From positions 62,001 to 126,000 of the forward strand of contig JAKMXF010000319.1 in NCBI GenBank assembly GCA_024704765.1: a stretch of DNA of 64,000 bases, written 5' to 3'. The position numbers and the translations under genes were made by a program. The notes below the pieces were generated by a model that saw only the letters and a list, made by a program, of their open reading frames with translations, did not search any database and was not told where the DNA came from. Positions within the stretch are counted from its first letter, which is position 1. Each line of letters starts with the position of its first letter. Positions 1 through 64,000 of the stretch are shown here, in pieces. Origin of the DNA: Oopsacas minuta (lineage: Eukaryota; Animalia; Porifera).

Positions 1-3000
1 TTAGGAGTTTCTAGAGTTAATTTGCAACCGTTCTGTAGGATAGAGACTGGGAACTTTTCACAAGGCATGCTTGATAGCCATAATCTGAAGTCTTTATTAA
101 CCTAGATAAGTAATAAAGTAACACTAAATGTATAATGCATATCTGTTGTCTGTATCAAAATTCGGCACCGATTTGCGTATCGGAAATGATAAACATCTAA
201 AGTCTCAATATCGAGATTTTGAAAAGGATCAAAAATATGGAAAATATTGCGAAAATGTTGAAAATATCAAAAATTCTCGAAATAGAAAATAATCAAATTT
301 TCGATATTTTCCGACGAGACATTTTCATATATTCGGTATTTCTCTATATTTCCCGAAATTTTTCCTATATTTAGAAATATCGAAGCGATATTAATAATCG
401 CGTAATTTCCCAATACATTGTATCGTATCTGAATTTTTAACCGATACAATCTTTACGAAACCTTGAAAAGTAAACTTACCTTATCTTCATCTATCTGCTT
501 AATTATTCGCTCTAGTGTAGGCATCCAGCTGGGACAAAGATGACAATCTTGCAAGAACACCCACTTCCCATTCTCCATTCCCTCTTTCATCTTCTTAGCC
601 GCCATCGGTCCTTGTCCCTGCCCCAGAGACACGCACAGTAGTTTATCTGTGAACTTCATTTCTGCAGCAAACCTATACAACTCAGCTGATGGGTCAGTAC
701 CCGAAGATAGTATAAATATGAGAGGAGAGGTCGGAGTAGAGTCTTTGAATACAAGTCTCAGGTCAGATGTTTGAGGGTCTATACGAGAATACACATTCTC
801 ATAAATGGAGAAACATATACAATTGAATGGAATACGTGTATAAAGCAATAAATAATACCAAATATATATTAGGTTAAATCCATGCATTTTCGCCTTTTCG
901 GTCCATTTCTATTCCTAAATGTAATTGGGCCAGATTCCTACTATACCAAATATTATGAGTCGAATTCCAGCGTCTCACTAAGATTAACAATTAACTCACC
1001 AACAAAACGCTGTCCTACATTATCAGCTACATAGCATTGTATAGCATCTGTAAGTTTATCGGGTCTGATACAACGAAGTAACAGAAGCTTCTGAAATGAA
1101 TTCAAATGTGACCATTTTCCAGGGAGCTCCTCTTTATGAGGTGTGTTGCTATCGAATATGTGTTTGAAGTCTTTAGACGTTTCAACGAACGCACTTGCAA
1201 AGGTTGAAAACTTACCTAAACTCTAGAAAAACATCTAAACCCATTAATAAAAAGGACAATGTAAACAAAGTGTGAAAATATGATTAATCATATGATAAGT
1301 CTGCAAATTAGTAACTTTCAGGCCTTGAAAATATCAAATTCGGACTCTACGCAGCCAATTTCCCCTGACAACTTGTCGAAACATAATCTCTAGCATGATT
1401 TTGAATTTTACACAGAAAAGTGTGAAAATATAATTAATCACCAAAAAGGTGTGAAAATTCATACCCGAGGTGCATATTTCCGATGGCTAGACTCTAACAT
1501 ACCTGAATACTAAGTATTTCATTCCAAGCACGTCCATTAACCCAGTCAGGAGCAGGATTAGGAATTTGTTTACTAATAACACCTCCTCCTGAGATGAAGT
1601 ACTCCAATTCATCTGGACATATGATACCTTCGTTCATCAGGATTCGTGAGGTCAGTAAGAATGAGAATAAAAGTTTGTGCTTTTCAAACAGAGATCTATT
1701 AAATCAAAAGTTTAAATATTGTGAAGCAAGTATATAGGCTATGGAAATATCGTTATTGGTTTCCCCAAAAAATATCAAAATATCGGAATTTTCAATATTG
1801 AGTTTCCGATATTTCGCGATGTTTTCAGATATTTTTGATAATTTCATTATAATATCGATATATGTTGGCACGATTAATTAACGCTAGTATTTGTATGGTT
1901 TTATTTCTGGCTAATTGGCTCGATTGACTGGTGGCTCTATTACGCGGAGCCTACTGTATTAAATATTTTATATTTTCTTCCTGAACTCTTGATATTTTCA
2001 ATATAAAAGCCGGCGTAACATCCAGTAGAAATTACCTGCAAACATTGGAGTATAAATTGTAAGTTAAGTATTCGTTGATTTGAGCAATCCTATCAGCAAC
2101 AACTCCTCTCTTCTCAGCACCAGCTAAACATGATAAGAAAATCCTGAAGAACCAATCGATTGAGTACTGATACATGGGATCAATAGTAACCAAATCTTTA
2201 ACACAGAAGAATAGGATACGAGCTCGTACTAACACGGGTGTGTAGAGACTGTGGGCTGTAGTAATAGCTGTATCATTCTTATCAGATATCGCTACCTGTA
2301 GACAGGAATTAAATATAATAAAGAAATACAAAGGTTTGGCAGCAATAGATCGGAATTAAAGATATCGAAAAAGTTTAGGGACTCCGAAAAATGCTATACC
2401 GTTTTACTGTTTCCTGCAATTTCCCAGTTTGTGGAGGTATTTTTGCATGAGAATTACCAAAAATTATCGAAAAATATTGAAAAAATCGAAAAAATATAAA
2501 ACACCTATAATGTCAAATTTTGTAAATTTTCGATATTTCCCTTTCTACAACCACATTTGGTTGACTTCTCTACATTGGCGAAAATTGCATAAATACAGTG
2601 TCTGCCTCTAAACCTTGGGGGTTCAGACTCCCCCAAGGTACCCAAGCTTTGCGGTTATGCACTCTATCAATTACTTACATTTTCCATAATTTCCTCATAC
2701 TTCATCTTACTGCCCTGCAGTACATCTATCAGCTCTCCATCATCTATAATATCTCCTACAATATTACTGAGCTTGTACAAAACTCTATCTTCAATCTCTT
2801 TTAGCTCTTTCTTCAGCTTAGCCTTGTCCTCTGCTAGACAATTCCTAGTATTCTCTATATCTGGTAACTCTTTTCTTAAAAGGAATTTAAACAGCTGTTC
2901 TTCTAGTCTCCTTGGGGTGAGAGAGGAGTTGATGACGGCTACTTCCTGTGTATAGCGAGGGTTTGGTAGCTTAGTAGTGATATATAAACGGAAATCTTCA

Positions 3001-6000
3001 TGGTATGGGATTATCTTGTCACCTAATCACAAACTTTGATTCAATAGAATTCAGATATTGGACATGGAAATTTTCCGATTGGCGTATCGATATCTGTTAT
3101 ATTTACCCAGCGGTTCCCAATCTTGTTCCATGGACCACTTGGTAGCCTACCAACGACGGCAGGGGGTCCATAGTATCTCAAAATAAGTAAGAAACTCAAT
3201 GGGGGGTCTACAGAATGTGTAAAAATTGGTATAAGGGTCCTTGGGTGAAAGAAGTAGGCAACCGCTCAATATCGCTATTTGCCAAACTTTGATTCAATGA
3301 TACGAAAATACAAAAACTCACCGAGTTTTATAACTACACTGCCAGATTGTATGAACGTCTTTCGAGTGAGGATACAGCCTAAGACAGGGTCAAGTTCTTC
3401 CCCAACATTTTCCAGGAGACACGGCTTACCAAACTGTACTGCATTCTCTAATTTCCTCAAATACTCTTTGTCAGTCAACTTCACAACTAAAAGAGAGCAA
3501 AGACTTAGTATTACTGATAAATCAGAAATGAAAAAAATATCAAAATTTCAAAATTGCGGATTTCAAATAAATATCGAAAATAGCACGAAAAGATCGAAAT
3601 TGAATTTTGGATATTTTCCGAGATTTCTAAATTTTCGGGATTTTCCCTATCTTTTTGATCTTTTCTTATGTTTAGAAATATCGAAGAAATATCGAAATTC
3701 GCCAAACCTTGAAGAGAGTTCTCTCTCTCAAATGATTTGATCCAGTGGTTAGCTTGGCCCTGTGGATCGACGAAGAGCGGCCAAAGTTTGGAAAACTTCA
3801 TAATCACTGCATTATCTACTGATATATTATCTCGTGTTAGATCTGACAATCGACATTCCTTAGCCATTACGTCACAATAGAGTATGTTGACTAGAGATGA
3901 GTTATCAGAATAAGCAACACCTCGTTCTGTAAATTTAGATTTCCAGGTCTAGAAGGATATAAATGCGAAATTTGACAACTCACGAAACGATAGCAAGCGA
4001 AGTGCTAGAGAAGTAATATCAGTATGACGTAATCAATTACCTGTGAAAGAGAATGTCTGAAGGTATCAGTGAAAGAACCAAAATAAGCAACAGCTCCAGA
4101 TGCTAACAACACATCTCCAATTATATTCTCTAACTTTTTATCCAAACAAGATATTAAGCATTTCCATCTAGCAGTTTCATCTTGTATCAATCTCATCAGC
4201 TCTTCTACTCTCTGCGCTTTCCCCCCCTCTGTCTGAAGGCCAGATATGATTTCCCCTGTAGATACAAGCTTACCCAACCCTCCTTTGACATGGTTCCTCT
4301 CAGCAACCAACTCACTCATTTTACCGGAAAATATCCCTTCAAATAACCTCAAAAACTCTATATAACTGACATGAGTCAACTCTGCCTTATACTCAACAGA
4401 TGCTTGCAATACTGCATGATACATGTCTACACAAACTTCCACCAAACCATCAGTGCATCGAACTTCAGAAATACTTTGTAGCCGTGTGTTTGCTACGGAT
4501 CTCAACGCCTCACGAGACCACTCTGAAAACCAGTCAATTGTACAACAGTTGACAAGATTAGGGAACTTCCTGACAAGACTCCTGAACAGATCAACCTCTG
4601 GATTCATGCATATAACAAAATGACAATTATTCCGTACTCGCTTGATGTATTCTCCAAACATATCCGTCTTCACTACAACTTTCATAGAGTTCTCTATCAC
4701 AGTCATATCCTGTGGTGAATATAGCCCAGGAATATCTCCAGTACACAGCAAGTTATTCAGATATTCGATAAATAGTTCATTAGCTCTTTCAGGAACAGAG
4801 AAAAGAAGTATAGATGCCATATTCTCTATCCCAGACCGCATCAATACTGATTTAACAGCCTCCCTCCATTCCTTCACTCCATACAATCTACTCATTTCTA
4901 TCTGTACACAAGCATATCCGTTTATGTGAGAAGCTAGTCGTGTAAGGGACTGTCTGCCCGTCCCGGACGTTCCCAGCAGGAGAGCATTACCTTGAGGCAT
5001 TGAGATTATACGAGATATACGGCACACATGCTGTATTGTATCTCTGAAGAAGACTAGGTCTAATTTGGATGTGTTAACTCCGTTATAGTCATCTAAGTAC
5101 TCCTGTAGAACAGCTGGTAGTTTATCGTGATCTCGTATCTCAGTGTAAGTCTTGTTGTCTTTATTGATACATCCAAACATCAGGTTATCTACAGGGTTAG
5201 AGCTGATAACGAGTACAATTGTAATCAAAAGTTCTATAAGAGTGTAATAGTATTTATATACCGTAAACTGGGGCTACTTTGGCCCACTGGGTTTGCTTTA
5301 GCCCAAATATCAAAGCTTCAAAGAAACTAGATTGGATTCAGCATTGTACTTGAAAATGACTTGCCAAATTTTTAACGAATTTTCAAATATCGATAGACAA
5401 TTTCGAACACAAATACAATATCTATTCGATGCGTAAGGCAAATTTCAATAATTGGGCTAAAGCAAACCCAGTGGGCCAAAGTAGCCCCAGTTTATGGTAT
5501 TGAAATTATAATTGTAATCACCTGATATAAATCCGCTCCACCCTTGATCTGAGACATGCTCCTTCATTTTATCACCCAACCAATCTTTATCTTCATTACA
5601 TACAAGTCTATCTTGAAACACACGACAACACTCATGATACCACAGCTTAACCACATCCTGAATGGATTCTATCTTATCAGGTGACGCCATGATAATGCCA
5701 TGGAAGACTCTACTCAAATCCCGCAGGTTAAATGCGTAGTGACATTTAGCTGGAGTAGGCAATAGCTGAGTTAAAATTGTAGAGAATATGGAGATTGTAC
5801 AGCTTGTCAATTTATCCTTCAGTTCATCTCTGTTTATTTGTAGGTTAGGACATACATTAAGCCAAGCTCCTAGAATAGAGGAGAAAATAGTAGCTTTACA
5901 GCTGTCATCTAGTTCTGGGAATGACAAGAAGTTGAAGTGTCTGAGTAGTCTGTGGGTGAGAGTGTTCCGCCCTCCTCCTGGCGGGCCCATAGCACAAATA

Positions 6001-9000
6001 AAGTTAATATCTAGAATATTCTTGAATACTCCTACAGCTTTCATATCGTACCAACCACCATGGTCCATCCATTGTCTAATTAGCTCAATAGGAGGCTGAG
6101 CTCCGTATCTCTCCTTCTCAGGTAGATTGAGGTCATCGATAAAGATGATAGATTTCTTTCCTGTAAATATATTGCATAAACAAGGTTTGAAAATATCGAA
6201 ATATCTGGAAATGTTGGAAAAATATTGAAATATCAAAAATTACACTCTACTCTGACAGTTAAGTCTATAATTTTGTTTAGATGACTAATAATTGGAGGCA
6301 CTAAGTGTATTTGGGTTAAATTCTACATTTTATAGTGCCTCCAATAACAAGAGGCCTCTCTAAACAAATTTATTAATAGGGTAAGCTGTCGCCACAGATT
6401 GTAATTTTAGATTTTTTGCTCGCTTTTCCTCAATCTTATAATTTCTCAATTTTTGAAAATTTTGTCATAATCACTCGACTATGGTGATTTTTCGATATTT
6501 TTGATATCGGAGATTTTCCAACAAATCGATATTTGAAATGCTTGGGGTACCCACAGGCCACGTGTACCTAGAGGTGGTCCAGAAACTGTTACACTTTTCC
6601 TCTCCAATTTGCTATCAATGAAATCTACTGTTTGATTAACAGAAGTATGAGCTGAGAAGTTAACTGAATGAGAGAGATAATCTACTGGCATTTTTCGAAG
6701 AGTATCCATGGCGTATTGTGTCTTTCCGGTACCAGTATGTCCCACACATAACACTGGGTTATTGTTAGCCAATAGCAGCTGTATCATGTAGCTAAATCTT
6801 ATCGTGTCTTGTGTCGGTACTAGGATATCGGAATATCTCATGTATGGATCAACCTACAGTGGAAACTCGTTAATACGAACACGAACAAAAAATTTGTTCA
6901 CTTCATCCGGAAATTAGTATTATGTATAGTATGTTTCAATGTAGAAATTACAATTACAAATACATTGATTTTTGGTATAGGTGGTGGTATATTCGACCTG
7001 GCTCGGACAAATTCGAGTGTTGGTCAAAAATTCACATCTATAACGAATTGCCGAGTTAAATCAGAGGCAAAAGTACCAAAATAAATCCTAGGCATTAAGT
7101 GTCGAGTTAAATTCCAGCATGAAGTGCTGAGTATATGACTCCGCGTAGCGCAGCCACCTAGCAAGCGAAGCACGCTAGTTAATATAATTTTACAAACAAT
7201 TCTATATATAACGCACTCAGCTTCTAACGAAATGAAACTGAGGTTCTAAGCACTTCGTTATGCCTAGAGTATACTGTAAGTACTTACCTTATAAGGAGAT
7301 AGATCATGTGTCCAAGTAACCCATCTAACAGGTCCTTCCCTGACAATAACCCATCCTTCATTAACTTTCTCCATCAAACTAGTGCCTGCATCATCTAATC
7401 TATAATCATAGACTAATCCTTCAGGGGGGAAGATCAACATGAACTCTTCTCCTTTCATTATTCGCCTCACATACTTGTCGAATAATACACGTCCAATTCT
7501 GTCACAAGTAGCTCCGATTGTCCATATTAAAGAGAATATGAACCAAGATTCTATCAGATCTCCTAAGATAGAAACTTTGCCCTCACTGATAACTTCCCCT
7601 ATAAAGAATGTGAAGGAATCGTAATAAGTATACGTGGAATCCAATCTGGTATGACGTAATTGCAAGTATTTGTGACGAACGATACTTAACTCGCGATAAA
7701 TACTCTTCTACACTGAGTCTAGATTTACCTTTTTTAATGAGAAATGGTTTGAACAAACAATCCAACATTTTCAGAAAACTAGCCACGAGATTAGCATCAA
7801 CAGTAGTTACTATCTCTTTAATCTGTGTACGTACAAACACGATACTAGGTTTCAGAAATTTACATATCAACTTGTTTAGAGCTGGCATATATGGATGTAT
7901 ATTTCGTAGTGATTTATCATTGTTTATCTTCTGAATCCAAGAATCTATGAGTGGATCTATACCCATGGGTTCTAACCAGACTACTCCACATCTACTCACT
8001 GTCGCTGGGCTTGCAACCTCTAAGTCCTGAGTTTCAAATAAGATAGACATATCGGCTGTTAGTGGTATAATTTCTCCGTTAGCTAGACACAGTATCTTAT
8101 TGTCATCTAATACTGTATTCAAACTCTCAATCCAGATTGCATCAACTGGTCCATCAAACACAAACCTAAGGAAAACTGTCAAAAATCTCGAAAATTGTAT
8201 TACACTCTACGGTCACAGAATGTGTTGAAATTGGGATAGAGGAATGTTAGGAAGCACTGCAGGGCGGTACCATGAATTCTAACCTGAAATCTTATTCTAT
8301 AATAGGCAATAGGGTCTACCCCCTTGGACTGCCACTGAACAGCTGGAAGAATTATTAATTCATAAATTAGTCAACTAAAAACAAACCATTTCTTGATTGA
8401 GGTGTCAACTGCTGTACTCTGTTTCATCAGATTTGGCAACAACCCGTCTCTCCATTCATTTGTGAATACGTTATACTCTCCGTATAGATCACTCAAAGTG
8501 ACGGTTTTTGGATTTAAACAATAAGTTACGACCTCCTATAGTATAATATAGTAATAATATGTTTGTATGTCCAGAATTGATTGAAGAAACTGGAAGACCT
8601 CCAGGGCTGATTTTGGCATACAGGGGTATTTTGGGCCTGGCTCGGACAAGTTCGAGTCTTGGACGAAAATTCGCATATAAGACGAAATTATGACGCCATT
8701 GTCACCCTTTTGGGTTTTCAAAAAATCACATTAGTAACCACTGCACAGCCAATATACATGATAGAAGTTAGAAATTTGAATCACAGGTACCCCACAATGT
8801 GACATGTCCTGACGTCATGATTCTGGCCAAATGCAAATCATGCGATTATTACGTCATCTTGATTGTACAAAAATTCCAAATTTTCTAAATTTCGAAAAAA
8901 TTCAGAATTTCTTAATACCCGAGGCACGAAGTGCCGAGATTCCTAAACAAAAGCGACATAGCATCTCCAGTGTCACCACAGAATGCATTGAATGTAATTG

Positions 9001-12000
9001 AATGTAATTGGATGGAGCATGGATAATAAAATGTTTAATACTTAAGCTAACCTGGAGCACTAAGCTGTCGCGAGCGACCTAGCAAGCAAAGCTCGCTAGT
9101 TGTAAATAAACCTAACTCAACCCTGCTATACAATAGACATAAATGTATGCATACCTGATATAGCTGTCCATTTTGTGATGTACGTCCCTTGAGATTACTC
9201 AATGCAGCTGCTAGTACTTGATAACACTTTGTCTTAGCAGAAGCAGTCTCACCCACCAACACAACTCCATGTCTCAATAATGTAATCTCATACAGCTGTA
9301 TACACTTATATACGAATTCATCAACATCCTGAAGTCCTTGTTTAAGAGCGCATTTCCTGACCTCAGATTCAAGCTCTCTGCAAATAGCTGATTCATCATT
9401 GACACCAGGGAATATATCTGATAATAAGCTGTTGAATAACTTCAAGTCGTCTTTCAAGAATTTGGGTGTGTTAGACGCTCTTAATGCTCTCAGAAGAATT
9501 TGATCCTCCTTCATTCTGGGGTGTGATCGCCTGATATCACCGGCTAATTGGAGGACTGACTTCACAGCTCTCATACCAAAGTCATAATGACACTACAATA
9601 GATGAGTATATAATACAATATTGCCAGATCATGAACAGAGTTGCTAGACTGAGCTTAGACAGGAATTTAGAATGAACCATAGGTATCAACACTAAATTTG
9701 TATTGTAGTCTATGGGATGGGATCCACAGTGTTAGAATATTGGTACACGGGGTGAAAAGGAAGAAATTCATTCACGACAAATATCTTACCTGTCTACTCA
9801 GCTGTTCTGAAGATAACTTGAAAGTTGTTACAATCTTTTTGGCTAGCAGATTAGCCTTAGAGAATCCAAAAGAGTAGAGAAGTACCTCAGCGATTAAAGC
9901 GTAGTCTGGAATCATCATGGCAATAGGACGGAACAGAGCTTTCAAATTATCCGGTAACTCAGTTCTTCCTTTATATCCCGGGTTCATTGTTAAGAAAAAA
10001 CCACACGAATTCTTCAGAGACAATTCTGTATTCGCAAAGCAAAATCTATAAAATACAACGGACGGTCAGATTCTATTATCTACAGTAGAGTCTCCTAAAA
10101 CGGGCCCCGAGAAGTGGACAATCCCTCTACAACGGACAAACCTCCTGGAATGGAATGAATTAGCAATCATATATGTAATAAGCAGTCTCCGAGAAGAGGA
10201 CAACTTCCTAAAACAGACAAAAGCGATGTCCCTAACATGTCCGTTATTCGGAGACTCTAATGTACTACATATAGATCCCTTTTCATTGATATGTTTGTAT
10301 GTCCAGAATTGGTTGAAGAAACTGGAAGACCCCAATGGCTGATTCTTTGCATATTTTTGGGACTGGTTCGGACACGCTGGAGTCTTGGACAAATTATGAC
10401 GTAATTATTGATTCAGTATTAACTTGGCAAATTGTAATGCTGCTTTGTCATATGCAAATTTAACCCAACCATATGATATTTCACGAAAAACTTGATTATT
10501 TAGACTAAAGAAAACTAATTATGCCAAAGTAGCCAATTTATACGCGTACGTGCGGTGTTTGATATCATAGCAAAATCCAAGGCACGAAGTGTCGAGCATA
10601 ATATCCCACCGCGGAGCGCCATAGCAAGCGTTACGCACGAACTTATCTAGCTCCTGCATCTTAGAATTCTGTATGATTGTGATCTGTTGAGCAACAACAG
10701 ACATCACTTCTATATCAATTCTGTTAAATTCATCAAAACAAGACCAAACGCCAGCACTCGCGATCCCTGTCAAAATCTTCGCCATTCCCAAATAGTCTAA
10801 CTGATCAGAACAGTTAATGACAATGCATTGTATTCCAAGAGCTTTCGCAAGATCCTTGACTGTTTCAGTTTTTCCAGTGCCAGCTGGCCCACAAGGACTA
10901 CCTCCTAACTTCAAATGCATTGCACCAGTCAGTGATATATAACATCTACATAAGAATAACAAAACATAAGATTGAATGGTAGGATCAGTTTTGAATGTGG
11001 CAGGGAAGGTTTTACAAATATCAATACAGTGGGTCGAGGAGATCAGAAGCGGACAATTAGAGAGGACCCACTGTATCACTAAATCTCCTATATCGATAAG
11101 ATACATCAGGGAAAAAGCTTGCTTCTTTCTTTCTTACTTTTGATTTAATGATTTTCCTTAGGTTCAGAGCATTAAAGGAGCGCTCCATTATTGAAGGAGC
11201 GACTCACTGGAGCGAGCTCCAATTTAATTGGAACTACAAAATTCTTTGATATTCTCCATAAAATTCAGTATTGTTGCTATAAAAAGTGGATGCTGATACA
11301 CTTTTGTATAATTCACAATTTATTGAATTGGTTCGACGTTGCAACTTAGTACAAATCTAATGGAACTCTGAAAGCATGAAAAGTAGCACTATTGGAGCGT
11401 GCTCCATTTTTCTGTATGGAGAGCCGGAGTGAACTCCTTTTTCATGGCAAGAGCGCGGTCCAAAGAATGAGGAGTGCTTAATACTCTGCTTAAACATAAT
11501 GTCAAACAAATTACCTATCTGTAAGTGGAGTTATAACAAGTCTCGCACTATTTCCTAAGTATTCATATCCATATCTGAACTCGGCATTAATAATCCGTAA
11601 GATGAGGTCATCTTCCCAGTAGCTACGTAACTGACAAATCCACTCAAAATCTGTGATATCTCTAACTCCCTTTTGACGTAAATTCTCTACAATATCCCTA
11701 GCGTGTACTTCAATAGGAATCAGGGCTGTCAGGGTAGATCTTTGTAAGAGAGTTGGTTTGCCTCGTACCAGCTGAATTAAGTCTTCAAGCTGTGCGGTCA
11801 GCTGTTTACAATACTTGTCTAGAGAATTTTTCTTGATTGCATTAGCTACTTGTATAGTCCAGTAAGCCTGACAGCCAGCAAGCACCACCTATGTGTATGT
11901 GTGTAAAAGGAAGTATGATAAGGCCCTGTTAATGAGAAACTTGTCTAAGACCACATGATGTCCATATAAGGATGTGTGCGGGCGGAATTTCATTATCATT

Positions 12001-13997
12001 ATTTTATGACGTCATCATAAAGTGGTCAATGAATGTATTACAAAATATTTACCGAGTGGACGATCTAGCAAGCCAAGCGCTCAAGTACTAAAACAATTCT
12101 CTCTCATCAACTCGAAGAACGGGAAGTATCAAATAACACTGACAATAGCGATTGTATTGACATCTAATGAACACTATGCTTCAATTTACCTGACCAGGCC
12201 AACTGGTTACCCACTCATTACGTGGAGTTTTGTTGTAGCTTTCCAACGCATGTTTGATATTTTCCCTAATTGATAACTTCATAACTCTTTCCAACTCTTT
12301 CATCCAAACTTCCACGCCGCCTTTGGGGTAGAAAGCTTCACAAAGAGGAACCTTTTCCCCTTCCTTCGACCACATTTCAGTGATACGGAAATCCTTTTGA
12401 TACGTAACTTTAGCAATATCGAACATTTTACTGAGTTGTACAGAGACAGGGGAATTTGTCTTAGAGAGGATATGAAGAAGATCATCATTTGATAAGAAGT
12501 AGAATCTAGGAAATGCTCGTCTCTTGGTCTCTAAGTATTCGTTTAGACCTTTTTCTATCTACAGCAAACGATAATAAATAATAAAGTAATCTCCTCTACC
12601 TCTACTGCGAGGCTACATATGTGTCCCGATTTCGCGGAGTTGACTGTATACGAGAACCATTTTACAGGGAATTGTTCTTTTATTCGATAGCTCTTATAAC
12701 CGGTGTTCGTGTCGTTATATAAGCGATACACACTGTAGAACAGAAATATACAACTCACTTGTTCTAGAAGTGTAATACATTCCTTCAAACTATCAAGCAG
12801 TTTATAATCAGGACACAACTGTATGATTTTGGGATTAGCTTTAGCAGATTTCATTATTGCATTCCAAATACGCTCGGTATCCTTGTACTGTTTTGTCTCC
12901 AATGGTAATTGTTTCTTGATGTCATCTGAGGTGAATATAGGTTCAAGATAGAGACATTTTCTCTGGCACAATTGCCAGTTCTCTATAACTTCTTGTAGAA
13001 GAGACAGTTTCTTTTCCCAGTTAGTTATTCGGGACTGGAACATCTCGCTGTAAGGAGAGGAGGACATTGATTGGAGCATAGCAATGTTATCTTGTAAGAG
13101 TTGTACAACATTTTCTCCAGGAATGAGCAAGACAGTATCTATAGAAGAATAGAAGAGTAAAGATCTAACATACAATAGAATCCGCAGACCCGATTAACGG
13201 TGGCTCTATTAAGCAGAGTATAATGTTAGTATTTGCCAAGTAAGTAATCAGATGACGTCATTCTTCTATTGAGATGCAGTGCAACCTCGTATCGGAAAAA
13301 TAAGTAAATTATCGAAAATTTTATTGGGAAAATAACGAAAATTCGGTCCACTAACGGAAATATGGAAAAAATATCGAAAATTTAATAGCGGAAATCAACA
13401 TTGAAAATTTCGATATTTTTCATTTCCGACACCGGTGTATAGTAAGATACGGGTATTTACCTGTGTTTTTGTGTTTGATAGTCTCAAAAAGCTTCAGCTT
13501 CCATTCCTGCTCCATCATATCTAATGCATGTTCTATTGAGAACTGCTTTGATGACATATCTGCAATTTGTGGATCAGATTAGTATAGCTAATATGTATTT
13601 TAGAAATAATGTTAAAACATAGATTCGTCAATTCAAATAGATCTCAATGTATGTACAAATCGGATTTCCCATAGAGTTATTGTTGTTTCTGAGATCCAAG
13701 CAAATTCTAAGGTTAGGACGAGCTGTGCAATTAGGATAATGGTATTATGAAACTAGGAAATGTGTTTTAACTTAGGAAGTCGATCAACAAACAAAGAAAT
13801 TCACCATGTAGCCTGTGTATAGTTCGTCCCCATTATCCTTAATATATATATTCAATGAACGAGGCATGCGCCTAATGTTAAATAAATATTACACGCTTTT
13901 TAGTAGTAGGTAAGAATTCTAAAATTAGGCTTTTTGAAATTATTATTACATTATTAAAGAACTCACACTTGAGACTGCTCCTGGGGTGTCTTGACAT
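1..13997 (-). CDS. DNAH1: Axonemal dynein heavy chain, DNAH1-like (linker, AAA1-AAA6), stalk/MTBD-less and apparently tail-less; 3' end beyond window start
   Basis: Hand-built exons (minus): 13967-13997 and 13657-13722 (both tentative), 13461-13559, 12759-13138, 12190-12558, 11515-11888, 10643-10945, 9790-10045, 9155-9592, 8387-8535, 7729-8165, 7288-7598, 6568-6853, 5522-6160, 4041-5188, 3708-3948, 3322-3486, 2679-3022, 2036-2295, 1503-1695, 1000-1222, 480-778, 1-101. All have GT-AG boundaries with compatible phases and no internal stop, giving about 2370 aa in the window. Motifs: [91 protein letters not shown]. Closest recalled match is DNAH1. Confidence 0.9.
156..465. mobile_element. AT-rich MITE family with internal ATATCGAAA repeats (intronic copy)
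   Basis: Degenerate ATATCGAAA/TTTCGATAT repeats with a CAAGGTTT(G/C)-type terminus (GAAACCTTG at 457-465). Related copies at ~1740-1870, 2330-2617, 3498-3711, 6181-6544 and 13290-13435, all in dynein introns. Confidence 0.55.
3108..3267. mobile_element. hAT-Charlie-like MITE (CAGCGGTTCCCAA ends)
   Basis: Starts CAGCGGTTCCCAA and has a degenerate inverted end. Related copies at ~14745-14850, 26090-26262, 51389-51580, 53328-53479, 57820-57889 and 59546-59680 share GGTTCCCAACC / GGTTGGGAAC ends and GGTCCA(T/C) motifs. Confidence 0.55.
3498..3711. mobile_element. ATATCGAAA-family element occupying almost all of a dynein intron
   Basis: Flanked by the direct repeat AAGAGAG (3491-3497 and 3712-3718). 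The right terminus CAAACCTTG overlaps the splice donor. Confidence 0.6.
5261..5497. mobile_element. TA-target MITE with ~45-bp TIRs (Tc1/mariner/pogo-type)
   Basis: TIR CCGTAAACTGGGGCTACTTTGGCCCACTGGGTTTGCTTTAGCCCAA with a near-perfect inverted copy at the right end and TA on both flanks. A second copy lies in opposite orientation at 55583-56070. Confidence 0.85.
8559..8940 (+). mobile_element. Non-autonomous Helitron/Helentron-like element
   Basis: The 5' block TGTTTGTATGTCCAGAATT-G-TTGAAGAAACTGGAAGACC is shared with ~10289-10400, with partial similarity at ~6990-7030. The 3' GGCACGAAGTGCC GAA-loop hairpin and the CTAGCAAGCGAAGCACGCTAGT-type end recur at ~3990, 7160, 9075, 10580-10640, 12063 and (reverse) 61105. 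Confidence 0.45.
10083..10262. mobile_element. TA-target pogo/Tigger-like MITE
   Basis: TIR CAGTAGAGTCTCC matches 12/13 and TA lies on both flanks. The internal GACAATCCCTCTACAACGGACAAACCTCCTGGAA is repeated at ~46667, and the other end matches ~46535-46590. Confidence 0.7.
11165..11488. mobile_element. MITE with CAGAGCATTAA termini (hAT-like)
   Basis: TIR CAGAG(C/T)ATTAA with internal GGAGCG/CGCTCC repeats. A clearly homologous copy lies at 44179-44530. Confidence 0.7.
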
Positions 13998-14980
13998 GCG
14001 ATATCTCGTTGATGAGTTGGATATTTTTTCAGATTGGATAGAAATATTGCTTTTACTTATCGTAGTATTTTGAAGTTTTCACACTTATGTATGGTTGCAT
14101 TTCATAAAACCCAACTGCATTTGACATGTGTGACACTTTTGCAATACAAAAGAATGGGGCAATAGCGTTGGGCGACCCATTTGCAGCTCTGAGGCTATAT
14201 GTGCATCCGTCAACTACAATTAATTTTTCCGAAAAATGCAAACTTTTGTGTTAGAACGAGTTCTAAAATTCGTTTAGATTTGAGGAAATAGACACGAAAA
14301 TATTGCAAAACCCTGAATATTGTTATCTAATGCGTGAACTGACATTCTTAAGTTTACCATTCATATAACTACAAAACGTACACATGAACAAGAAAAATAT
14401 CTCAAAATCCTAAAGGAAACCTGTAAACTATGAACATATGTATTTTCTTACTGAATCTGATTATCCATTATAATCTAATAGTAGACGTATAGCCATAGGA
14501 AATATGTGAAAATGTTGGTGGTAGAAAATGTAATGATTCTAAGTTCTTCCAACAATGAAAATAATTATGACGTAATCTCAATATAGTGTAACCTCACAAG
14601 GGACACTGTAAAATGCTACACCGTTTCCCAGTTTCTACCCAATTCCAAGTTTGTTGTTGAAGTTCATTAGTATGTGAATAGGAATTCACTCTATATATTT
14701 TGTGATATTGTCATTTCAATTGTTCCCTCCATCTCCTAAAACAATTGTTCCCAAACAGGGTCCATGGATCCCTTTTGATGGTCCACATAGGACAGCAAGG
14801 AGTCCACAGAATGTGTTAAAATTGGTATAATGGGTTCACAAGTAAAAATGTTGGATTTTAGTTGTAGATCCAATCTTAAAATTCACTTTCAAATAAACTG
14901 AAAAATGACAAAATTAATAGAAGAAATGTATATTCTGAGCATTGAATTGGATTAGAAAACTGACTTTACTTAAAATATAC

Positions 14981-16012
14981 TTAAAGACTAGAAATTTCAA
15001 CATTTGGATCATTGGAATATTGTTTATCTCTCTGTCTTGCTTCTACCAAAGCTCTTAAAGTATTGGATAGTTTCGTTTCACCATTATTGAAAATTTCAAT
15101 TGGAACCCATTTTACTCTAAGAGAGTTTAAATGCGGTTTTTCACCGCGAACTATGACAGAAATATCCTCTTTATTAATGGGCTTTTTATTCGAAATTATT
15201 TTTTGCTTTTCTTTGGGTATCTTTTGCAAGCCATTCTCTACCAAGTTACCTTTTTTACTAATCTTTCTTTTGGAAATAACGTAAGAATACATTCCAGCGA
15301 ATATTATAAGAACACTAGTTATGACAACCAAGATGAGTAGTACAGCACCGACTACAATCAAGATAGTCATAGTTATATTTAACTGATGATTAGGTAATAC
15401 ATGTGTTGTAAGTGTTGTAGAATTGGTTGCAGTAGCTTTGAATGTAGTAAAAGTAGTTGTAGTGGTAGTGAAAGTAGAAGTAGTGGTAGTGAAAGTAGAA
15501 GTATTCGTAGGTTCGGTTGTAGCATCAGTGTTGCAACCTAGATTTTCTTGTGTAGAATCATTTAACACACTCTGGGCACATATTTGCTGTAATTCACAGG
15601 TGTCGGAAGCTGCTTGTGCTATCATATAAAACCCAAATTGCAGACATGTATTGTTAACAGGAGAAATGAAATAGTAAGATCTGCCGAATGAATAAACTCC
15701 CGTTGATAATTGAAATTGACTTGCCTGCGAGAGAGCCATTGAACTAGTAGGATTCATAAAATTGCAATTTCGCATATCTTCTTCAGTAGATACGCTATAT
15801 AATACGTCGATAATCGCCGGGGGTTTCTGTATTAGTCGTATTATACTCGACTGTCTGATATTACAAAGATCATTATTTGGTGGTAAAATTCTTGAATTCA
15901 GACTATCTTTAAAAACACAAAAATCTGGTTGCCATATAACTTCATACTCACAAGATTGGTAAGTGGCAACAATAAAGCACATGAGGAATGTTAAACTGAG
16001 GAAATACCACAT
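14981..16012 (-). CDS. Ephrin-like (cupredoxin-fold) type I membrane protein
   Basis: 343-aa single-exon ORF with a signal peptide, ephrin-like motifs (EVIWQP; LYSVSTEEDMRNC; FGRSYYFISPVNNTCL), a Thr-rich stalk, a TM helix (ITMTILIVVGAVLLILVVITSVLIIFAG), and a basic tail ending ISSL. Confidence 0.6.
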   Translation of the reverse strand: MWYFLSLTFLMCFIVATYQSCEYEVIWQPDFCVFKDSLNSRILPPNNDLCNIRQSSIIRLIQKPPAIIDVLYSVSTEEDMRNCNFMNPTSSMALSQASQFQLSTGVYSFGRSYYFISPVNNTCLQFGFYMIAQAASDTCELQQICAQSVLNDSTQENLGCNTDATTEPTNTSTFTTTTSTFTTTTTTFTTFKATATNSTTLTTHVLPNHQLNITMTILIVVGAVLLILVVITSVLIIFAGMYSYVISKRKISKKGNLVENGLQKIPKEKQKIISNKKPINKEDISVIVRGEKPHLNSLRVKWVPIEIFNNGETKLSNTLRALVEARQRDKQYSNDPNVEISSL

Positions 16013-16755
16013 TTTATCAGTGAAAATTTAACAGAAAATATTGGGAAAATTCAGTTTAGAGTGCATAATATGAAGAATTGTAAATATCCCAAAGAGGCAA
16101 TACAATGAATATATATCTATACATTCTATCTGTGATTTAAATACCTATTCATTGGAACAATAATTGCTTTCCAGGTGTATATGGATAATAGAAGATATTT
16201 AGTGGAAATATTCGTGCGCATAATCAGTGATTTAATATTAACCGTAATAACTTGAATTAAAATCATAATCACACACACATTTTAGGATAAAAGCAGATTA
16301 ATCATTGTTTACTATTCATAAACTGTATATAGTGTTTGTCCATTGTAGATTGTTTATCCTTCGAGTTTATATCAAGGAGCCATAATTTTGGAATTTAATC
16401 GCTCCCCAAGTTGATAACACCGAAATAAGTAAAACACATCGTCTGTAAATTTTCAGCTGCGGTAATGCTGTGTGGGACAAATCACAAACATGGTACTGTG
16501 CATTAATTGGAGGCACTAAGCTACGCATTGATGTAAATTATACATTTCATAGTGCCGCCATCTAATAGTGTTACTTTAATTATTATATGCAATAAGCTTC
16601 TAATACACATCAACAATGTTTGCTCAATTCATAGAAAAGTAGTCGGCACAGTAATTAGATATGTTAACCATAAGAATATCATCAGATACACTATATAATC
16701 ATAATATTCACAATATTAAGACTTTGAATATTTAATGTTAAATAATCTTAAATGA

Positions 16756-18127
16756 ATGGCTACAATTCAAACAGAACCAGATTCACCAGATAATCTATTA
16801 TACATACAGATTGATGGGTACAGAGGTTACAAGCAAGATATTCTAACACTAAAACTATCTAAACTAGAAAACAAATTTCTTATTTGCACTGAATGTCATG
16901 GAATAGCCAGAGAAGCCGTGTTATGTGAAGGTAAAACTATCTGCACATTATGTACAGCAGGGAAACCGCATGAACCGAATGATGACGTCAGGGAGTCAGT
17001 TAACGAACTGAATGTCATCTGTCCATTGAATTATCGGAGTTGTGAATGGAAGGGAGAATTACGACACGTGGACCAACACCTTCTACAATGTGATCACCTC
17101 TTAATACTCTGTAATCAGGAATGTAGCACTATGCTAACTCAATACGATTTGACAGAGCACATTACAAACAGTTGTCCTATGAGGAATATACCATGTGAGT
17201 TCTGTGAGGATATCTGTTTAGCTAAGAATATGAATGACCATTTAATAGAATGTCCAGCATATATATTGGATTGTCCACAAGGATGTATGGAGAGAGTGAG
17301 AAGAGATAACATGAATGAACACACAGAAATACACTGCGAAATGAAGAAGGAACCTTGTCCATATTATGAATTTGGGTGCAAGACAAACTCTTTAACTAAA
17401 AGAGATGTACAAACACATCAACAAGAATATGTTGTGTCTCATCAGCAATGTTTGTATCAAAAATAACAAACAGCTGAAGATCGAAACAGCTGGGATTAAT
17501 GGGAGAGCGGATCATTTAGAGAAAGTATACAATGAACAGAAGGAAAGAATTGTCAATCTTGAGAAAGAAATCACGAAACACAACAAGGATGTTAACAAAC
17601 TGAAAACTGGATTAGAAAACCAAGAAAAATTGAACAAAGATTTACAAATTTTTGTAGAAAAGCAAAATGTTGAAATTAGATATATAAGAACAATTATGAA
17701 ACTACAGATTAATCAAGAGTTAACATCGGAAAATATAGAATTCTTCGATAAATTTGACTGGGATATAACTCATTTTTGGGATCGTATCATTACAGATCAA
17801 AAGATCGAAAGTCCTATATTCCAATTATACAATCATAATCTACAGAGTCAAGCCACATTTAAGAATCGCGGTTTTTCCAATGAATTACACATAAGTATAA
17901 GGTGTTTGGCATATAAAGCTATTCCACAGAAAAATCAATTCTGTTATTATATAGTTCAACTTATCAACAGAATTGAGGAAAATAAGTTAATTGTACAGAA
18001 AGGAAAAATAGATAGAGTCATTACAGGGGATTACACACTTATTACAATTGTGAGGACATATCGTTTTCATCTCTTCATTCAAAACGATCCTTACTTAATT
18101 CGAATACAATTAATACCAACACTATAA
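16756..18127 (+). pseudogene. TRAF-like gene, copy 1 (degenerate RING, TRAF zinc fingers, coiled coil, MATH-like domain), frameshifted
   Basis: ORFs 16756-17466 and 17405-18127. A net 11-nt deletion near 17460 relative to copy 2 shifts the frame. C-x2-C / CPLNYRSCEWKGEL / CPYYEFGC fingers are present, and the C-terminus FIQNDPYLIRIQL is MATH-like. Confidence 0.75.
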
Positions 18128-18612
18128 ACATTAGTGTATTGATATATTTGTATTATAACATTTTTCCCCTGCTTACTAATATTATTATTATATTTGTGTT
18201 AATTGAGTAATGCTTTATAACATGACAGATATTAGTATATTTTGCTGATATTTCATAATTATAAATTGTATTAGAATATAACTACATATAACCAGATGTA
18301 TAGCTAAATTCCTGTGGGGAACAACTAACAATGAGGGGGTAAGGGAGATAATGTGAGGAAATCAGGCAAATATCCTATACGATATAGATCTTGGGTACCT
18401 GGGGCGGTCTGGGCCCCCGAGCTCTAGTGGTGAAGACCGTATTTTTGGAACGTTTACATAGAGGTTGCAGCCAATTTCCTTGGTGGACCCACTGGTAGGT
18501 CTGATTAGTCTCCTAAAACATGGCGATAATTTCTGGACGAACCCATTTTTCATATAAAAACCATAAACACATACTCATACATTGAGAAGTTATGTAATGT
18601 AAGAGTACACAG

Positions 18613-18982
18613 CTATTCAATATAAGAATTCTGTATAACATTATCAGTCCTATCACATATAATTTTACAAGCTTCTAGTAGACTTTGTAAAAACTTATGA
18701 CCAATTTCGCGAAAATCCTCCAGGGTGATTTGAAAGTCCTTCTTCTCTCCCTGGTTAAAACCGCAGTACGTCAATTCTAGAGTGTAAGAACAAGGAATAT
18801 CCAAGTTTGTACCAACAACTACACGTCCTCAGTGTAATTTGGATTTTTCAATCGTATTTGAACAGCTTTGCAGATCAAAACCGGCATAATTCTCCACGAA
18901 AATGCTCGGTAAAATCTCTTCAATTTTACTATGAGAATTACACCCATACATAAATAGATTTTTCTTCAAAGAATGGCCATGA
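18613..18982 (-). pseudogene. Promoterless duplicate of the CCP1-like 3' end
   Basis: About 9 differences in 370 nt (manual count) versus 21114-21483. It begins at the duplication junction and also carries the in-frame TGA (18829-18831). Confidence 0.85.
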
Positions 18983-19287
18983 GCTGCGGTAATGCTGTGT
19001 GGGAAATGTCAAATCACAAACATGGTACTGTGCATTAATTGGAGGCACTAAGCTACGTATTGATGTAAATTATACATTTCATAGTGCCGCCATCTAATAG
19101 TGTTACTTTAATTATTATATGCAATAAGCTTCTAATACACATCAACAATGCTTGCTCAATTCATAGAAAAGTAGTCGGCACAGTAATTAGATATGTTAAC
19201 CATAAGAATATCATCAGATACACTATATAATCATAATATTCACAATATTAAGACTTTGAATATTTAATGTTAAATTAGCTTAAATGA

Positions 19288-20688
19288 ATGGCTACAATAC
19301 AAACAGAACCAGATTCACCAGATAATCTATTATACATACAGATTGATGGGTACAGAGGTTACAAGCAAGATATTCTAACACTAAAACTATCTAAACTAGA
19401 AAACAAATTTCTTATTTGCACTGAATGTCATGGAATAGCTAAAGAAGCTGTCTTTTGTGAAGGTAAAACTATCTGCACATTGTGTACAGCAGGGAAACCG
19501 CATGAACCTAATGATGACGTCAGAGAGTCAGTTAATGGACTGAATGTCATCTGTCCATTGAATTATCGGAGTTGTGAATGTACAGGAGAATTACGACACG
19601 TGGACCAACACATTCTAGCAATGTGATCACCTCTTAGACATACTACTGAGTTGTAATCAGGAAAATACACTATAACTCAATTTCATTTGATACAAACAGT
19701 TGTCCGAGGAGTTCTGTAGGATGTTAGCCAAGAATGTGAATAAGCAGTTAACAAAACAGCATATATATTGGATTGTCCACAAGGGTGTATGGAGAGAGTG
19801 ACAAGGGATAAAATGAATGAACACACAGAAATACACTGCGAAATGAAGAAAGAACCTTGTCCATATTATGAATTTGGGTGCAAGACGAACTCTATAACTA
19901 AAAGAGATGTACAAACACATCAACAAGAATATGTTGTGTCACATCAGCAATGTTTGTATCAACAAATGAAACTATCGAATAAACAGCTGAATATCGAAAC
20001 GGCTGGGATTAATGAGAGAGCGGATCATTTAAAGAAAATGTGCGATGAACAGAAGGAACAAATTCTCAATCTTGAGAAAGAAATCACGAAAAACAACGAA
20101 GATGTTAACAAACTGAAAACTCAACTGGAAAACCAAGAAAAATTGAACAAAGATTTACAAATTTTTGTAGAAAAGCAAAATGTTGAAATTAGATATATAA
20201 GAACAATTATGAAAATACAAATGAATCAAGAGTTAATATCGGAAAATATAGAATTCTTCGATAAATTTGACTGGGAAATAATTCATTGTTCAAATTCTTT
20301 CGATGAAGATCGGAAGATGGAAAGTCCTATATTCCAATTATACAATCATAATCTACAGAGTCAAGCCACATTTAAGAATCGCGTTTTTTCCAAGAAAATA
20401 CAGATAAGTATAAAGTGTTTGATAGATAAAACTATTCCACACAAAAATCAATTCTGTTATTATAAAGTTCAACTTATCAACAGAATTAAGGGAAATGAGT
20501 CAATTGTAGAGAAAGGAAAATTAGATAGAGTCATTACAGGGGATTACACACTGATTACAATTGTGAGGACATATCTATCATCTCTTCATTCAAGACGATC
20601 CTTACTTAATTCGAATACAATTAATACCAACACTATAAACATTAGTATATTGATATATTTGTATTATAACATTTTCCCTGCTTACTAA
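19288..20688 (+). pseudogene. TRAF-like gene, copy 2, frameshifted
   Basis: A 1-nt insertion near 19617, several indels at 19630-19770, and a 2-nt deletion near 20575 relative to copy 1. The finger-to-coiled-coil junction that is broken in copy 1 is intact here. Confidence 0.8.
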
Positions 20689-21113
20689 TATTATTAGTAT
20701 ATTAATTGCAAAATTCTTTATAACATGACAGATATTAGTATATTGAATGATATTTCATAATTATAAATTGTATTAGAATATAACTACATATAACCAGATG
20801 TATAGCTAAATTCCTGTGGGGAACAACTAACAATGAGGGGGTAGGGGAAATAATGTGAGGAAATCAGGCAAATATCCTATACGATATAGATCTTGGGTAC
20901 CTGGGGCGGTCTGGGCCACCGAGCTTTAGTGGTGAAGACCGTATTTTGGAACGTTTACATAGAGGTTGCAGCCAATTTCCTTGGTGGACCCACTGGTAGG
21001 TCTGATTAGTCTCCTAAAACATGGCGATAATTTCTGGACGAACCCATTTTTCATATAAAAACCATAAACACATACTCATACATTGAGAAGTTATGTAATG
21101 TAAGAGTACACAG

Positions 21114-23951
21114 CTATTCAATACAAGAATTCTGTATAACATTATCAGTCCTATCACATATAATTTTACAAGCTTCTAGTAGACTTTGTAAAAACTTATG
21201 ACCAATTTCCCGAAAATCCTCCAGGGTGATTTGAAAGTCCTTCTTCTCTCCCTGGTTAAAACCGCAGTACGTCAATTCTAGAGTGTAAGAACAAGAAATA
21301 ACCAAGTTTGTACCCACAACTACACGTCCTCAGTGTAATTTGGATTTTTGAATCGTATTTGAACAGCTTTGCAGGTCAAAACCGGCATAATTCTCCGCGA
21401 AAATGCTCGGTAAAATCTCTTCAATCTTACTATGAGAATTACACCCATACATAAATAGATTTTTCTTCAAAGAATGGCCATGAAAATCACAAAATATCAA
21501 AGGCTGTTTTCCTAACGAAATTAATCGCTGTATCAATGCTTTTGTATGGTAAATAGTTGGATGTAAATTGGGTGAAGGTGCATGCCATTGTCTGTTCAGA
21601 TCAAACCCTAGCAAATTACATCTTGTGTAACCGTATATAACTCCATCAGGATTCAACATTGGCACAATTTTAAATATGAATTTCGAACGTAATTCTACGG
21701 CAATCGGATCATCAGTGAGTAACATTTCAATGATACTTTTAATCATCCAACTTGAATTTGATTCGCCTGGGTGTACGCGTGCTGACAACACAATATATTC
21801 TTTAGAAACCTCCACGTTTTTTCCAAAATCTGTTATTGTAACCAGTGGACATGGTATACCCGTATATGTATAGCACAAAGTGTCAATCTTAAGATACATA
21901 TTAGAAATTGATGTATTCACCCAGTTTGATATATCATGTTGAAGATTAGTGTATGTGTATGGAAAATGGTAAGCGATATAGCATTCGTCGTTATCAAATG
22001 GGAAATTCAGGTTAAATGTAAGAGAATATAATTTTCCAGTTGTGTTTGTATCCGTGGTTAGTTTAGTATAATCACTATCACCATAGTAAAGCAATGATCC
22101 AATGCGAAACCAACCTATTCCACTTTCGCGATTAGATTTTCGCGAAAATATCAATGGTTGCATTCCACTTGAAAACTGCGAACTATTTTTCTCGAAATTA
22201 ACAAATTTGAAAGTGTAGTTCGTGGATGAATCCATGTTAGTGACTTTGAATAAAAACCATTGGACATGTCTAGTTGTATCTGGTCGTAGGATGACGTCAT
22301 ATGAATGTGTATTAATTTTGGTTATTTTCAGTAAATTCGAACTCTCAAAATCAGCCGAAAATACCAAACTTTGGGAATTATCGAGCATTGGCAACGGTGA
22401 ATGAATGAAATTATCTTTCTTAATTCGCTTAGGGTTTAGAAGTGGGTCAATAAAAATGATTTTCTGGCGGAAAACTTCCTTTTCAATCGAGTAAATTGGT
22501 TGATTAATAATATTAAGCTTTGCTAAAGCAATAGATAGTGTAATGTTATTCTCCTTTTGGTATAGTTGTGTCGGTTCCCCACGGAGAGTTGGACTTAAGA
22601 AGGTGTGAAATTTCGGTGAAATGCTGTAGCTTTTGGTAGAATACGCGAAGTAATTAGAGTGTTTTTGTAGATTTTCATAAAATTGTGTTAATTTTGGATC
22701 GATAATGTGATCGGGTTTCCGTGTTCTGAAAAATTCAGATAGAAGAGTTTGCGTGTCAAATTTCGCGGTGGAATTAAAACAATACATCGATAAACTATCC
22801 AAGTCAATTAATGATTGTATTGTAAGTGAGAAATTTCGCGATTTAGATTCCTGGCACTCTTCAAAGAATAAATGTAATCCCTCTATCGTGGGCGATGAAA
22901 TAAATTTTCCATCACATTTTGGTGAAATTCGACTCTGCATCGAAATCTGTTTCTTATAATCATCAATCTGAATATCAGAATTGTGACAAGGATAAGCCAA
23001 ATTTTTTCTGAGAATAAAATCTTGAATTATCTCTAAATTCAACTTAACAAACCGATCTTTCAATTCAGAATTCATAGTAACCAATTGAAACTTCGCAAGA
23101 GTGTCCCTCAAGGTTGTGAAAAGATTTGAATCTATCATTACAGCGTGCCCACGCGGAATTCGACTAATATCCTTGAATAGCTCCAGTACATCGAAAATTT
23201 CCTTAAAATCCTTGAAATCGAACATCAAAAATGAATAAAATCGAACCAATTCGTCCACGAGATTCTTCCAAGAAGTGAGTGCCAAAATGCCTTTGTTTTT
23301 AACAAGCAATCGAATAGAATCAATGCAAATTGAAACAACATGATGTAATGGGAGACTCGCGTTGTCAAGGTAAGACAAAAGAATTCTCATCGCGAAATGT
23401 TTGCGGAATGCAATACAAGTTGTAGGTGATATAGCACAGCGATGAAACACGGTTATTACCGGCAGAGCATGATCAAAATCATTCGAATAATACCGCAAGT
23501 TTTCCAATAGAAATGTTGTAAGATGGAAACAACGAAATTTTGTACTGAATTTCGCATCTTTTTCTGATAATTTCGCGAGTAGGATAAAGTGTATTGTAAA
23601 ATTCTCAGGGATAGCGCTTGGAAATAAAGAAATCGACTCAAATATCGCTTCTGTCCCATTGAACTCAACTATCCGTTTTGACCCATATTTCACGAGTGTC
23701 ACTTGAAAAAGTACTTGAATCAAATCCTGTTGAATTTCGAAATCCCTCACCAACCGAAAACTGTCAATTAAGATTCGAAGTATTGAGCTTTTGCTAACTA
23801 AAAATTTGGCGTTTGTTTTCGGTTTTTGGAAGAAGAAATCTACAATTCTCAAAACTTGATCCTGTATTTGAATTGTATTGTGGGTTTCAACTGTTGCAAC
23901 CATTGAGTTAAATTCGTATATTAGATCGACCAAATTCAATTCTTGATTCAT
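21114..23951 (-). CDS. AGTPBP1: Cytosolic carboxypeptidase 1-like tubulin deglutamylase (M14) with an in-frame TGA at 21330-21332
   Basis: 873-aa intronless ORF with an N-terminal helical (ARM-like) region, the pro-domain FSADFESSNL and QWFLF, zinc motifs HPGES and DFHGHS, and NPDGV...DLNRQW. After the TGA the same frame continues 71 aa (GRVVV...SYTLELTYCG...EIGHKF), matching the CCP1/CCP4 C-terminus. Confidence 0.85.
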
Positions 23952-24746
23952 TTTTATTTTTATCTAATGTTGAGAAGTTAAATACACACTATTTATAACA
24001 ATTGGGGTGTGCTGGACGTTTCCAGTTCGCACATTGAAAATTTGTTGCCAATCAGGACTTTCGAGACCTTTGAGAAATGCATTATTTTCATATAACTGGC
24101 ATGTCGTATACAATGGATATCGCTTATAGGAACAAACTCATGTTTTTATAACCGAAAATATCGTATTGCCGGCTACGATATACATGAATACATGAGATCC
24201 TCTTTTCAAAGGCTGTTTACTAAATCTAGTATGTTGCAATACCTGTGTTCTTATATCCGGCACAAAATCAATGGAGTAGAATCCAAAAATCGGATAATCG
24301 AGCTTGTGTTCTTAACTTCTTATAATCGGCATGTTCTTATACCGATGTTCTTATAACTGGTGTTCTTATATCCAGCATCTACTCTATATCTTACCCCAGT
24401 TCTACCCATAAACCATCCATAACCACACACAAATAAGGAAAGAAACAAAAAATAAAGCAAAGAAATGAATAAGCATACTGTACCTTTATATCAGTTCAGA
24501 AATCTTACAAAAAAGTTCCCAATAATACCAGGTAAGTACAATTATGAGAGACAAGTATACAACCAAATAAAAGGTACAAGACAGCAAAGCAAGAAATGGC
24601 AGAGATGCAACTAGCTAGCTAACAACATGTAAATGCGTGTGTATATAAAAATGTAACAAAAGAAATAACAGTTAGCGCTGGAGGCAATATGCGCAAGGCC
24701 TATTTTGTTTGTAATTAAGCTTGAATGTGCGAATTGGATGCTTTGT

Positions 24747-27700
24747 TCAGATGGACTGTGCTTCATTATCATCTTGTATTATTGGCTTATAGATAGGGGA
24801 AAATGGATTTTCATAACGTTTAACTTGCTGTTTCAACTGTAAGTTTTGCTCCCGTAAAATATCATTGTAAAACTCAAGAGATTTTACCTTCTCTTCACAC
24901 TGGTGTAGTTTGATTTTCAACAAATCTACTTCTGGGTTTTTGAATGCCTCATCACGTGATGTTAAGCTGAGCGGGCTTAATTTGTGCGGACCTTCTTCTG
25001 TTGCATCTGTATTGTCAATTGACCAACGTCTGGAGCGTGTAACACCATCAGATTTCGCCCCTAAATAATCACTTATCGATTGTGTGGAGTGGCTGAGGCT
25101 TTTTTGGGGTGGACTCCTAATCTTGAAATCAGATAACTCAGGGCTAAATGGGGAATCTGATTTGGGTGGCGAATGTTTAAAGTATTCCGGCAATGGTTGT
25201 TCAGTTGAAACCGGTATGGCGCTAAGGTCACTAAGCTGAGCATGTATAGCTGTTCCAACTGGGAGTGTCGTTGTGTTGGAAAATGGCTTAGAAAGTGAAC
25301 TGAGTGCGGGTGTTTGTTCAGTTGGGTTGCTGACAGGAATTTGCCCGGTAAACTGATGAGCAAATGGATTATAATTACCTTCATTTGAATTTGGGAGAGT
25401 GCCAGTCTGGAAATAGAACTCCTCATCAGCTCGTGAAAAATGTAGATACTTACAATTGGGTAAATTACACTTCCCGCGCTGGAAATTGCGACAGAATGTG
25501 ATTATGTTTGTAGCTTTATCTCTCTGAGCAATGTCCAAGTTCTCCGCGTGTCTGTACTTACATTTTTGGCCTCGCATGCATTTCCCTCTCTGAAAATCTC
25601 TATTGTGAAATTATATTGATAAAATAACTGGTGAAAACAACCGAGTTCTACTGTACATCGTATAGAATTAATGCATTTCTTCATGAGGTTATTAGAATCG
25701 ACGAAAATAGATCACAAATCACTGAAACTTTGCTGAAAATGCAAACATAATCTATAAATATACTCCGTGCGATTGAGGCTATTATTAAATAGAATTATCT
25801 GAAGTGGCATAACTAATTAATGTATACTCTAATAGAGCTAATTTTGAATAATTCTTGGTATCATTTTAGCCAATTAAAATACTGTCAATCAGCACAGTTG
25901 TTTGGCAAATATTTTGAGATTAAGCCTGACTATAGCGAATATAACCAAATTCGTTTGAATAGACTTTTAAGAAATTCAAGTTTCATACATTTTCAAGCCA
26001 AAATTGCAAAATTCAACTATATTTCGATCAGCTGTTTGATGGTTCTGAAACAAAATTCGAAAATCAGTTTCAGCTATAAAAGTTTACAAGCACGGTTCCC
26101 AACCATTCTCACCCGTGGACCCTCTATACCAAGATGAATACACACTGTGGCCCCCTTCCCATAGACTGCAATACAATTTTTGAGATCCGGTGGAACCATT
26201 TTGTCCTCTGTGAACCACCAGCGGTACCCAAGTGATCAATGGACTTCAGGTTGGGAACTGCCGCGCTGATTTAGCATATCTGCAAAAAATATGATATATT
26301 TGGATAAAGTAGGAAATTACACCTGTAATACAAAATGTAAATTGACACAAAGTACATATGGCCGAAAGAACTGTTGAGAAAAGACCTTGGGAAATGAGAC
26401 TACAAAACTATGACGTATTTTACAATATTGTATTTGCACCCAAAATATCAAAATATCGACATTTACCCACTTTCGATGGGAAAATATAGGCGCGTTTCAT
26501 CCTACACATAAACTCATTGTACATTATAAAGTTAATAATCCGTATAATATTATGAGATGACTTGTTTCTCATTGAATCAAATGCTAACAACCAGTCACCA
26601 TATGCTATCCGTTAGTAAAAACAGCTCGTGATAATTACATTAGCATGAACTCCTGTTCACAAAATCCTTCAAACCATAATTTGAATTTCAAATACCTATA
26701 AAGGACTATCCAGATGTGAGAAGCCATTGATCACTTTAAACGAAATGCTAATTTTACAGATGTACGGACAGACAACAATGGTAGTAATAACAAATATAAC
26801 TGTACACATACATAGCCTGATAGCTATGCCAACTGCTTGTCATAAATGCTATTAGTAAGTGAATTAGTTAGGGGAACATCTTCATAAGATTGTGACTGGT
26901 ATACTGTTAGGGACATTTTGTAAATACTTGCCATCTAAACAAATCTTTCCTGACAAGTCTAGTCAGTAGCGGTCGCAGAGGTCGCAGAGTTCTGCCAGAT
27001 CCCCTAGAACACCACTGTGGTACTGACCATTATATAATTAGATTTTGCCCCGGGTTTGAAACTTGGACCCAGCTTGCCTCGGATATGCAAAGTCCTGGGA
27101 CCACCCCTATCAATCTAGTCATCTTACCGACCCCTGCATGTAATGTTCTTGGATTCCCAATGCCAATTGCTTGGATTTTATGAGGTAACACAAAATATTC
27201 GAATAATCTCCCCCCATTACATACATATTACACACGAAAATAGCCAGAAAAATAGCAAAATGTCTCATTTGGGATTTTGAAAATCTTCCCCTCTAAATAT
27301 GAAGAAATTTTTGAGATTATCCAGCGATCCGAGAGAGCAGTATGCAATATGTGAAAGGATGTATACATTTCTAAAATGATAGAGTTACTAATCGCATAAG
27401 GATAGAGTTTGAAATATGAATTCTAGAAAAACAATCTGAAACTATACAGCACTACAATAACCTCATTCAACGACAATCTCACATTCTAAGAATAGACACA
27501 AATATTCGAATGACAGTCTTAGAATTGTTACAACTTAACGTGGAATGACGTCATTTAACGTAACCCCATAGAAGCAAGTAAAATGCGGGTTTATCATTGA
27601 CCAAATATGCCAATACATAAAAGTACAATATTTCCATCTAATTTCAAATATCTAATCAATGATTTCAGACTCGATAGCAGCAATATTTTGCAAATCAAAC

Positions 27701-29378
27701 TGTGCATTTAAGTGGGATTTGAATAGGGATTCAATACTAAGAGCTTGTCAAGCCAATTTTAGAAAGTTAAAGTATTATCCATCTTAATATATTAATTCGT
27801 ACAGACACAATACTATCGAGTGCATAACATGTTGATGATGCATATAATAGTATGGCGCTGTGAGTAGTGAAATAATAGATTCTAGTTTGTATTATATCGG
27901 CTTATATATGCGGGAACTTTACGTTTCGTCGCTTTTCCAGTCAGTCTCATCAGGGATATTCCATTTTTGCCAACTTTATGGCGGGACGTCCCGATTTGCC
28001 GGACATGTGTAGAGGCCAATTGGGGTAATGTCCCAGTTTTCGATGTGCACAAGAAAATGTAGTTGACAATAAATATAGTAGAACTTGGATAAGACGTAAC
28101 ACCTCGAGGAAATACCAACAGATGTACGTCTTATCCGAATATAAGTCAACATAGTGGGCATCGCTTATAAGAACCTTCCACTGGAAACGGTTCTCGTAAA
28201 CTCTTGTATAAAATGCACGGGTTATCAGAACATATTTTCCTACTCCCAAAGGTGTTCTTGTAAGCGATATCACTGTGCATATGATGTCGTAATTAAGCAA
28301 GAATAATTAGCTGACAATCTTGAAATCTCCCCAACATTATATTTTACAAAATTACTGACCCTAAGCCAGTGTATTTATGATAGCTTGTGTCACAACAATC
28401 AAGAACATATAAAGACCAAATTTTGTCTGTCTGCAGAATGATGAGGACGAAATTATTGAATAGATTGAAGCATAATATGATATTCTAGCGTGAATGCATG
28501 TATTTCGAGCCAGATGTCGTAAACAATTCTCAAAGTAATATGACACTCTGTTATCTGTTAGAACATATTGAATTTGTCTATAAGCTAGTGTGGAGCAACC
28601 TTTTAGGAGGGTTATGGTTGAAATGATATTGATAATCATCTCATTAGTCATTTAAAATATTCCATTTTTAATATTATGCAAAATTGGGATTTTAATAAAA
28701 TGAAGGATAAGTATCAGGGAGATTGCAACAGCAAAATAACTTACAATGCCAACTGTCCTGTTTTTTCGGGCATGTGTAGAGGACCAATGGGGCTAATGTC
28801 TCGCCAAAACTTGCCAAAAACCTTAATTGTCCGCTATTTTGTAGTATAATATAATACGAATATGCTACGTCCCGCGAAATTCGCACCATTCGTCCCGCTT
28901 TTCCTTCACTTAGGGGTAGGAAAGATAAAGCTTCGATATATTAGTTTTCGAGATACATTTTGTAATGGTTCGAACAATTACATGGCTTTCGTGTGATATA
29001 TAATATGGGTTACATTCGCCAAGACGAGTTGTGCTGCTTCGATCAATAATCGGATATATATTATTTGAAAACTAGAATTGGAGCAACCTTGGGATTATTT
29101 ATCGATAAAATAATCAGACATGGAATAATTCCTCGTCGCAAAAATTTCCACAAAATGTTCTACATATCTAACCTGCAATATTCCTGCTTCATATCTTGCA
29201 TCTGTTGTTGCTGAGGATCGGCAGCAAACATATCCATATACTGCTGCGGGGCGTGCTCACCGACATTTTTCATCCTCTGATCATAGTAGTATGGAGTCTG
29301 GAATTGTTTCTGCATCATGAGATCATACTGGTGTTGATAATTCATATCTTGTGGAACCATTTGACTGAGACTTGCCAT
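24747..29378 (-). CDS. ZC3H10: CCCH zinc-finger protein, ZC3H10-like; two exons (29173-29378 and 24747-25599)
   Basis: The phase-2 splice TGC AG|gttag...caatag|A GAT rebuilds EYCRDFQRGKCMRGQKCKYRH. The second finger FCRNFQRGKCNLPNCKYLHFSRADEEFYFQTGTLP resembles ZC3H10. A C-terminal coiled coil follows. The intron is ~3.6 kb. Confidence 0.75.
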
Positions 29379-30305
29379 TTTGAATGAGAATTATAGTGAG
29401 AGTCTAGAAAATTGAATATTTATAAATGTGATACTATCATTTAAGCTTCACGGGCGGCCGCTCTGCCCCCCGTGGGTGCTGAACTGGCAAACTAGGTTCC
29501 CGCCAAGCACCCAGATAAACACTTGGTCTGGGTTTTGAGGCGGAGACTCAATTTCGCACGGTGGACCCCTCTCCAGATTTGGATTTATTTCACTGAAAAT
29601 GTAGACAATGGGGGCAACACATTAGTTGATAATTGAAATGAAAATCTCACTCACCGTAAATTTATGAAAACAATAGAATTCTAAAATACACTCCAATCCA
29701 TCTCTATATATACTCAACTAGTAATATCTATGAATTGTGATTAGTGTAATTTGATGACTGATGCAAGTAACATATTTACAAACAATTCAGTACTATAACG
29801 ATGATATTCTTCATCTTAAAAACAAATATTTTTAGATTACGTGTGGCCGTGGCCACGCAATTTATAGTAACAATTTGTGTATTAACAAGCCAGTGGTAGG
29901 TGGAACTTGTACCATTTCATGTCAATAACTATTTCACAATTGAACTGGGCAACACAATACATACAAACTAGCTAGTTTATCAACACTACCATCTACTATC
30001 ACGTCGAAGTGTGCTACACATCTATCATCCCCTTTGTGTGAAAAAACTGCCTTTGATGACGTCATAGAATTTGAACAATGAGAAAATGAAATCGGATAGA
30101 ACATAAATCATATATGACAAGGTTTATCAAACTCTTATTGGCTATGCCACACTTTGTATACATTTTCTATTATGTCCAAGTTTTGTTGGTCATCATTCAA
30201 CAAACTTCAATACTCCCTTAAAATCAAATATCTTATCTAGACAAGTCGATTATTTCCTAGTTTAAGAATAAATGAAAAATTACTGAGAAAATAGTTTTGT
30301 CAACA

Positions 30306-30469
30306 AAAATCTAAATTTAGAATCTGTGCCGACAGCTTAATATTAAATTAAATATGTGTAAAGTGGCACTAGTAATTGGAAACACCGTAAAAGTTTAGCT
30401 TAACCAAATACACTTAGTGCCTCCAATTACTAGACTAAGTTGTCGGCACAGATTGTAATGTTAGATTTT
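30306..30469. mobile_element. MITE with ~34-bp TIRs
   Basis: AAAATCTAA...AATCTGTGCCGACAGCTTA with an inverted copy at the right end. The internal AATTGGAGGCACTAAG motif is shared with ~6290, 16507 and 19037. Confidence 0.65.
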
Positions 30470-32448
30470 TGCACGCTACGCTCGCGAATTGTTTCTAAAC
30501 ATTTGAATCTTGTCTAATCTTGCGATTTGTTATTATTCAAAATTTGACATGTCATAAACACGCTGACGTCACTATAATATTTGGAATATATCCGACTTAA
30601 CATCCACTACACTTTATCTATTGCAAATAATATTCTATCTCTTATAAGAACTAGAGAGGGGAGAGGATGTTATGACTCTAAGAGGAAGAATTTGAATTCG
30701 TTAAAGAAGGAAATAAACTACGAGATGATGTTATGTCGTATCTCAAAACAATTTTAAACCATACCAATTACACTTTGACCTAAGAGTAAAAACAAATCAG
30801 CCAAGCCACTGATTAGTCTTGTAAAGATAAAGTTGTCATACGCGATTTATTAAATAAACAAGTTTTAATAATATATAAACGTGGGATTCCAATAACCAAT
30901 CACGTTGTTAGGGAACTAATTAAATTCATTGAAATAAGATGGGTAGGAAATGAATAGTAATTGATTTTTGGTGGAATACGTGTTTAATACCGAAAAGACA
31001 TTGAGTAACCATTTGTTTTTGATAAATATTTTTTGACAATATTAGAATTTAGAATACAAATCATTGCTTAATTAAGACTCGTAAGGATGGACAAGACTCT
31101 TTCAAAAGGCTTAAGTGTGCTTTTTTTCAGACAGCATTCTCAAAAGATAAATACGTAGGATTTAATTGAATTCAGCATACGAGTCTTGGCAGTTTGGCTA
31201 GCATTGTATGATAGTTTCAACAGGTAAGATAATTACTGAATTAGCTGCAAGCATTATTCGAATTCTTACTCAAATTTGATAGCCTGTAATACAAACATAG
31301 CTTCTCGGCTTCAAAGTAATGAAACTAGTGCGGGCAAAAAAAGTAGCACAGTTGCGGAATCTACCTACACGAGTAGACACTTTAGCGTTCATCTAGAATT
31401 TCATCTCCAATTCAAAGTATATCTTCTGAATTATGCTTACATCCAGTTGGAACTTGGGATGAAATTTGTAATCGAACCAAAACCTAAGTTCTTTAGTTGT
31501 GTAACAAGATTATACACAGATGTAGCTTATGCTAATGTTGACAAAGTGTACCAAAAGCTTTTCCTTTATTTGTATCAACAACAACATGCATCATAACAAT
31601 CATAGGCTTGGCTTGTAGTCATAATGGGAGGATATAGTTACAACCACTTAAATACTGATCTCAGCAAATTTCCCTCAACAAAGGAAGAATAATTATACGT
31701 AATATATTTTGCAGAATTTAGCAGTGATGAAAGAGTGATATGCATGGAAGTATCATATCTGTGGTGTCTTGGCTAAGTGGCAAATTGCAGCAGATAATAA
31801 AACGCCAAATTACCACGTAGCATAAATTTAGTGTCAACTTCAGTAAGCTTAGGGCTAGTTGATTAATTCAATATAGACACTGAAAATTTTTTGACTACAA
31901 GATTATTATTAAGAACTAATTATTTAAAAAACATGCACAGACAACAGCTGTAAATTTGCACTGATTTATTAATATTATTTGTTGCTGCAATATAGAAATT
32001 CGAAAGTTGACAGTGGATTTTGTTTACTACAAGAAATTGGAAATAAACAAAAACATATACAAGATGGCAACCTAGAATTAACATAAATAGGGTAGGCGTA
32101 TTCCTCCGCAATTTGTTGATATTTTCAGAAATGTTGGGGAACTCAACTTATGTGTTACAGAAAATTGAATTCAAAGTCTTAGGCATTATGCAAGTTGAAT
32201 AAATTGAGAAAGTATAGATTATTCCAGAAAATCAGCAATTTTTCATTGTAATAATTCAACAAATAACTTACTGTAAGGGTTTATATAACAAATTGTATAA
32301 CTCAGTAAGAGAATTCGTGATCCGAGTAAGACATACTTTGAATTTACGAATGCAAACTGATTCAGGATAAATTGTTAATTAGGAATCGACAAACTTGTGA
32401 CTATTCATGTATATATGATTGAAATAGTACGTCAACAAACTCACATTA

Positions 32449-32607
32449 CAGTAGATCCTCGCGAACCGAACAGCAGTGTTCCAATTGCAAAATAGTCCAT
32501 TCGGATTAGTGAAATGCAAAGAAACAATACTATAGGATCTAGGAGTACAGTTTTTTCCAAAAGTTGTATAACCTTTCGTACCTGCTCGGGTTAGCGAGGG
32601 TCTACTG
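32449..32607. mobile_element. TA-target pogo/Tigger-like MITE
   Basis: ~23-bp imperfect TIR CAGTAGA(T/C)CCTCGC with TA on both flanks. Similar TA-CAGT...ACTG-TA elements occur at 36742-37187, 41458-41542, 46120-46226 and 52091-52266. Confidence 0.75.
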
Positions 32608-35600
32608 TAGTTAAAAGCAGTTATTAGCATAAAGTAATGACAACAAATAGCCCTCGGTCATCGATTATCATCTAATTTCTCTCATGGACAAAACAAACAG
32701 ACGAATATGAAAACACAAACTGCTTGTAGCTATCATAATAACAGTCAACATGTATAGAAAGACACACAAAGACAAACAAGCAACCAGAATCAGTGGATAA
32801 TTGTCCATTAAATATTGATGAATTCGTATTCACATGATCTCCTATTGATATTACTATCTCAGAAAAGCTACCGATTCAATTAACGTATCAAATGAATTAT
32901 CTAAATTAAACTGGTACCTATGTGATGATTCATGCAAATACATTATAAACCCGAGTAGATTCTACAAGTTTGTGTTGAATCTACAGTCATTTCTAACCAA
33001 AATTAATTGTCTTCACACTAGTGAATAATTACATCTATTATGGGCTGTGAAAAATAACTCAAATTAGATGAGTAATAGCAAAAATTGAGTCTTGCTCTAT
33101 TCTCCATGATTTTTACACAATTTATAAAGATATCTAAGCACACCATGAGGGAACGTTATTTTATCGATTTTCTAGAGTACGTCATGCTTCAAAAAATCAC
33201 TACTATACATATGGTTACGTAAAATTTCTATTCAGATGTTTTCCCATAAACAAACAAAATACTATTCCCTCCAATCACATTATCAAGGATATTCTAGTTA
33301 GAATCTAACATATCGTAAAAAATCGAATGTAATTGAACTTTGGTATACTCGGGAATAGTGCTAGGTGACTATATTGTTGCGAAAATTCACACATGCCATG
33401 CAATAATGATGTATTCTTCTTTGGATCAATCAGTAAATATGATAAAACGTGATATATAAACAGGGGCGATCCGCCGCTGCATACCTACTCCATCCAATAA
33501 TCGACTTTCACAAAATGCAAAAGCATTCGCACTGTGGAACAATTTATCAACAAGATAGCAAATTTCGAAAATGCGAAATTCCAAATACGTAAAAACCAAG
33601 CCTTATAAAATAGCTACTATCGTGGAATTGAGTGGCCTTGTTGTTGCTACATTTATGTTGCCAACTTCGCTATGCCACTGGCATAGATCAGACAACATAG
33701 AACATTATACTGTAGATATTTTACTTATGTACTATTTCATATATCAGAATGATGTGTAATATTATATACAACATCTTTATCATGTCTGTGCATGCACACA
33801 AACAACTATAAACAATTACAGATAAACTTTAAACCAAAGCCAACTCAACTGATATTAAATACGTTGAGACATAGCCTTAGATTATGATATTCTAATTGAG
33901 TTATCACAAAAACATGTTGATGCAGCAAGTACTACATGTGATATTATCATCTACAAGTAGTATAGATATTAAACATACTAAAAAAAGGAATTACATATAC
34001 TAAGATAGGAGCTTTTCTAGTGAACGTGTTAACCTATATTATGCCTGAAAGTAGCATTAGTTTCCTGACGTAACATTAATATCAAGTACTACAGACTGTA
34101 ATTGTAATTAAGACTAATTATATACCTGGAATTGAATTAAGAAGTGCTTGAAGCGTGTACGATAAAGGCAAAAAGAGTGGATAATCAGGCTAATTAGGTC
34201 ACAAAATGTATTTGAACAACCATTTATGCAAGGGGTTGTGCCGGATATAATTTAATAAAAAATCATGCGCCTATAGGAACGTCCGGCGCTGGAACAAATT
34301 GTCCATTATTCGATCTCAATAAATCGATTTGAATGTAATGTGTTTGTGAAAATGGATGAAACAAAAAACATATGGTTCATGTGGGACTCTTAACGAGTAA
34401 ATATCCTTTCCCATGGTTTATAATTTCTCAGATTATCAGTTCAGATATCGGAGCAGCTGATTCGCAAAAGATTCTGATTCAAAAGGCAAAAGGCAAAAGG
34501 CACACTGGAATTTCAAGTATTATCTGGCGTTCCACATGATCATATTAGTTTGTAGTAACGGGAGTCCTCTATACTTAACCGTATTGAATTTCTCCACAAT
34601 AATATACGCAATCATTAATATTACATCGCGTAGGTGGGGAATCTCGTTAATCAAGCAAAATAAACCTACCAAACAACATCGAGTTACATTACAATGTAAT
34701 TAAAATGAATAAAATCACATATAAGATTGATATTATACATAACTACTGCGCAAAAATTACGCATAGAAATATTGAAAAGATGCTAACTGATATATCAAAA
34801 GATAACGACTCGACAAATACAAAAGCGATTAAAATAAACAACTCACCGTCAATTCTTCTCAGTATCACACAACAAAAATAGGAAATATAAACAATTAATA
34901 GTTTCGCGGCAAGCGACTATACATATATAAGCAGCATTTGCAAAAGCGCGCGAGCAACGAATCAAATTCGATTCTCTATATATACTAAACACTAGCCAAT
35001 ACAGATGGTTGTATATGTCACTGATGGATAGCATTTCATTGCTGGAAGAGCGTATTGGTATAACTTCAATTGTATTCAAGTCTAATGTCTCAAAATAGAA
35101 AACTTTTAAGCCTAGTTTTGTGATGAAATCAAACAAATAACTTTCTAACTGTGATTATGCCAATCTTTGGATTATTAATGGAAGTATACTTTTGTTGCAA
35201 CTAAACAATGCAAACAGTACCTGTAGATTGAAGTACATCTGTACTTACCAAATCACTATATTTCCATTGTGAAACCAACAAATGATAGGTAAATAGAACA
35301 GATAATTTGCTTAAGTTGCGTAGGAGTTGACATAATACCCAAGTAGATATAGCAATGGGTTCAATTTGAAAGTTACTATACGTAGTTATTCAATAGTGTG
35401 AATAGAATAAGGGAGAATGAGAGATGATTTCATTTGAATATATAATAGACTGGCTCAACTGGGACAAGGCCAAATTGACCCGATTAAACGGAATAAAGGT
35501 ATTGGCCGATTAGCCGAAGCTATATAACAATATTCGCACGGTTCTATTCTGGCCAAATGGCCCCGACTAACCTGTGCATCTATTAAACGGAGTCTTCTGA

Positions 35601-36498
35601 TTACATTCTTGTATAGTTATTACGTAGGCTATGAGTGATTATTAAGATACACCAAACAAAAGAACACACGAATGCACTGAAAAACCTAGGGACCTTATAT
35701 AAGTTCTCATCCATACTCTAATCTCAAAATGAAACGGAGAAGGCTTGTTTCCCGATCCATCAACTCCTACAATACTGCGAGAAAATTTAGGATTTTTGAA
35801 GGTAACAAAGTAGAAATGTAGCATTCTGATTCACTACGGTTGTAACATATATCGTAATCGGTTAACCCTTACTGTCGGAAAAATTTTGGAATTTTGAATA
35901 TCCATGTTTTGGGAAATCATCATCAAAAGATTGGCAAAATACTAAAAGACTTAACCCGCTGAGAAAGTATTGCCTAATTGCCGAATTAAGAAATGTTAAA
36001 ATTATTCAAATCTGCGCTATGCTCGTTCCGCCAATGTTGACTTGAAAAAAATCCGAAATTCCTTAAATGGAGTTGACTGCATTTCTTTCCAAATTTATAC
36101 AAAACTATTTGAACTTATATAATCGTGTATACTAAATATGTATGCTTAATAGTTACACTCATTATGTCACATAATTACAGTTTAATGACCTTATTACTTG
36201 TTGTAGAGGTTCTTATTATACTCTCATTTGTAGTATTAAGATATGTGGACATGGTAAATAGGGCATAGAACAACATGTATGGTCAACAAAACGATATATG
36301 GATTTAGTATACAGTGAATGCCGGTTATAACAAGCAGGTTTTACTGTATTGTTTATCACGGAATAAAATAGAGTATGTGCATGGCTATAATGGTAAATAA
36401 TAAATAAGCACCGTTTGTATTTTCAAGGAATTCATACCTTGAGTCTCACCTTAAGATTCAAATTTTTATGCAAATCTCAGACAAAATTCGCTAGTCCC

Positions 36499-36583
36499 TT
36501 CCGAACAAATTTGACGTTCCCGTTTCTCGCGAAAAATAGGTATTGATTTTCGCGAGAAACGGGAAGGTCAATTTTGTTCGGAA
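36499..36583. repeat. 85-nt near-perfect inverted repeat (37-bp arms, 11-nt loop)
   Basis: Arms 36499-36535 and 36547-36583 pair at 35 of 37 positions. Confidence 0.9.
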
Positions 36584-38795
36584 TTGCTGCGTTGCACAAC
36601 GAGCCAAGTATGAAACCTCAAGGATAATTCCCAACCTGTTTTTCTGAAGAAGAGTACTTCATCAATGAAGTCATAATTAAGACTACTCGCTCAATAATAA
36701 TACCTAAAGAAAATAAGTAGAACAAATAAACAAATAAAATACAGTAGAAGCTCTGTAAGTGGGGGAGGTCGAGACGATGAATCTCCCATTCCCCATTTAT
36801 AATTTCGTATGTGAATGTCCTTTAACCAAAGATTTTTTAAGTCAATGTATATAGCTATTTCCTCAAACGAATGTTTATTCAATGATATTTTTTATTATTA
36901 AAATATCCGCAAAGGTTGTTGGTTTAACATGAAAAATTGTAGGAATTTTCTTCTGAGAAAGATTAAACTTCAGCGTAGCAATAATACGTGTTTTCTAATT
37001 TTAGCACACAAAAATTGAATATTCATGAAAAGTTATCTTAGAATTCCCCACTTATAGAGGTATATTACAATGGTGTGAGCGATAATTACTCTAAAGAATG
37101 CCCCATGCCCTACTCCCTGCTTAAAAGGGTTCGTTTCTATGGATGAAAGTGGACCAAAATTGCCCCACTTATAGAGGTTGCACACTGTAAATGAAAAATC
37201 AAACAAATTCGAAAATATCAACATACCTTATCAAAAACTATATTGGCCATATATACTATTGTTAGTTGGGAAAATTGTTCCAGCTATACCACCTGCATAG
37301 CCTGCATTATATTTGCTACTGTTTAATCTTTGGATGTACGTACTTCAGGAATATTTCACTATACTTTCGCTACATCTAATTCACAAAAGAATAGAGATGA
37401 TGGTATCACTGTTCTGCTTGCTTCGCTTAACAATTTCTGTACACATAAAATATGATAATACCAACGGGGGTAGTATGGTAAAGCTGAATATAGCCGAATG
37501 AGTTTCGAAACCGGAATAAGGCGAATTGAAAATAACCGAAACAGTGAAGTAGGATTTTTATTCACTATTCCAGTTTGAAAATCCGGCTTTATTAAGTTAA
37601 CTTCATTGGTGTATACGAATACGTAACGATAAAAACTGTAAGAGTAATCAGGGAAATTAAACATTAGAAAACATGCCCGCATTCTGCAGTCAAATCTAAT
37701 AATATAAAGCACCAGGCGATTATACATGCATAAATTTTGCTATCTACAAACTATAACTAATGATGTCTACAGAATGAATTAGCATCGTCACGATATTGTA
37801 GATTCATATATACATATATATCATGAGATATATGCTAAAATAGCAATCGAGTTATTCCCTATCGTCTATCACTTATATATTGGTGATGGTAACCAATATC
37901 GGTAAGAAATATGTTCGATTCGACAGTAGTGAATCCATTTATAACGACTGTAATAGTTGATTTAATAGAATAATCATAGAACTGGAATGTTGTTCGTAAT
38001 TATGTTATCAGTGAATACATTGCAAATATTGTATTAGTAATAGAATATTTGGGAAATTCTTCCCAAATAAGGTAGTATAATAATGATTAGGGTTAATCGA
38101 ACACATTTTGAGAGGTATAGGATAGTTCTCAGTGCACCCACCCATGGCCAACATAAAGGGTATGATTCTATATAAAGACAAGTACTGTCTCAAAAGTAAT
38201 CGCATTTTGCATTCTCAGCAACAGAGTTATCGATATTTCTCAGGGTTCCTGCGTTCAATTCTAAATGTTGTCAGGGTGTCTAGTCTGCATAATTTCAAGG
38301 TGCAACTGTCGCGGTGCGAATCGTCGGCATCAAGGATGAATAATCTAAGAATCGACGTATGACCTATCGTCTCGAACAACTGCTGCTAACAGAATATCCG
38401 AAAATGTGATATTATCAACGATGTAGTTTCCATATAAGGAAGTCCGCTAACGTTCGAAATTTGTCCAAGGATGAGTGAAAGGTCTTAATAAGATACAAAA
38501 AATCCCAAACTTGCGATATTTTCAAGGCATGTGAGAGAAAAAATCCAAAGCGTGGAGATTGGCGCAAATAGGCGCCTGAATCTGGGTGAGCAAAGATGAC
38601 ATCATGCCCACCCGCCCTATACTTCCTGCATTGTTAGTAGTTTCCAAATAACTACTTTAATATGATTAACCCGAACAACAAATTCCATAATTAATAGTGA
38701 TAAAGATACAATAAATAGGAACATTTATATGTAAAAGTATAATATATAAGAGATAGGCTACGTTTTATATATTTTTGTTAAATAAAAAGTTAATA

Positions 38796-41700
38796 TTAAT
38801 TCTCGCCTAACACGATATTTAAAATATTTGGTGTCGCTCTGGGATTTGACTTTATTTGTTGGTATTTTCTTTCTTTCAAGGATTGGGCCTGTTCTTCATC
38901 GGTTTTAGGCTGGATATGATGAAACACTTTTTTCGGGATTTTTGAATCCTTTTGTTGTATTTCAATGGTTTGTTTACCACTTAATAATGCGTGTAAAATA
39001 CAAATAAACATTGAAATAAATCCAATAATGAAGATAGAAATCAATAAATATTTCAAAAACGCGGGAAAGTGAGTATTTAAGGTTTCCAGAGTTGGATTTC
39101 CAATTTTCGGATTTGCAGATGACACAATCACCGGAATTTCCCCCTTGGCACATGCTAATGGTGATTTTTTTGTGCACACATTAACACATTGCTTATAAGG
39201 CAATTTACAATCTCTGAAGATGATGGACAAGTTGAATTTCTGGCTATCAGAAATTCGTGGTGAATAATGGCCATCAATCCGTGGGAAAAGAATTGTCAAT
39301 GTCCGCGGGTCTTTCCAGTACGAATATTTCGGTAATTCATTATAAACCTCTTGGTTAAAGTGTAATAGAGCTTCCAGCTGTTTCCAGTGTGCTAAATTTA
39401 ACTGTATGACGTCATCTTCAAATTGAATTTCCACTGAATCACCTGTGGTTAGTATTGTGTTAGAATACGGGATGCGAGAAGTAATAAAGGCGGTAACATT
39501 CAGCGCGTCAAAAGCCGCGATTTCGCGAGGCGTTCGCGTCAAAACCTCAGATTGTCCGGGATGCAACCTAATATACACAATTGGTTTATTATCATTAATA
39601 GGAATAGTATCTATAATAGAATACACGCTACTCGAAGCTCCTTTTACATCCGTGATGGTTATAACAACGAAACGATCGCCGAGTGGGAATAAACTCGGTT
39701 CATTTTCATCATTTGTATAGAACAATGCTCGTAGAATATCTGTGTAATTCTTAGCACTACCATTACCATAAAATAACAAGAATTGGCCAGTGGAATAACT
39801 CTGTATGTTTGATGAATTATCAAATAATCCAAGTTCAGGAGAACGAATGAATACATACTCGTTCGGATCCAGTCCACCATTAGCTACAACTAGAGTTGCG
39901 CTTAGACTGGCAATAGTGTCATTTTCTTCATCAAATATCTCAAGAAATGGTAATAAAACGATATGCTCTTCATTTGATGGATTATCCAATGATGAACCAT
40001 TGAACTCTGTGAATTCAAAAGTCCAATTCATGCCCAGACCTGAACCTATATCCAATAGGGGCGGGTCGTTAGTCGCGACTAACTGAATGGTTAACTCAAC
40101 AGGTAACGAGGGGAAATTGTCCAAATCAGAGACAGTAATTCTGAGTGTGCGATTGCCATCAATCGCAGTGAAATCTCCATCATAAATATTGCTGTAACGA
40201 ACTGAATTAGTAATAGCCTGATACTCGCTAATATCGCGATTATTTATAAGTATAAAGAAAGCGGTATATTGCTCATCAACTAAAGAAACTCCATCACTAA
40301 GGACTATATTGGATGTCCCGTTAAACAGAAGTTCATTCTGGAAATAATTCACAAAGGGAATATCAACGATTTCGAAACGCATCCGCAAAAAATTCGAGTT
40401 ATCAACATCACTTAACGTAATGAGATTACCGATCAAAATGGGTGGAGAATTTTCTTGGTAAGTAACGAATGTACTTGATAGCGTCACAACTGGCCTATCG
40501 TTAACAGCTTGTACGTCTATAGTGAAATCTACAGAAACCTCAGCGGAATTATCATCTACAACTGTAAATTGGATAACACGAGCCCCAGAAGTTGGATCAT
40601 CAGATAAATGTATGTATGAAATACCGCGAAATATGTTCTGTACAATTCCAATATCTAACCCAGCTGTTGTCTCAAGTAATGTGCCATTAGCCGGGAGGAT
40701 ATTCTGTGTTCCAGCAGAGACAGATATAATTTCATATCCAATATCAATAGCATTGAACTGTATACTCGCATATTGAATGAAAGCTCCAGGGTCTTCATCA
40801 GTTATTTCTATTAATTCATCCAATAAAATCGCATTACTATTCTCAATGAATACATCTTCAGTACGTGATTGAGTAATGACAGGTAAATCATTGACATTGA
40901 CAACTGACAGCGTTTGCCAACGAGTTACGCTAGCCTGTACAGTGTCACGAGCTACGATAAATAGCTGGCGATCCCCCGCTGTAGGTTCAGATCTTGTGTT
41001 ACGATACACGACACTACGTAGGATATCAGTGTAATTCTCACTTGAGCCAGGGCCTGTGATGTTCAATGTTCGAGTTTCATTATCAAAATTAACTGTGAAT
41101 ATACTGGAAATGTTCTCAATAGAAATCCATTCAAACTGAGCTGTATCAGGCGTATCAGTGAGAATAATCTCAAGTGATTGTATAAGATACAACTGGTCAT
41201 TTACATCAATTATAGTTGACAGTGGACTGACAATTGCAATTGACATGTTACCTTCATAGAATACAGGTGAATAAGCTGGTAAGGTAATTACAGGTGCTGT
41301 ATCATCTATTCCTATTGAGGTTATGAATATACTTGCACTACCTGTTACTATTGGTGCATTGTCTTCTTGTGGATTTGTTGAGGTTACTTCTATTTGAACT
41401 CTCACTTGACTGCCTAGAAAATGATATTTATGGTGAAGGAATAAATATTAACATCTACCGTCAAACCCCGTTACATCTAAGTTCAAGGACAGCGACTATC
41501 ATTCGATATTAGCGGGTATTTCGGTATAACGGGAGTTTACTGTACAATAATGTGAAAAGTTAACAAATGGTTATATTCAGATTTTCATTTTCATACACCT
41601 AAATCAGGGTAGGACATAAATGTAACTCTCTTATACTTTTGTTCAAACGGCTAAAAGAGCGTCATGCACTTATAGTATATAAAATTTCATCTTTGACCGC

Positions 41701-43362
41701 GTCGCATTCGAAAAAGCATGTTTGACAAATTCAAAAATATACCGAAAGAAATTTGCACCAAAATGTTATTTCGCTGGATGAAACCATACATACACTAGAA
41801 TGGAGCCATATAAAATACGTATCTTCACTTGTTTGTATGAATTTACAAGAGAGTCTATCATTTATTGGGGAAATTTGCAAAAACGGGTAACATTTTTTGA
41901 CTTCCCTGATGCTCCGTTAGTATAGTGGGGGTTACATTCTATACTTACCGACTGGCCGATCTGTTAGAGTAATCTCAGTTGCGTTAATAAATGCGAGAAG
42001 ACATAGCCTGAAATTACCAGGTGTCCTTCCATTATTAGTGAGAAAATTGTCATCAATTTCATACGTAGTTACAAACAAGTCACCTTCTGTGATTCGCAAA
42101 GTAGGCTCGAGATCAAGCGTTGCCAATCCGAGATTTTCACGTAATCGTATTGCATTTACAGCAACTGGATTAGTCTGAGTGTTTATTTCTGGATTATCAA
42201 TTTTAGAGAAAATCAACGTATAATTGACTGTATATTCAAAATCATGAACTTCAATCAAGTCGAGTGTGAGTCGGAAAATATTCTCTGCAGTTGAATACAT
42301 TGAATCAACTGAACCAGGATCAGCTGTATTAGTATCTAATACAACTTCACTACAGTTTGTAAAACCGACTACGTCATCATATACATCACAATTGAATAGA
42401 CTCCCAATCATGCAGACAACACAACCTGTGTCATCATGATCACACTGCTCTTCAAATTCTACAATTCCATTCCCGCAGTTGGAACACCTGCTAAGCTGCA
42501 TACTTGTTACACATGTCCAGCTTATTTCAATAGAACACTCGTTGCTACAGCCATCGCCGATTACAAGATTGCCATCATCACAGACTTCGCCAATACCAAC
42601 AATTCCATCACCACATGGACAGTTCATGACCAAACTTGTGTTAGAAATTGAAACACACAATTCTTGGACAGAAATTACGTCATCACCGTCTGTGCTTACT
42701 AATCGAGTAGGACATGTAGGACAGTAGAGTGTACATGTAATTTCAGACAAGTTAGCGACATTTAGCTGGTCGATATACATAGCTAAAGAGGTCGAGTTAA
42801 CTATTTGAGAATTCGCGGCATTTGATACACAAAGTGAGTTAATTTCCCTGAGAACTAAGTTGGTGAAATTCGCGAGAAAGGGAATGTTGGAGAAGAGTCC
42901 CTGATTTATGAAATAGCCGTAATATCCTAAGGATTTGATGGTTACTGCGAAATTTGACAGGATATTTTCGTTACGCGGTAGTGAAGTTGTATTAGCAGCA
43001 CATGACAGTAGAATATTTCGCGCGTTTGCGTCCAAATTTCGCGAATCAATACCCGGCAAAATCACACTAGATATCTCATTGTAAATACAGCTCACTAAAA
43101 AACTGGTGTAAGCGCAAAGTGTATAAGTTACAAGCTGTGAAATTTCGCAAATTTGCAAATAAACCTGACTGAAATTCGACATAGGATAATAGTTAGTAAT
43201 ATTATCATTGTAAACTTGAATACATTGCTGTCTTATGTTATCTGAACAAGTCAATGAAGGGAGTTGTGTAGGTCCTGGTATAGCTGTACTTTGAGAAGTG
43301 ATAACGGGTAGCAGCATATAATATGTGCATAAAATCGCGAAAACTGTTGGTATACGACGCAT
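38796..43362 (-). CDS. Large type I surface protein: Cys-rich N-terminus, 2 Myxococcus-type Cys-rich (DUF4215-like) repeats, cadherin-like repeats, TM; two exons (41949-43362 and 38796-41413), ~1343 aa
   Basis: Signal peptide; [27 protein letters not shown]; repeated linkers NDLPVI, NDRPVV, NDPPLL, NDNKPIV; phase-1 splice G|gtaagt...ttctag|GC; [25 protein letters not shown]. Confidence 0.8.
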
Positions 43363-43487
43363 GTTGTTAGCTAATGTACAGCATAAGTAAAGATGGTAAT
43401 TAGAATATACGCGTAGAGCAACTCTCGTAATACGAATCTGAAAGTAATGGTAATTCGTATTCGATTACTGAAAAGTCATTGTAATTA

Positions 43488-43860
43488 CAGTAGATGCCGG
43501 TATAAGAACACCGGTTATAAGAACACCGGTTATAAGAACATACCGGTTATAAGAACACCGGTTATAAAAATCTTGACTTTATTTACGGAATCTTTTGTAT
43601 TCTAATCCTTGAATTTTAACCGGATATAAGAACATTCCATGCTGGGTATAAGAACATTATACTAGCAAAGGTTGCTATATACCCCAATAAAATTCATGCC
43701 GGCTATAAGAACACCCTTAGAATTGTAGCGAATTGGCTCTTATTACCGGTGTGTTTGTAGAATCAGCAAATAATACAGTAGATATGAGGACACTTCCATA
43801 ATATGGTTACTACATCCAAATATGTTTATTGTAGTGTTTTCATAACCGGCATTCTCTATA
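43488..43860. mobile_element. TA-CAGT MITE with 15-bp subterminal tandem repeats (CCGGTTATAAGAACA)
   Basis: Five tandem units at 43497-43572 plus scattered internal copies. A reverse-oriented relative lies at ~24120-24385 and a partial one at ~54578-54640. Confidence 0.65.
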
Positions 43861-44638
43861 TACTAAGCAAATAGGAGATCGCTCGGTGTCTGGCGGTCCA
43901 ATCCGTCCTTGACACAAAATGTCGACAGTGAGACTCAATTTAGCACAGGATCTATATGGTACCGTCCATAAGTGCCATCCCATGAGAATTCCTGCAAGAA
44001 CAATTCACTGCCCAGAAATTACTTGATAATCTCCTGATTGATATTGCAAGTATTCTAGATGTAAATATACAAAGGTTATCGCTTATAAGAACATATTGAA
44101 AAGCGATAACTCCTGTACTGTAGATCACGGAATTACCGGATGTTCTTGTATTAGAAGTTCTTATATGTACCGGGCATCCAGAGCATTAAAGGAGCGCGAA
44201 GAGTAGTGCTCTATTTTTGCAGGAGCGACACACTGAAGCGCGCTCCTATTGAATTTCAAACAATTTCCAAACATCATCGTTCTTCTCCATAAAATTCAGT
44301 ATTCTTGCTATAAAAAGAGGATGCTGGTACACTTTTGTATTATTCACAATTTGTTGAACTAGTTTGACTTTGCAAATTAGTAATTTCTCGAATCAACAAG
44401 GGTTAAGTTCAATCCTAATGACTTAAAATACAAATCTAATCTAAATCTGAAAGAATGAAAAGGAGCATGCTCCATTTTTCCTGGGGCAGGAGCTGGAGTG
44501 CACTCCTTTTCTGAATAAGGAGCGGCCTTGAACTACAAATAAGGATGACAAATATATATAATTAAACTCTAATTGAATAACGAATAGGCTTATAGTTTAT
44601 TATATGAAATATTGAAGATTATAGAATAGAATCCTTCC

Positions 44639-44640
<2 letters not shown>

Positions 44641-44700
<60 letters not shown>
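44641..44700 (+). repeat. (AATC)15 microsatellite
   Basis: A perfect 60-nt tetranucleotide run, 40 nt downstream of the MRTF stop codon. Confidence 0.98.
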
Positions 44701-44701
<1 letters not shown>

Positions 44702-44739
44702 CTGAACGATTGTTGTATAAAATTTATCGTAACCTTCTC

Positions 44740-47700
44740 TCAATTATTGCTGTAATAGGTCTGAGGATAGCAATCGACTTGGTTAGGATCAAGAGGGAAA
44801 TTTGGCTGGTAGTTTAAATTATAATTTCCATCAACCGGGATGTATCCCGACATGTTCGGTACTATTACGTCATTAGTATAGCTTGCCTGTGATGGACTTA
44901 AAAGTGGAATTTGTTCTGTATAGTTCGGGAAGTTATTGAAATTATCTGAATACTGATTGCAATTCATATGTGGGTAGAAGTTCGGTTCAATGCATTGGTT
45001 AGGTGGGTAGAATTTTTGCTGTTGTTGAAGGAATAAATCGTCCGCAGGAGTGTTTGAGGTTAAATAATTCGACGCGTCGATGAACTGCGGTTCTTCTGCG
45101 TACATACTGCAATCACCTGGTTGGATAGAGGGCTGTAGTAAGTCTAAGGGCTCCGTACAAATCGAACCGTTAGAAAGGAGAGATGAATTTGAATTGCTTG
45201 GATATGATAATGGCTGCGGTATTGGTGAATCGTAGTGGTTATTCAATTTTAATTGAAGATTCGGCATCTCCGTGATGAAGTTCGGATTAGGAAGAAGCGG
45301 GACTTTTTTCGGGGTGAACTCAGATAGGTGTGTTTGCGGTTTTGTGAGATACGCGGGCAAGGAGGTATGCGTTGGATTGAGAGGTTTGAACAGGTTCTTA
45401 TCATCCAAACTTGGTAGTTTGAATTGTACTTGTGGTGATTTCATCTCAGAATCTGTTGAAGATATAGATTCTTTATGTGGAATTTCATTTGGATATTCCG
45501 GCATTTGAATAGGATTAGTTTTCTGATAATTCAAAATACGATCAATCAATTCAGCCTTCTTTCCTGTTGTAGCAAGTGAATTGTGTTTACAAATATTCCG
45601 TAATTCCTGTAAATTCCTCTCCTGTAGCCCGATTTGTGTGATCTTACATTGTGTGAAAAAGTCGGTGACTAGGTTATCCGCGTCGTCCGTTTGTCCCCAG
45701 AGTTTTTTCAGCACATCGGGAGTAATGTACTCTTTCATTTCAGGGTAACGTTGTATGACTTGTAACTGTAATAGGAATTGTTGTTGATTGACACAAACTT
45801 CAAAACTTGATCGTTGCTTCTTGTCTCGCGAAATTCGCGTGTCAGTCTCAGACGCTTCCATTGGGGTGTGAGATTTCGCGGGAGGCTCTTTCCGATAGTT
45901 TGAAGCAGTGTACACATGGAAATTGTAATGTTTGTTTGTTTGTTTTTGTTTATTGTTTTGTTTACTGGCTTTCTTTGACTTTGTCTTTTGATTAGTAACA
46001 CAATGAACTGGATTTTTGTGTGTTCTCAGAATTGATTCAGTGGAAATATCTAAAGAATTGAAATAGAAGAATAATATGGGAATTGGGGAAGGAACATGGA
46101 GAGTTGTCAGTCATTAGCACAGTCACCTCCGGTAATATTGAAGCTCAAAGGACCGCGATAATTTCTCGATACAAGTGGAGTTCGAAATAGCCGATAAAAT
46201 ATACTCCAGTTAACGAGAGTTGACTGTATTAGCTGATAATACTCGTGTAGGTGCGCTGGATATGCTTGACCCATGGGTACAGTATGCTTACACCTGACTG
46301 AACCATAAATATAAGCTGTGTAGAATGAAAGCCATAGACAAATAAAAATGTGCTTGTATAATTCTTAACATATACTCAACTCAGTTACGTATAACGTGGC
46401 GTTATTTCCATTACGTCATTAGCTTGATAGCCGATGAAACGAGAATCATATGCTTACTTACCAATCTCTTTTTATAAGTATACTGGTATTTCACGTTATT
46501 CCACCTATCCCACCCAAAATATATCCAGAAATACAGTAGAGACTCCGAATAACTAACACGTTGGGGACATCGCTTAAGTCGGTTTTAGGAAGTTATCCGC
46601 TTCTAGGAGACTGCTAAAGTATTATCTACAGTGGAGTATCCCAAAACGGATACTCAGAAAAGCAGACAATCCCTCTACAACGGACAAACCTCCTGGAACG
46701 GAACGAAATAGCGATCATATACGTTTTATGAAAATAAGATAAAATATACTGAATCCATAATCCATGGTTAAATAATAATCAAACTGGGCGAACCACGATC
46801 GAATTCAAGTTTTTCCTTCAAAATTCGCAGGAAAATAGGAAAAAACGGCGGCTAAAGCCCGATTTTGACTGTCGTAATCTCCTGCCTTAACTTTACCCAG
46901 CTATTAGTGATTTACTCGAGGTGCATGCATATGTCAGAATCTTCCAGTTGGCATTTGTCAGAATACTCGTAAGTGTCACTCGTCCGAATCAATATTTGGC
47001 TAACTGTTACTTGTCAGAATGAATATTCCAATGGTTATGTAATGATCAGACATGCTAGCAAGCCCAGCAAACTTCCAGCCGACTCACAGGCTCCAGATCC
47101 AACTCGAATTAAATCAATATCCATCACTGCTATCCTAATAGTTTCAATACATGCTCATCTTCTCGCTTTTAGGCAAGCTAGCTAGATAATCACGTCAAAT
47201 TCCAATTCTTGATTCTGACAAGTGACAATCAACCAAATATTGATTATGACAAGCGACAATTACGAGTATTCTGACAAATGCAGCTCCCTCATTTACTCGG
47301 CTTACAACGGGATGGATTCGTGGTCACGAGCATTTCGTTATATTGAGAGTTTAATATATTTATCAACTAACTTGATCCAGTTTCAACAGTCTCAGGGCTC
47401 CAACCCCCGTAATCCTCATTAGAAGAATAAGAATCTCTTCTCGCTGCTTTAGCTAGTTTCTGAAAGAACGATTGAGTATTCTCTCTAGAATTCTGCGAGT
47501 TATTATTACTCACAACGGGCGGTGCAGGGAGAATACCCTTCGATATAAGGTCGATTGGTCCAGGTCGTTCTGATAGCTGTCTGTTGAGTAGGTCAGCTGT
47601 TCGTTTCCTATGGAGTGAGACCTGTGATGCCTGTAGCAAAGGAGAGGTGTGGGTATTTGATTTGAGGATATTCTTGTCTTGTAGGCTATCTATAAGGGAA

Positions 47701-48824
47701 TAAGGGAAAGTTAAATGAATTGATCTAACAGAGAAATTGCATGTTAGCTAGTAAAGGATAAGTACTTGGTAGAGGATGATACACGCATAAACTTATATTT
47801 TTGATATTTTGGGATGCATTAGGGGAAGTATAACATGAAATTTGTGAGGAGGTTTGGGAAGTATGAAAGCAGACATGAAGCTGAAACAATTTCCAAATGA
47901 GTGACAGAAGAAACAACTGAAGATCAACCGAATACATAATACAGTGACCTAGTGTTTCCCCGATGAATGACGCGATTAAGATATCTAGCTGTGTTAAGAT
48001 GAAAAGTCTATGCACAGGGCTTAGTACATGTATAAGCGACAGCTATAGCTATTTATAATATTCTAAAATAGGCTTACTTTAGCTCGCTGTAATCAAAATT
48101 CCATAAATACAATCATTAATATTTTCCTACTAAGTCTACGATGGAGATTCACAAAAACATAGTTAAATTCGGGTCCGAAATCTTGCCTAATACGCCATAT
48201 CGGCACACTGTGGACAGAGTCGCCACACAATCCCAAAAATGAGCGCATTTCAAAAATGCCAAGTTTGAAACCGATCGAACCGAATATCAGTATTCATGAA
48301 TAGTTGCTTAACCGAATACTGATATTCAGTTGGTAACCAAGTATTGAACTTTTCGGTTGCAACCCTGAAAAATACTGTGAGAAACGCTACAGTGACCTCA
48401 CTATTATCAGAACCAATTGTGTAGGCTCAATGAAATCATAGAATACGGAAGATCGGGTTGTTCATCCTTAGCGGAAATATACCAAAGCTTCGGTGAATTC
48501 TAGAAAGAATATCTCATCGGAAACTGTCTCCAAGTGACAACTATATCAATATTTACCTCTAGAAGGTCTGTTATCCAATTTCTTTCTAATAGTATCAGAC
48601 GTTTTCGCCATTGAAAGTCGACGTTTTTTCTCCAAAAATTGAGGATTAGCCCATCTATCCTTGTCAGGTAATATTCCTTTCGAGAACAATTCTTCTGGAT
48701 TAGATCGACATCTAACCTTCCATGCTAGTGACTGTTGGGCTTGATTCATGACCTGATTGTCCACAATTTTACCTGGCTTGGGTCGCATACGACATGGGGG
48801 CTCATTGGAATAATTCTCCATCAT
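44740..48824 (-). CDS. MRTF: Myocardin-related transcription factor (3 RPEL, basic B1, Q-rich, SAP); exons 48557-48824, 47372-47689, 44740-46049; ~631 aa
   Basis: Phase-consistent splicing gives RSNPEELFSKGIL, RPSRDSLQDKNIL and RPGPIDLISKGIL. B1-like KQTNKHYNFHVY, Q-rich SSFEVCVNQQQFLLQLQVI, and SAP NLQELRNICKHNSLATTGKKAELIDRI appear in MRTF order. Confidence 0.9.
46951..47281. mobile_element. Foldback-type MITE with ~70-bp TIRs in MRTF intron 2
   Basis: GCATTTGTCAGAATACTCGTAA...TTGTCAGAAT at the left and its inverted copy at 47211-47281. Confidence 0.75.
48260..48367. mobile_element. hAT-type MITE
   Basis: TIR CA(A/G)G(T/G)TTG(A/C)AACCGA with an 8-bp TSD, AAAAATGC/AAAAATAC (7/8). A sister copy at 57934-58093 is flanked by ACTGAG. 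Confidence 0.8.
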
Positions 48825-51800
48825 TGAAGATGAATATTTTCTAATTTAAATATTAAGAGGGAATAATATTGTCATTTATTACAGAAATATGAGTAACCTT
48901 CACAAACGGACATACATGACAACCTTCCCAGGATTCGACATGATATTCAGGGAAAATTTGATATTTCTTGCAATTTTCTGACAAAAAGTGAAAAATTGAT
49001 ATATGTATAAAATTAGAAATCCAATGCTTTCGAGATAAATATCAAGGAAAGTAGTTAGAAAGGATAATTATGAACAGGCCAGCAAGGAGGCCGAAATGGT
49101 ACCGCGTTAGTGGAAGTTCATTTGAAGGACTAAGAACTCGCTCAGTATATTTTTCACTCAGTTTCCACAGGCGCCATTTACGGAGGTTCACTGTAGAAAG
49201 GAAATCGTTTATAGGAAGTTTTATTATTTTGACGGCTTGGCCTACATGTCCAAATTAGCTACTAATCACATTTCACTGAGATAAGATATGGCAGCTGAAT
49301 ACAATTTGTAATATATAATAGTAAAGCGTGAGACACAAACGAGGGCGCGACCAATAAAGATAAGACAGTAGTCTCGCCAACAACGGAACAGTTTTAAACA
49401 TGCAAGAAAGTCACCTCGGCGAAATCAGGAATAAATCGAGTAATTTATTGAATAACGTTACACCAAATTTTTTCAAATTTCTCGAATAGTAAAACAAGAC
49501 TAAATAATTGTGGATTGTATTATCTGCAAGTAGCAACAAGTGCTGACGAAACTCAACAGGTGTCAGATCAATGCAGTGCAACGATGTGTTGATATTACAG
49601 AGAACCAATCCCATATCGTATCCTTGGTAGTGTAGTCGGGAAATTGTCCGAAACTGATGAAAATACGAGTTCCCTGTGTTGAAGCAGGGTCACAAAATTC
49701 TATTGTATATAAAAACAAACCGGATGTAACAATCAAATAAATTCAGTTGTTAAGCAAATCAATATATCCATATTCAACTATTTCCATGGGGAATAAACAT
49801 ACATATATACAGCCTATAAACGTAGTGTGAAAACCTATAGGGATGTATGATTTCATGTAGTAATGTGAGTGAAGAAAACGATAGAATTGAATGAATTATT
49901 ATCAAACAAAGATTTTGGCTCACTCAACCTGTTTCAATTAGATTTTGAATATTACTTAGCCAACTGCAGCTATTGTTCAACTGAGTGAGACACCTGCGAT
50001 ACAGGTTGAACTTTGCACTTTGTGCCTCGAATAGTAAGAAACAGTATAAATACTGAATTTGAGTACATTTTGGATATTTTGCATGATTTAATATTCTAGA
50101 GCGAGTTAGCAGATTCCTATGATTCCAATAGTTCTTACGGATGGAATTTTTGAAAATCCTAAGCAATTAGTTCATAATTACGTGAATGTCTAAGACTTAC
50201 AAATATTTGAGTCTGGCACAAATACATGCAAAAATGCGTCATGAAGGTTTTCCAGTTAGATTCAGACATGCCCATATAGATAAACCGACACGATTATAAT
50301 CAGACAGTGTTTCTGATGTGAAATAGCTTCTGACAATACAAATTCACTTGCATAAGCAGACAAAATTTGCATTTCCCAACGAGTATGGGTATATGCAGGT
50401 TCCACTGTAATACTAATACCATTACACCTGAAACGAACGTGTTGCCAATAAGCAGAGTCGAAGGTATACAGTATACTTTGCTTAATAGAGTTAATCAGGT
50501 CACTTGGCCAGAAACAGAACCATACAAATACAGTGGAACCTGTATAAACCGACACTCGTTGGGTCATGAAAAATTTGTCGATTAATGCGGATTACAATGT
50601 AGCGAAATATATTAATACAAACAATGTAAAGGAAATTGTATAATACGCGTGTAACGTTATATACGTATAGGTTAACCTCTAAATGTGAGATTTTGACATT
50701 GTTAGGCTTGGGTAAGTCACATTATTATCAAGTATTTATGGTGAGAAGTCTCATTAACAATTCGAGGACTACTGTTTTGATGCAAAATATCTATTGTAGA
50801 ATCAGCCCAATAGAAGTTACACCACCAAAAATGTAGATTGAACGTACGTATTATCCGTAATACGTCTTCATTGAAAGACGTATTAAACAACCATTTCAAT
50901 ACTGGGCCACTATAGTAAAGCATAGTCGATACAGTAAAAACTTAGAAAATAACAAATTTGAATTACTTGCAGAATTATGCATTAAATAGCAAACTAAACG
51001 AAAAGATCAACCACAGATTAAATCATATGTAAACCATATAATAATCGTCAGAAATGTGTAAACAATAGAAGAGCATTACAAATACAGAAAAGGTCATATT
51101 TGTAGCAATTGTTAATATACAAATGACATGATTCAATTGATTACACTTATCGAAAACGTAATTTTATTAAAAAGTGATCTACATGACTACGGCTAATGAT
51201 ATTTGGAATGTGTCTAATAAGTGATAGCCAATATAAGGTAATAGTGCTGACTAAATAATATTTTGGATTTGTCCTATGAGTGATTTGTAGTTCACACGGT
51301 GCCAGGGTTCCCTCTAACTTTCGGTTCCATGGGATTCCTGCACAGTATTCCTAAACACAAACAGAATTGAAAAATGCTCCATATAAGTCAGCGTTTCTCA
51401 ACCTTTTTCAAACTGCGACATGCTATTTCATCTAAAAACTTCAAGGCACAATCAGGGGCTGTCCCAGGATACGGCGTACCCGATGCACAGCCGGGGCAAA
51501 CTCTTATTCGATTATAGACAGTGGTAGCCCGAGGATCTGGCAGTCTCGCCAGGATTTTCAAATCCGTGGCAAATGCCGCCAAATATCAAAACACACATTC
51601 AGATTCAACTTTAGTTAAACAGAAAGTCAGAATTCATTGTGTGTTAAAGATTTTCTTAACTCAATTCACTAAAATTGTCACACAAAATATCTAAAATTGT
51701 CCTACCAAGAAATCTGAAAATTGCAGAAAATCACTTGAGATTCGCACACATAATCGACTGATAATTCGTTAATAAAATAAGATGCTGGAATGTGTCCTAC

Positions 51801-52482
51801 AGTTAATTTACAATTGTCTATTAAATGATTGGTGTAATACCACCGTCATGCCACATTCTGGAAGCTTGGAGTTTGCACTACATTTATTCGAGGGAAATTT
51901 TCAAAACGCTATTTCAAGCAGAAATTATCCAGGTGTACGTGTATGCAGCACAAACAGGTCTACATACGCATGGATATCAGCTAAAATAAAGTCAACTGTC
52001 GTTATTCCGAAGCTTTAAGGGACTACGATAATTACTTTGATATTCATCGAGTTCCATATAACCGGAGTAATGTATGTTACTTTGGCGGTTCAGTCAACTC
52101 CTGTTGTATCGAGCACGGATATATCAAAATAATCGCTGATATCGAAGTATGAGATCGTACAAATCCCAATCTACCAAGGTAACATGAATTACACCGGTTA
52201 CTCGAACTCTGCTTATATCAAAGTATTATCGCGGTCCCTTGAGCTTCGACATAACTAGAGTTGCTGTATTTAATTAACCCCTGGGAAAAATGATGTCTGC
52301 AGAATCCCTAAGGTGTAAAACAGAATATGAATAAATGAAGATACTGATACGTAACTGATACACAATACTTATAAGAATATATTTTGGATAACAATTAATA
52401 GGAGAAAAAGGTAGTTTTGATTTGAATAAGAAATCACTAGTTTATTGATAATCAAGGCTGAAAGTATAGAGAATTAGAATTT

Positions 52483-55400
52483 TTATTTTCGCTTCCGTTT
52501 CGGCGATCTGCTATATTTTCTCTTGGTTCGACGGCTCTCCGATTCGAGAAGTTTTTCAGCTTCAATTTGTTTCCGTTTTAGCTTGGCTTTAACTTGCTTT
52601 TCGGTTAAGGGCAGCCAATAAATACACGGCTCACTCGTTGTTTTACGGAACAGTGTATCAAGGAGCGCCGCCTGCCCAGAGCATTGATAATTATCCGATT
52701 CGACATCGGATTCAGATTGTACGGCTGGTGTTTCTTTTGATTTTTTAGGCCTAGGGGGGAGCGGAGAAGTTGGAGTTGGAGGGAGTCGTTTTAAAGTTAA
52801 TTTTTTCTCTGCAATTTTCGGCTTTTCTGGCTTCGATTTTAATTTTTCTTCAGAAATCTTAGGTTTTTCTTGGGAAATTTTCTGTTTTCTTTGGGATATT
52901 TTTTGCTTATCTTCCTTCAATTTTGCAGGTATTTCCAACTGTTTTGCAGATTTTATAGAAGTCTGTGAATGTGATACAGGTGTTTCACCGAACTTAGTTA
53001 GGTTCTGTCTATGTTCTCGAAGTTTTAGGGCAATCTGATCCTTCTTCAAATTTGAATTCTTCTCAGTGGAAGAACCTTAAAAGCATCAAATAAATATTGT
53101 ACATAATAATTCCGATATTAAACTTTGGGTATCAATATTTCATAAGAAACATTTTAGAGGATGGTGGTTAACTTTTTTGCCAAACAATATGCCAAAATTC
53201 CGCGTATTAAGGTGAATTTACGTGATTCATGAATACATTTCCCCTCCAAAACATGCCAAAAAAGGAATTAGCGTATTTAGCCAAGCTAATACTATTGTTT
53301 TCCGAAAAAACTTCCGTCCCGCTAGTGTAGAGGTTCCCAACCTGCGGTCCATGCACCGCTTCGTGGTCCATGGACGACAGTTGGGGGTCCACATGATCTA
53401 TTGCAGCCTATGGGAAGGGATCTACAAAATTTGTAAAATGGTATAGGGGGTATTCGGGTGAAAAAGTTTGGGAACGTCTGCGGTATTATATTATCCATCT
53501 TAGAATGAATTAAAATTGGACATAATTGATGTAGTTAATAGATATTTTTGTATGAAAAAATAGGAAAGATACCAAAGATTCGAAAACAAAATTAACCGAT
53601 TTTCTGTTTCCATAATTCGAGAGTTAAAAACATATCTTACTTGTAATCTGTTTATCTGAAGATTCATTATTAGATCGTTTAACTTTCTTGAGAATATCTC
53701 TACTCTCTTTCTGAAAATCTCTTTCCTTCTCTCTTTCTCTTTCCTTCGGTTTTTCTTTCTTTTCCTTCTCCTTTAACTTTACCTTTGGTGGAGGTGTGAT
53801 AGCCTTCTCAACAATGACCTGAAAAGTGTTATCTAAAATTTCCTGATTGATGCCTAAACCCGTTAACTCATTATAATTTTCAATAGTTAGAAAAGAAAAA
53901 TGCAAATTTTTGGGATTAATAGAAGGCCACCTAGCTCCATGTAATGCATTTCGCGCTTTTTCACAAGATTCAATGTCCTGATATACACAGCAACATTGAG
54001 TCTTATTCTTGTCTGTCCAGAAATACTGATGCGGCGTATCTAATAGAGAGAATATATATGAAGTAATATTCCATGAAGTATTTGACGTAATTCACACCTT
54101 TTTTGAGAGATTTTAATCATACAATTTATCCAAAAAATCCATGACTACAAACAGTGTTCATGGGGAAATGACGTCATATGATTCACTTCAAGCAATCATT
54201 GGACGTAAAGGAAACTGGATATATACACTAACCTGTCCCTACAATAAGATAGCCATACAACTCAAGCATACATTTCAACTGCTGCTGAGTGAATGGCCGT
54301 ACAAGGTTCTGTACACGAGCAATACGAGTAGCAGGTACATCAGATGGAAGCGGGGCTACCACAGGAGGAATAGGATACTCACTATGACCTCCCTCTATGG
54401 TGAGGGGCCTTGATGCTTCCTGTGTGTAGGAGGTTGATGAGCGTTTTAGATTGTTAGGATTTTGTTGAGACGATTGACTGTCTTGTCTACGTCTCGTTTC
54501 TAACTCTCTACGAGCACGCTCTACCTGTATGGAAGAGAGAGTTTAAATAGGAAACTGGAAAAAAGACACGTATATACAACAGTGGATGCTGGTTATAAGA
54601 ACCCCTTTGGAGTACAATACATGTTCATACAACCGGCATAAATATACAGATATTTCCAGTCGATATGACAGGTATTGACTTTACCTCTATTCTCTGTATT
54701 TCGCGTTCTCTTTTCTTATCTTCCCATTCTCTAGCAGGATCAATATCTCTCTGATTAATAACAGAAGAACTTGAGTATGTTAAAGTGTTCTTGATCTCTT
54801 GATACATACGTTTATGTCTCTGTGTTGATTCTCTGTCACGTAGTAGGGATAGCTTGTCACCTCCTGGCAAACATATGAGTAAATATAAAAAGATCAGTTC
54901 CCAGTGGCGGAAGAGGGATGGGGGAAACGGCGTATATGCCCCAGGTTTGTACCAAAGTTTTGACCCCAGTGGTTGGACGCATATAATGCTCTCCAAAAAT
55001 GCAATAGTCGAGATATGGAGAATTTAGTAAGAAATGGGTCTATCTGACCCCTGAAAGTGATAGATCACAGCGGTAGCCTTAGAATTCTGTATCCTGGCCT
55101 GGCACTTGGTTTTGCCAGAACCTTCAACCACCATTGTGTATAATAGAATCTTAAAAATAGGTGTATCTCTCAGGAAAATTCGATTCATACCCATTTATGG
55201 AGTATACAAACATCCCTCATGTAATTACCTACCTTATAGCATACCTGATCTAGGAGTCTTTCTGATTCTACGAGTTTCTACTTCACGATGCTTATTGGCG
55301 ACAAATGAATTTTTGGTTAAAATCTCTCTGAGATCTTTGTGTGTATGATGTTCTAGATGTTTCGCAATTCCGCGTTTTTTATCACGTAATGTCTCGTCAG

Positions 55401-57516
55401 ATTTACGCGAGGTTCTATGTGAAATAGATTTATCTGTATTTTCTTTATCAGAAAGTTCAATTGTGATTTCAATATTGCCATTTTCTTTTGAGTTAAATGA
55501 TGAAGATAATTGATCTTCTCCAGCTAAAGGGAATACAATTAAAACCGGGTCACCTAAAAGCAATCTCTCAGATTATTCATTACCGTAAACTGGGGCTACT
55601 TTGGCCCACTGGGTTTGCTTTAGCCCAAAAATTGAAATTTCCTTGCGTATTGAATAGATGTTGTATTTGTATTCGGAATTGTCCACCAATATTTGAAAAT
55701 TCGTTAAAAATGTGGCAAGTCATATTCAAGTATAATACTGAATCTAATCTAGTTGCTTTGAAACTTTGATATTTGGGCTAAAGCAAACCCAGTGGGCCAA
55801 AGTAGCCCCAGACAGTGTTCTCGCTAGGCCTTTTTGGGGGGGGGGGGGGCGCAGCCACCCCTTATTGTGATTATGCACCCCCTATCGTGCCTAAATAGAC
55901 ATAGTGTACCCCTCTATCGTGGATACACAATGTTATATATTCACCCAAAAAACGGGCCATCATCTTCTTTTCCCTTAAGGGTGTATTTTTACGCGTATTG
56001 TGCACAGAGTGTGTACGGCGCACCCCCCCTATTACATAATCCTGACGAGAACACTGGCCCCAGACTACGGTATATACAAAATATCACCCCACTAGTGTAG
56101 TTCTAATAATAGTCACCTTTCGACTTCGTATTAGCTGCATCTGTATATGAGAACTCCTGCTCACTCGTGAATATTTCAATACGATCTTCTTGGACAACAG
56201 AATTATTACCCATATTCTGACTAGAATCTTCTATAACATTATTATTAGGTTCTGTTACGGCTGGCTTATCAACTGATTCTTGTACTACCAGGGGGGTTGG
56301 CTCTGGAATAGGAGGTGTGTATTCCTAAAGTAGATAATAGTAAACAAGAGGTCAGTACAATTCTCTACGCTAATAAGTACACGAATAATATGTGAGATCA
56401 GTATTCTGTTAAAGTTATCTGGGGGTGTAGACCTTACCCCCGGGAAATTCGCTTAAAATGTTTGATTCCCAAAGGGTAACTACATGAATTTAGCCATTTT
56501 GACGTCACCACCCGAAAATAGAAGGAAAACTGTCAGAGAGATGTAAGCTCTGATCCCAGGAGGCCAGACGCTAATCTTTGGGTTTGGAAAATTTCTCTTT
56601 GAATACTGAAATAGGATGGACTGCCTTGTCGAAGGCACAAAGTTACAAGAGAGGTTTTTAGGTGATCGCAGGCATAAGTACTAGTTCAGCAGCAATGAAG
56701 GACACAAAATGAGAATAGTGAGACTTAAATTAGAACAGGATCAATACGTAACCGCCCAAAAAGTCCCATCTGAGGGGAGGCCTGCAAGAGTTAAGTGTTG
56801 TGTACAAAGATAGTGAGAGGTTTTTGTAATATCAAAGGCAGAAGTTTCTCAGTGGAACTCGGATAGTGTGTTAATAATAAGCTGGAACAAATATCCAATG
56901 CACAAATGTAGCCATGTCTGTCGCATAAGCTTCGTGCACACAACACTTAACACAAATGCGCTATGTATTATATTCATACTTGCCAACTGTTTTGTTTGAG
57001 GCGGGAGGTCACGCTTTTTGGGACAGTATTGAGGGCTAATTTTGGGGCGTAACTAGAGATCCCAGAGCGAGGAGGCAAGATTGGATGTTTGCCTCAATTT
57101 AATGGCGATTACAATAGAGAGATGAGGTATCTCCCAAAAAAGCGAGAAGGCAACTGCCGCTTCAGCCTCAATACTAGTTACGCCCTAGCAATTATGCTAA
57201 TGTCCCGCCAAAAATTGGTACTAGCGTCCCAGCTATTTCTTCTTCACTCAGTTTAGCAAGTATGTATATTATGCTATATTCTAGCGGGGCGGAGCACTCA
57301 ACCAACCTGTATAATACTAACTACACTACTCTCTACAGTATCAATAGGAGTAGAATGAAGTTCTCCTGTTTCACTAACAGTTATAGGAGAGTTAAGTATC
57401 TCTCCTCTAGGTATTGTCTCCGTAGATTCTGTATTTGTATCTAGTTGTTTTGTTGGGATAGGAGTTGACGTAGAAATTTCTTGTTGAAGATCAACTATAC
57501 TCATGCTAGTTACCAT
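52483..57516 (-). CDS. ACIN1: Acinus (apoptotic chromatin condensation inducer / ASAP complex); 7 exons, ~719 aa
   Basis: Exons 57307-57516, 56117-56324, 55245-55523, 54685-54863, 54233-54524, 53641-54039 and 52483-53075 are phase-consistent. The Acinus RRM is VQNLVRPFT...FWTDKNKTQC...ALHGARWPSINPK, and the RSB motif is LLDTLFRKTTSEPCIYWLPLTEKQ. Confidence 0.9.
55583..56070. mobile_element. TA-target MITE (same family as 5261-5497) with a nested insertion in its right TIR
   Basis: The left TIR is intact. The right TIR is split at 55812/56057 and completes as GCCCCAGACTACGG-TA. Confidence 0.85.
55813..56056. mobile_element. hAT-type MITE nested in another MITE
   Basis: TIR CAGTGTTCTCG(CT/TC)AGG matches 14/16, with a perfect 8-bp TSD GCCCCAGA and an internal G14 run (55836-55849). 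Confidence 0.9.
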
Positions 57517-58688
57517 AAGTTATAAGAGAATAAATGAGAATGCCATTTTACAGCAGTGGGTATCAGGATCTGGCACAACAAGGGCCAGCCCTTAGGACAG
57601 CAACTGTACTGCGTGAACCCACGGTATCAACTTACACACATTCTCCCATAGTTTGCAATACAAACTCTGAGATCCTGTGGGTTGTCGTCCGTAGATCACC
57701 AGCAGGAAATTTCTGATTTTTCGAAAAATCACTGAGGGAATTTTGATTCAAAATGTAAGATCCCTGGTGGGATATTATTTGCCTGAATTTTCAAATTATC
57801 GGTTTTACCCCCGTAAGATGTCTACCTCCCCGAAAATTAGATGGAACACTGCCACCAAGAGGTCCATAGACCCTAGGTTGGGAACCGCTGCTTTTACAGA
57901 GATAGAATATAGATGCATTGAAAAGGACTGAGACAAGGTTGCAACCGAATAGATCAATATTAGGTTCAACCGAAGAATATTTGGCGAATAGTTCAATATT
58001 CGGTATTAGGTTGGTCCAAACCGAATATTATCAGTATTTGGTTATGTTGCTATTCATGAATATTGATATTCAGTTTGATCGGTTTCAACCTTGACTGAGT
58101 GAGTAAATAGTAAAAAGTGGAATATGCATGATTACATACGCACATGTGACATGTTCGTGAAGCATTACTGAAACCATGCATATGTACACTCGACTCTTTA
58201 GTGCAGTGCCTATAGGGAGATGCCCTGATGGCAAGGACGACGTCCAATCGCGCGGCCGCTAATGATTGTCCATGCCATTAGGTCATCTCCCTAGAGGAGC
58301 GACGCTTAAAACCAAAAATATGAATCAAGTACGAATTCACCTACTATGACAGATGGTTAACCTCAACAAATTCTAAATCGCTATTGTATGCTTCAATTAG
58401 TGATCATGCAATAAAAACATTGAAATCTCGACCTTAGAACAGCAGTATATGTTGAATTGGTTTCTTCGGATAATGAAACCAGTATGAAGTTCTTGTGCAC
58501 TTAAACATAATTATGTATAATTCAAAAGAATAATTCAAATTAGTAAGATTTCATTGATAATAGGAGAGTGAATTTGCTCGTAATAGTGTTACAAAGTATG
58601 CGTTATGTGCGTATATAAATATTTACAGACCGCGCGGAGCAAGAAAGCTATATTTACACGAGCAGATTGTAGGCAAATTTCATAAAAT

Positions 58689-59366
58689 ATGAGTAGACAT
58701 TTCCATTTTTTGATAATCGTGGTCGCATTTTGGATCTCGTCTATTGATGGGAGCGATTTCCGAAAATATGTTGGGAACTTGCGAAATATTAATTCTACGA
58801 ATTTCATGACGTCATCAACTCAACTTTACGTAACAACAGTAACCTCTGCCACTGTACAGAGTGAAACAATGACGCCATCTAACACAATCCAATCATCTTC
58901 AATCGCATCAACATCCGCGACTCAATCAAGCACCCTACCTGAAACCACTACATCAACAAATATAATGACGTCATCTAATATGCCATCAAGTTCATCACTT
59001 ACTACATCCCCAAACATGATGACGTCATCACTCACTATATCGTCGGATATAATGACGTCATCATTCACTACATCATCAAATACAATGATGTCATCATTCA
59101 CTACGTCAAGCAGAGTGACGTCATCATCCACAACGTCAAGCAGAGCGACGTCACCATCCACAACGTCGAAACCAAACAAATTTACTACATCAGTACAACC
59201 TACTGTGAACAGCCTGCTTACAACTGAACTAGCAATATGGTGTACAGTTACGGCTATAGTCACATGTGTTATTACACTACTATTGACTGTGGGAATTGGG
59301 CTGCTGGCATTCTTGGCATGGAAGAAGAAGAGTACAATTCGCTATACTTTGTTAAGTCAGTTTTGA
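58689..59366 (+). CDS. Mucin-like Ser/Thr-rich type I membrane protein
   Basis: Signal peptide, 10-11-aa MTSS repeats, a TM segment (AIWCTVTAIVTCVITLLLTVGIGLLAFLAW), and a short tail KKKSTIRYTLLSQF. Confidence 0.75.
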   Translation: MSRHFHFLIIVVAFWISSIDGSDFRKYVGNLRNINSTNFMTSSTQLYVTTVTSATVQSETMTPSNTIQSSSIASTSATQSSTLPETTTSTNIMTSSNMPSSSSLTTSPNMMTSSLTISSDIMTSSFTTSSNTMMSSFTTSSRVTSSSTTSSRATSPSTTSKPNKFTTSVQPTVNSLLTTELAIWCTVTAIVTCVITLLLTVGIGLLAFLAWKKKSTIRYTLLSQF

Positions 59367-59874
59367 TGTGTGCATTTAATAAGAATATTTGTTGGATTGT
59401 GCTAACCTAAGAACTTTATTCTATATCTTCGAAATCTGTTAGTAATACGAAGATATCATAGTATTTAAGGGTGAGACAAATATCTTAACTAACCGAGATT
59501 TCCGAATCAGCGAAAATCTATCCAGGCCCAGTCAATCTACTAGTGCAACTGTTCCCAACCTTTTCCCCGTGGACCCAATTATGTCGTCCCGTTGACCACC
59601 AAGGGGTTGGTTCATGGGTGAACAGCGGCAAAGTTTCATAGTTACCTAAGGCGACGAACCTTGTAACCGCCTCAAGGAGCCCTATAATAAAGTATAGAAA
59701 ACGAGGCATATTCTACAAAAGTATTGAAGATGAACGAATGAGTAGAAATACGATAATTCAATTAAAAAAATCAATACACTGAATATACACATGTAAAATA
59801 CACACAAATTCCACTCATATAAGAAAAAATTCGAATCAATATATATAATAAGCAAAACGTCCATGAAGAGTAAA

Positions 59875-60921
59875 CTAATTAGCAAAACGCGTATAACAAT
59901 ATTGTAACTGTTCAATGCCTGCAACCATATTCCATTCCAACATCCATTCAGCCATGCGCTGCCTATTGTGCCTACGTTTATCTTTCATTTGCCAGAATTT
60001 CCAATAAGCAGCGGTTGTAGGGAGTCTCTCGCGCTGCGCCAGTTCATCAGCTGCTCGCTTCTCATCCATGGTCAGGCCAATCTTACGCCAGATAAACGGC
60101 AATAAACCGACTTCGTATTCAGTTGCTACCAAATACATTTCCCTCTCAGTTGGCGGTTGGAATTTATAATTAGGATCATACTGGTCTTGTTTGAAATAGG
60201 CAAATGCATACTCGTTGTGGGAATGGTTCGTCGATTCTCTATTCATGCAATCACGAAGATGACGAAGCAGTCTGCGAAATTCAAGCGGTTTCCAGTGAAA
60301 ATATGTAATCTCATTTCGCCCGATAAAATTGAAATGATATGTATCGAATAACTGATGGTCACAGAGCATTGGCGCGTAAAATTCCAACCCCAACATTTTC
60401 AGGATAACTTCCAAACCACAAAATTCCGGCGAAACTTCTTGTTTCACTATGTTTTTATCGTCGAAGAATGGCCGCTGTACAACTCGACTGGTAATATTCC
60501 TGTACTTCTTTCGCATACGGAAATAATAAGCCAAATGTCCCATAGGTGTACGTCTATTGAACCATTTTTCGTCTTCATATTGGTCACGAATAATCGCGAA
60601 ATGATTAAACTGCGGATATTGAATACCAGGTAACATCATGTGTAGTGGAATTTCAAAATGCTTACGTACAAAATACTTTTGTCCAGTTTTTTCACTTGAA
60701 GTTCGACAATAATATTTCGCGTCACCTTCCTTTATTTTACTATCTTTTTTGACATATAATAATGGCCACCATTGCGGTGGAGTATCATATGGAAATTGGT
60801 CAAAAAATTCAGTACCATAAGGAAGTCTCAATTCATCTTCTTCCTCAGTAAATTTCACTCGGGACCGTAACGGGAATATTGAGTTTGGCTGTTGGATAGA
60901 CGTGTATTTCTGTTCAGTCAT
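59875..60921 (-). CDS. Orphan 348-aa protein with SAM-like and death-domain-like regions
   Basis: Long single-exon ORF. LEVILKMLGLEFYAPML...EFRRLLRHL fits the SAM pattern. TEREMYLVA...IWRKIGLTMDE...YWKFWQMK fits a death-domain pattern more weakly. Confidence 0.6.
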   Translation of the reverse strand: MTEQKYTSIQQPNSIFPLRSRVKFTEEEDELRLPYGTEFFDQFPYDTPPQWWPLLYVKKDSKIKEGDAKYYCRTSSEKTGQKYFVRKHFEIPLHMMLPGIQYPQFNHFAIIRDQYEDEKWFNRRTPMGHLAYYFRMRKKYRNITSRVVQRPFFDDKNIVKQEVSPEFCGLEVILKMLGLEFYAPMLCDHQLFDTYHFNFIGRNEITYFHWKPLEFRRLLRHLRDCMNRESTNHSHNEYAFAYFKQDQYDPNYKFQPPTEREMYLVATEYEVGLLPFIWRKIGLTMDEKRAADELAQRERLPTTAAYWKFWQMKDKRRHNRQRMAEWMLEWNMVAGIEQLQYCYTRFAN

Positions 60922-61283
60922 ATTGATACAAATTCGGCTACGAAGTGAAGTATTACAAAAGAATAAATATGGTCACCTCCCGATATATTAAGCTCAAGAG
61001 ACCGCGATAATCACTTCGAAATGAGCGGTGTTTGATATAACAGATAAAGTATACTCACTTGGCCAGAAACTGGACCATACAAATAGTGTTAATTTATTCC
61101 GCTCGGCACTTCGTGCCTAGAATTCCAAAGAGGTATAATTTTATTATTCATGGTCTATCCAAAATAATTATTATGGCATCCGAGTAGCCAAGCACATTTT
61201 CACATGTACTACAGTAGAATCGGGATTACCACATCAGGAAACGAAAATTAGTATGTCTAAACCGAATATTCTTCCTATACAAT

Positions 61284-61647
61284 CAGGGGTGTATTAGGAG
61301 GGGAACGCGAAGGCGCTTCTGTATGGATATTGGGATTATTTCACAATATTTTTCAGTTGAGAAAATATAGTTCACCATTTTATGGCCATTGTGTAAATAT
61401 AGTTTAATGTTGGTATGGGTACTTTCCTTAGATTTTCAGCTAACGAGTATTAAATATGGATGCATCCACGTTTTTGTGCTCGGAATTTCCACAATCAGTG
61501 AAACTATCTTCTATCTCAAAAGATGTAACTTTAGACAAGCTTGGGAAAGTAGGATATCAATAAGGCGGCGGTTATACTACAAAAGAGGCCCAAATTTAGC
61601 GGAAACGATAGCCTTCCCTTACTTTTATACGTAGGAATACACCCCTG
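61284..61647. mobile_element. hAT-type MITE
   Basis: Perfect 12-bp TIR CAGGGGTGTATT and a perfect 8-bp TSD TATACAAT. Confidence 0.92.
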
Positions 61648-61976
61648 TATACAATTAGAACAAGATAGATAATCCGTTTTGAAGAAGTACTACTAACCGA
61701 GAGTACGTCACGTTTAACTGATTATAGTTGGAAAAATGTGTGAATTTATGACGTCATAAAACTGTGAAAATCCTAAAAGAATCGAACCCAATAAATAACA
61801 ATTAATGCACACTTATGTAATATATAGTATTAAAATAAATATCGGAATAACTAGGGAATATATTATTTAACAAACACAATTTAATGTGTAGAAAGGGCCT
61901 AAATACATTGAATATAAGATAAAAGGCATAAATCTGTGTAGCTAATTAACATGTAAAGTAAAAGCAAATAATATTA

Positions 61977-64000
61977 CTAAGATGAATCATCAATAGCATT
62001 TTTCAGGCCATCATCGTCCTTGTCATGAGGCAGTGTTTGAGATCTCTCTTCTTTCTTTTTGAGAAGTTTCGGATAGTAAACGATTAACCCACACATAAGT
62101 GACAGACCACCTGTAGATACAAGGACTGTAATACCTGCTGCACCACTTGCAGTATAGAATAGAAATACAGACGCTGTAATTAGCTCTTGGTTGTCTGGAG
62201 GACCGGAAGTGGGAATGGGAGTGGGAGTGGGAGTTGGAGTTACAATAATCACGTTTTGGATAATAGAATCTGAATAAATGTAACGATATTCGGGAGAGGT
62301 AAGTGGACAATTTGGATCACCTGAAAATAAACCAAAAGCAATAGAGTTATTAGGATTAAGATTCGGAATTGTTACCGAAGCAGTATCGAAGGTTATATTG
62401 TCATCATCATTCATCACCACATAACATATATGGGTTACATTAATACTCAAAGGACAATCATTGTTTCTAAAGACTACTAACTGATAATTGTCACCGGTAA
62501 AGTCAACTGTATAATCTCCGATAGGAGAGCATTGTTGACTCAATAAAGATTGATCAGTTGTGAAAATTCTATTCTCGATTAAGCCATCAATTTCAATACG
62601 CACACTGTATGCAGTATTCTGTTCTAGTTCAGAAAAACCGGAATAACCAAATCCAGTGGGCTGAAACTCTAAAGTGTAAACTGCTATCTCACTGCCTGGT
62701 TCGAATAAACGGATTATACCATTGAAAAACTGGCCATCAGGAAGAATGCGGTAGCCAAATGAAACTGAATTGGTCGTAGTATTGAGTTCATTGATGCTAA
62801 TACTATAGGTAATGGGCTGGTAAAAGCTAGCAGTACAGCCGTAGTATGCTAATAAATCAGGATTACCTGTTGGATATACAGATACAGTGCAAATACTCCC
62901 CATGTCAAGAGTAACATCATAGACTAAAGTATCACTATCGGTGTGTACTTGATTCATGAGGGAACACGTTGAATTGACAGTCATGCAATTAGCGACATCA
63001 AGGCTACACAATGAAATATTACTAATAGAATATTCAAATTTCAAATCACCTCCAGTAGTAAATATACAGGTGTTAACAAGTGACCAATCATCCTCAGTTG
63101 TGACGGAACGTGATGCATCGAATGAATCACCACACTCTGTAGTAGCTGTGTAATCAATTGTATACATTGTGGAAGGTGATAAACCGGTGAACTCGACTCT
63201 GCCGGTAAGGGTTGTTGCACCCAGCGTGAATGAATAGCCCGTAATGCCAAATTCAGTAAAATTATAACCATCATATAATACAATTTCTATGGTAGTAGCT
63301 GTGGCCGAGAATGAGAAGTTAAGGTGTTGAAATGTAGAAGTCCCATTATCACAACGATTGAACTGAACTATGTCACATGCACTAGAATTTAAAGCGATAC
63401 ATGTAGAGCTATAAGCTGTTGTCGTAAGCACACAGATATCCCAAGGAAATACGAAAGGAACAAAAGTTACCGGTGAAGTGAATACAGAGCAATACTGAAT
63501 AGCATTACAGGTTGCACATGCTGAGAGAGCAGTAGGAAAAGTAGTTGGAGGATCAAAGGTGAATGATATATCATTATGATTTGATGGACATATTGGACTA
63601 GACAGCACACCAATCTGAAAGAGCTGTATCTCTGTGTAGGCTACCAATGATATATCAGGTACAATCGCGTATGTATAATTCAGTTCTACGGTTATAATAT
63701 AGCCAGTCAACTCTTCTAGTCCAGAAATATCGATTTCACCATATGTCATATTCAACCTATTGAAAGTTATATTACCAGCAGTTATAGTAATTCCAGCGAT
63801 AGAAATGACAGAAATCACAGGCACCTCATTCGTAAGCATTACTTCACATTGAATAGAGACTGTCAAAGAATTTATTGTGGCTGTCATTAATGACAGTTGA
63901 CAGGTGTCATCAACTGAAAGGTCAGCTGGTACCACGCGAATAGAAGTCATATTATATTGAATACAATTCCTATTTGAATCCGACCAAATGCATTGAGGAT
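61977..64000 (-). CDS. Fibronectin type III-repeat type I membrane protein (5' end beyond window)
   Basis: The frame is open to position 64000 (PQCIWSDSNRNCIQYN precedes the listed Met). FN3 signatures include SGLEELTGYIITV, TGLSPSTMYTI and SELEQNTAYSVRI, followed by a TPTPTP stalk, a TM segment and a short tail. Confidence 0.75.
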   Translation of the reverse strand, partial: PQCIWSDSNRNCIQYNMTSIRVVPADLSVDDTCQLSLMTATINSLTVSIQCEVMLTNEVPVISVISIAGITITAGNITFNRLNMTYGEIDISGLEELTGYIITVELNYTYAIVPDISLVAYTEIQLFQIGVLSSPICPSNHNDISFTFDPPTTFPTALSACATCNAIQYCSVFTSPVTFVPFVFPWDICVLTTTAYSSTCIALNSSACDIVQFNRCDNGTSTFQHLNFSFSATATTIEIVLYDGYNFTEFGITGYSFTLGATTLTGRVEFTGLSPSTMYTIDYTATTECGDSFDASRSVTTEDDWSLVNTCIFTTGGDLKFEYSISNISLCSLDVANCMTVNSTCSLMNQVHTDSDTLVYDVTLDMGSICTVSVYPTGNPDLLAYYGCTASFYQPITYSISINELNTTTNSVSFGYRILPDGQFFNGIIRLFEPGSEIAVYTLEFQPTGFGYSGFSELEQNTAYSVRIEIDGLIENRIFTTDQSLLSQQCSPIGDYTVDFTGDNYQLVVFRNNDCPLSINVTHICYVVMNDDDNITFDTASVTIPNLNPNNSIAFGLFSGDPNCPLTSPEYRYIYSDSIIQNVIIVTPTPTPTPIPTSGPPDNQELITASVFLFYTASGAAGITVLVSTGGLSLMCGLIVYYPKLLKKKEERSQTLPHDKDDDGLKNAIDDSS

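Follow-up and report, generated by a model that had tools for sequence, protein, structure and literature searches.

In the textbook view, the tail, ring and stalk of dynein form one machine. Dynein-like single-chain rings of six AAA modules also occur in Midasin/Rea1 and RNF213, whose substrates are not microtubules. Besides DNAH1 itself, three kinds of dynein heavy chain are close to the case described here. DNAHX/class-12 proteins are animal heavy chains whose stalk is unusable for normal microtubule binding and which are thought to be regulators or transport templates, not motors; they originate from an outer-arm chain, keep the tail, carry insertions or an aberrant stalk, and have poorly conserved AAA1 motifs (PMC11785096; Kollmar 2016, PMC5100056). 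DNHD1 (class-11, an 'orphan' dynein) keeps its full length, has disordered insertions and is without catalytic Walker B residues (PMC11785096). In yeast cytoplasmic dynein, engineered stalks with a few residues inserted or deleted, made with the microtubule-binding domain present, yield microtubule-independent, hyperactive ATPases in which one half of the ring, AAA5s-AAA6-AAA1-AAA2L, cycles alone (Niekamp et al. 2019, PMC6600642).

The gene analysed here lies in a stretch of 64,000 nucleotides from the sponge Oopsacas minuta (hereafter, the window). By sequence and by tree, its nearest family is DNAH1/DHC8/Chlamydomonas DHC2 (single-headed inner-arm dynein d), with which it shares the order of linker, AAA1-AAA6 and buttress and, as predicted from the orthologue L003, the C-terminal domain. 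The window gene also has the intron positions and the unusual AAA2 P-loop (GPTASAKT) of canonical sponge DNAH1. Unlike DNAH1, it is without the tail, the first third of the linker, the stalk and the microtubule-binding domain, its protein evolves approximately four times faster, and its AAA4 is degenerate. From DNAHX/class-12 it differs in its DNAH1 origin, lost tail, excised stalk and intact AAA1. It resembles DNHD1, for which a non-motor ciliary role is presumed, in being a divergent dynein heavy chain, but DNHD1 is no DNAH1 derivative. The half of the ring that cycles alone in the yeast mutants is also the best conserved one in the window gene, whereas the excision here is natural and complete and affects an axonemal dynein. 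The likeness to Midasin/Rea1 and RNF213 is a functional analogy only: no specific sequence relationship to them was seen, and the window gene falls inside the DNAH1 clade. In the part of the literature that our search covered, we found no description of a natural stalk-less dynein.

Gene structure and the missing stalk

The gene occupies the minus strand at one end of the window (Table 1), and approximately 480-500 codons of its 3' part fall beyond the window start. In the orthologue L003, the 3' part is present into the C-terminal domain (Dynein_C) as far as that locus extends. Every intron of the spliced model is of the GT-AG type and the model contains no stops. The earlier note on this DNA had counted 23 exons; the model within the window has 21, and the claim that they splice in frame without stops holds for all 2341 codons. 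All six AAA modules are colinear with those of the reference dyneins; AAA6 is partly inside the window.

Table 1. Features of the stalk-less dynein gene and its upstream flank (positions in the window).
Feature	Position	Strand	Remark
Stalk-less, tail-less DNAH1 paralogue	1..13557	-	tblastn-guided spliced model, 21 exons, 2341 codons
Conserved non-coding block	13571..13612	-	83-85% with L006 and L004; sole conserved upstream stretch
Exon 1 with conserved start codon, MSSK...	13461..13557	-	approximately position 137 of 403 in linker domain DHC_N2
AAA1 Walker A, GPAGTGKT	10867..10890	-	same as canonical dyneins
AAA1 Walker B, FDEFNR	10720..10737	-	intact
AAA3 Walker A, GHTGTGKT	6719..6742	-	intact
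AAA3 Walker B, FIDDLN	6143-6126	-	
Intron 12, this species only	5189..5521	-	filled with very high-copy repeat; word depth 61568
Exon 13	4041..5188	-	AAA4, stalk stub and first helices of AAA5
AAA4 P-loop, degenerate, GTSGTGRQS	4947..4973	-	
CC1 remnant, GGLGKL...GLQTE, 19 residues	4227..4283	-	matches first turns of DNAH1 CC1
Gly-Gly at deletion junction	4221..4226	-	hairpin turn predicted by AlphaFold2
CC2 remnant, KAQRVEEL...ETARW	4164..4220	-	aligns to DNAH1 from 3102 onward
AAA5 buttress hairpin, canonical length	2706..2906	-	ungapped against canonical sponge DNAH1

The junction peptide quoted in the earlier note is encoded by a single minus-strand exon (5188-4041), in which Gly-Gly directly links the CC1 base with the CC2 base. 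The coiled-coil stalk and the microtubule-binding domain that lie between AAA4 and AAA5 are absent, with 258-264 residues gone and a hairpin stub left. When globally aligned with seven full-length dyneins, the stalk-less gene has a single gap of 258 residues, which sits within PF12777, the MT (stalk) domain of Pfam, as located on the reference P0023; this sequence was rejected as a DNAH1 reference for being DNAH7-like and was kept solely as the source of Pfam coordinates. In the alignment to solved DNAH1 chains, residues 334 and 339 of the query correspond to residues 2837 and 3102, respectively, which leaves approximately 264 residues missing. The in-frame removal of some 260 residues within one exon, as claimed at the outset, is thus borne out by both alignments.

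The AlphaFold2 model of exon 13 (mean pLDDT of 84) predicts the CC1 remnant as an extension of the last AAA4 helix and places the sole break between helices 268-313 and 317-346 at G314-G315-K316 (exon-query numbering), in agreement with the proposal that the two helix bases meet at a Gly-Gly turn. In Foldseek comparisons, the model matches dynein AAA4 plus the stalk base with TM-scores of 0.79-0.85. The CC2 remnant is 12 residues shorter in the window than in three relatives. The stub has been cut back further independently in the window gene (by 12 residues) and in P0001 (by 9 residues), and its length is not under constraint.

At the other end of the protein, the N-terminal tail, which provides A-tubule docking and light-chain binding, is absent from the window gene. 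Approximately 1000-1130 N-terminal residues are missing, and with them the whole tail and the linker's first third, so that the proximal two thirds of the linker are present and its distal third, the tip of the lever, is gone; the slow-evolving relative L008 retains the whole linker. The same ATG and peptide occur at loci L004 and L006. The interval from the ATG (13557) to the next gene (14981) contains no dynein homology; in L006, the 6.8 kb upstream are free of tail homology, as is the upstream sequence of L008, where there are unrelated genes. The gene next upstream shows no synteny with the relatives. With the conserved block upstream and an AG 2 nt ahead of the ATG, the site may be a 3' splice or trans-splice acceptor.

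The repeat in intron 12 stands out by its word depth when compared to approximately 215 in the flanks, and at its site the frame is uninterrupted in P0001, P0151, P0152, P0153 and the canonical P0154. An intron at residue 507/508 was also considered as species-specific but was rejected, as a short intron occupies the same place in relatives.

Relatives and origin from DNAH1

The window gene is a sponge-lineage paralogue of inner-arm DNAH1 (DHC8, Chlamydomonas DHC2, inner-arm dynein d). Its best matches among solved structures are DNAH1, and phylogenetic trees place it in a clade with DNAH1/DHC2-type references, with 100% support for the sponge DNAH1 clade. The assignment to DNAH1 made in the earlier note is therefore upheld by both lines of evidence, and the trees show neither descent from the outer-arm alpha chain, as in DNAHX, nor membership in the orphan classes. 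P0002, considered as a possible sponge DNAH1, was rejected because it is DNAH6 of an unrelated NCBI genome.

The same stalk-less join is found in at least four other sponge assemblies (P0001/L001, P0151/L002, P0152/L003-L005 and P0153/L008), where the earlier note had proposed to look for it in related species. Coexistence with canonical DNAH1 was shown in the sample of a sister species (ERZ25069837), which contains the stalk-less P0151 together with the canonical P0262 with a full stalk, the latter as two haplotigs.

In L009, canonical sponge DNAH1 has introns at approximately 11 of the same positions, as estimated from where tblastn matches on one reference end. Because many intron positions are common to the canonical sponge gene, the duplication took place at the DNA level; a processed retrocopy, which the 5' truncation would fit, is rejected by the same introns. 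An in-frame loss of roughly 0.85 kb of genomic DNA took out the stalk and the microtubule-binding domain, and the helical hairpin stub is what remained after that deletion.

We tentatively raise the possibility, which we consider more doubtful than not, that sponge DNAH1 gave rise to the ring-only form, without tail and stalk, on two independent occasions, one in the window lineage and the other in the L008 gene. In the sequence tree, the slow-evolving stalk-less L008 groups with the canonical genes, and a topology test rejects a single stalk-less clade (P-value = 0.011). Additionally, the end points of the deletion differ between L008 and the fast-evolving window lineage.

The retained ring, its selection and competing explanations

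Our preferred reading, to which we assign a probability of roughly 0.6, is that the product is a microtubule-independent dynein-ring ATPase. It would be a protein of approximately 2830 residues, consisting of a linker stump, a six-AAA ring, the buttress and the C-terminal domain, in which ATP would still be bound and hydrolysed at AAA1, with AAA3 intact. Neither stalk-mediated microtubule binding nor tail docking would be possible, and the protein would therefore not slide microtubules; with the stalk gone, nothing would couple microtubule binding to the ATPase, and ATP turnover should therefore not depend on microtubules. Selection would then maintain the activity of an AAA+ enzyme that is either free or bound to partners; examples are a regulator, a factor for assembly or transport and a remodeller in flagellated cells. 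The earlier note had likewise suggested a functional ring ATPase unable to walk, and this suggestion is now supported by the shared architecture, the dN/dS values, the coexisting canonical gene and the residues kept in AAA1-AAA3.

Counting residues that are near-invariant across dyneins, the gene retains 62 of 64 in AAA1, all 27 in the AAA2 core, and 15 of 16 and 17 of 17 in AAA3. The total for AAA1-AAA3 is 121/124, with fewer kept in AAA4 (23/32) and AAA5 (19/25). Both AAA1 Walker motifs and the AAA5 buttress are intact, as had been reported from the letters of the sequence (Table 1). The AAA1 Walker A is unchanged in the window, in species 3 and species 4 (the contigs of the lineage that reach AAA1) and in the slow-evolving stalk-less copy. 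The AAA4 motifs, in contrast to those of canonical dyneins, are degenerate in several species: in the window gene, the Walker B region reads SVPE where canonical dyneins have SDTQ, and the glycine of the P-loop is replaced by aspartate in two relatives. AAA4 is thus in decay.

These patterns also bear on the possibility that the protein is a non-catalytic scaffold, whose ring fold and nucleotide binding are kept for stability and as a binding surface while ATP turnover is irrelevant, for instance by acting as decoy or template towards the heads of other dyneins or the factors that assemble them. P-loop conservation can reflect folding or nucleotide binding instead of turnover. The degenerate AAA4, the relaxed overall constraint and the precedent of the non-motile DNAHX and DNHD1 all fit this explanation. 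The known non-motile dyneins, however, are without AAA1 catalytic motifs, whereas the window gene has kept Walker A, Walker B and nearly all near-invariant residues of AAA1, and dN/dS is lowest in AAA1 and AAA2. We therefore regard a scaffold as unlikely.

As judged from codon comparisons, purifying selection has maintained the stalk-less gene in several species next to its canonical counterpart. The dN/dS ratio, proposed at the outset as a check, is 0.21-0.33 in six pairwise comparisons of up to 2324 codons, not approximately 1; the bootstrap interval for the window gene versus species 4 is 0.18-0.24. Constraint is nevertheless relaxed relative to canonical DNAH1. The exon of AAA3-AAA4 has a dN/dS of approximately 0.10 in the canonical and 0.34 in the stalk-less gene, and the stalk-less values are three to eight times those of the canonical gene. 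For the same species pair, the synonymous distance is 0.27 in the canonical and 0.33 in the stalk-less gene.

The elevated dN/dS would also be expected of a relic being lost, that is, a partial duplicate under residual or no constraint in present species, with an open reading frame surviving by inertia. In line with this explanation, the window copy has lost a further 8, 6, 3 and 12 residues in small deletions, and its AAA4 is the most degenerate. RNA of the gene was likewise not detected: a search for RNA runs returned only runs that are DNA, as shown by the introns in their contigs, and a search with the 120-residue junction peptide, aimed at RNA assemblies, matched no short open reading frames in any assembly searched. 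Against it, the reading frame stays open through 2341 codons here and through long exons of four relatives at synonymous distances of 0.33-0.73, whereas simulated neutral drift introduces at least 17 stop codons into 2341 codons at only 0.1 substitutions per site. The dN/dS of the window's own branch is approximately 0.21 (by arithmetic from pairwise distances), and low-coverage contigs of the close relative organism B show 12 synonymous and 13 non-synonymous changes, where neutrality predicts a ratio of approximately 1 to 3. Ongoing loss is thus a still less likely explanation than a scaffold.

A split motor, in which separate polypeptides provide the tail and/or the microtubule-binding module and reassemble with the ring, has a parallel in the split dynein heavy-chain genes of Basidiomycota (PMC5100056). 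Yet the arms of the stub are short, unequal between species and independently trimmed, with no conserved coiled-coil registry or docking end apparent, and the distal linker that would bear the tail is absent. We consider such a reassembly improbable.

Finally, an assembly collapse or mis-join at 4200-4260 has a negligible likelihood and no observation in its favour, as the same join is present in four assemblies of other samples and is traversed without differences and at flat depth by contigs of three sequencing runs. These contigs cover 4149-4888, 1500-5160 and 1500-5282 with 0 differences, and the read depth over the junction is the same as in its flanks, which answers the earlier proposal to examine reads across this interval. 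The contigs carry the introns of the locus, which identifies the runs as DNA. All three come from the sample from which the assembly was made, and the independent support is that of the four other assemblies. The low-coverage contigs of organism B do not visibly reach across 4200-4260 and carry no weight either way.

Implications for dynein biology

Under the preferred reading of a microtubule-independent ring ATPase, the window gene is probably an example of a motor protein kept for a job other than microtubule movement. That the ring and the main ATP site have long been kept after both ends of the molecule were lost would challenge the textbook view of a single machine and mean that the ring by itself does something on which selection can act. 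The gene would also serve as a natural test of dynein allostery, in which the self-running half of the ring is conserved and the stalk-serving AAA4 and AAA5 relax. If the ring-only form did arise twice, selection would have converged on a free dynein ring with ATPase activity, and the two cases would define a new functional class of dynein-derived AAA+ enzymes that work without microtubules.

The set of non-motile dyneins, so far DNAHX and DNHD1, would gain a type whose catalytic site is apparently live. As a reagent, the protein may provide structural work and enzymology with a dynein ring that is compact, naturally stable and free of a stalk. Because the canonical parent coexists with its stalk-less paralogue, the pair is suited to comparing expression, localisation and partners in the flagellated cells of sponges.

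The dynein gene and its missing parts

The window carries, on its minus strand, a dynein heavy-chain gene; the peptide quoted in the earlier note lies within an open frame of this gene (see table). In a search of solved structures, the top matches were DNAH1 chains (E 2e-96 to 1.5e-91), followed by DNAH6 (~1e-77), and every match fell into two pieces. Because query residues 334 and 339 pair with DNAH1 residues 2837 and 3102, approximately 264 residues are missing, from the first turns of CC1 to the last turns of CC2, the two stalk helices. Global alignment with seven full-length dyneins gave one 258-residue gap in the window protein, located inside the reference Pfam stalk domain PF12777, of which the first ~26 and last ~58 residues remain. 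The earlier note's claims that about 260 residues of stalk and microtubule-binding domain are absent and that the helix bases are joined are therefore borne out, and the alignment to DNAH1 that it proposed gives DNAH1 as the best match, split on either side of the stalk. Collapse of the assembly across 4200–4260, which the note had raised, is contradicted by contigs of three source-sample DNA runs, which cover the junction with 0 differences and at a depth level with the flanks (the runs are DNA, because their contigs contain introns). The exon is also present in organism B, a close relative (~95 per cent identical), with 25 listed differences, 12 synonymous and 13 non-synonymous. A search for expressed fragments found no match between the 120-residue junction peptide and short ORFs of any assembly.

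Chaining tblastn anchors via GT-AG sites yielded 21 exons, rather than the 23 first counted, and 2341 codons with zero stops, so the uninterrupted frame stands; the final ~480–500 codons lie past the window start. Outside the stalk, the gene is colinear with canonical dyneins, otherwise differing only by small deletions (11, 5, 8, 6, and 4 residues) and an insertion of 18 residues, and the AAA5 buttress is retained as a hairpin of exactly canonical length. The ATG at 13557 opens the first dynein-like exon, which corresponds to approximately residue 1020–1130 of full-length references and to position ~137 of the 403 of the linker domain; no dynein homology was found in the 1.4 kb between this ATG and the next gene. 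A short conserved block and an AG just upstream of the ATG may supply the branch site and acceptor either of a 5'-UTR intron or of a spliced leader. Since spliced-leader trans-splicing has been reported from a glass sponge (PMC10282587), the AG may be a trans-splice acceptor.

Features of the window and of related loci (loci from other assemblies carry the prefix L)
Sequence	Position	Strand	Feature
Window	13557–1	minus	Stalk-less dynein gene
Window	5228–4005	minus	Open frame with the quoted peptide
Window	2906–2706	minus	Buttress hairpin
Window	9230–9253		AAA2 P-loop, G-x-TASAKT
Window	13571–13612		42-nt non-coding block, 83–85 per cent conserved in two other species, then AG 2 nt upstream of the ATG
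Window	14981–16012	minus	Upstream neighbor: 343-residue single-pass membrane protein with Thr-rich stretch; not syntenic with relatives
Window	16756–18127	plus	Cys/His-rich, zinc-finger-like ORFs, then coiled coil; not syntenic with relatives
Window	5189–5521		Intron 12
Window	3487–3707		Intron 14
Window	8166–8386		Intron 8
Window	3076–3272		Moderately to highly repeated; intron at relative-shared position
Window	6228–6424		As 3076–3272
Window	6819–7212		As 3076–3272; very abundant in organism B too
L002	~2190–2230		Just past AAA1 Walker B (species 3): ILAM vs RIDI in every other copy; looks like a compensated local change
L002	15205–18924	opposite to dynein	OTU-domain gene inside dynein intron
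L003	12016–13083		356-residue multi-pass membrane ORF inside dynein intron
L008	4103–5662		MatE transporter gene inside dynein intron

Intron 12, which neither the relatives nor the canonical sponge DNAH1 has, is occupied by a repeat (word depth as high as 61568 vs ~215 in the flanks) and looks like the product of a mobile element. Introns 14 and 8 are species-specific, as the frame of the relatives is continuous at both sites; in the three DNA runs, the depth of intron 14 is that of ordinary single-copy sequence.

Relatives, parent gene, and origins

An exhaustive profile-free search recovered one protein, P0001 (63–66 per cent identity), with a single match across the junction; its remaining hits had at most 42 per cent identity and matched in two pieces. 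Word-based searches then contributed P0151, P0152, and, at a greater distance, P0153. The stalk is absent from the genes of all four relatives: P0001 (L001; sample ERZ25071281), P0151 (L002 and L006; ERZ25069837), P0152 (L003–L005; ERZ26869290 and ERZ23489137), and P0153 (L008 and L012; ERZ20067936), the sponge origin of the metagenome contigs resting on similarity and not on a taxonomic label. The stub, a hairpin remnant joining the CC1 and CC2 bases, is longest in P0151 and P0152; P0001 is 9 residues shorter on the CC1 side and the window protein 12 residues shorter on the CC2 side, and the stub has therefore continued to shrink independently. The relatives have no tail either. L004 and L006 have the same ATG and first exon as the window and share upstream only a ~40-nt block and the AG, and no tail homology was found in the 6.8 kb upstream of the L006 gene. 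The L008 gene opens at the linker start, immediately downstream of unrelated DAO, DSBA, and Spt5 genes. At the other end, the L003 gene runs on through AAA6, lid, and Dynein_C to the locus end. The L005 contig (8492 bp) is a palindrome, its dynein exons repeated in opposite orientations, probably a metagenome assembly artifact.

Four canonical sponge DNAH1 proteins (P0154, P0155, P0262, and P0270), with 55–58 per cent identity to the stalk-less proteins, have the whole of CC1, the microtubule-binding domain, and CC2, and a tail region is encoded by their genes. P0262 occurs on two contigs of ERZ25069837, which are haplotigs, because the proteins are identical and the synonymous distance is 0.007. 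The same sample holds the stalk-less P0151. Between the ERZ25069837 and BUSC20-1 samples, synonymous distances of 0.27 (canonical) and 0.33 (stalk-less) are consistent with both species carrying the two genes. The window gene is a DNAH1 paralog, not an ortholog of the canonical sponge gene. Approximately 11 intron positions coincide between the two (judged by tblastn match ends), and the copy therefore came from genomic DNA rather than mRNA. Mapped onto the canonical gene, the lost segment starts in the middle of one exon, takes in two introns and a complete exon, and ends within the following exon; from locus coordinates, it is estimated at ~0.85 kb.

In a phylogeny of 584 AAA3–AAA4 columns, every sponge sequence falls into a single clade (100 per cent support) beside other animal DNAH1. 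With 1944 shared sites, a long branch leads to the window lineage, and L008 clusters with canonical genes (81 per cent support). A forced single clade of all stalk-less genes is rejected (AU test; P-value = 0.011), and the deletion end points of L008 differ from those of the window lineage. The rejection and the placement of L008 away from the window lineage could, on the other hand, be explained by long-branch attraction. The stalk-less genes may thus have had either a single origin followed by progressive trimming or two independent origins.

Catalytic sites and selection

Retention was scored on columns at least 93 per cent conserved among 44 canonical dyneins. The window gene retains 62/64 in AAA1, 27/27 in the AAA2 core, 15/16 in AAA3, 17/17 in the AAA3 lid, 23/32 in AAA4, and 19/25 in AAA5, or 217/243 overall (89 per cent; leave-one-out median of canonical dyneins, 97.6 per cent). 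Walker A and Walker B are intact in AAA3 and, as originally read, in AAA1. An unusual AAA2 P-loop, G-x-T-[AC]-S-[AG]-K-T in the window, L009 (a canonical locus), L011, and L008 vs GPTGGGKT in most dyneins, is common to all sponge genes of the DNAH1 type, whether canonical or stalk-less. AAA4 has a degenerate P-loop and Walker B in the window lineage, with the P-loop Gly replaced by Asp in two species. AlphaFold2 modeling of the exon (24-row alignment; mean pLDDT 84) predicts a long helix (268–313), a Gly-Gly-Lys turn, and a return helix (317–346), and the model superposes on AAA4 and the stalk base of solved dyneins with TM-scores of 0.79–0.85.

The window gene is under purifying selection. 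Pairwise dN/dS among four window-lineage copies is 0.21–0.33 (1180–2324 codons; synonymous distances 0.33–0.73), with a bootstrap interval of 0.18–0.24 for the window and species 4, another stalk-less copy, and thus not the value near 1 that would have told against function. Simulated neutral change at 0.1 substitutions per site introduced a mean of 31 stops (minimum 17). Canonical sponge DNAH1 has dN/dS of ~0.03–0.10, and L008 vs canonical ~0.04–0.07. Constraint is strongest in AAA1, AAA2, and the AAA6 part (0.15–0.26) and weaker in AAA3, AAA4, stub, and AAA5 (0.2–0.38).

Known systems and a proposed activity

Class-12 dyneins have an aberrant stalk without a microtubule-binding site (Kollmar 2016, PMC5100056), and DNAHX is a non-motile outer-arm chain derivative with a dead AAA1 and stalk insertions, in a preprint that treats DNHD1 in the same light (PMC11785096). 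None of these is DNAH1-derived, tail-less, stalk-excised, or catalytically intact, whereas the window gene is DNAH1-derived, tail-less, and stalk-excised, with intact AAA1 motifs. Full-text literature searches found no natural stalk-less dynein among the papers covered, in agreement with the earlier note, which knew of no such DNAH1 derivative.

Breaking stalk–buttress coupling in yeast dynein makes the ATPase microtubule-independent, even hyperactive; in these mutants, the AAA5s-AAA6-AAA1-AAA2L block cycles alone, and the AAA2s-AAA5L half is stalk-dependent (PMC6600642). The conservation pattern of the window gene mirrors this division into self-cycling and stalk-dependent halves. The sponge gene is a conserved DNAH1 paralog without tail or stalk that coexists, in the sample of a related species, with its parent gene and keeps intact AAA1–AAA3 motifs; because the yeast stalk mutants behave so, its ring may hydrolyze ATP without need for microtubules, and it would be unable to produce sliding.

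Follow-up and report, generated by a model that had tools for sequence, protein, structure and literature searches.

The closest described relatives of the gene studied here are CCP1/AGTPBP1 (Nna1) and CCP4, cytosolic carboxypeptidases of the M14D group that act as tubulin deglutamylases. The sponge gene encodes the same three Pfam domains in the same order, and is 42–49% identical to animal CCP1/CCP4 over the catalytic half. Furthermore, the HPGE and HGHS motifs, the Arg two residues past the site discussed here, and the S-Y-T-x-E motif are all encoded. In contrast to CCP1 and CCP4, the sponge gene has a TGA that interrupts its frame after the codon for the third zinc ligand and before those for the Arg and Glu. 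The glass-sponge genes also differ in being intronless and short (914–946 aa), and in having Cys at a position where most CCPs have Thr.

Several other known systems resemble this locus in part. Young unitary pseudogenes and nonsense alleles are alike in that a single substitution disables a gene that is otherwise intact and transcribed, and whose orthologs are intact. In the case of CYP21A2 and CYP21A1P, lesions are copied from the neighboring pseudogene by gene conversion. The likeness lies in an adjacent dead fragment with the same lesion, and in a tract that is far more similar than the remaining duplication; here, however, we infer both the conversion and its direction, and a second disabling mutation is absent so far. 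The Sec/Cys pairs of eukaryotic selenoproteins, including the thioredoxin reductase and MsrB types of this genome, are alike in having a UGA opposite Cys, a conserved downstream frame and a tRNA-Sec. Real selenoprotein genes in this genome carry a canonical SECIS 60–90 nt after the stop, whereas the CCP1-like gene has none in the regions scanned and its site is not a redox center. Lastly, there are M14 pseudoenzymes, such as yeast Ecm14 (PMC7706225). Such proteins share the predicted loss of catalysis within the M14 family, but the known ones have lost catalytic residues by substitution and retain a complete fold, whereas truncation here would take away its final 71 residues.

Gene layout and predicted product

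The window analyzed is a stretch of 64,000 nt from the glass sponge Oopsacas minuta (contig JAKMXF010000319.1, positions 62,001 to 126,000). On its minus strand, a CCP1-like ORF runs, by translation, from an ATG at 23951–23949 through 873 sense codons to a TGA at codon 874. As originally predicted, the frame is preserved downstream of this TGA, with 71 further sense codons before a TAG.

21333–23951, minus strand: CCP1-like ORF, codons 1–873; N-terminal TPR/ARM-like region, CCP N-domain, and M14 domain with HPGE and FHGHS zinc ligands
21330–21332, minus strand: in-frame TGA, codon 874; the aligned codon is Cys TGC/TGT in 6/6 closest orthologs, and Thr in most other animals
21117–21329, minus strand: 71 post-TGA codons; specificity Arg876 (21324–21326), SYTLE strand with Glu892 (21276–21278), C-terminal helix
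21114–21116, minus strand: TAG, stop of the ancestral full-length frame (by translation); the equivalent ortholog end is TAA or TAG

The protein was searched as two separate pieces, one on each side of the stop, with the stop coded as X in our scripts. The 873-aa part matches TPR_CCP1_N (PF25571), Pepdidase_M14_N (PF18027) and Peptidase_M14 (PF00246), all above cut-offs; that is, a CCP N-domain followed by M14, plus a CCP1-type N-terminal TPR region, as in CCP1/4-type enzymes. The zinc ligands in VHPGE and FHGHS, which occupy invariant columns of a 25-sequence alignment, are encoded 5ʹ of the TGA: the His and Glu of HPGE, and the third His. The roles of these zinc motifs are taken from the description of BcCCP (PMC3940198). 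The general-base Glu, equivalent to CPA Glu270 and BcCCP Glu344, and the specificity Arg are encoded 3ʹ of the TGA; one polypeptide would contain them together with the zinc ligands only upon decoding of the UGA.

Pfam and PDB sequence searches with the 71-aa tail and with an ortholog C-terminus did not reach the catalytic Glu, which was instead located from the invariant alignment columns together with a structure model and a search for similar folds. In the 25-sequence alignment, R326, Y339, T340 and E342 of the tail are invariant. The tail portion of an ortholog model consists of a helix (325–332), a strand (338–342) and a helix (360–389), with pLDDT of about 85–95, and the model matches the folds of CCP5 and bacterial CCP structures with query TM-scores of 0.71–0.81. 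In the model, the tail is an integral, confidently predicted part of the CCP fold. A stop at codon 874 would cost the protein its C-terminal helix and the strand bearing the catalytic Glu, as well as the specificity Arg; from the M14 fold, we predict that a product lacking these elements is unable to deglutamylate. This agrees with the original proposal that the catalytic Glu lies in a downstream SYT[M/L]E motif, here Glu892 in SYTLE, and that stopping at the TGA would abolish catalysis.

Orthologs and the duplicated fragment

What did codon 874 encode before the TGA? The six closest orthologs, all intronless genes in other glass-sponge assemblies, are full-length and 60–76% identical to the 873-codon part. 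Every one has a sense codon at this position, TGC or TGT for Cys, one base away from TGA. Among 112 CCP1/4 homologs, the residue is Thr in 99, Cys in 11 and Ser in 2. Thr or Ser, the residues originally expected at this site, are indeed the rule in the family, but not in the six closest orthologs, which are among the 11 with Cys. The TGA is most likely a genuine nonsense codon, which would have arisen by a single-base change in a Cys codon that related glass sponges have kept. A fragment-sized protein search and a pattern scan of JGI metagenomes gave no match for codon 874 in a ~96%-identical relative (run X5).

Neither pairwise and three-point distances nor a Tajima-type count of unique changes points to lineage-wide acceleration: there are 35 such changes on this lineage and 46 on the sister, and the branch dN is lower. 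dS to the orthologs, the nearest included, is saturated. The copies described below differ at 9 positions only, 2 of them nonsynonymous at invariant tail sites of the full gene. Some otherwise invariant positions close to the active site have changed, and expression is retained. The lesion would be young relative to the split from the nearest sequenced relatives.

The same TGA is present in a neighboring fragment, part of a tandem duplication.

19230–21483, no strand: copy A of the duplication unit, ~2.25 kb, with a TRAF-like gene and the CCP 3ʹ end; copy B is at 16730–18982
18613–18981, minus strand: dead 3ʹ fragment of the CCP gene in copy B, 369 nt from "HGHS" to TAG, with the same TGA at 18829–18831 and no upstream ORF

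The claim that both duplicate copies carry the TGA is correct for the codon, but copy B has only a 3ʹ fragment and is not a second gene. Copies A and B differ at 9 of the 369 positions of this fragment. The TRAF part has diverged by 8.5%, but 20749–21448 by no more than 1.9% (Fisher p = 2e-8), which suggests gene conversion between the copies. Hence, the TGA need not be older than the duplication, and the original argument that it predates the duplication is unsafe. The gene and the dead fragment could have the lesion in common by descent or, more likely, by gene conversion.

At the observed divergence, 71 codons would remain open under neutrality with P = 0.63–0.89. That both post-TGA segments stayed open, which the original prediction had counted as evidence, therefore carries no weight. 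For the 873-codon ORF the corresponding P is about 0.05–0.4, if the 1–2% divergence of the copies dates the TGA; such a value may point to constraint that still acts, or to a TGA of very recent date. Since the copies separated, the full-length one has come to differ both from the fragment and from every ortholog at the invariant tail sites N/D884V and P886S, and at E868Q, where the assembly letter is absent from every read contig. The residue preceding the stop is His in both copies, and Arg or Lys in all orthologs.

Expression and the search for signals of UGA decoding

The features of the transcript ends are as follows.

23952–23965, minus strand: trans-splice acceptor (AG at 23965–23964) and 12-nt 5ʹ UTR; an RNA contig is joined here to a spliced leader, and run X4 has a loose end at 23965
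20893–21030, no strand: dispersed repeat of ~135 nt in the 3ʹ flank or UTR; at least 8 copies on other contigs, with 73–78% identity

Codon 874 is covered by contigs of three runs of one sample, one of them RNA, and no alternative letter is listed. The RNA-like run X4 has coverage only at 21156–24005, carries the spliced leader, and has no other letter or joint at the codon. The leader matches SL RNA genes ending ...CTTACAG/GTAAGT (contigs C10 and C16). The gene is expressed, and in the RNA contigs the UGA is neither edited nor spliced out. These read data are contigs, probably from the assembly's own sample, and rare variants, editing and low-level readthrough fall below their view. According to the original prediction, a sense codon in orthologs combined with neutral dN/dS or no expression would have indicated a recent pseudogene; the sense codon is there, but the gene is expressed. 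The sole in-frame GT...AG candidate for an intron that removes the TGA is 45 nt long and deletes 15 conserved codons, including that for the specificity Arg; the stretch is coding in orthologs, and the RNA contigs have no joint there. One RNA contig departs from the window at 20893, and its 3ʹ end continues for 144 nt in sequence that the window lacks at that place. Read breakpoints at 20892/20893, seen as loose ends and variant contigs, are explained by the dispersed repeat. Copy-specific letters include those at 21210, 21296, 21301 and 21350. Read contigs conflict with the assembly at two that are specific to copy A, 21350 and 21210, as well as at 22887.

The genome uses selenocysteine. It has a tRNA-Sec with anticodon TCA (77.4 bits; ARAGORN agrees, SeC (tca)) and four canonical SECIS elements elsewhere, among them elements 60–90 nt past the stops of a thioredoxin-reductase-like ORF (ending ...GCUS) and an MsrB-like ORF (...RFUIFS). 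For the CCP1-like gene, no SECIS was found by Rfam (E<=10) in 18000–21400, by a pattern scan of the minus strand at 20400–21400 that recovered 4/4 positive controls, or in the variant 3ʹ UTR seen in RNA; the 144-nt end of one RNA contig lies outside these scans. This matches the original observation of no convincing SECIS. Neither an active nor a fossil SECIS was found behind the orthologs. One SECIS-like hairpin within the ORF (22154–22119) was rejected: it has a TTGA core, is 800 nt upstream of the TGA, and belongs to a class with a chance rate of ~0.2 per kb.

Signals for readthrough were likewise not found. The stop context is CAC-UGA-GGA, with G rather than C at +4, and the absence of a TGA-CTAG context had been correctly noted. 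The 91–143 nt downstream of the UGA form no stable structure compared with shuffled sequences (z of +0.4 to +1.5). Among the 54 best tRNA genes, a lower bound since 63 of about 2900 candidates were scored, tRNA-Sec alone reads UGA. We found a single suppressor-like tRNA, a type also mentioned in the genome paper, and its anticodon is TTA, not the TCA of an opal suppressor. A change of the genetic code was also rejected, in line with the original prediction, since there is one TGA in 945 codons of this gene and none in the six orthologs, and TGA ends the three ORFs named there.

Competing explanations for the lesion

We favor, as the probable explanation, a recent Cys-to-stop allele encoding a truncated, catalytically dead protein, with recoding unlikely. 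The preference rests on the lack of any signal for selenocysteine or readthrough in the searches described above. The gene is transcribed and trans-spliced, the UGA is retained in the mRNA, and translation would terminate at codon 874. Nonsense-mediated decay would not be expected because the coding region is intronless and there is no downstream exon junction. The 873-residue product would keep the N-terminal domains and the three zinc ligands. Fixation by drift would be plausible in a small, isolated cave population, and the genome paper describes an isolated cave population. The locus combines a disabling mutation and intact orthologs with the lack of an intact copy elsewhere, as in unitary pseudogenes: no second CCP1-type copy was found in the assembly. 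Nonetheless, some observations sit less easily with a recent knockout. A mature mRNA is still made, the 873-codon ORF is intact despite its neutral P, protein evolution is no faster than on the sister lineage, and a UGA at a position where homologs have Cys, in a species that makes selenoproteins, is the textbook mark of a selenoprotein gene. In addition, the 144-nt 3ʹ end of the RNA contig is outside both the window sequence and the SECIS scan.

Could the UGA be decoded? Its position coincides with that of the Cys codon in six orthologs, and both tRNA-Sec and real selenoprotein genes are present in the organism, as expected of a Sec-containing CCP with Cys homologs. However, two search methods with positive controls found no SECIS, unlike at the real selenoprotein genes here, the orthologs have no fossil element, most CCPs have Thr at what is not a redox center, and the same TGA is found in the dead fragment; we consider selenocysteine the least probable explanation. 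Near-cognate decoding of UGA can insert Cys, which is the ancestral residue at this site. Programmed or basal readthrough by near-cognate tRNA-Cys, tRNA-Trp or tRNA-Arg would yield some full-length active enzyme from an expressed gene that has no further stop before the ancestral TAG and whose tail is still ortholog-like. This, too, is quite unlikely, given a context that is neither UGA-C nor UGA-CUAG, the lack of downstream structure, the lack of an opal suppressor among the 54 best tRNA genes, an open tail that is expected by chance, and the two altered tail residues that are invariant in all orthologs. It is very unlikely that the sponge makes a full-length active CCP1, be it by Sec insertion that depends on a SECIS of unusual form or remote position, such as one in the 3ʹ UTR beyond the scan, or by efficient gene-specific readthrough that inserts Cys. 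The gene-specific recoding proposed originally is thus unsupported.

The original prediction also offered selection on a truncated pseudoenzyme. Such a product, with its TPR/ARM-like region, N-domain and zinc site, might be kept for a non-catalytic task, for instance to bind glutamylated tubulin or partner proteins. The mature mRNA with its spliced leader, the intact 2.6-kb upstream ORF (again only if copy divergence dates the TGA), the unaccelerated protein and the existence of M14 pseudoenzymes such as Ecm14 are consistent with this idea. However, non-acceleration is equally expected from a recent TGA, given that dS is saturated even against the nearest orthologs. Loss of a core strand and the terminal helix should destabilize the M14 domain rather than yield a neat binding module, and gene conversion may make the TGA of the full gene much younger than the duplication. 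With the open-frame argument weak and the timing argument undermined by uneven copy divergence, we regard a selected pseudoenzyme as unlikely. An alternative explanation is that the TGA was introduced when the near-identical copies were assembled or polished, or that it is a change private to one individual or to somatic cells. Polishing often goes wrong in duplicated tracts, and read contigs contradict the assembly at 21350, 21210 and 22887. On the other hand, the TGA is in both assembled copies and in contigs of three runs, including high-depth RNA, in data where much weaker variants are listed, which makes an artefact or private variant highly improbable even though the runs share one sample, probably also the assembly's, and are not independent.

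What is the significance of the favored Cys-to-stop reading? If it holds, the locus is a young nonsense allele of an ordinary kind, with some local interest. The sponge would recently have lost the catalysis of its only CCP1-type tubulin deglutamylase, in a compact genome that reportedly is without many core animal genes, and would be a natural knockout for tubulin glutamylation balance in flagellated tissue. The locus would also counsel caution in selenoprotein prediction, as a UGA opposite Cys, an open downstream frame and Sec use would be insufficient without a SECIS. Only selenocysteine or efficient recoding, the minority reading, would draw wide interest: with the UGA decoded, the enzyme would be the first metallocarboxypeptidase to be made by recoding, and its Sec or Cys would lie two residues ahead of the Arg that sets substrate specificity. 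Under the favored Cys-to-stop reading, the other CCP paralogs would have been kept; such paralogs are present in the assembly, and at least one of them is intact.

Reading frame and transcript of the CCP1-like gene

The CCP1-like gene has an intronless coding region and lies on contig C319 (the window is C319:62001–126000) in an assembly of 61.46 Mb and 365 contigs. The features at this locus are as follows.

23951-23949, minus strand: start ATG of the open reading frame (ORF), followed by 873 sense codons
21330-21332, minus strand: in-frame TGA ending the 873-codon run
21114-21116, minus strand: terminal TAG, 71 codons past the TGA in unbroken translation frame
23952-23965, minus strand: trans-splice site of the CCP mRNA, with leader ...TCTTCATAAAAAACTTACAG attached 12 nt upstream of the start codon
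20893-21030: dispersed repeat of ~135 nt, intergenic/3ʹ UTR, between the TRAF-like and CCP genes
19230-21483 versus 16730-18982: tandem duplication of ~2.25 kb, with a TRAF-type zinc-finger gene (plus strand) and the CCP 3ʹ end (minus strand)

Pfam finds all three domains of a CCP1-type cytosolic carboxypeptidase (TPR_CCP1_N, Pepdidase_M14_N and Peptidase_M14) in the 873-aa part. Zinc ligands HPGE and FHGHS are encoded 5ʹ of the TGA, and Arg876 and SYTLE (Glu892) 3ʹ of it; hence, the original prediction correctly described a TGA followed by an open frame with the catalytic Glu. Alignment of 25 sequences shows no variation at the Arg two positions past the TGA site, nor at Y, T and E of the S-Y-T-x-E motif. 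The catalytic half of an ortholog, modelled with AlphaFold (pLDDT 84, pTM 0.86), has Cys at residue 324, then a helix (325–332), a strand ending in Glu (338–342) and a long C-terminal helix (360–389), all confidently predicted. Foldseek matches this model to CCP5 (query TM-score 0.78–0.81) and to bacterial CCPs across their whole length. In a Burkholderia CCP, the general base Glu344 lies ~76 residues past the third zinc ligand, His268 (PMC3940198); the equivalent spacing here is ~69 residues. Since the tail carries the Arg, the Glu strand and the C-terminal helix, a stop at codon 874 would remove catalysis, as originally proposed, together with part of the fold core.

Is the TGA retained in mRNA? 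Our read evidence consists of contigs from four runs; contigs drop rare variants. X1 and X3 are DNA-like, with flat depth of ~65 over unique parts. X4 coverage is confined to 21156–24005, with a leader joined at 23965. This leader matches multi-copy spliced leader (SL) RNA genes elsewhere in the genome (...CTTACAG followed by GTAAGT); hence, X4 is RNA, with trans-splicing of the transcript 12 nt upstream of the start codon. X1, X3 and X4 come from one sample, probably the assembly's source; X5 has a different organism label, ~96% identity and low depth. At 21330–21332, no alternative letter or joint is listed in X1, X3 or X4, though much weaker variants are. Thus, UGA is present in both DNA and mature mRNA, and is neither spliced out nor detectably edited.

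Four near-identical SL RNA genes (leader exon, then GTAAGT) lie at C10:47273, C10:77411, C10:92158 and C16:67138 (L078–L081). A fifth locus, L082, matches the leader exactly but has no donor; either a retro-copy or an encoded leader could account for this. A spliced leader has been reported for another glass sponge (PMC10282587). The repeat at 20893–21030 has at least eight copies on other contigs (73–78% identity), and variant contigs of ~92% identity occur in both DNA and RNA runs; together with TRAF-family repeats, it accounts for the contig breakpoints at 20892/20893.

Codon 874 in related genes

A word-based protein search of public ENA assemblies yielded six close relatives (914–946 aa, 60–76% identical), all intronless and ending at the position of the window TAG. 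In all six, the codon opposite the TGA is Cys (TGC or TGT), within K-S-K-L-R/K-C-G-R-V-V-V. Hence, a single substitution separates the TGA from the codon of local ancestral type. The original expectation of Thr or Ser at this site holds for most of the 112 CCP1/4 homologs with a recognizable motif (Thr in 99, Ser in two), but not for the 11 with Cys, which comprise the six closest orthologs and five bdelloid rotifer sequences. The rotifer proteins (P0009, P0011, P0016, P0020 and P0050) have an independent Cys within K-Q-K-E-G-C-A-R; P0020 is unnamed and was grouped with them by this common motif.

No second CCP1-type copy was found in the assembly, and other CCP paralogs in the genome include one intact gene and one with short introns. 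The intronless CCP1-like gene is common to this genome and all six related assemblies, in contrast to the CCP2/3-like paralog (L003/L005, C300:474947–479027), in which one short intron splits the zinc motif between HPG and E.

A codon tree places the window gene as sister to two orthologs (85% support); dS to every ortholog is saturated (>1.4). A Tajima-type count gave 35 window-unique and 46 sister-unique amino-acid changes with no accelerated region, and branch dN is lower than that of the sister, tail included. Together, these observations indicate that the gene, including its tail, was constrained for nearly the whole terminal branch. This pattern would fit a recent TGA or decoding alike, and does not separate the two. 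The post-TGA segments have indeed stayed open, but our simulations show that this is expected under neutrality for a 71-codon tail (P = 0.63–0.89).

Decoding, truncation or artefact

We consider it probable that a Cys codon in the sponge's single CCP1-type gene has recently mutated to a stop, giving an allele that is still transcribed but whose product is truncated and catalytically dead. TGC or TGT would have become TGA by one substitution in the recent past; transcription would have persisted, with termination at codon 874 giving a product without catalysis. Such an event is of a well-known kind, and its significance is modest unless decoding of the UGA is shown. The original prediction offered recoding or a selected truncated pseudoenzyme. 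The latter, which we rank below a young nonsense allele, is unlikely, although it is the best of the alternatives: the 873-codon ORF is still open, which has P ~0.05–0.4 under neutrality at 1% per-lineage divergence and is weak evidence for constraint. Next is readthrough, which we doubt more strongly. The context, CAC-UGA-GGA rather than TGA-CTAG, has G at +4 and is not leaky; the 91–143 nt downstream fold no better than shuffled sequence; and of the 54 top-scoring tRNA genes, tRNA-Sec alone reads UGA. That the TGA is an artefact or a private variant is very improbable. Read letters differ from the assembled ones at 21350 (C, giving Glu868 as in all orthologs, not Gln), 21210 (G) and 22887 (T), possibly through polishing errors or minor haplotypes in or near the duplicated tract (in X4 the sole discrepancy is at 21210, and there roughly half of the depth retains the assembled C). 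However, the TGA has no alternative letter in contigs from that one sample.

Least probable, and only marginally credible, is selenocysteine. The genome has a tRNA-Sec (77 bits; ARAGORN call SeC (tca)) and canonical SECIS elements behind genuine selenoprotein genes, with the core 60–90 nt past the ORF end:

L013, C66:1370638-1373672: thioredoxin-reductase-like gene, ending ...GCUS
L011, C302:125347-128410: MsrB-like gene, ...RFUIFS
L010, C22:615395-618453: small selenoprotein ORF, ending ...GGGUG

Nothing comparable was found behind the CCP gene, in line with the original reading. No SECIS was found by Rfam in 18000–21400 (E ≤ 10), by a pattern scan of minus-strand 20400–21400 that recovered 4/4 controls, in the ortholog 3ʹ flanks, or in the variant 3ʹ UTR of the RNA contig, of which 144 nt lie outside the window sequence and the scan. 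A looser pattern gave two matches only, both poor and far downstream.

For Oopsacas minuta, the published genome (PMC10280926) has 365 contigs and includes a suppressor tRNA as well as a predicted tRNA-Sec; its authors describe the cave population as isolated. That suppressor is probably L068 (C188:296142–296212), the lowest-scoring of the tRNA matches listed (35.6 bits). Its anticodon, TTA, reads UAA, which rules it out as an opal suppressor and makes it irrelevant to UGA.

Tandem duplication and the age of the TGA

The second copy of the CCP 3ʹ end, a 369-nt fragment spanning "HGHS" to TAG, shares the TGA (18829–18831) and is preceded by no ORF. Divergence between the copies is uneven: the TRAF part has 51 differences in 600 positions (8.5%), versus 13 in 700 (1.9%) for the CCP fragment and intergenic tract (Fisher's test, p = 2e-8). 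Given the low divergence of the latter tract, later homogenization by gene conversion would be the simplest reading. The TGA may have passed between copies in this way, possibly from the dead fragment to the full-length gene; hence, it is unsafe to conclude, as originally proposed, that the TGA predates the duplication.

The duplicated 369 nt differ at nine positions. Three residues of the full-length copy, as assembled, are found neither in the fragment nor in any ortholog: Glu868Gln, Asn/Asp884Val and Pro886Ser. Reads contradict the first, and the other two are taken from the assembly. These two tail changes, at invariant sites, would fit neutrality better than ω ~0.08, with tiny numbers.

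The TRAF-type zinc-finger family forms tandem units of ~2.4–2.5 kb. The window copies (16756–18127 and 19288–20688, plus strand) are 6–10% different, with pN/pS ~0.75 and frame disruptions, and further units occur at a distance of ~130 kb along this contig (C319:209574–214479).
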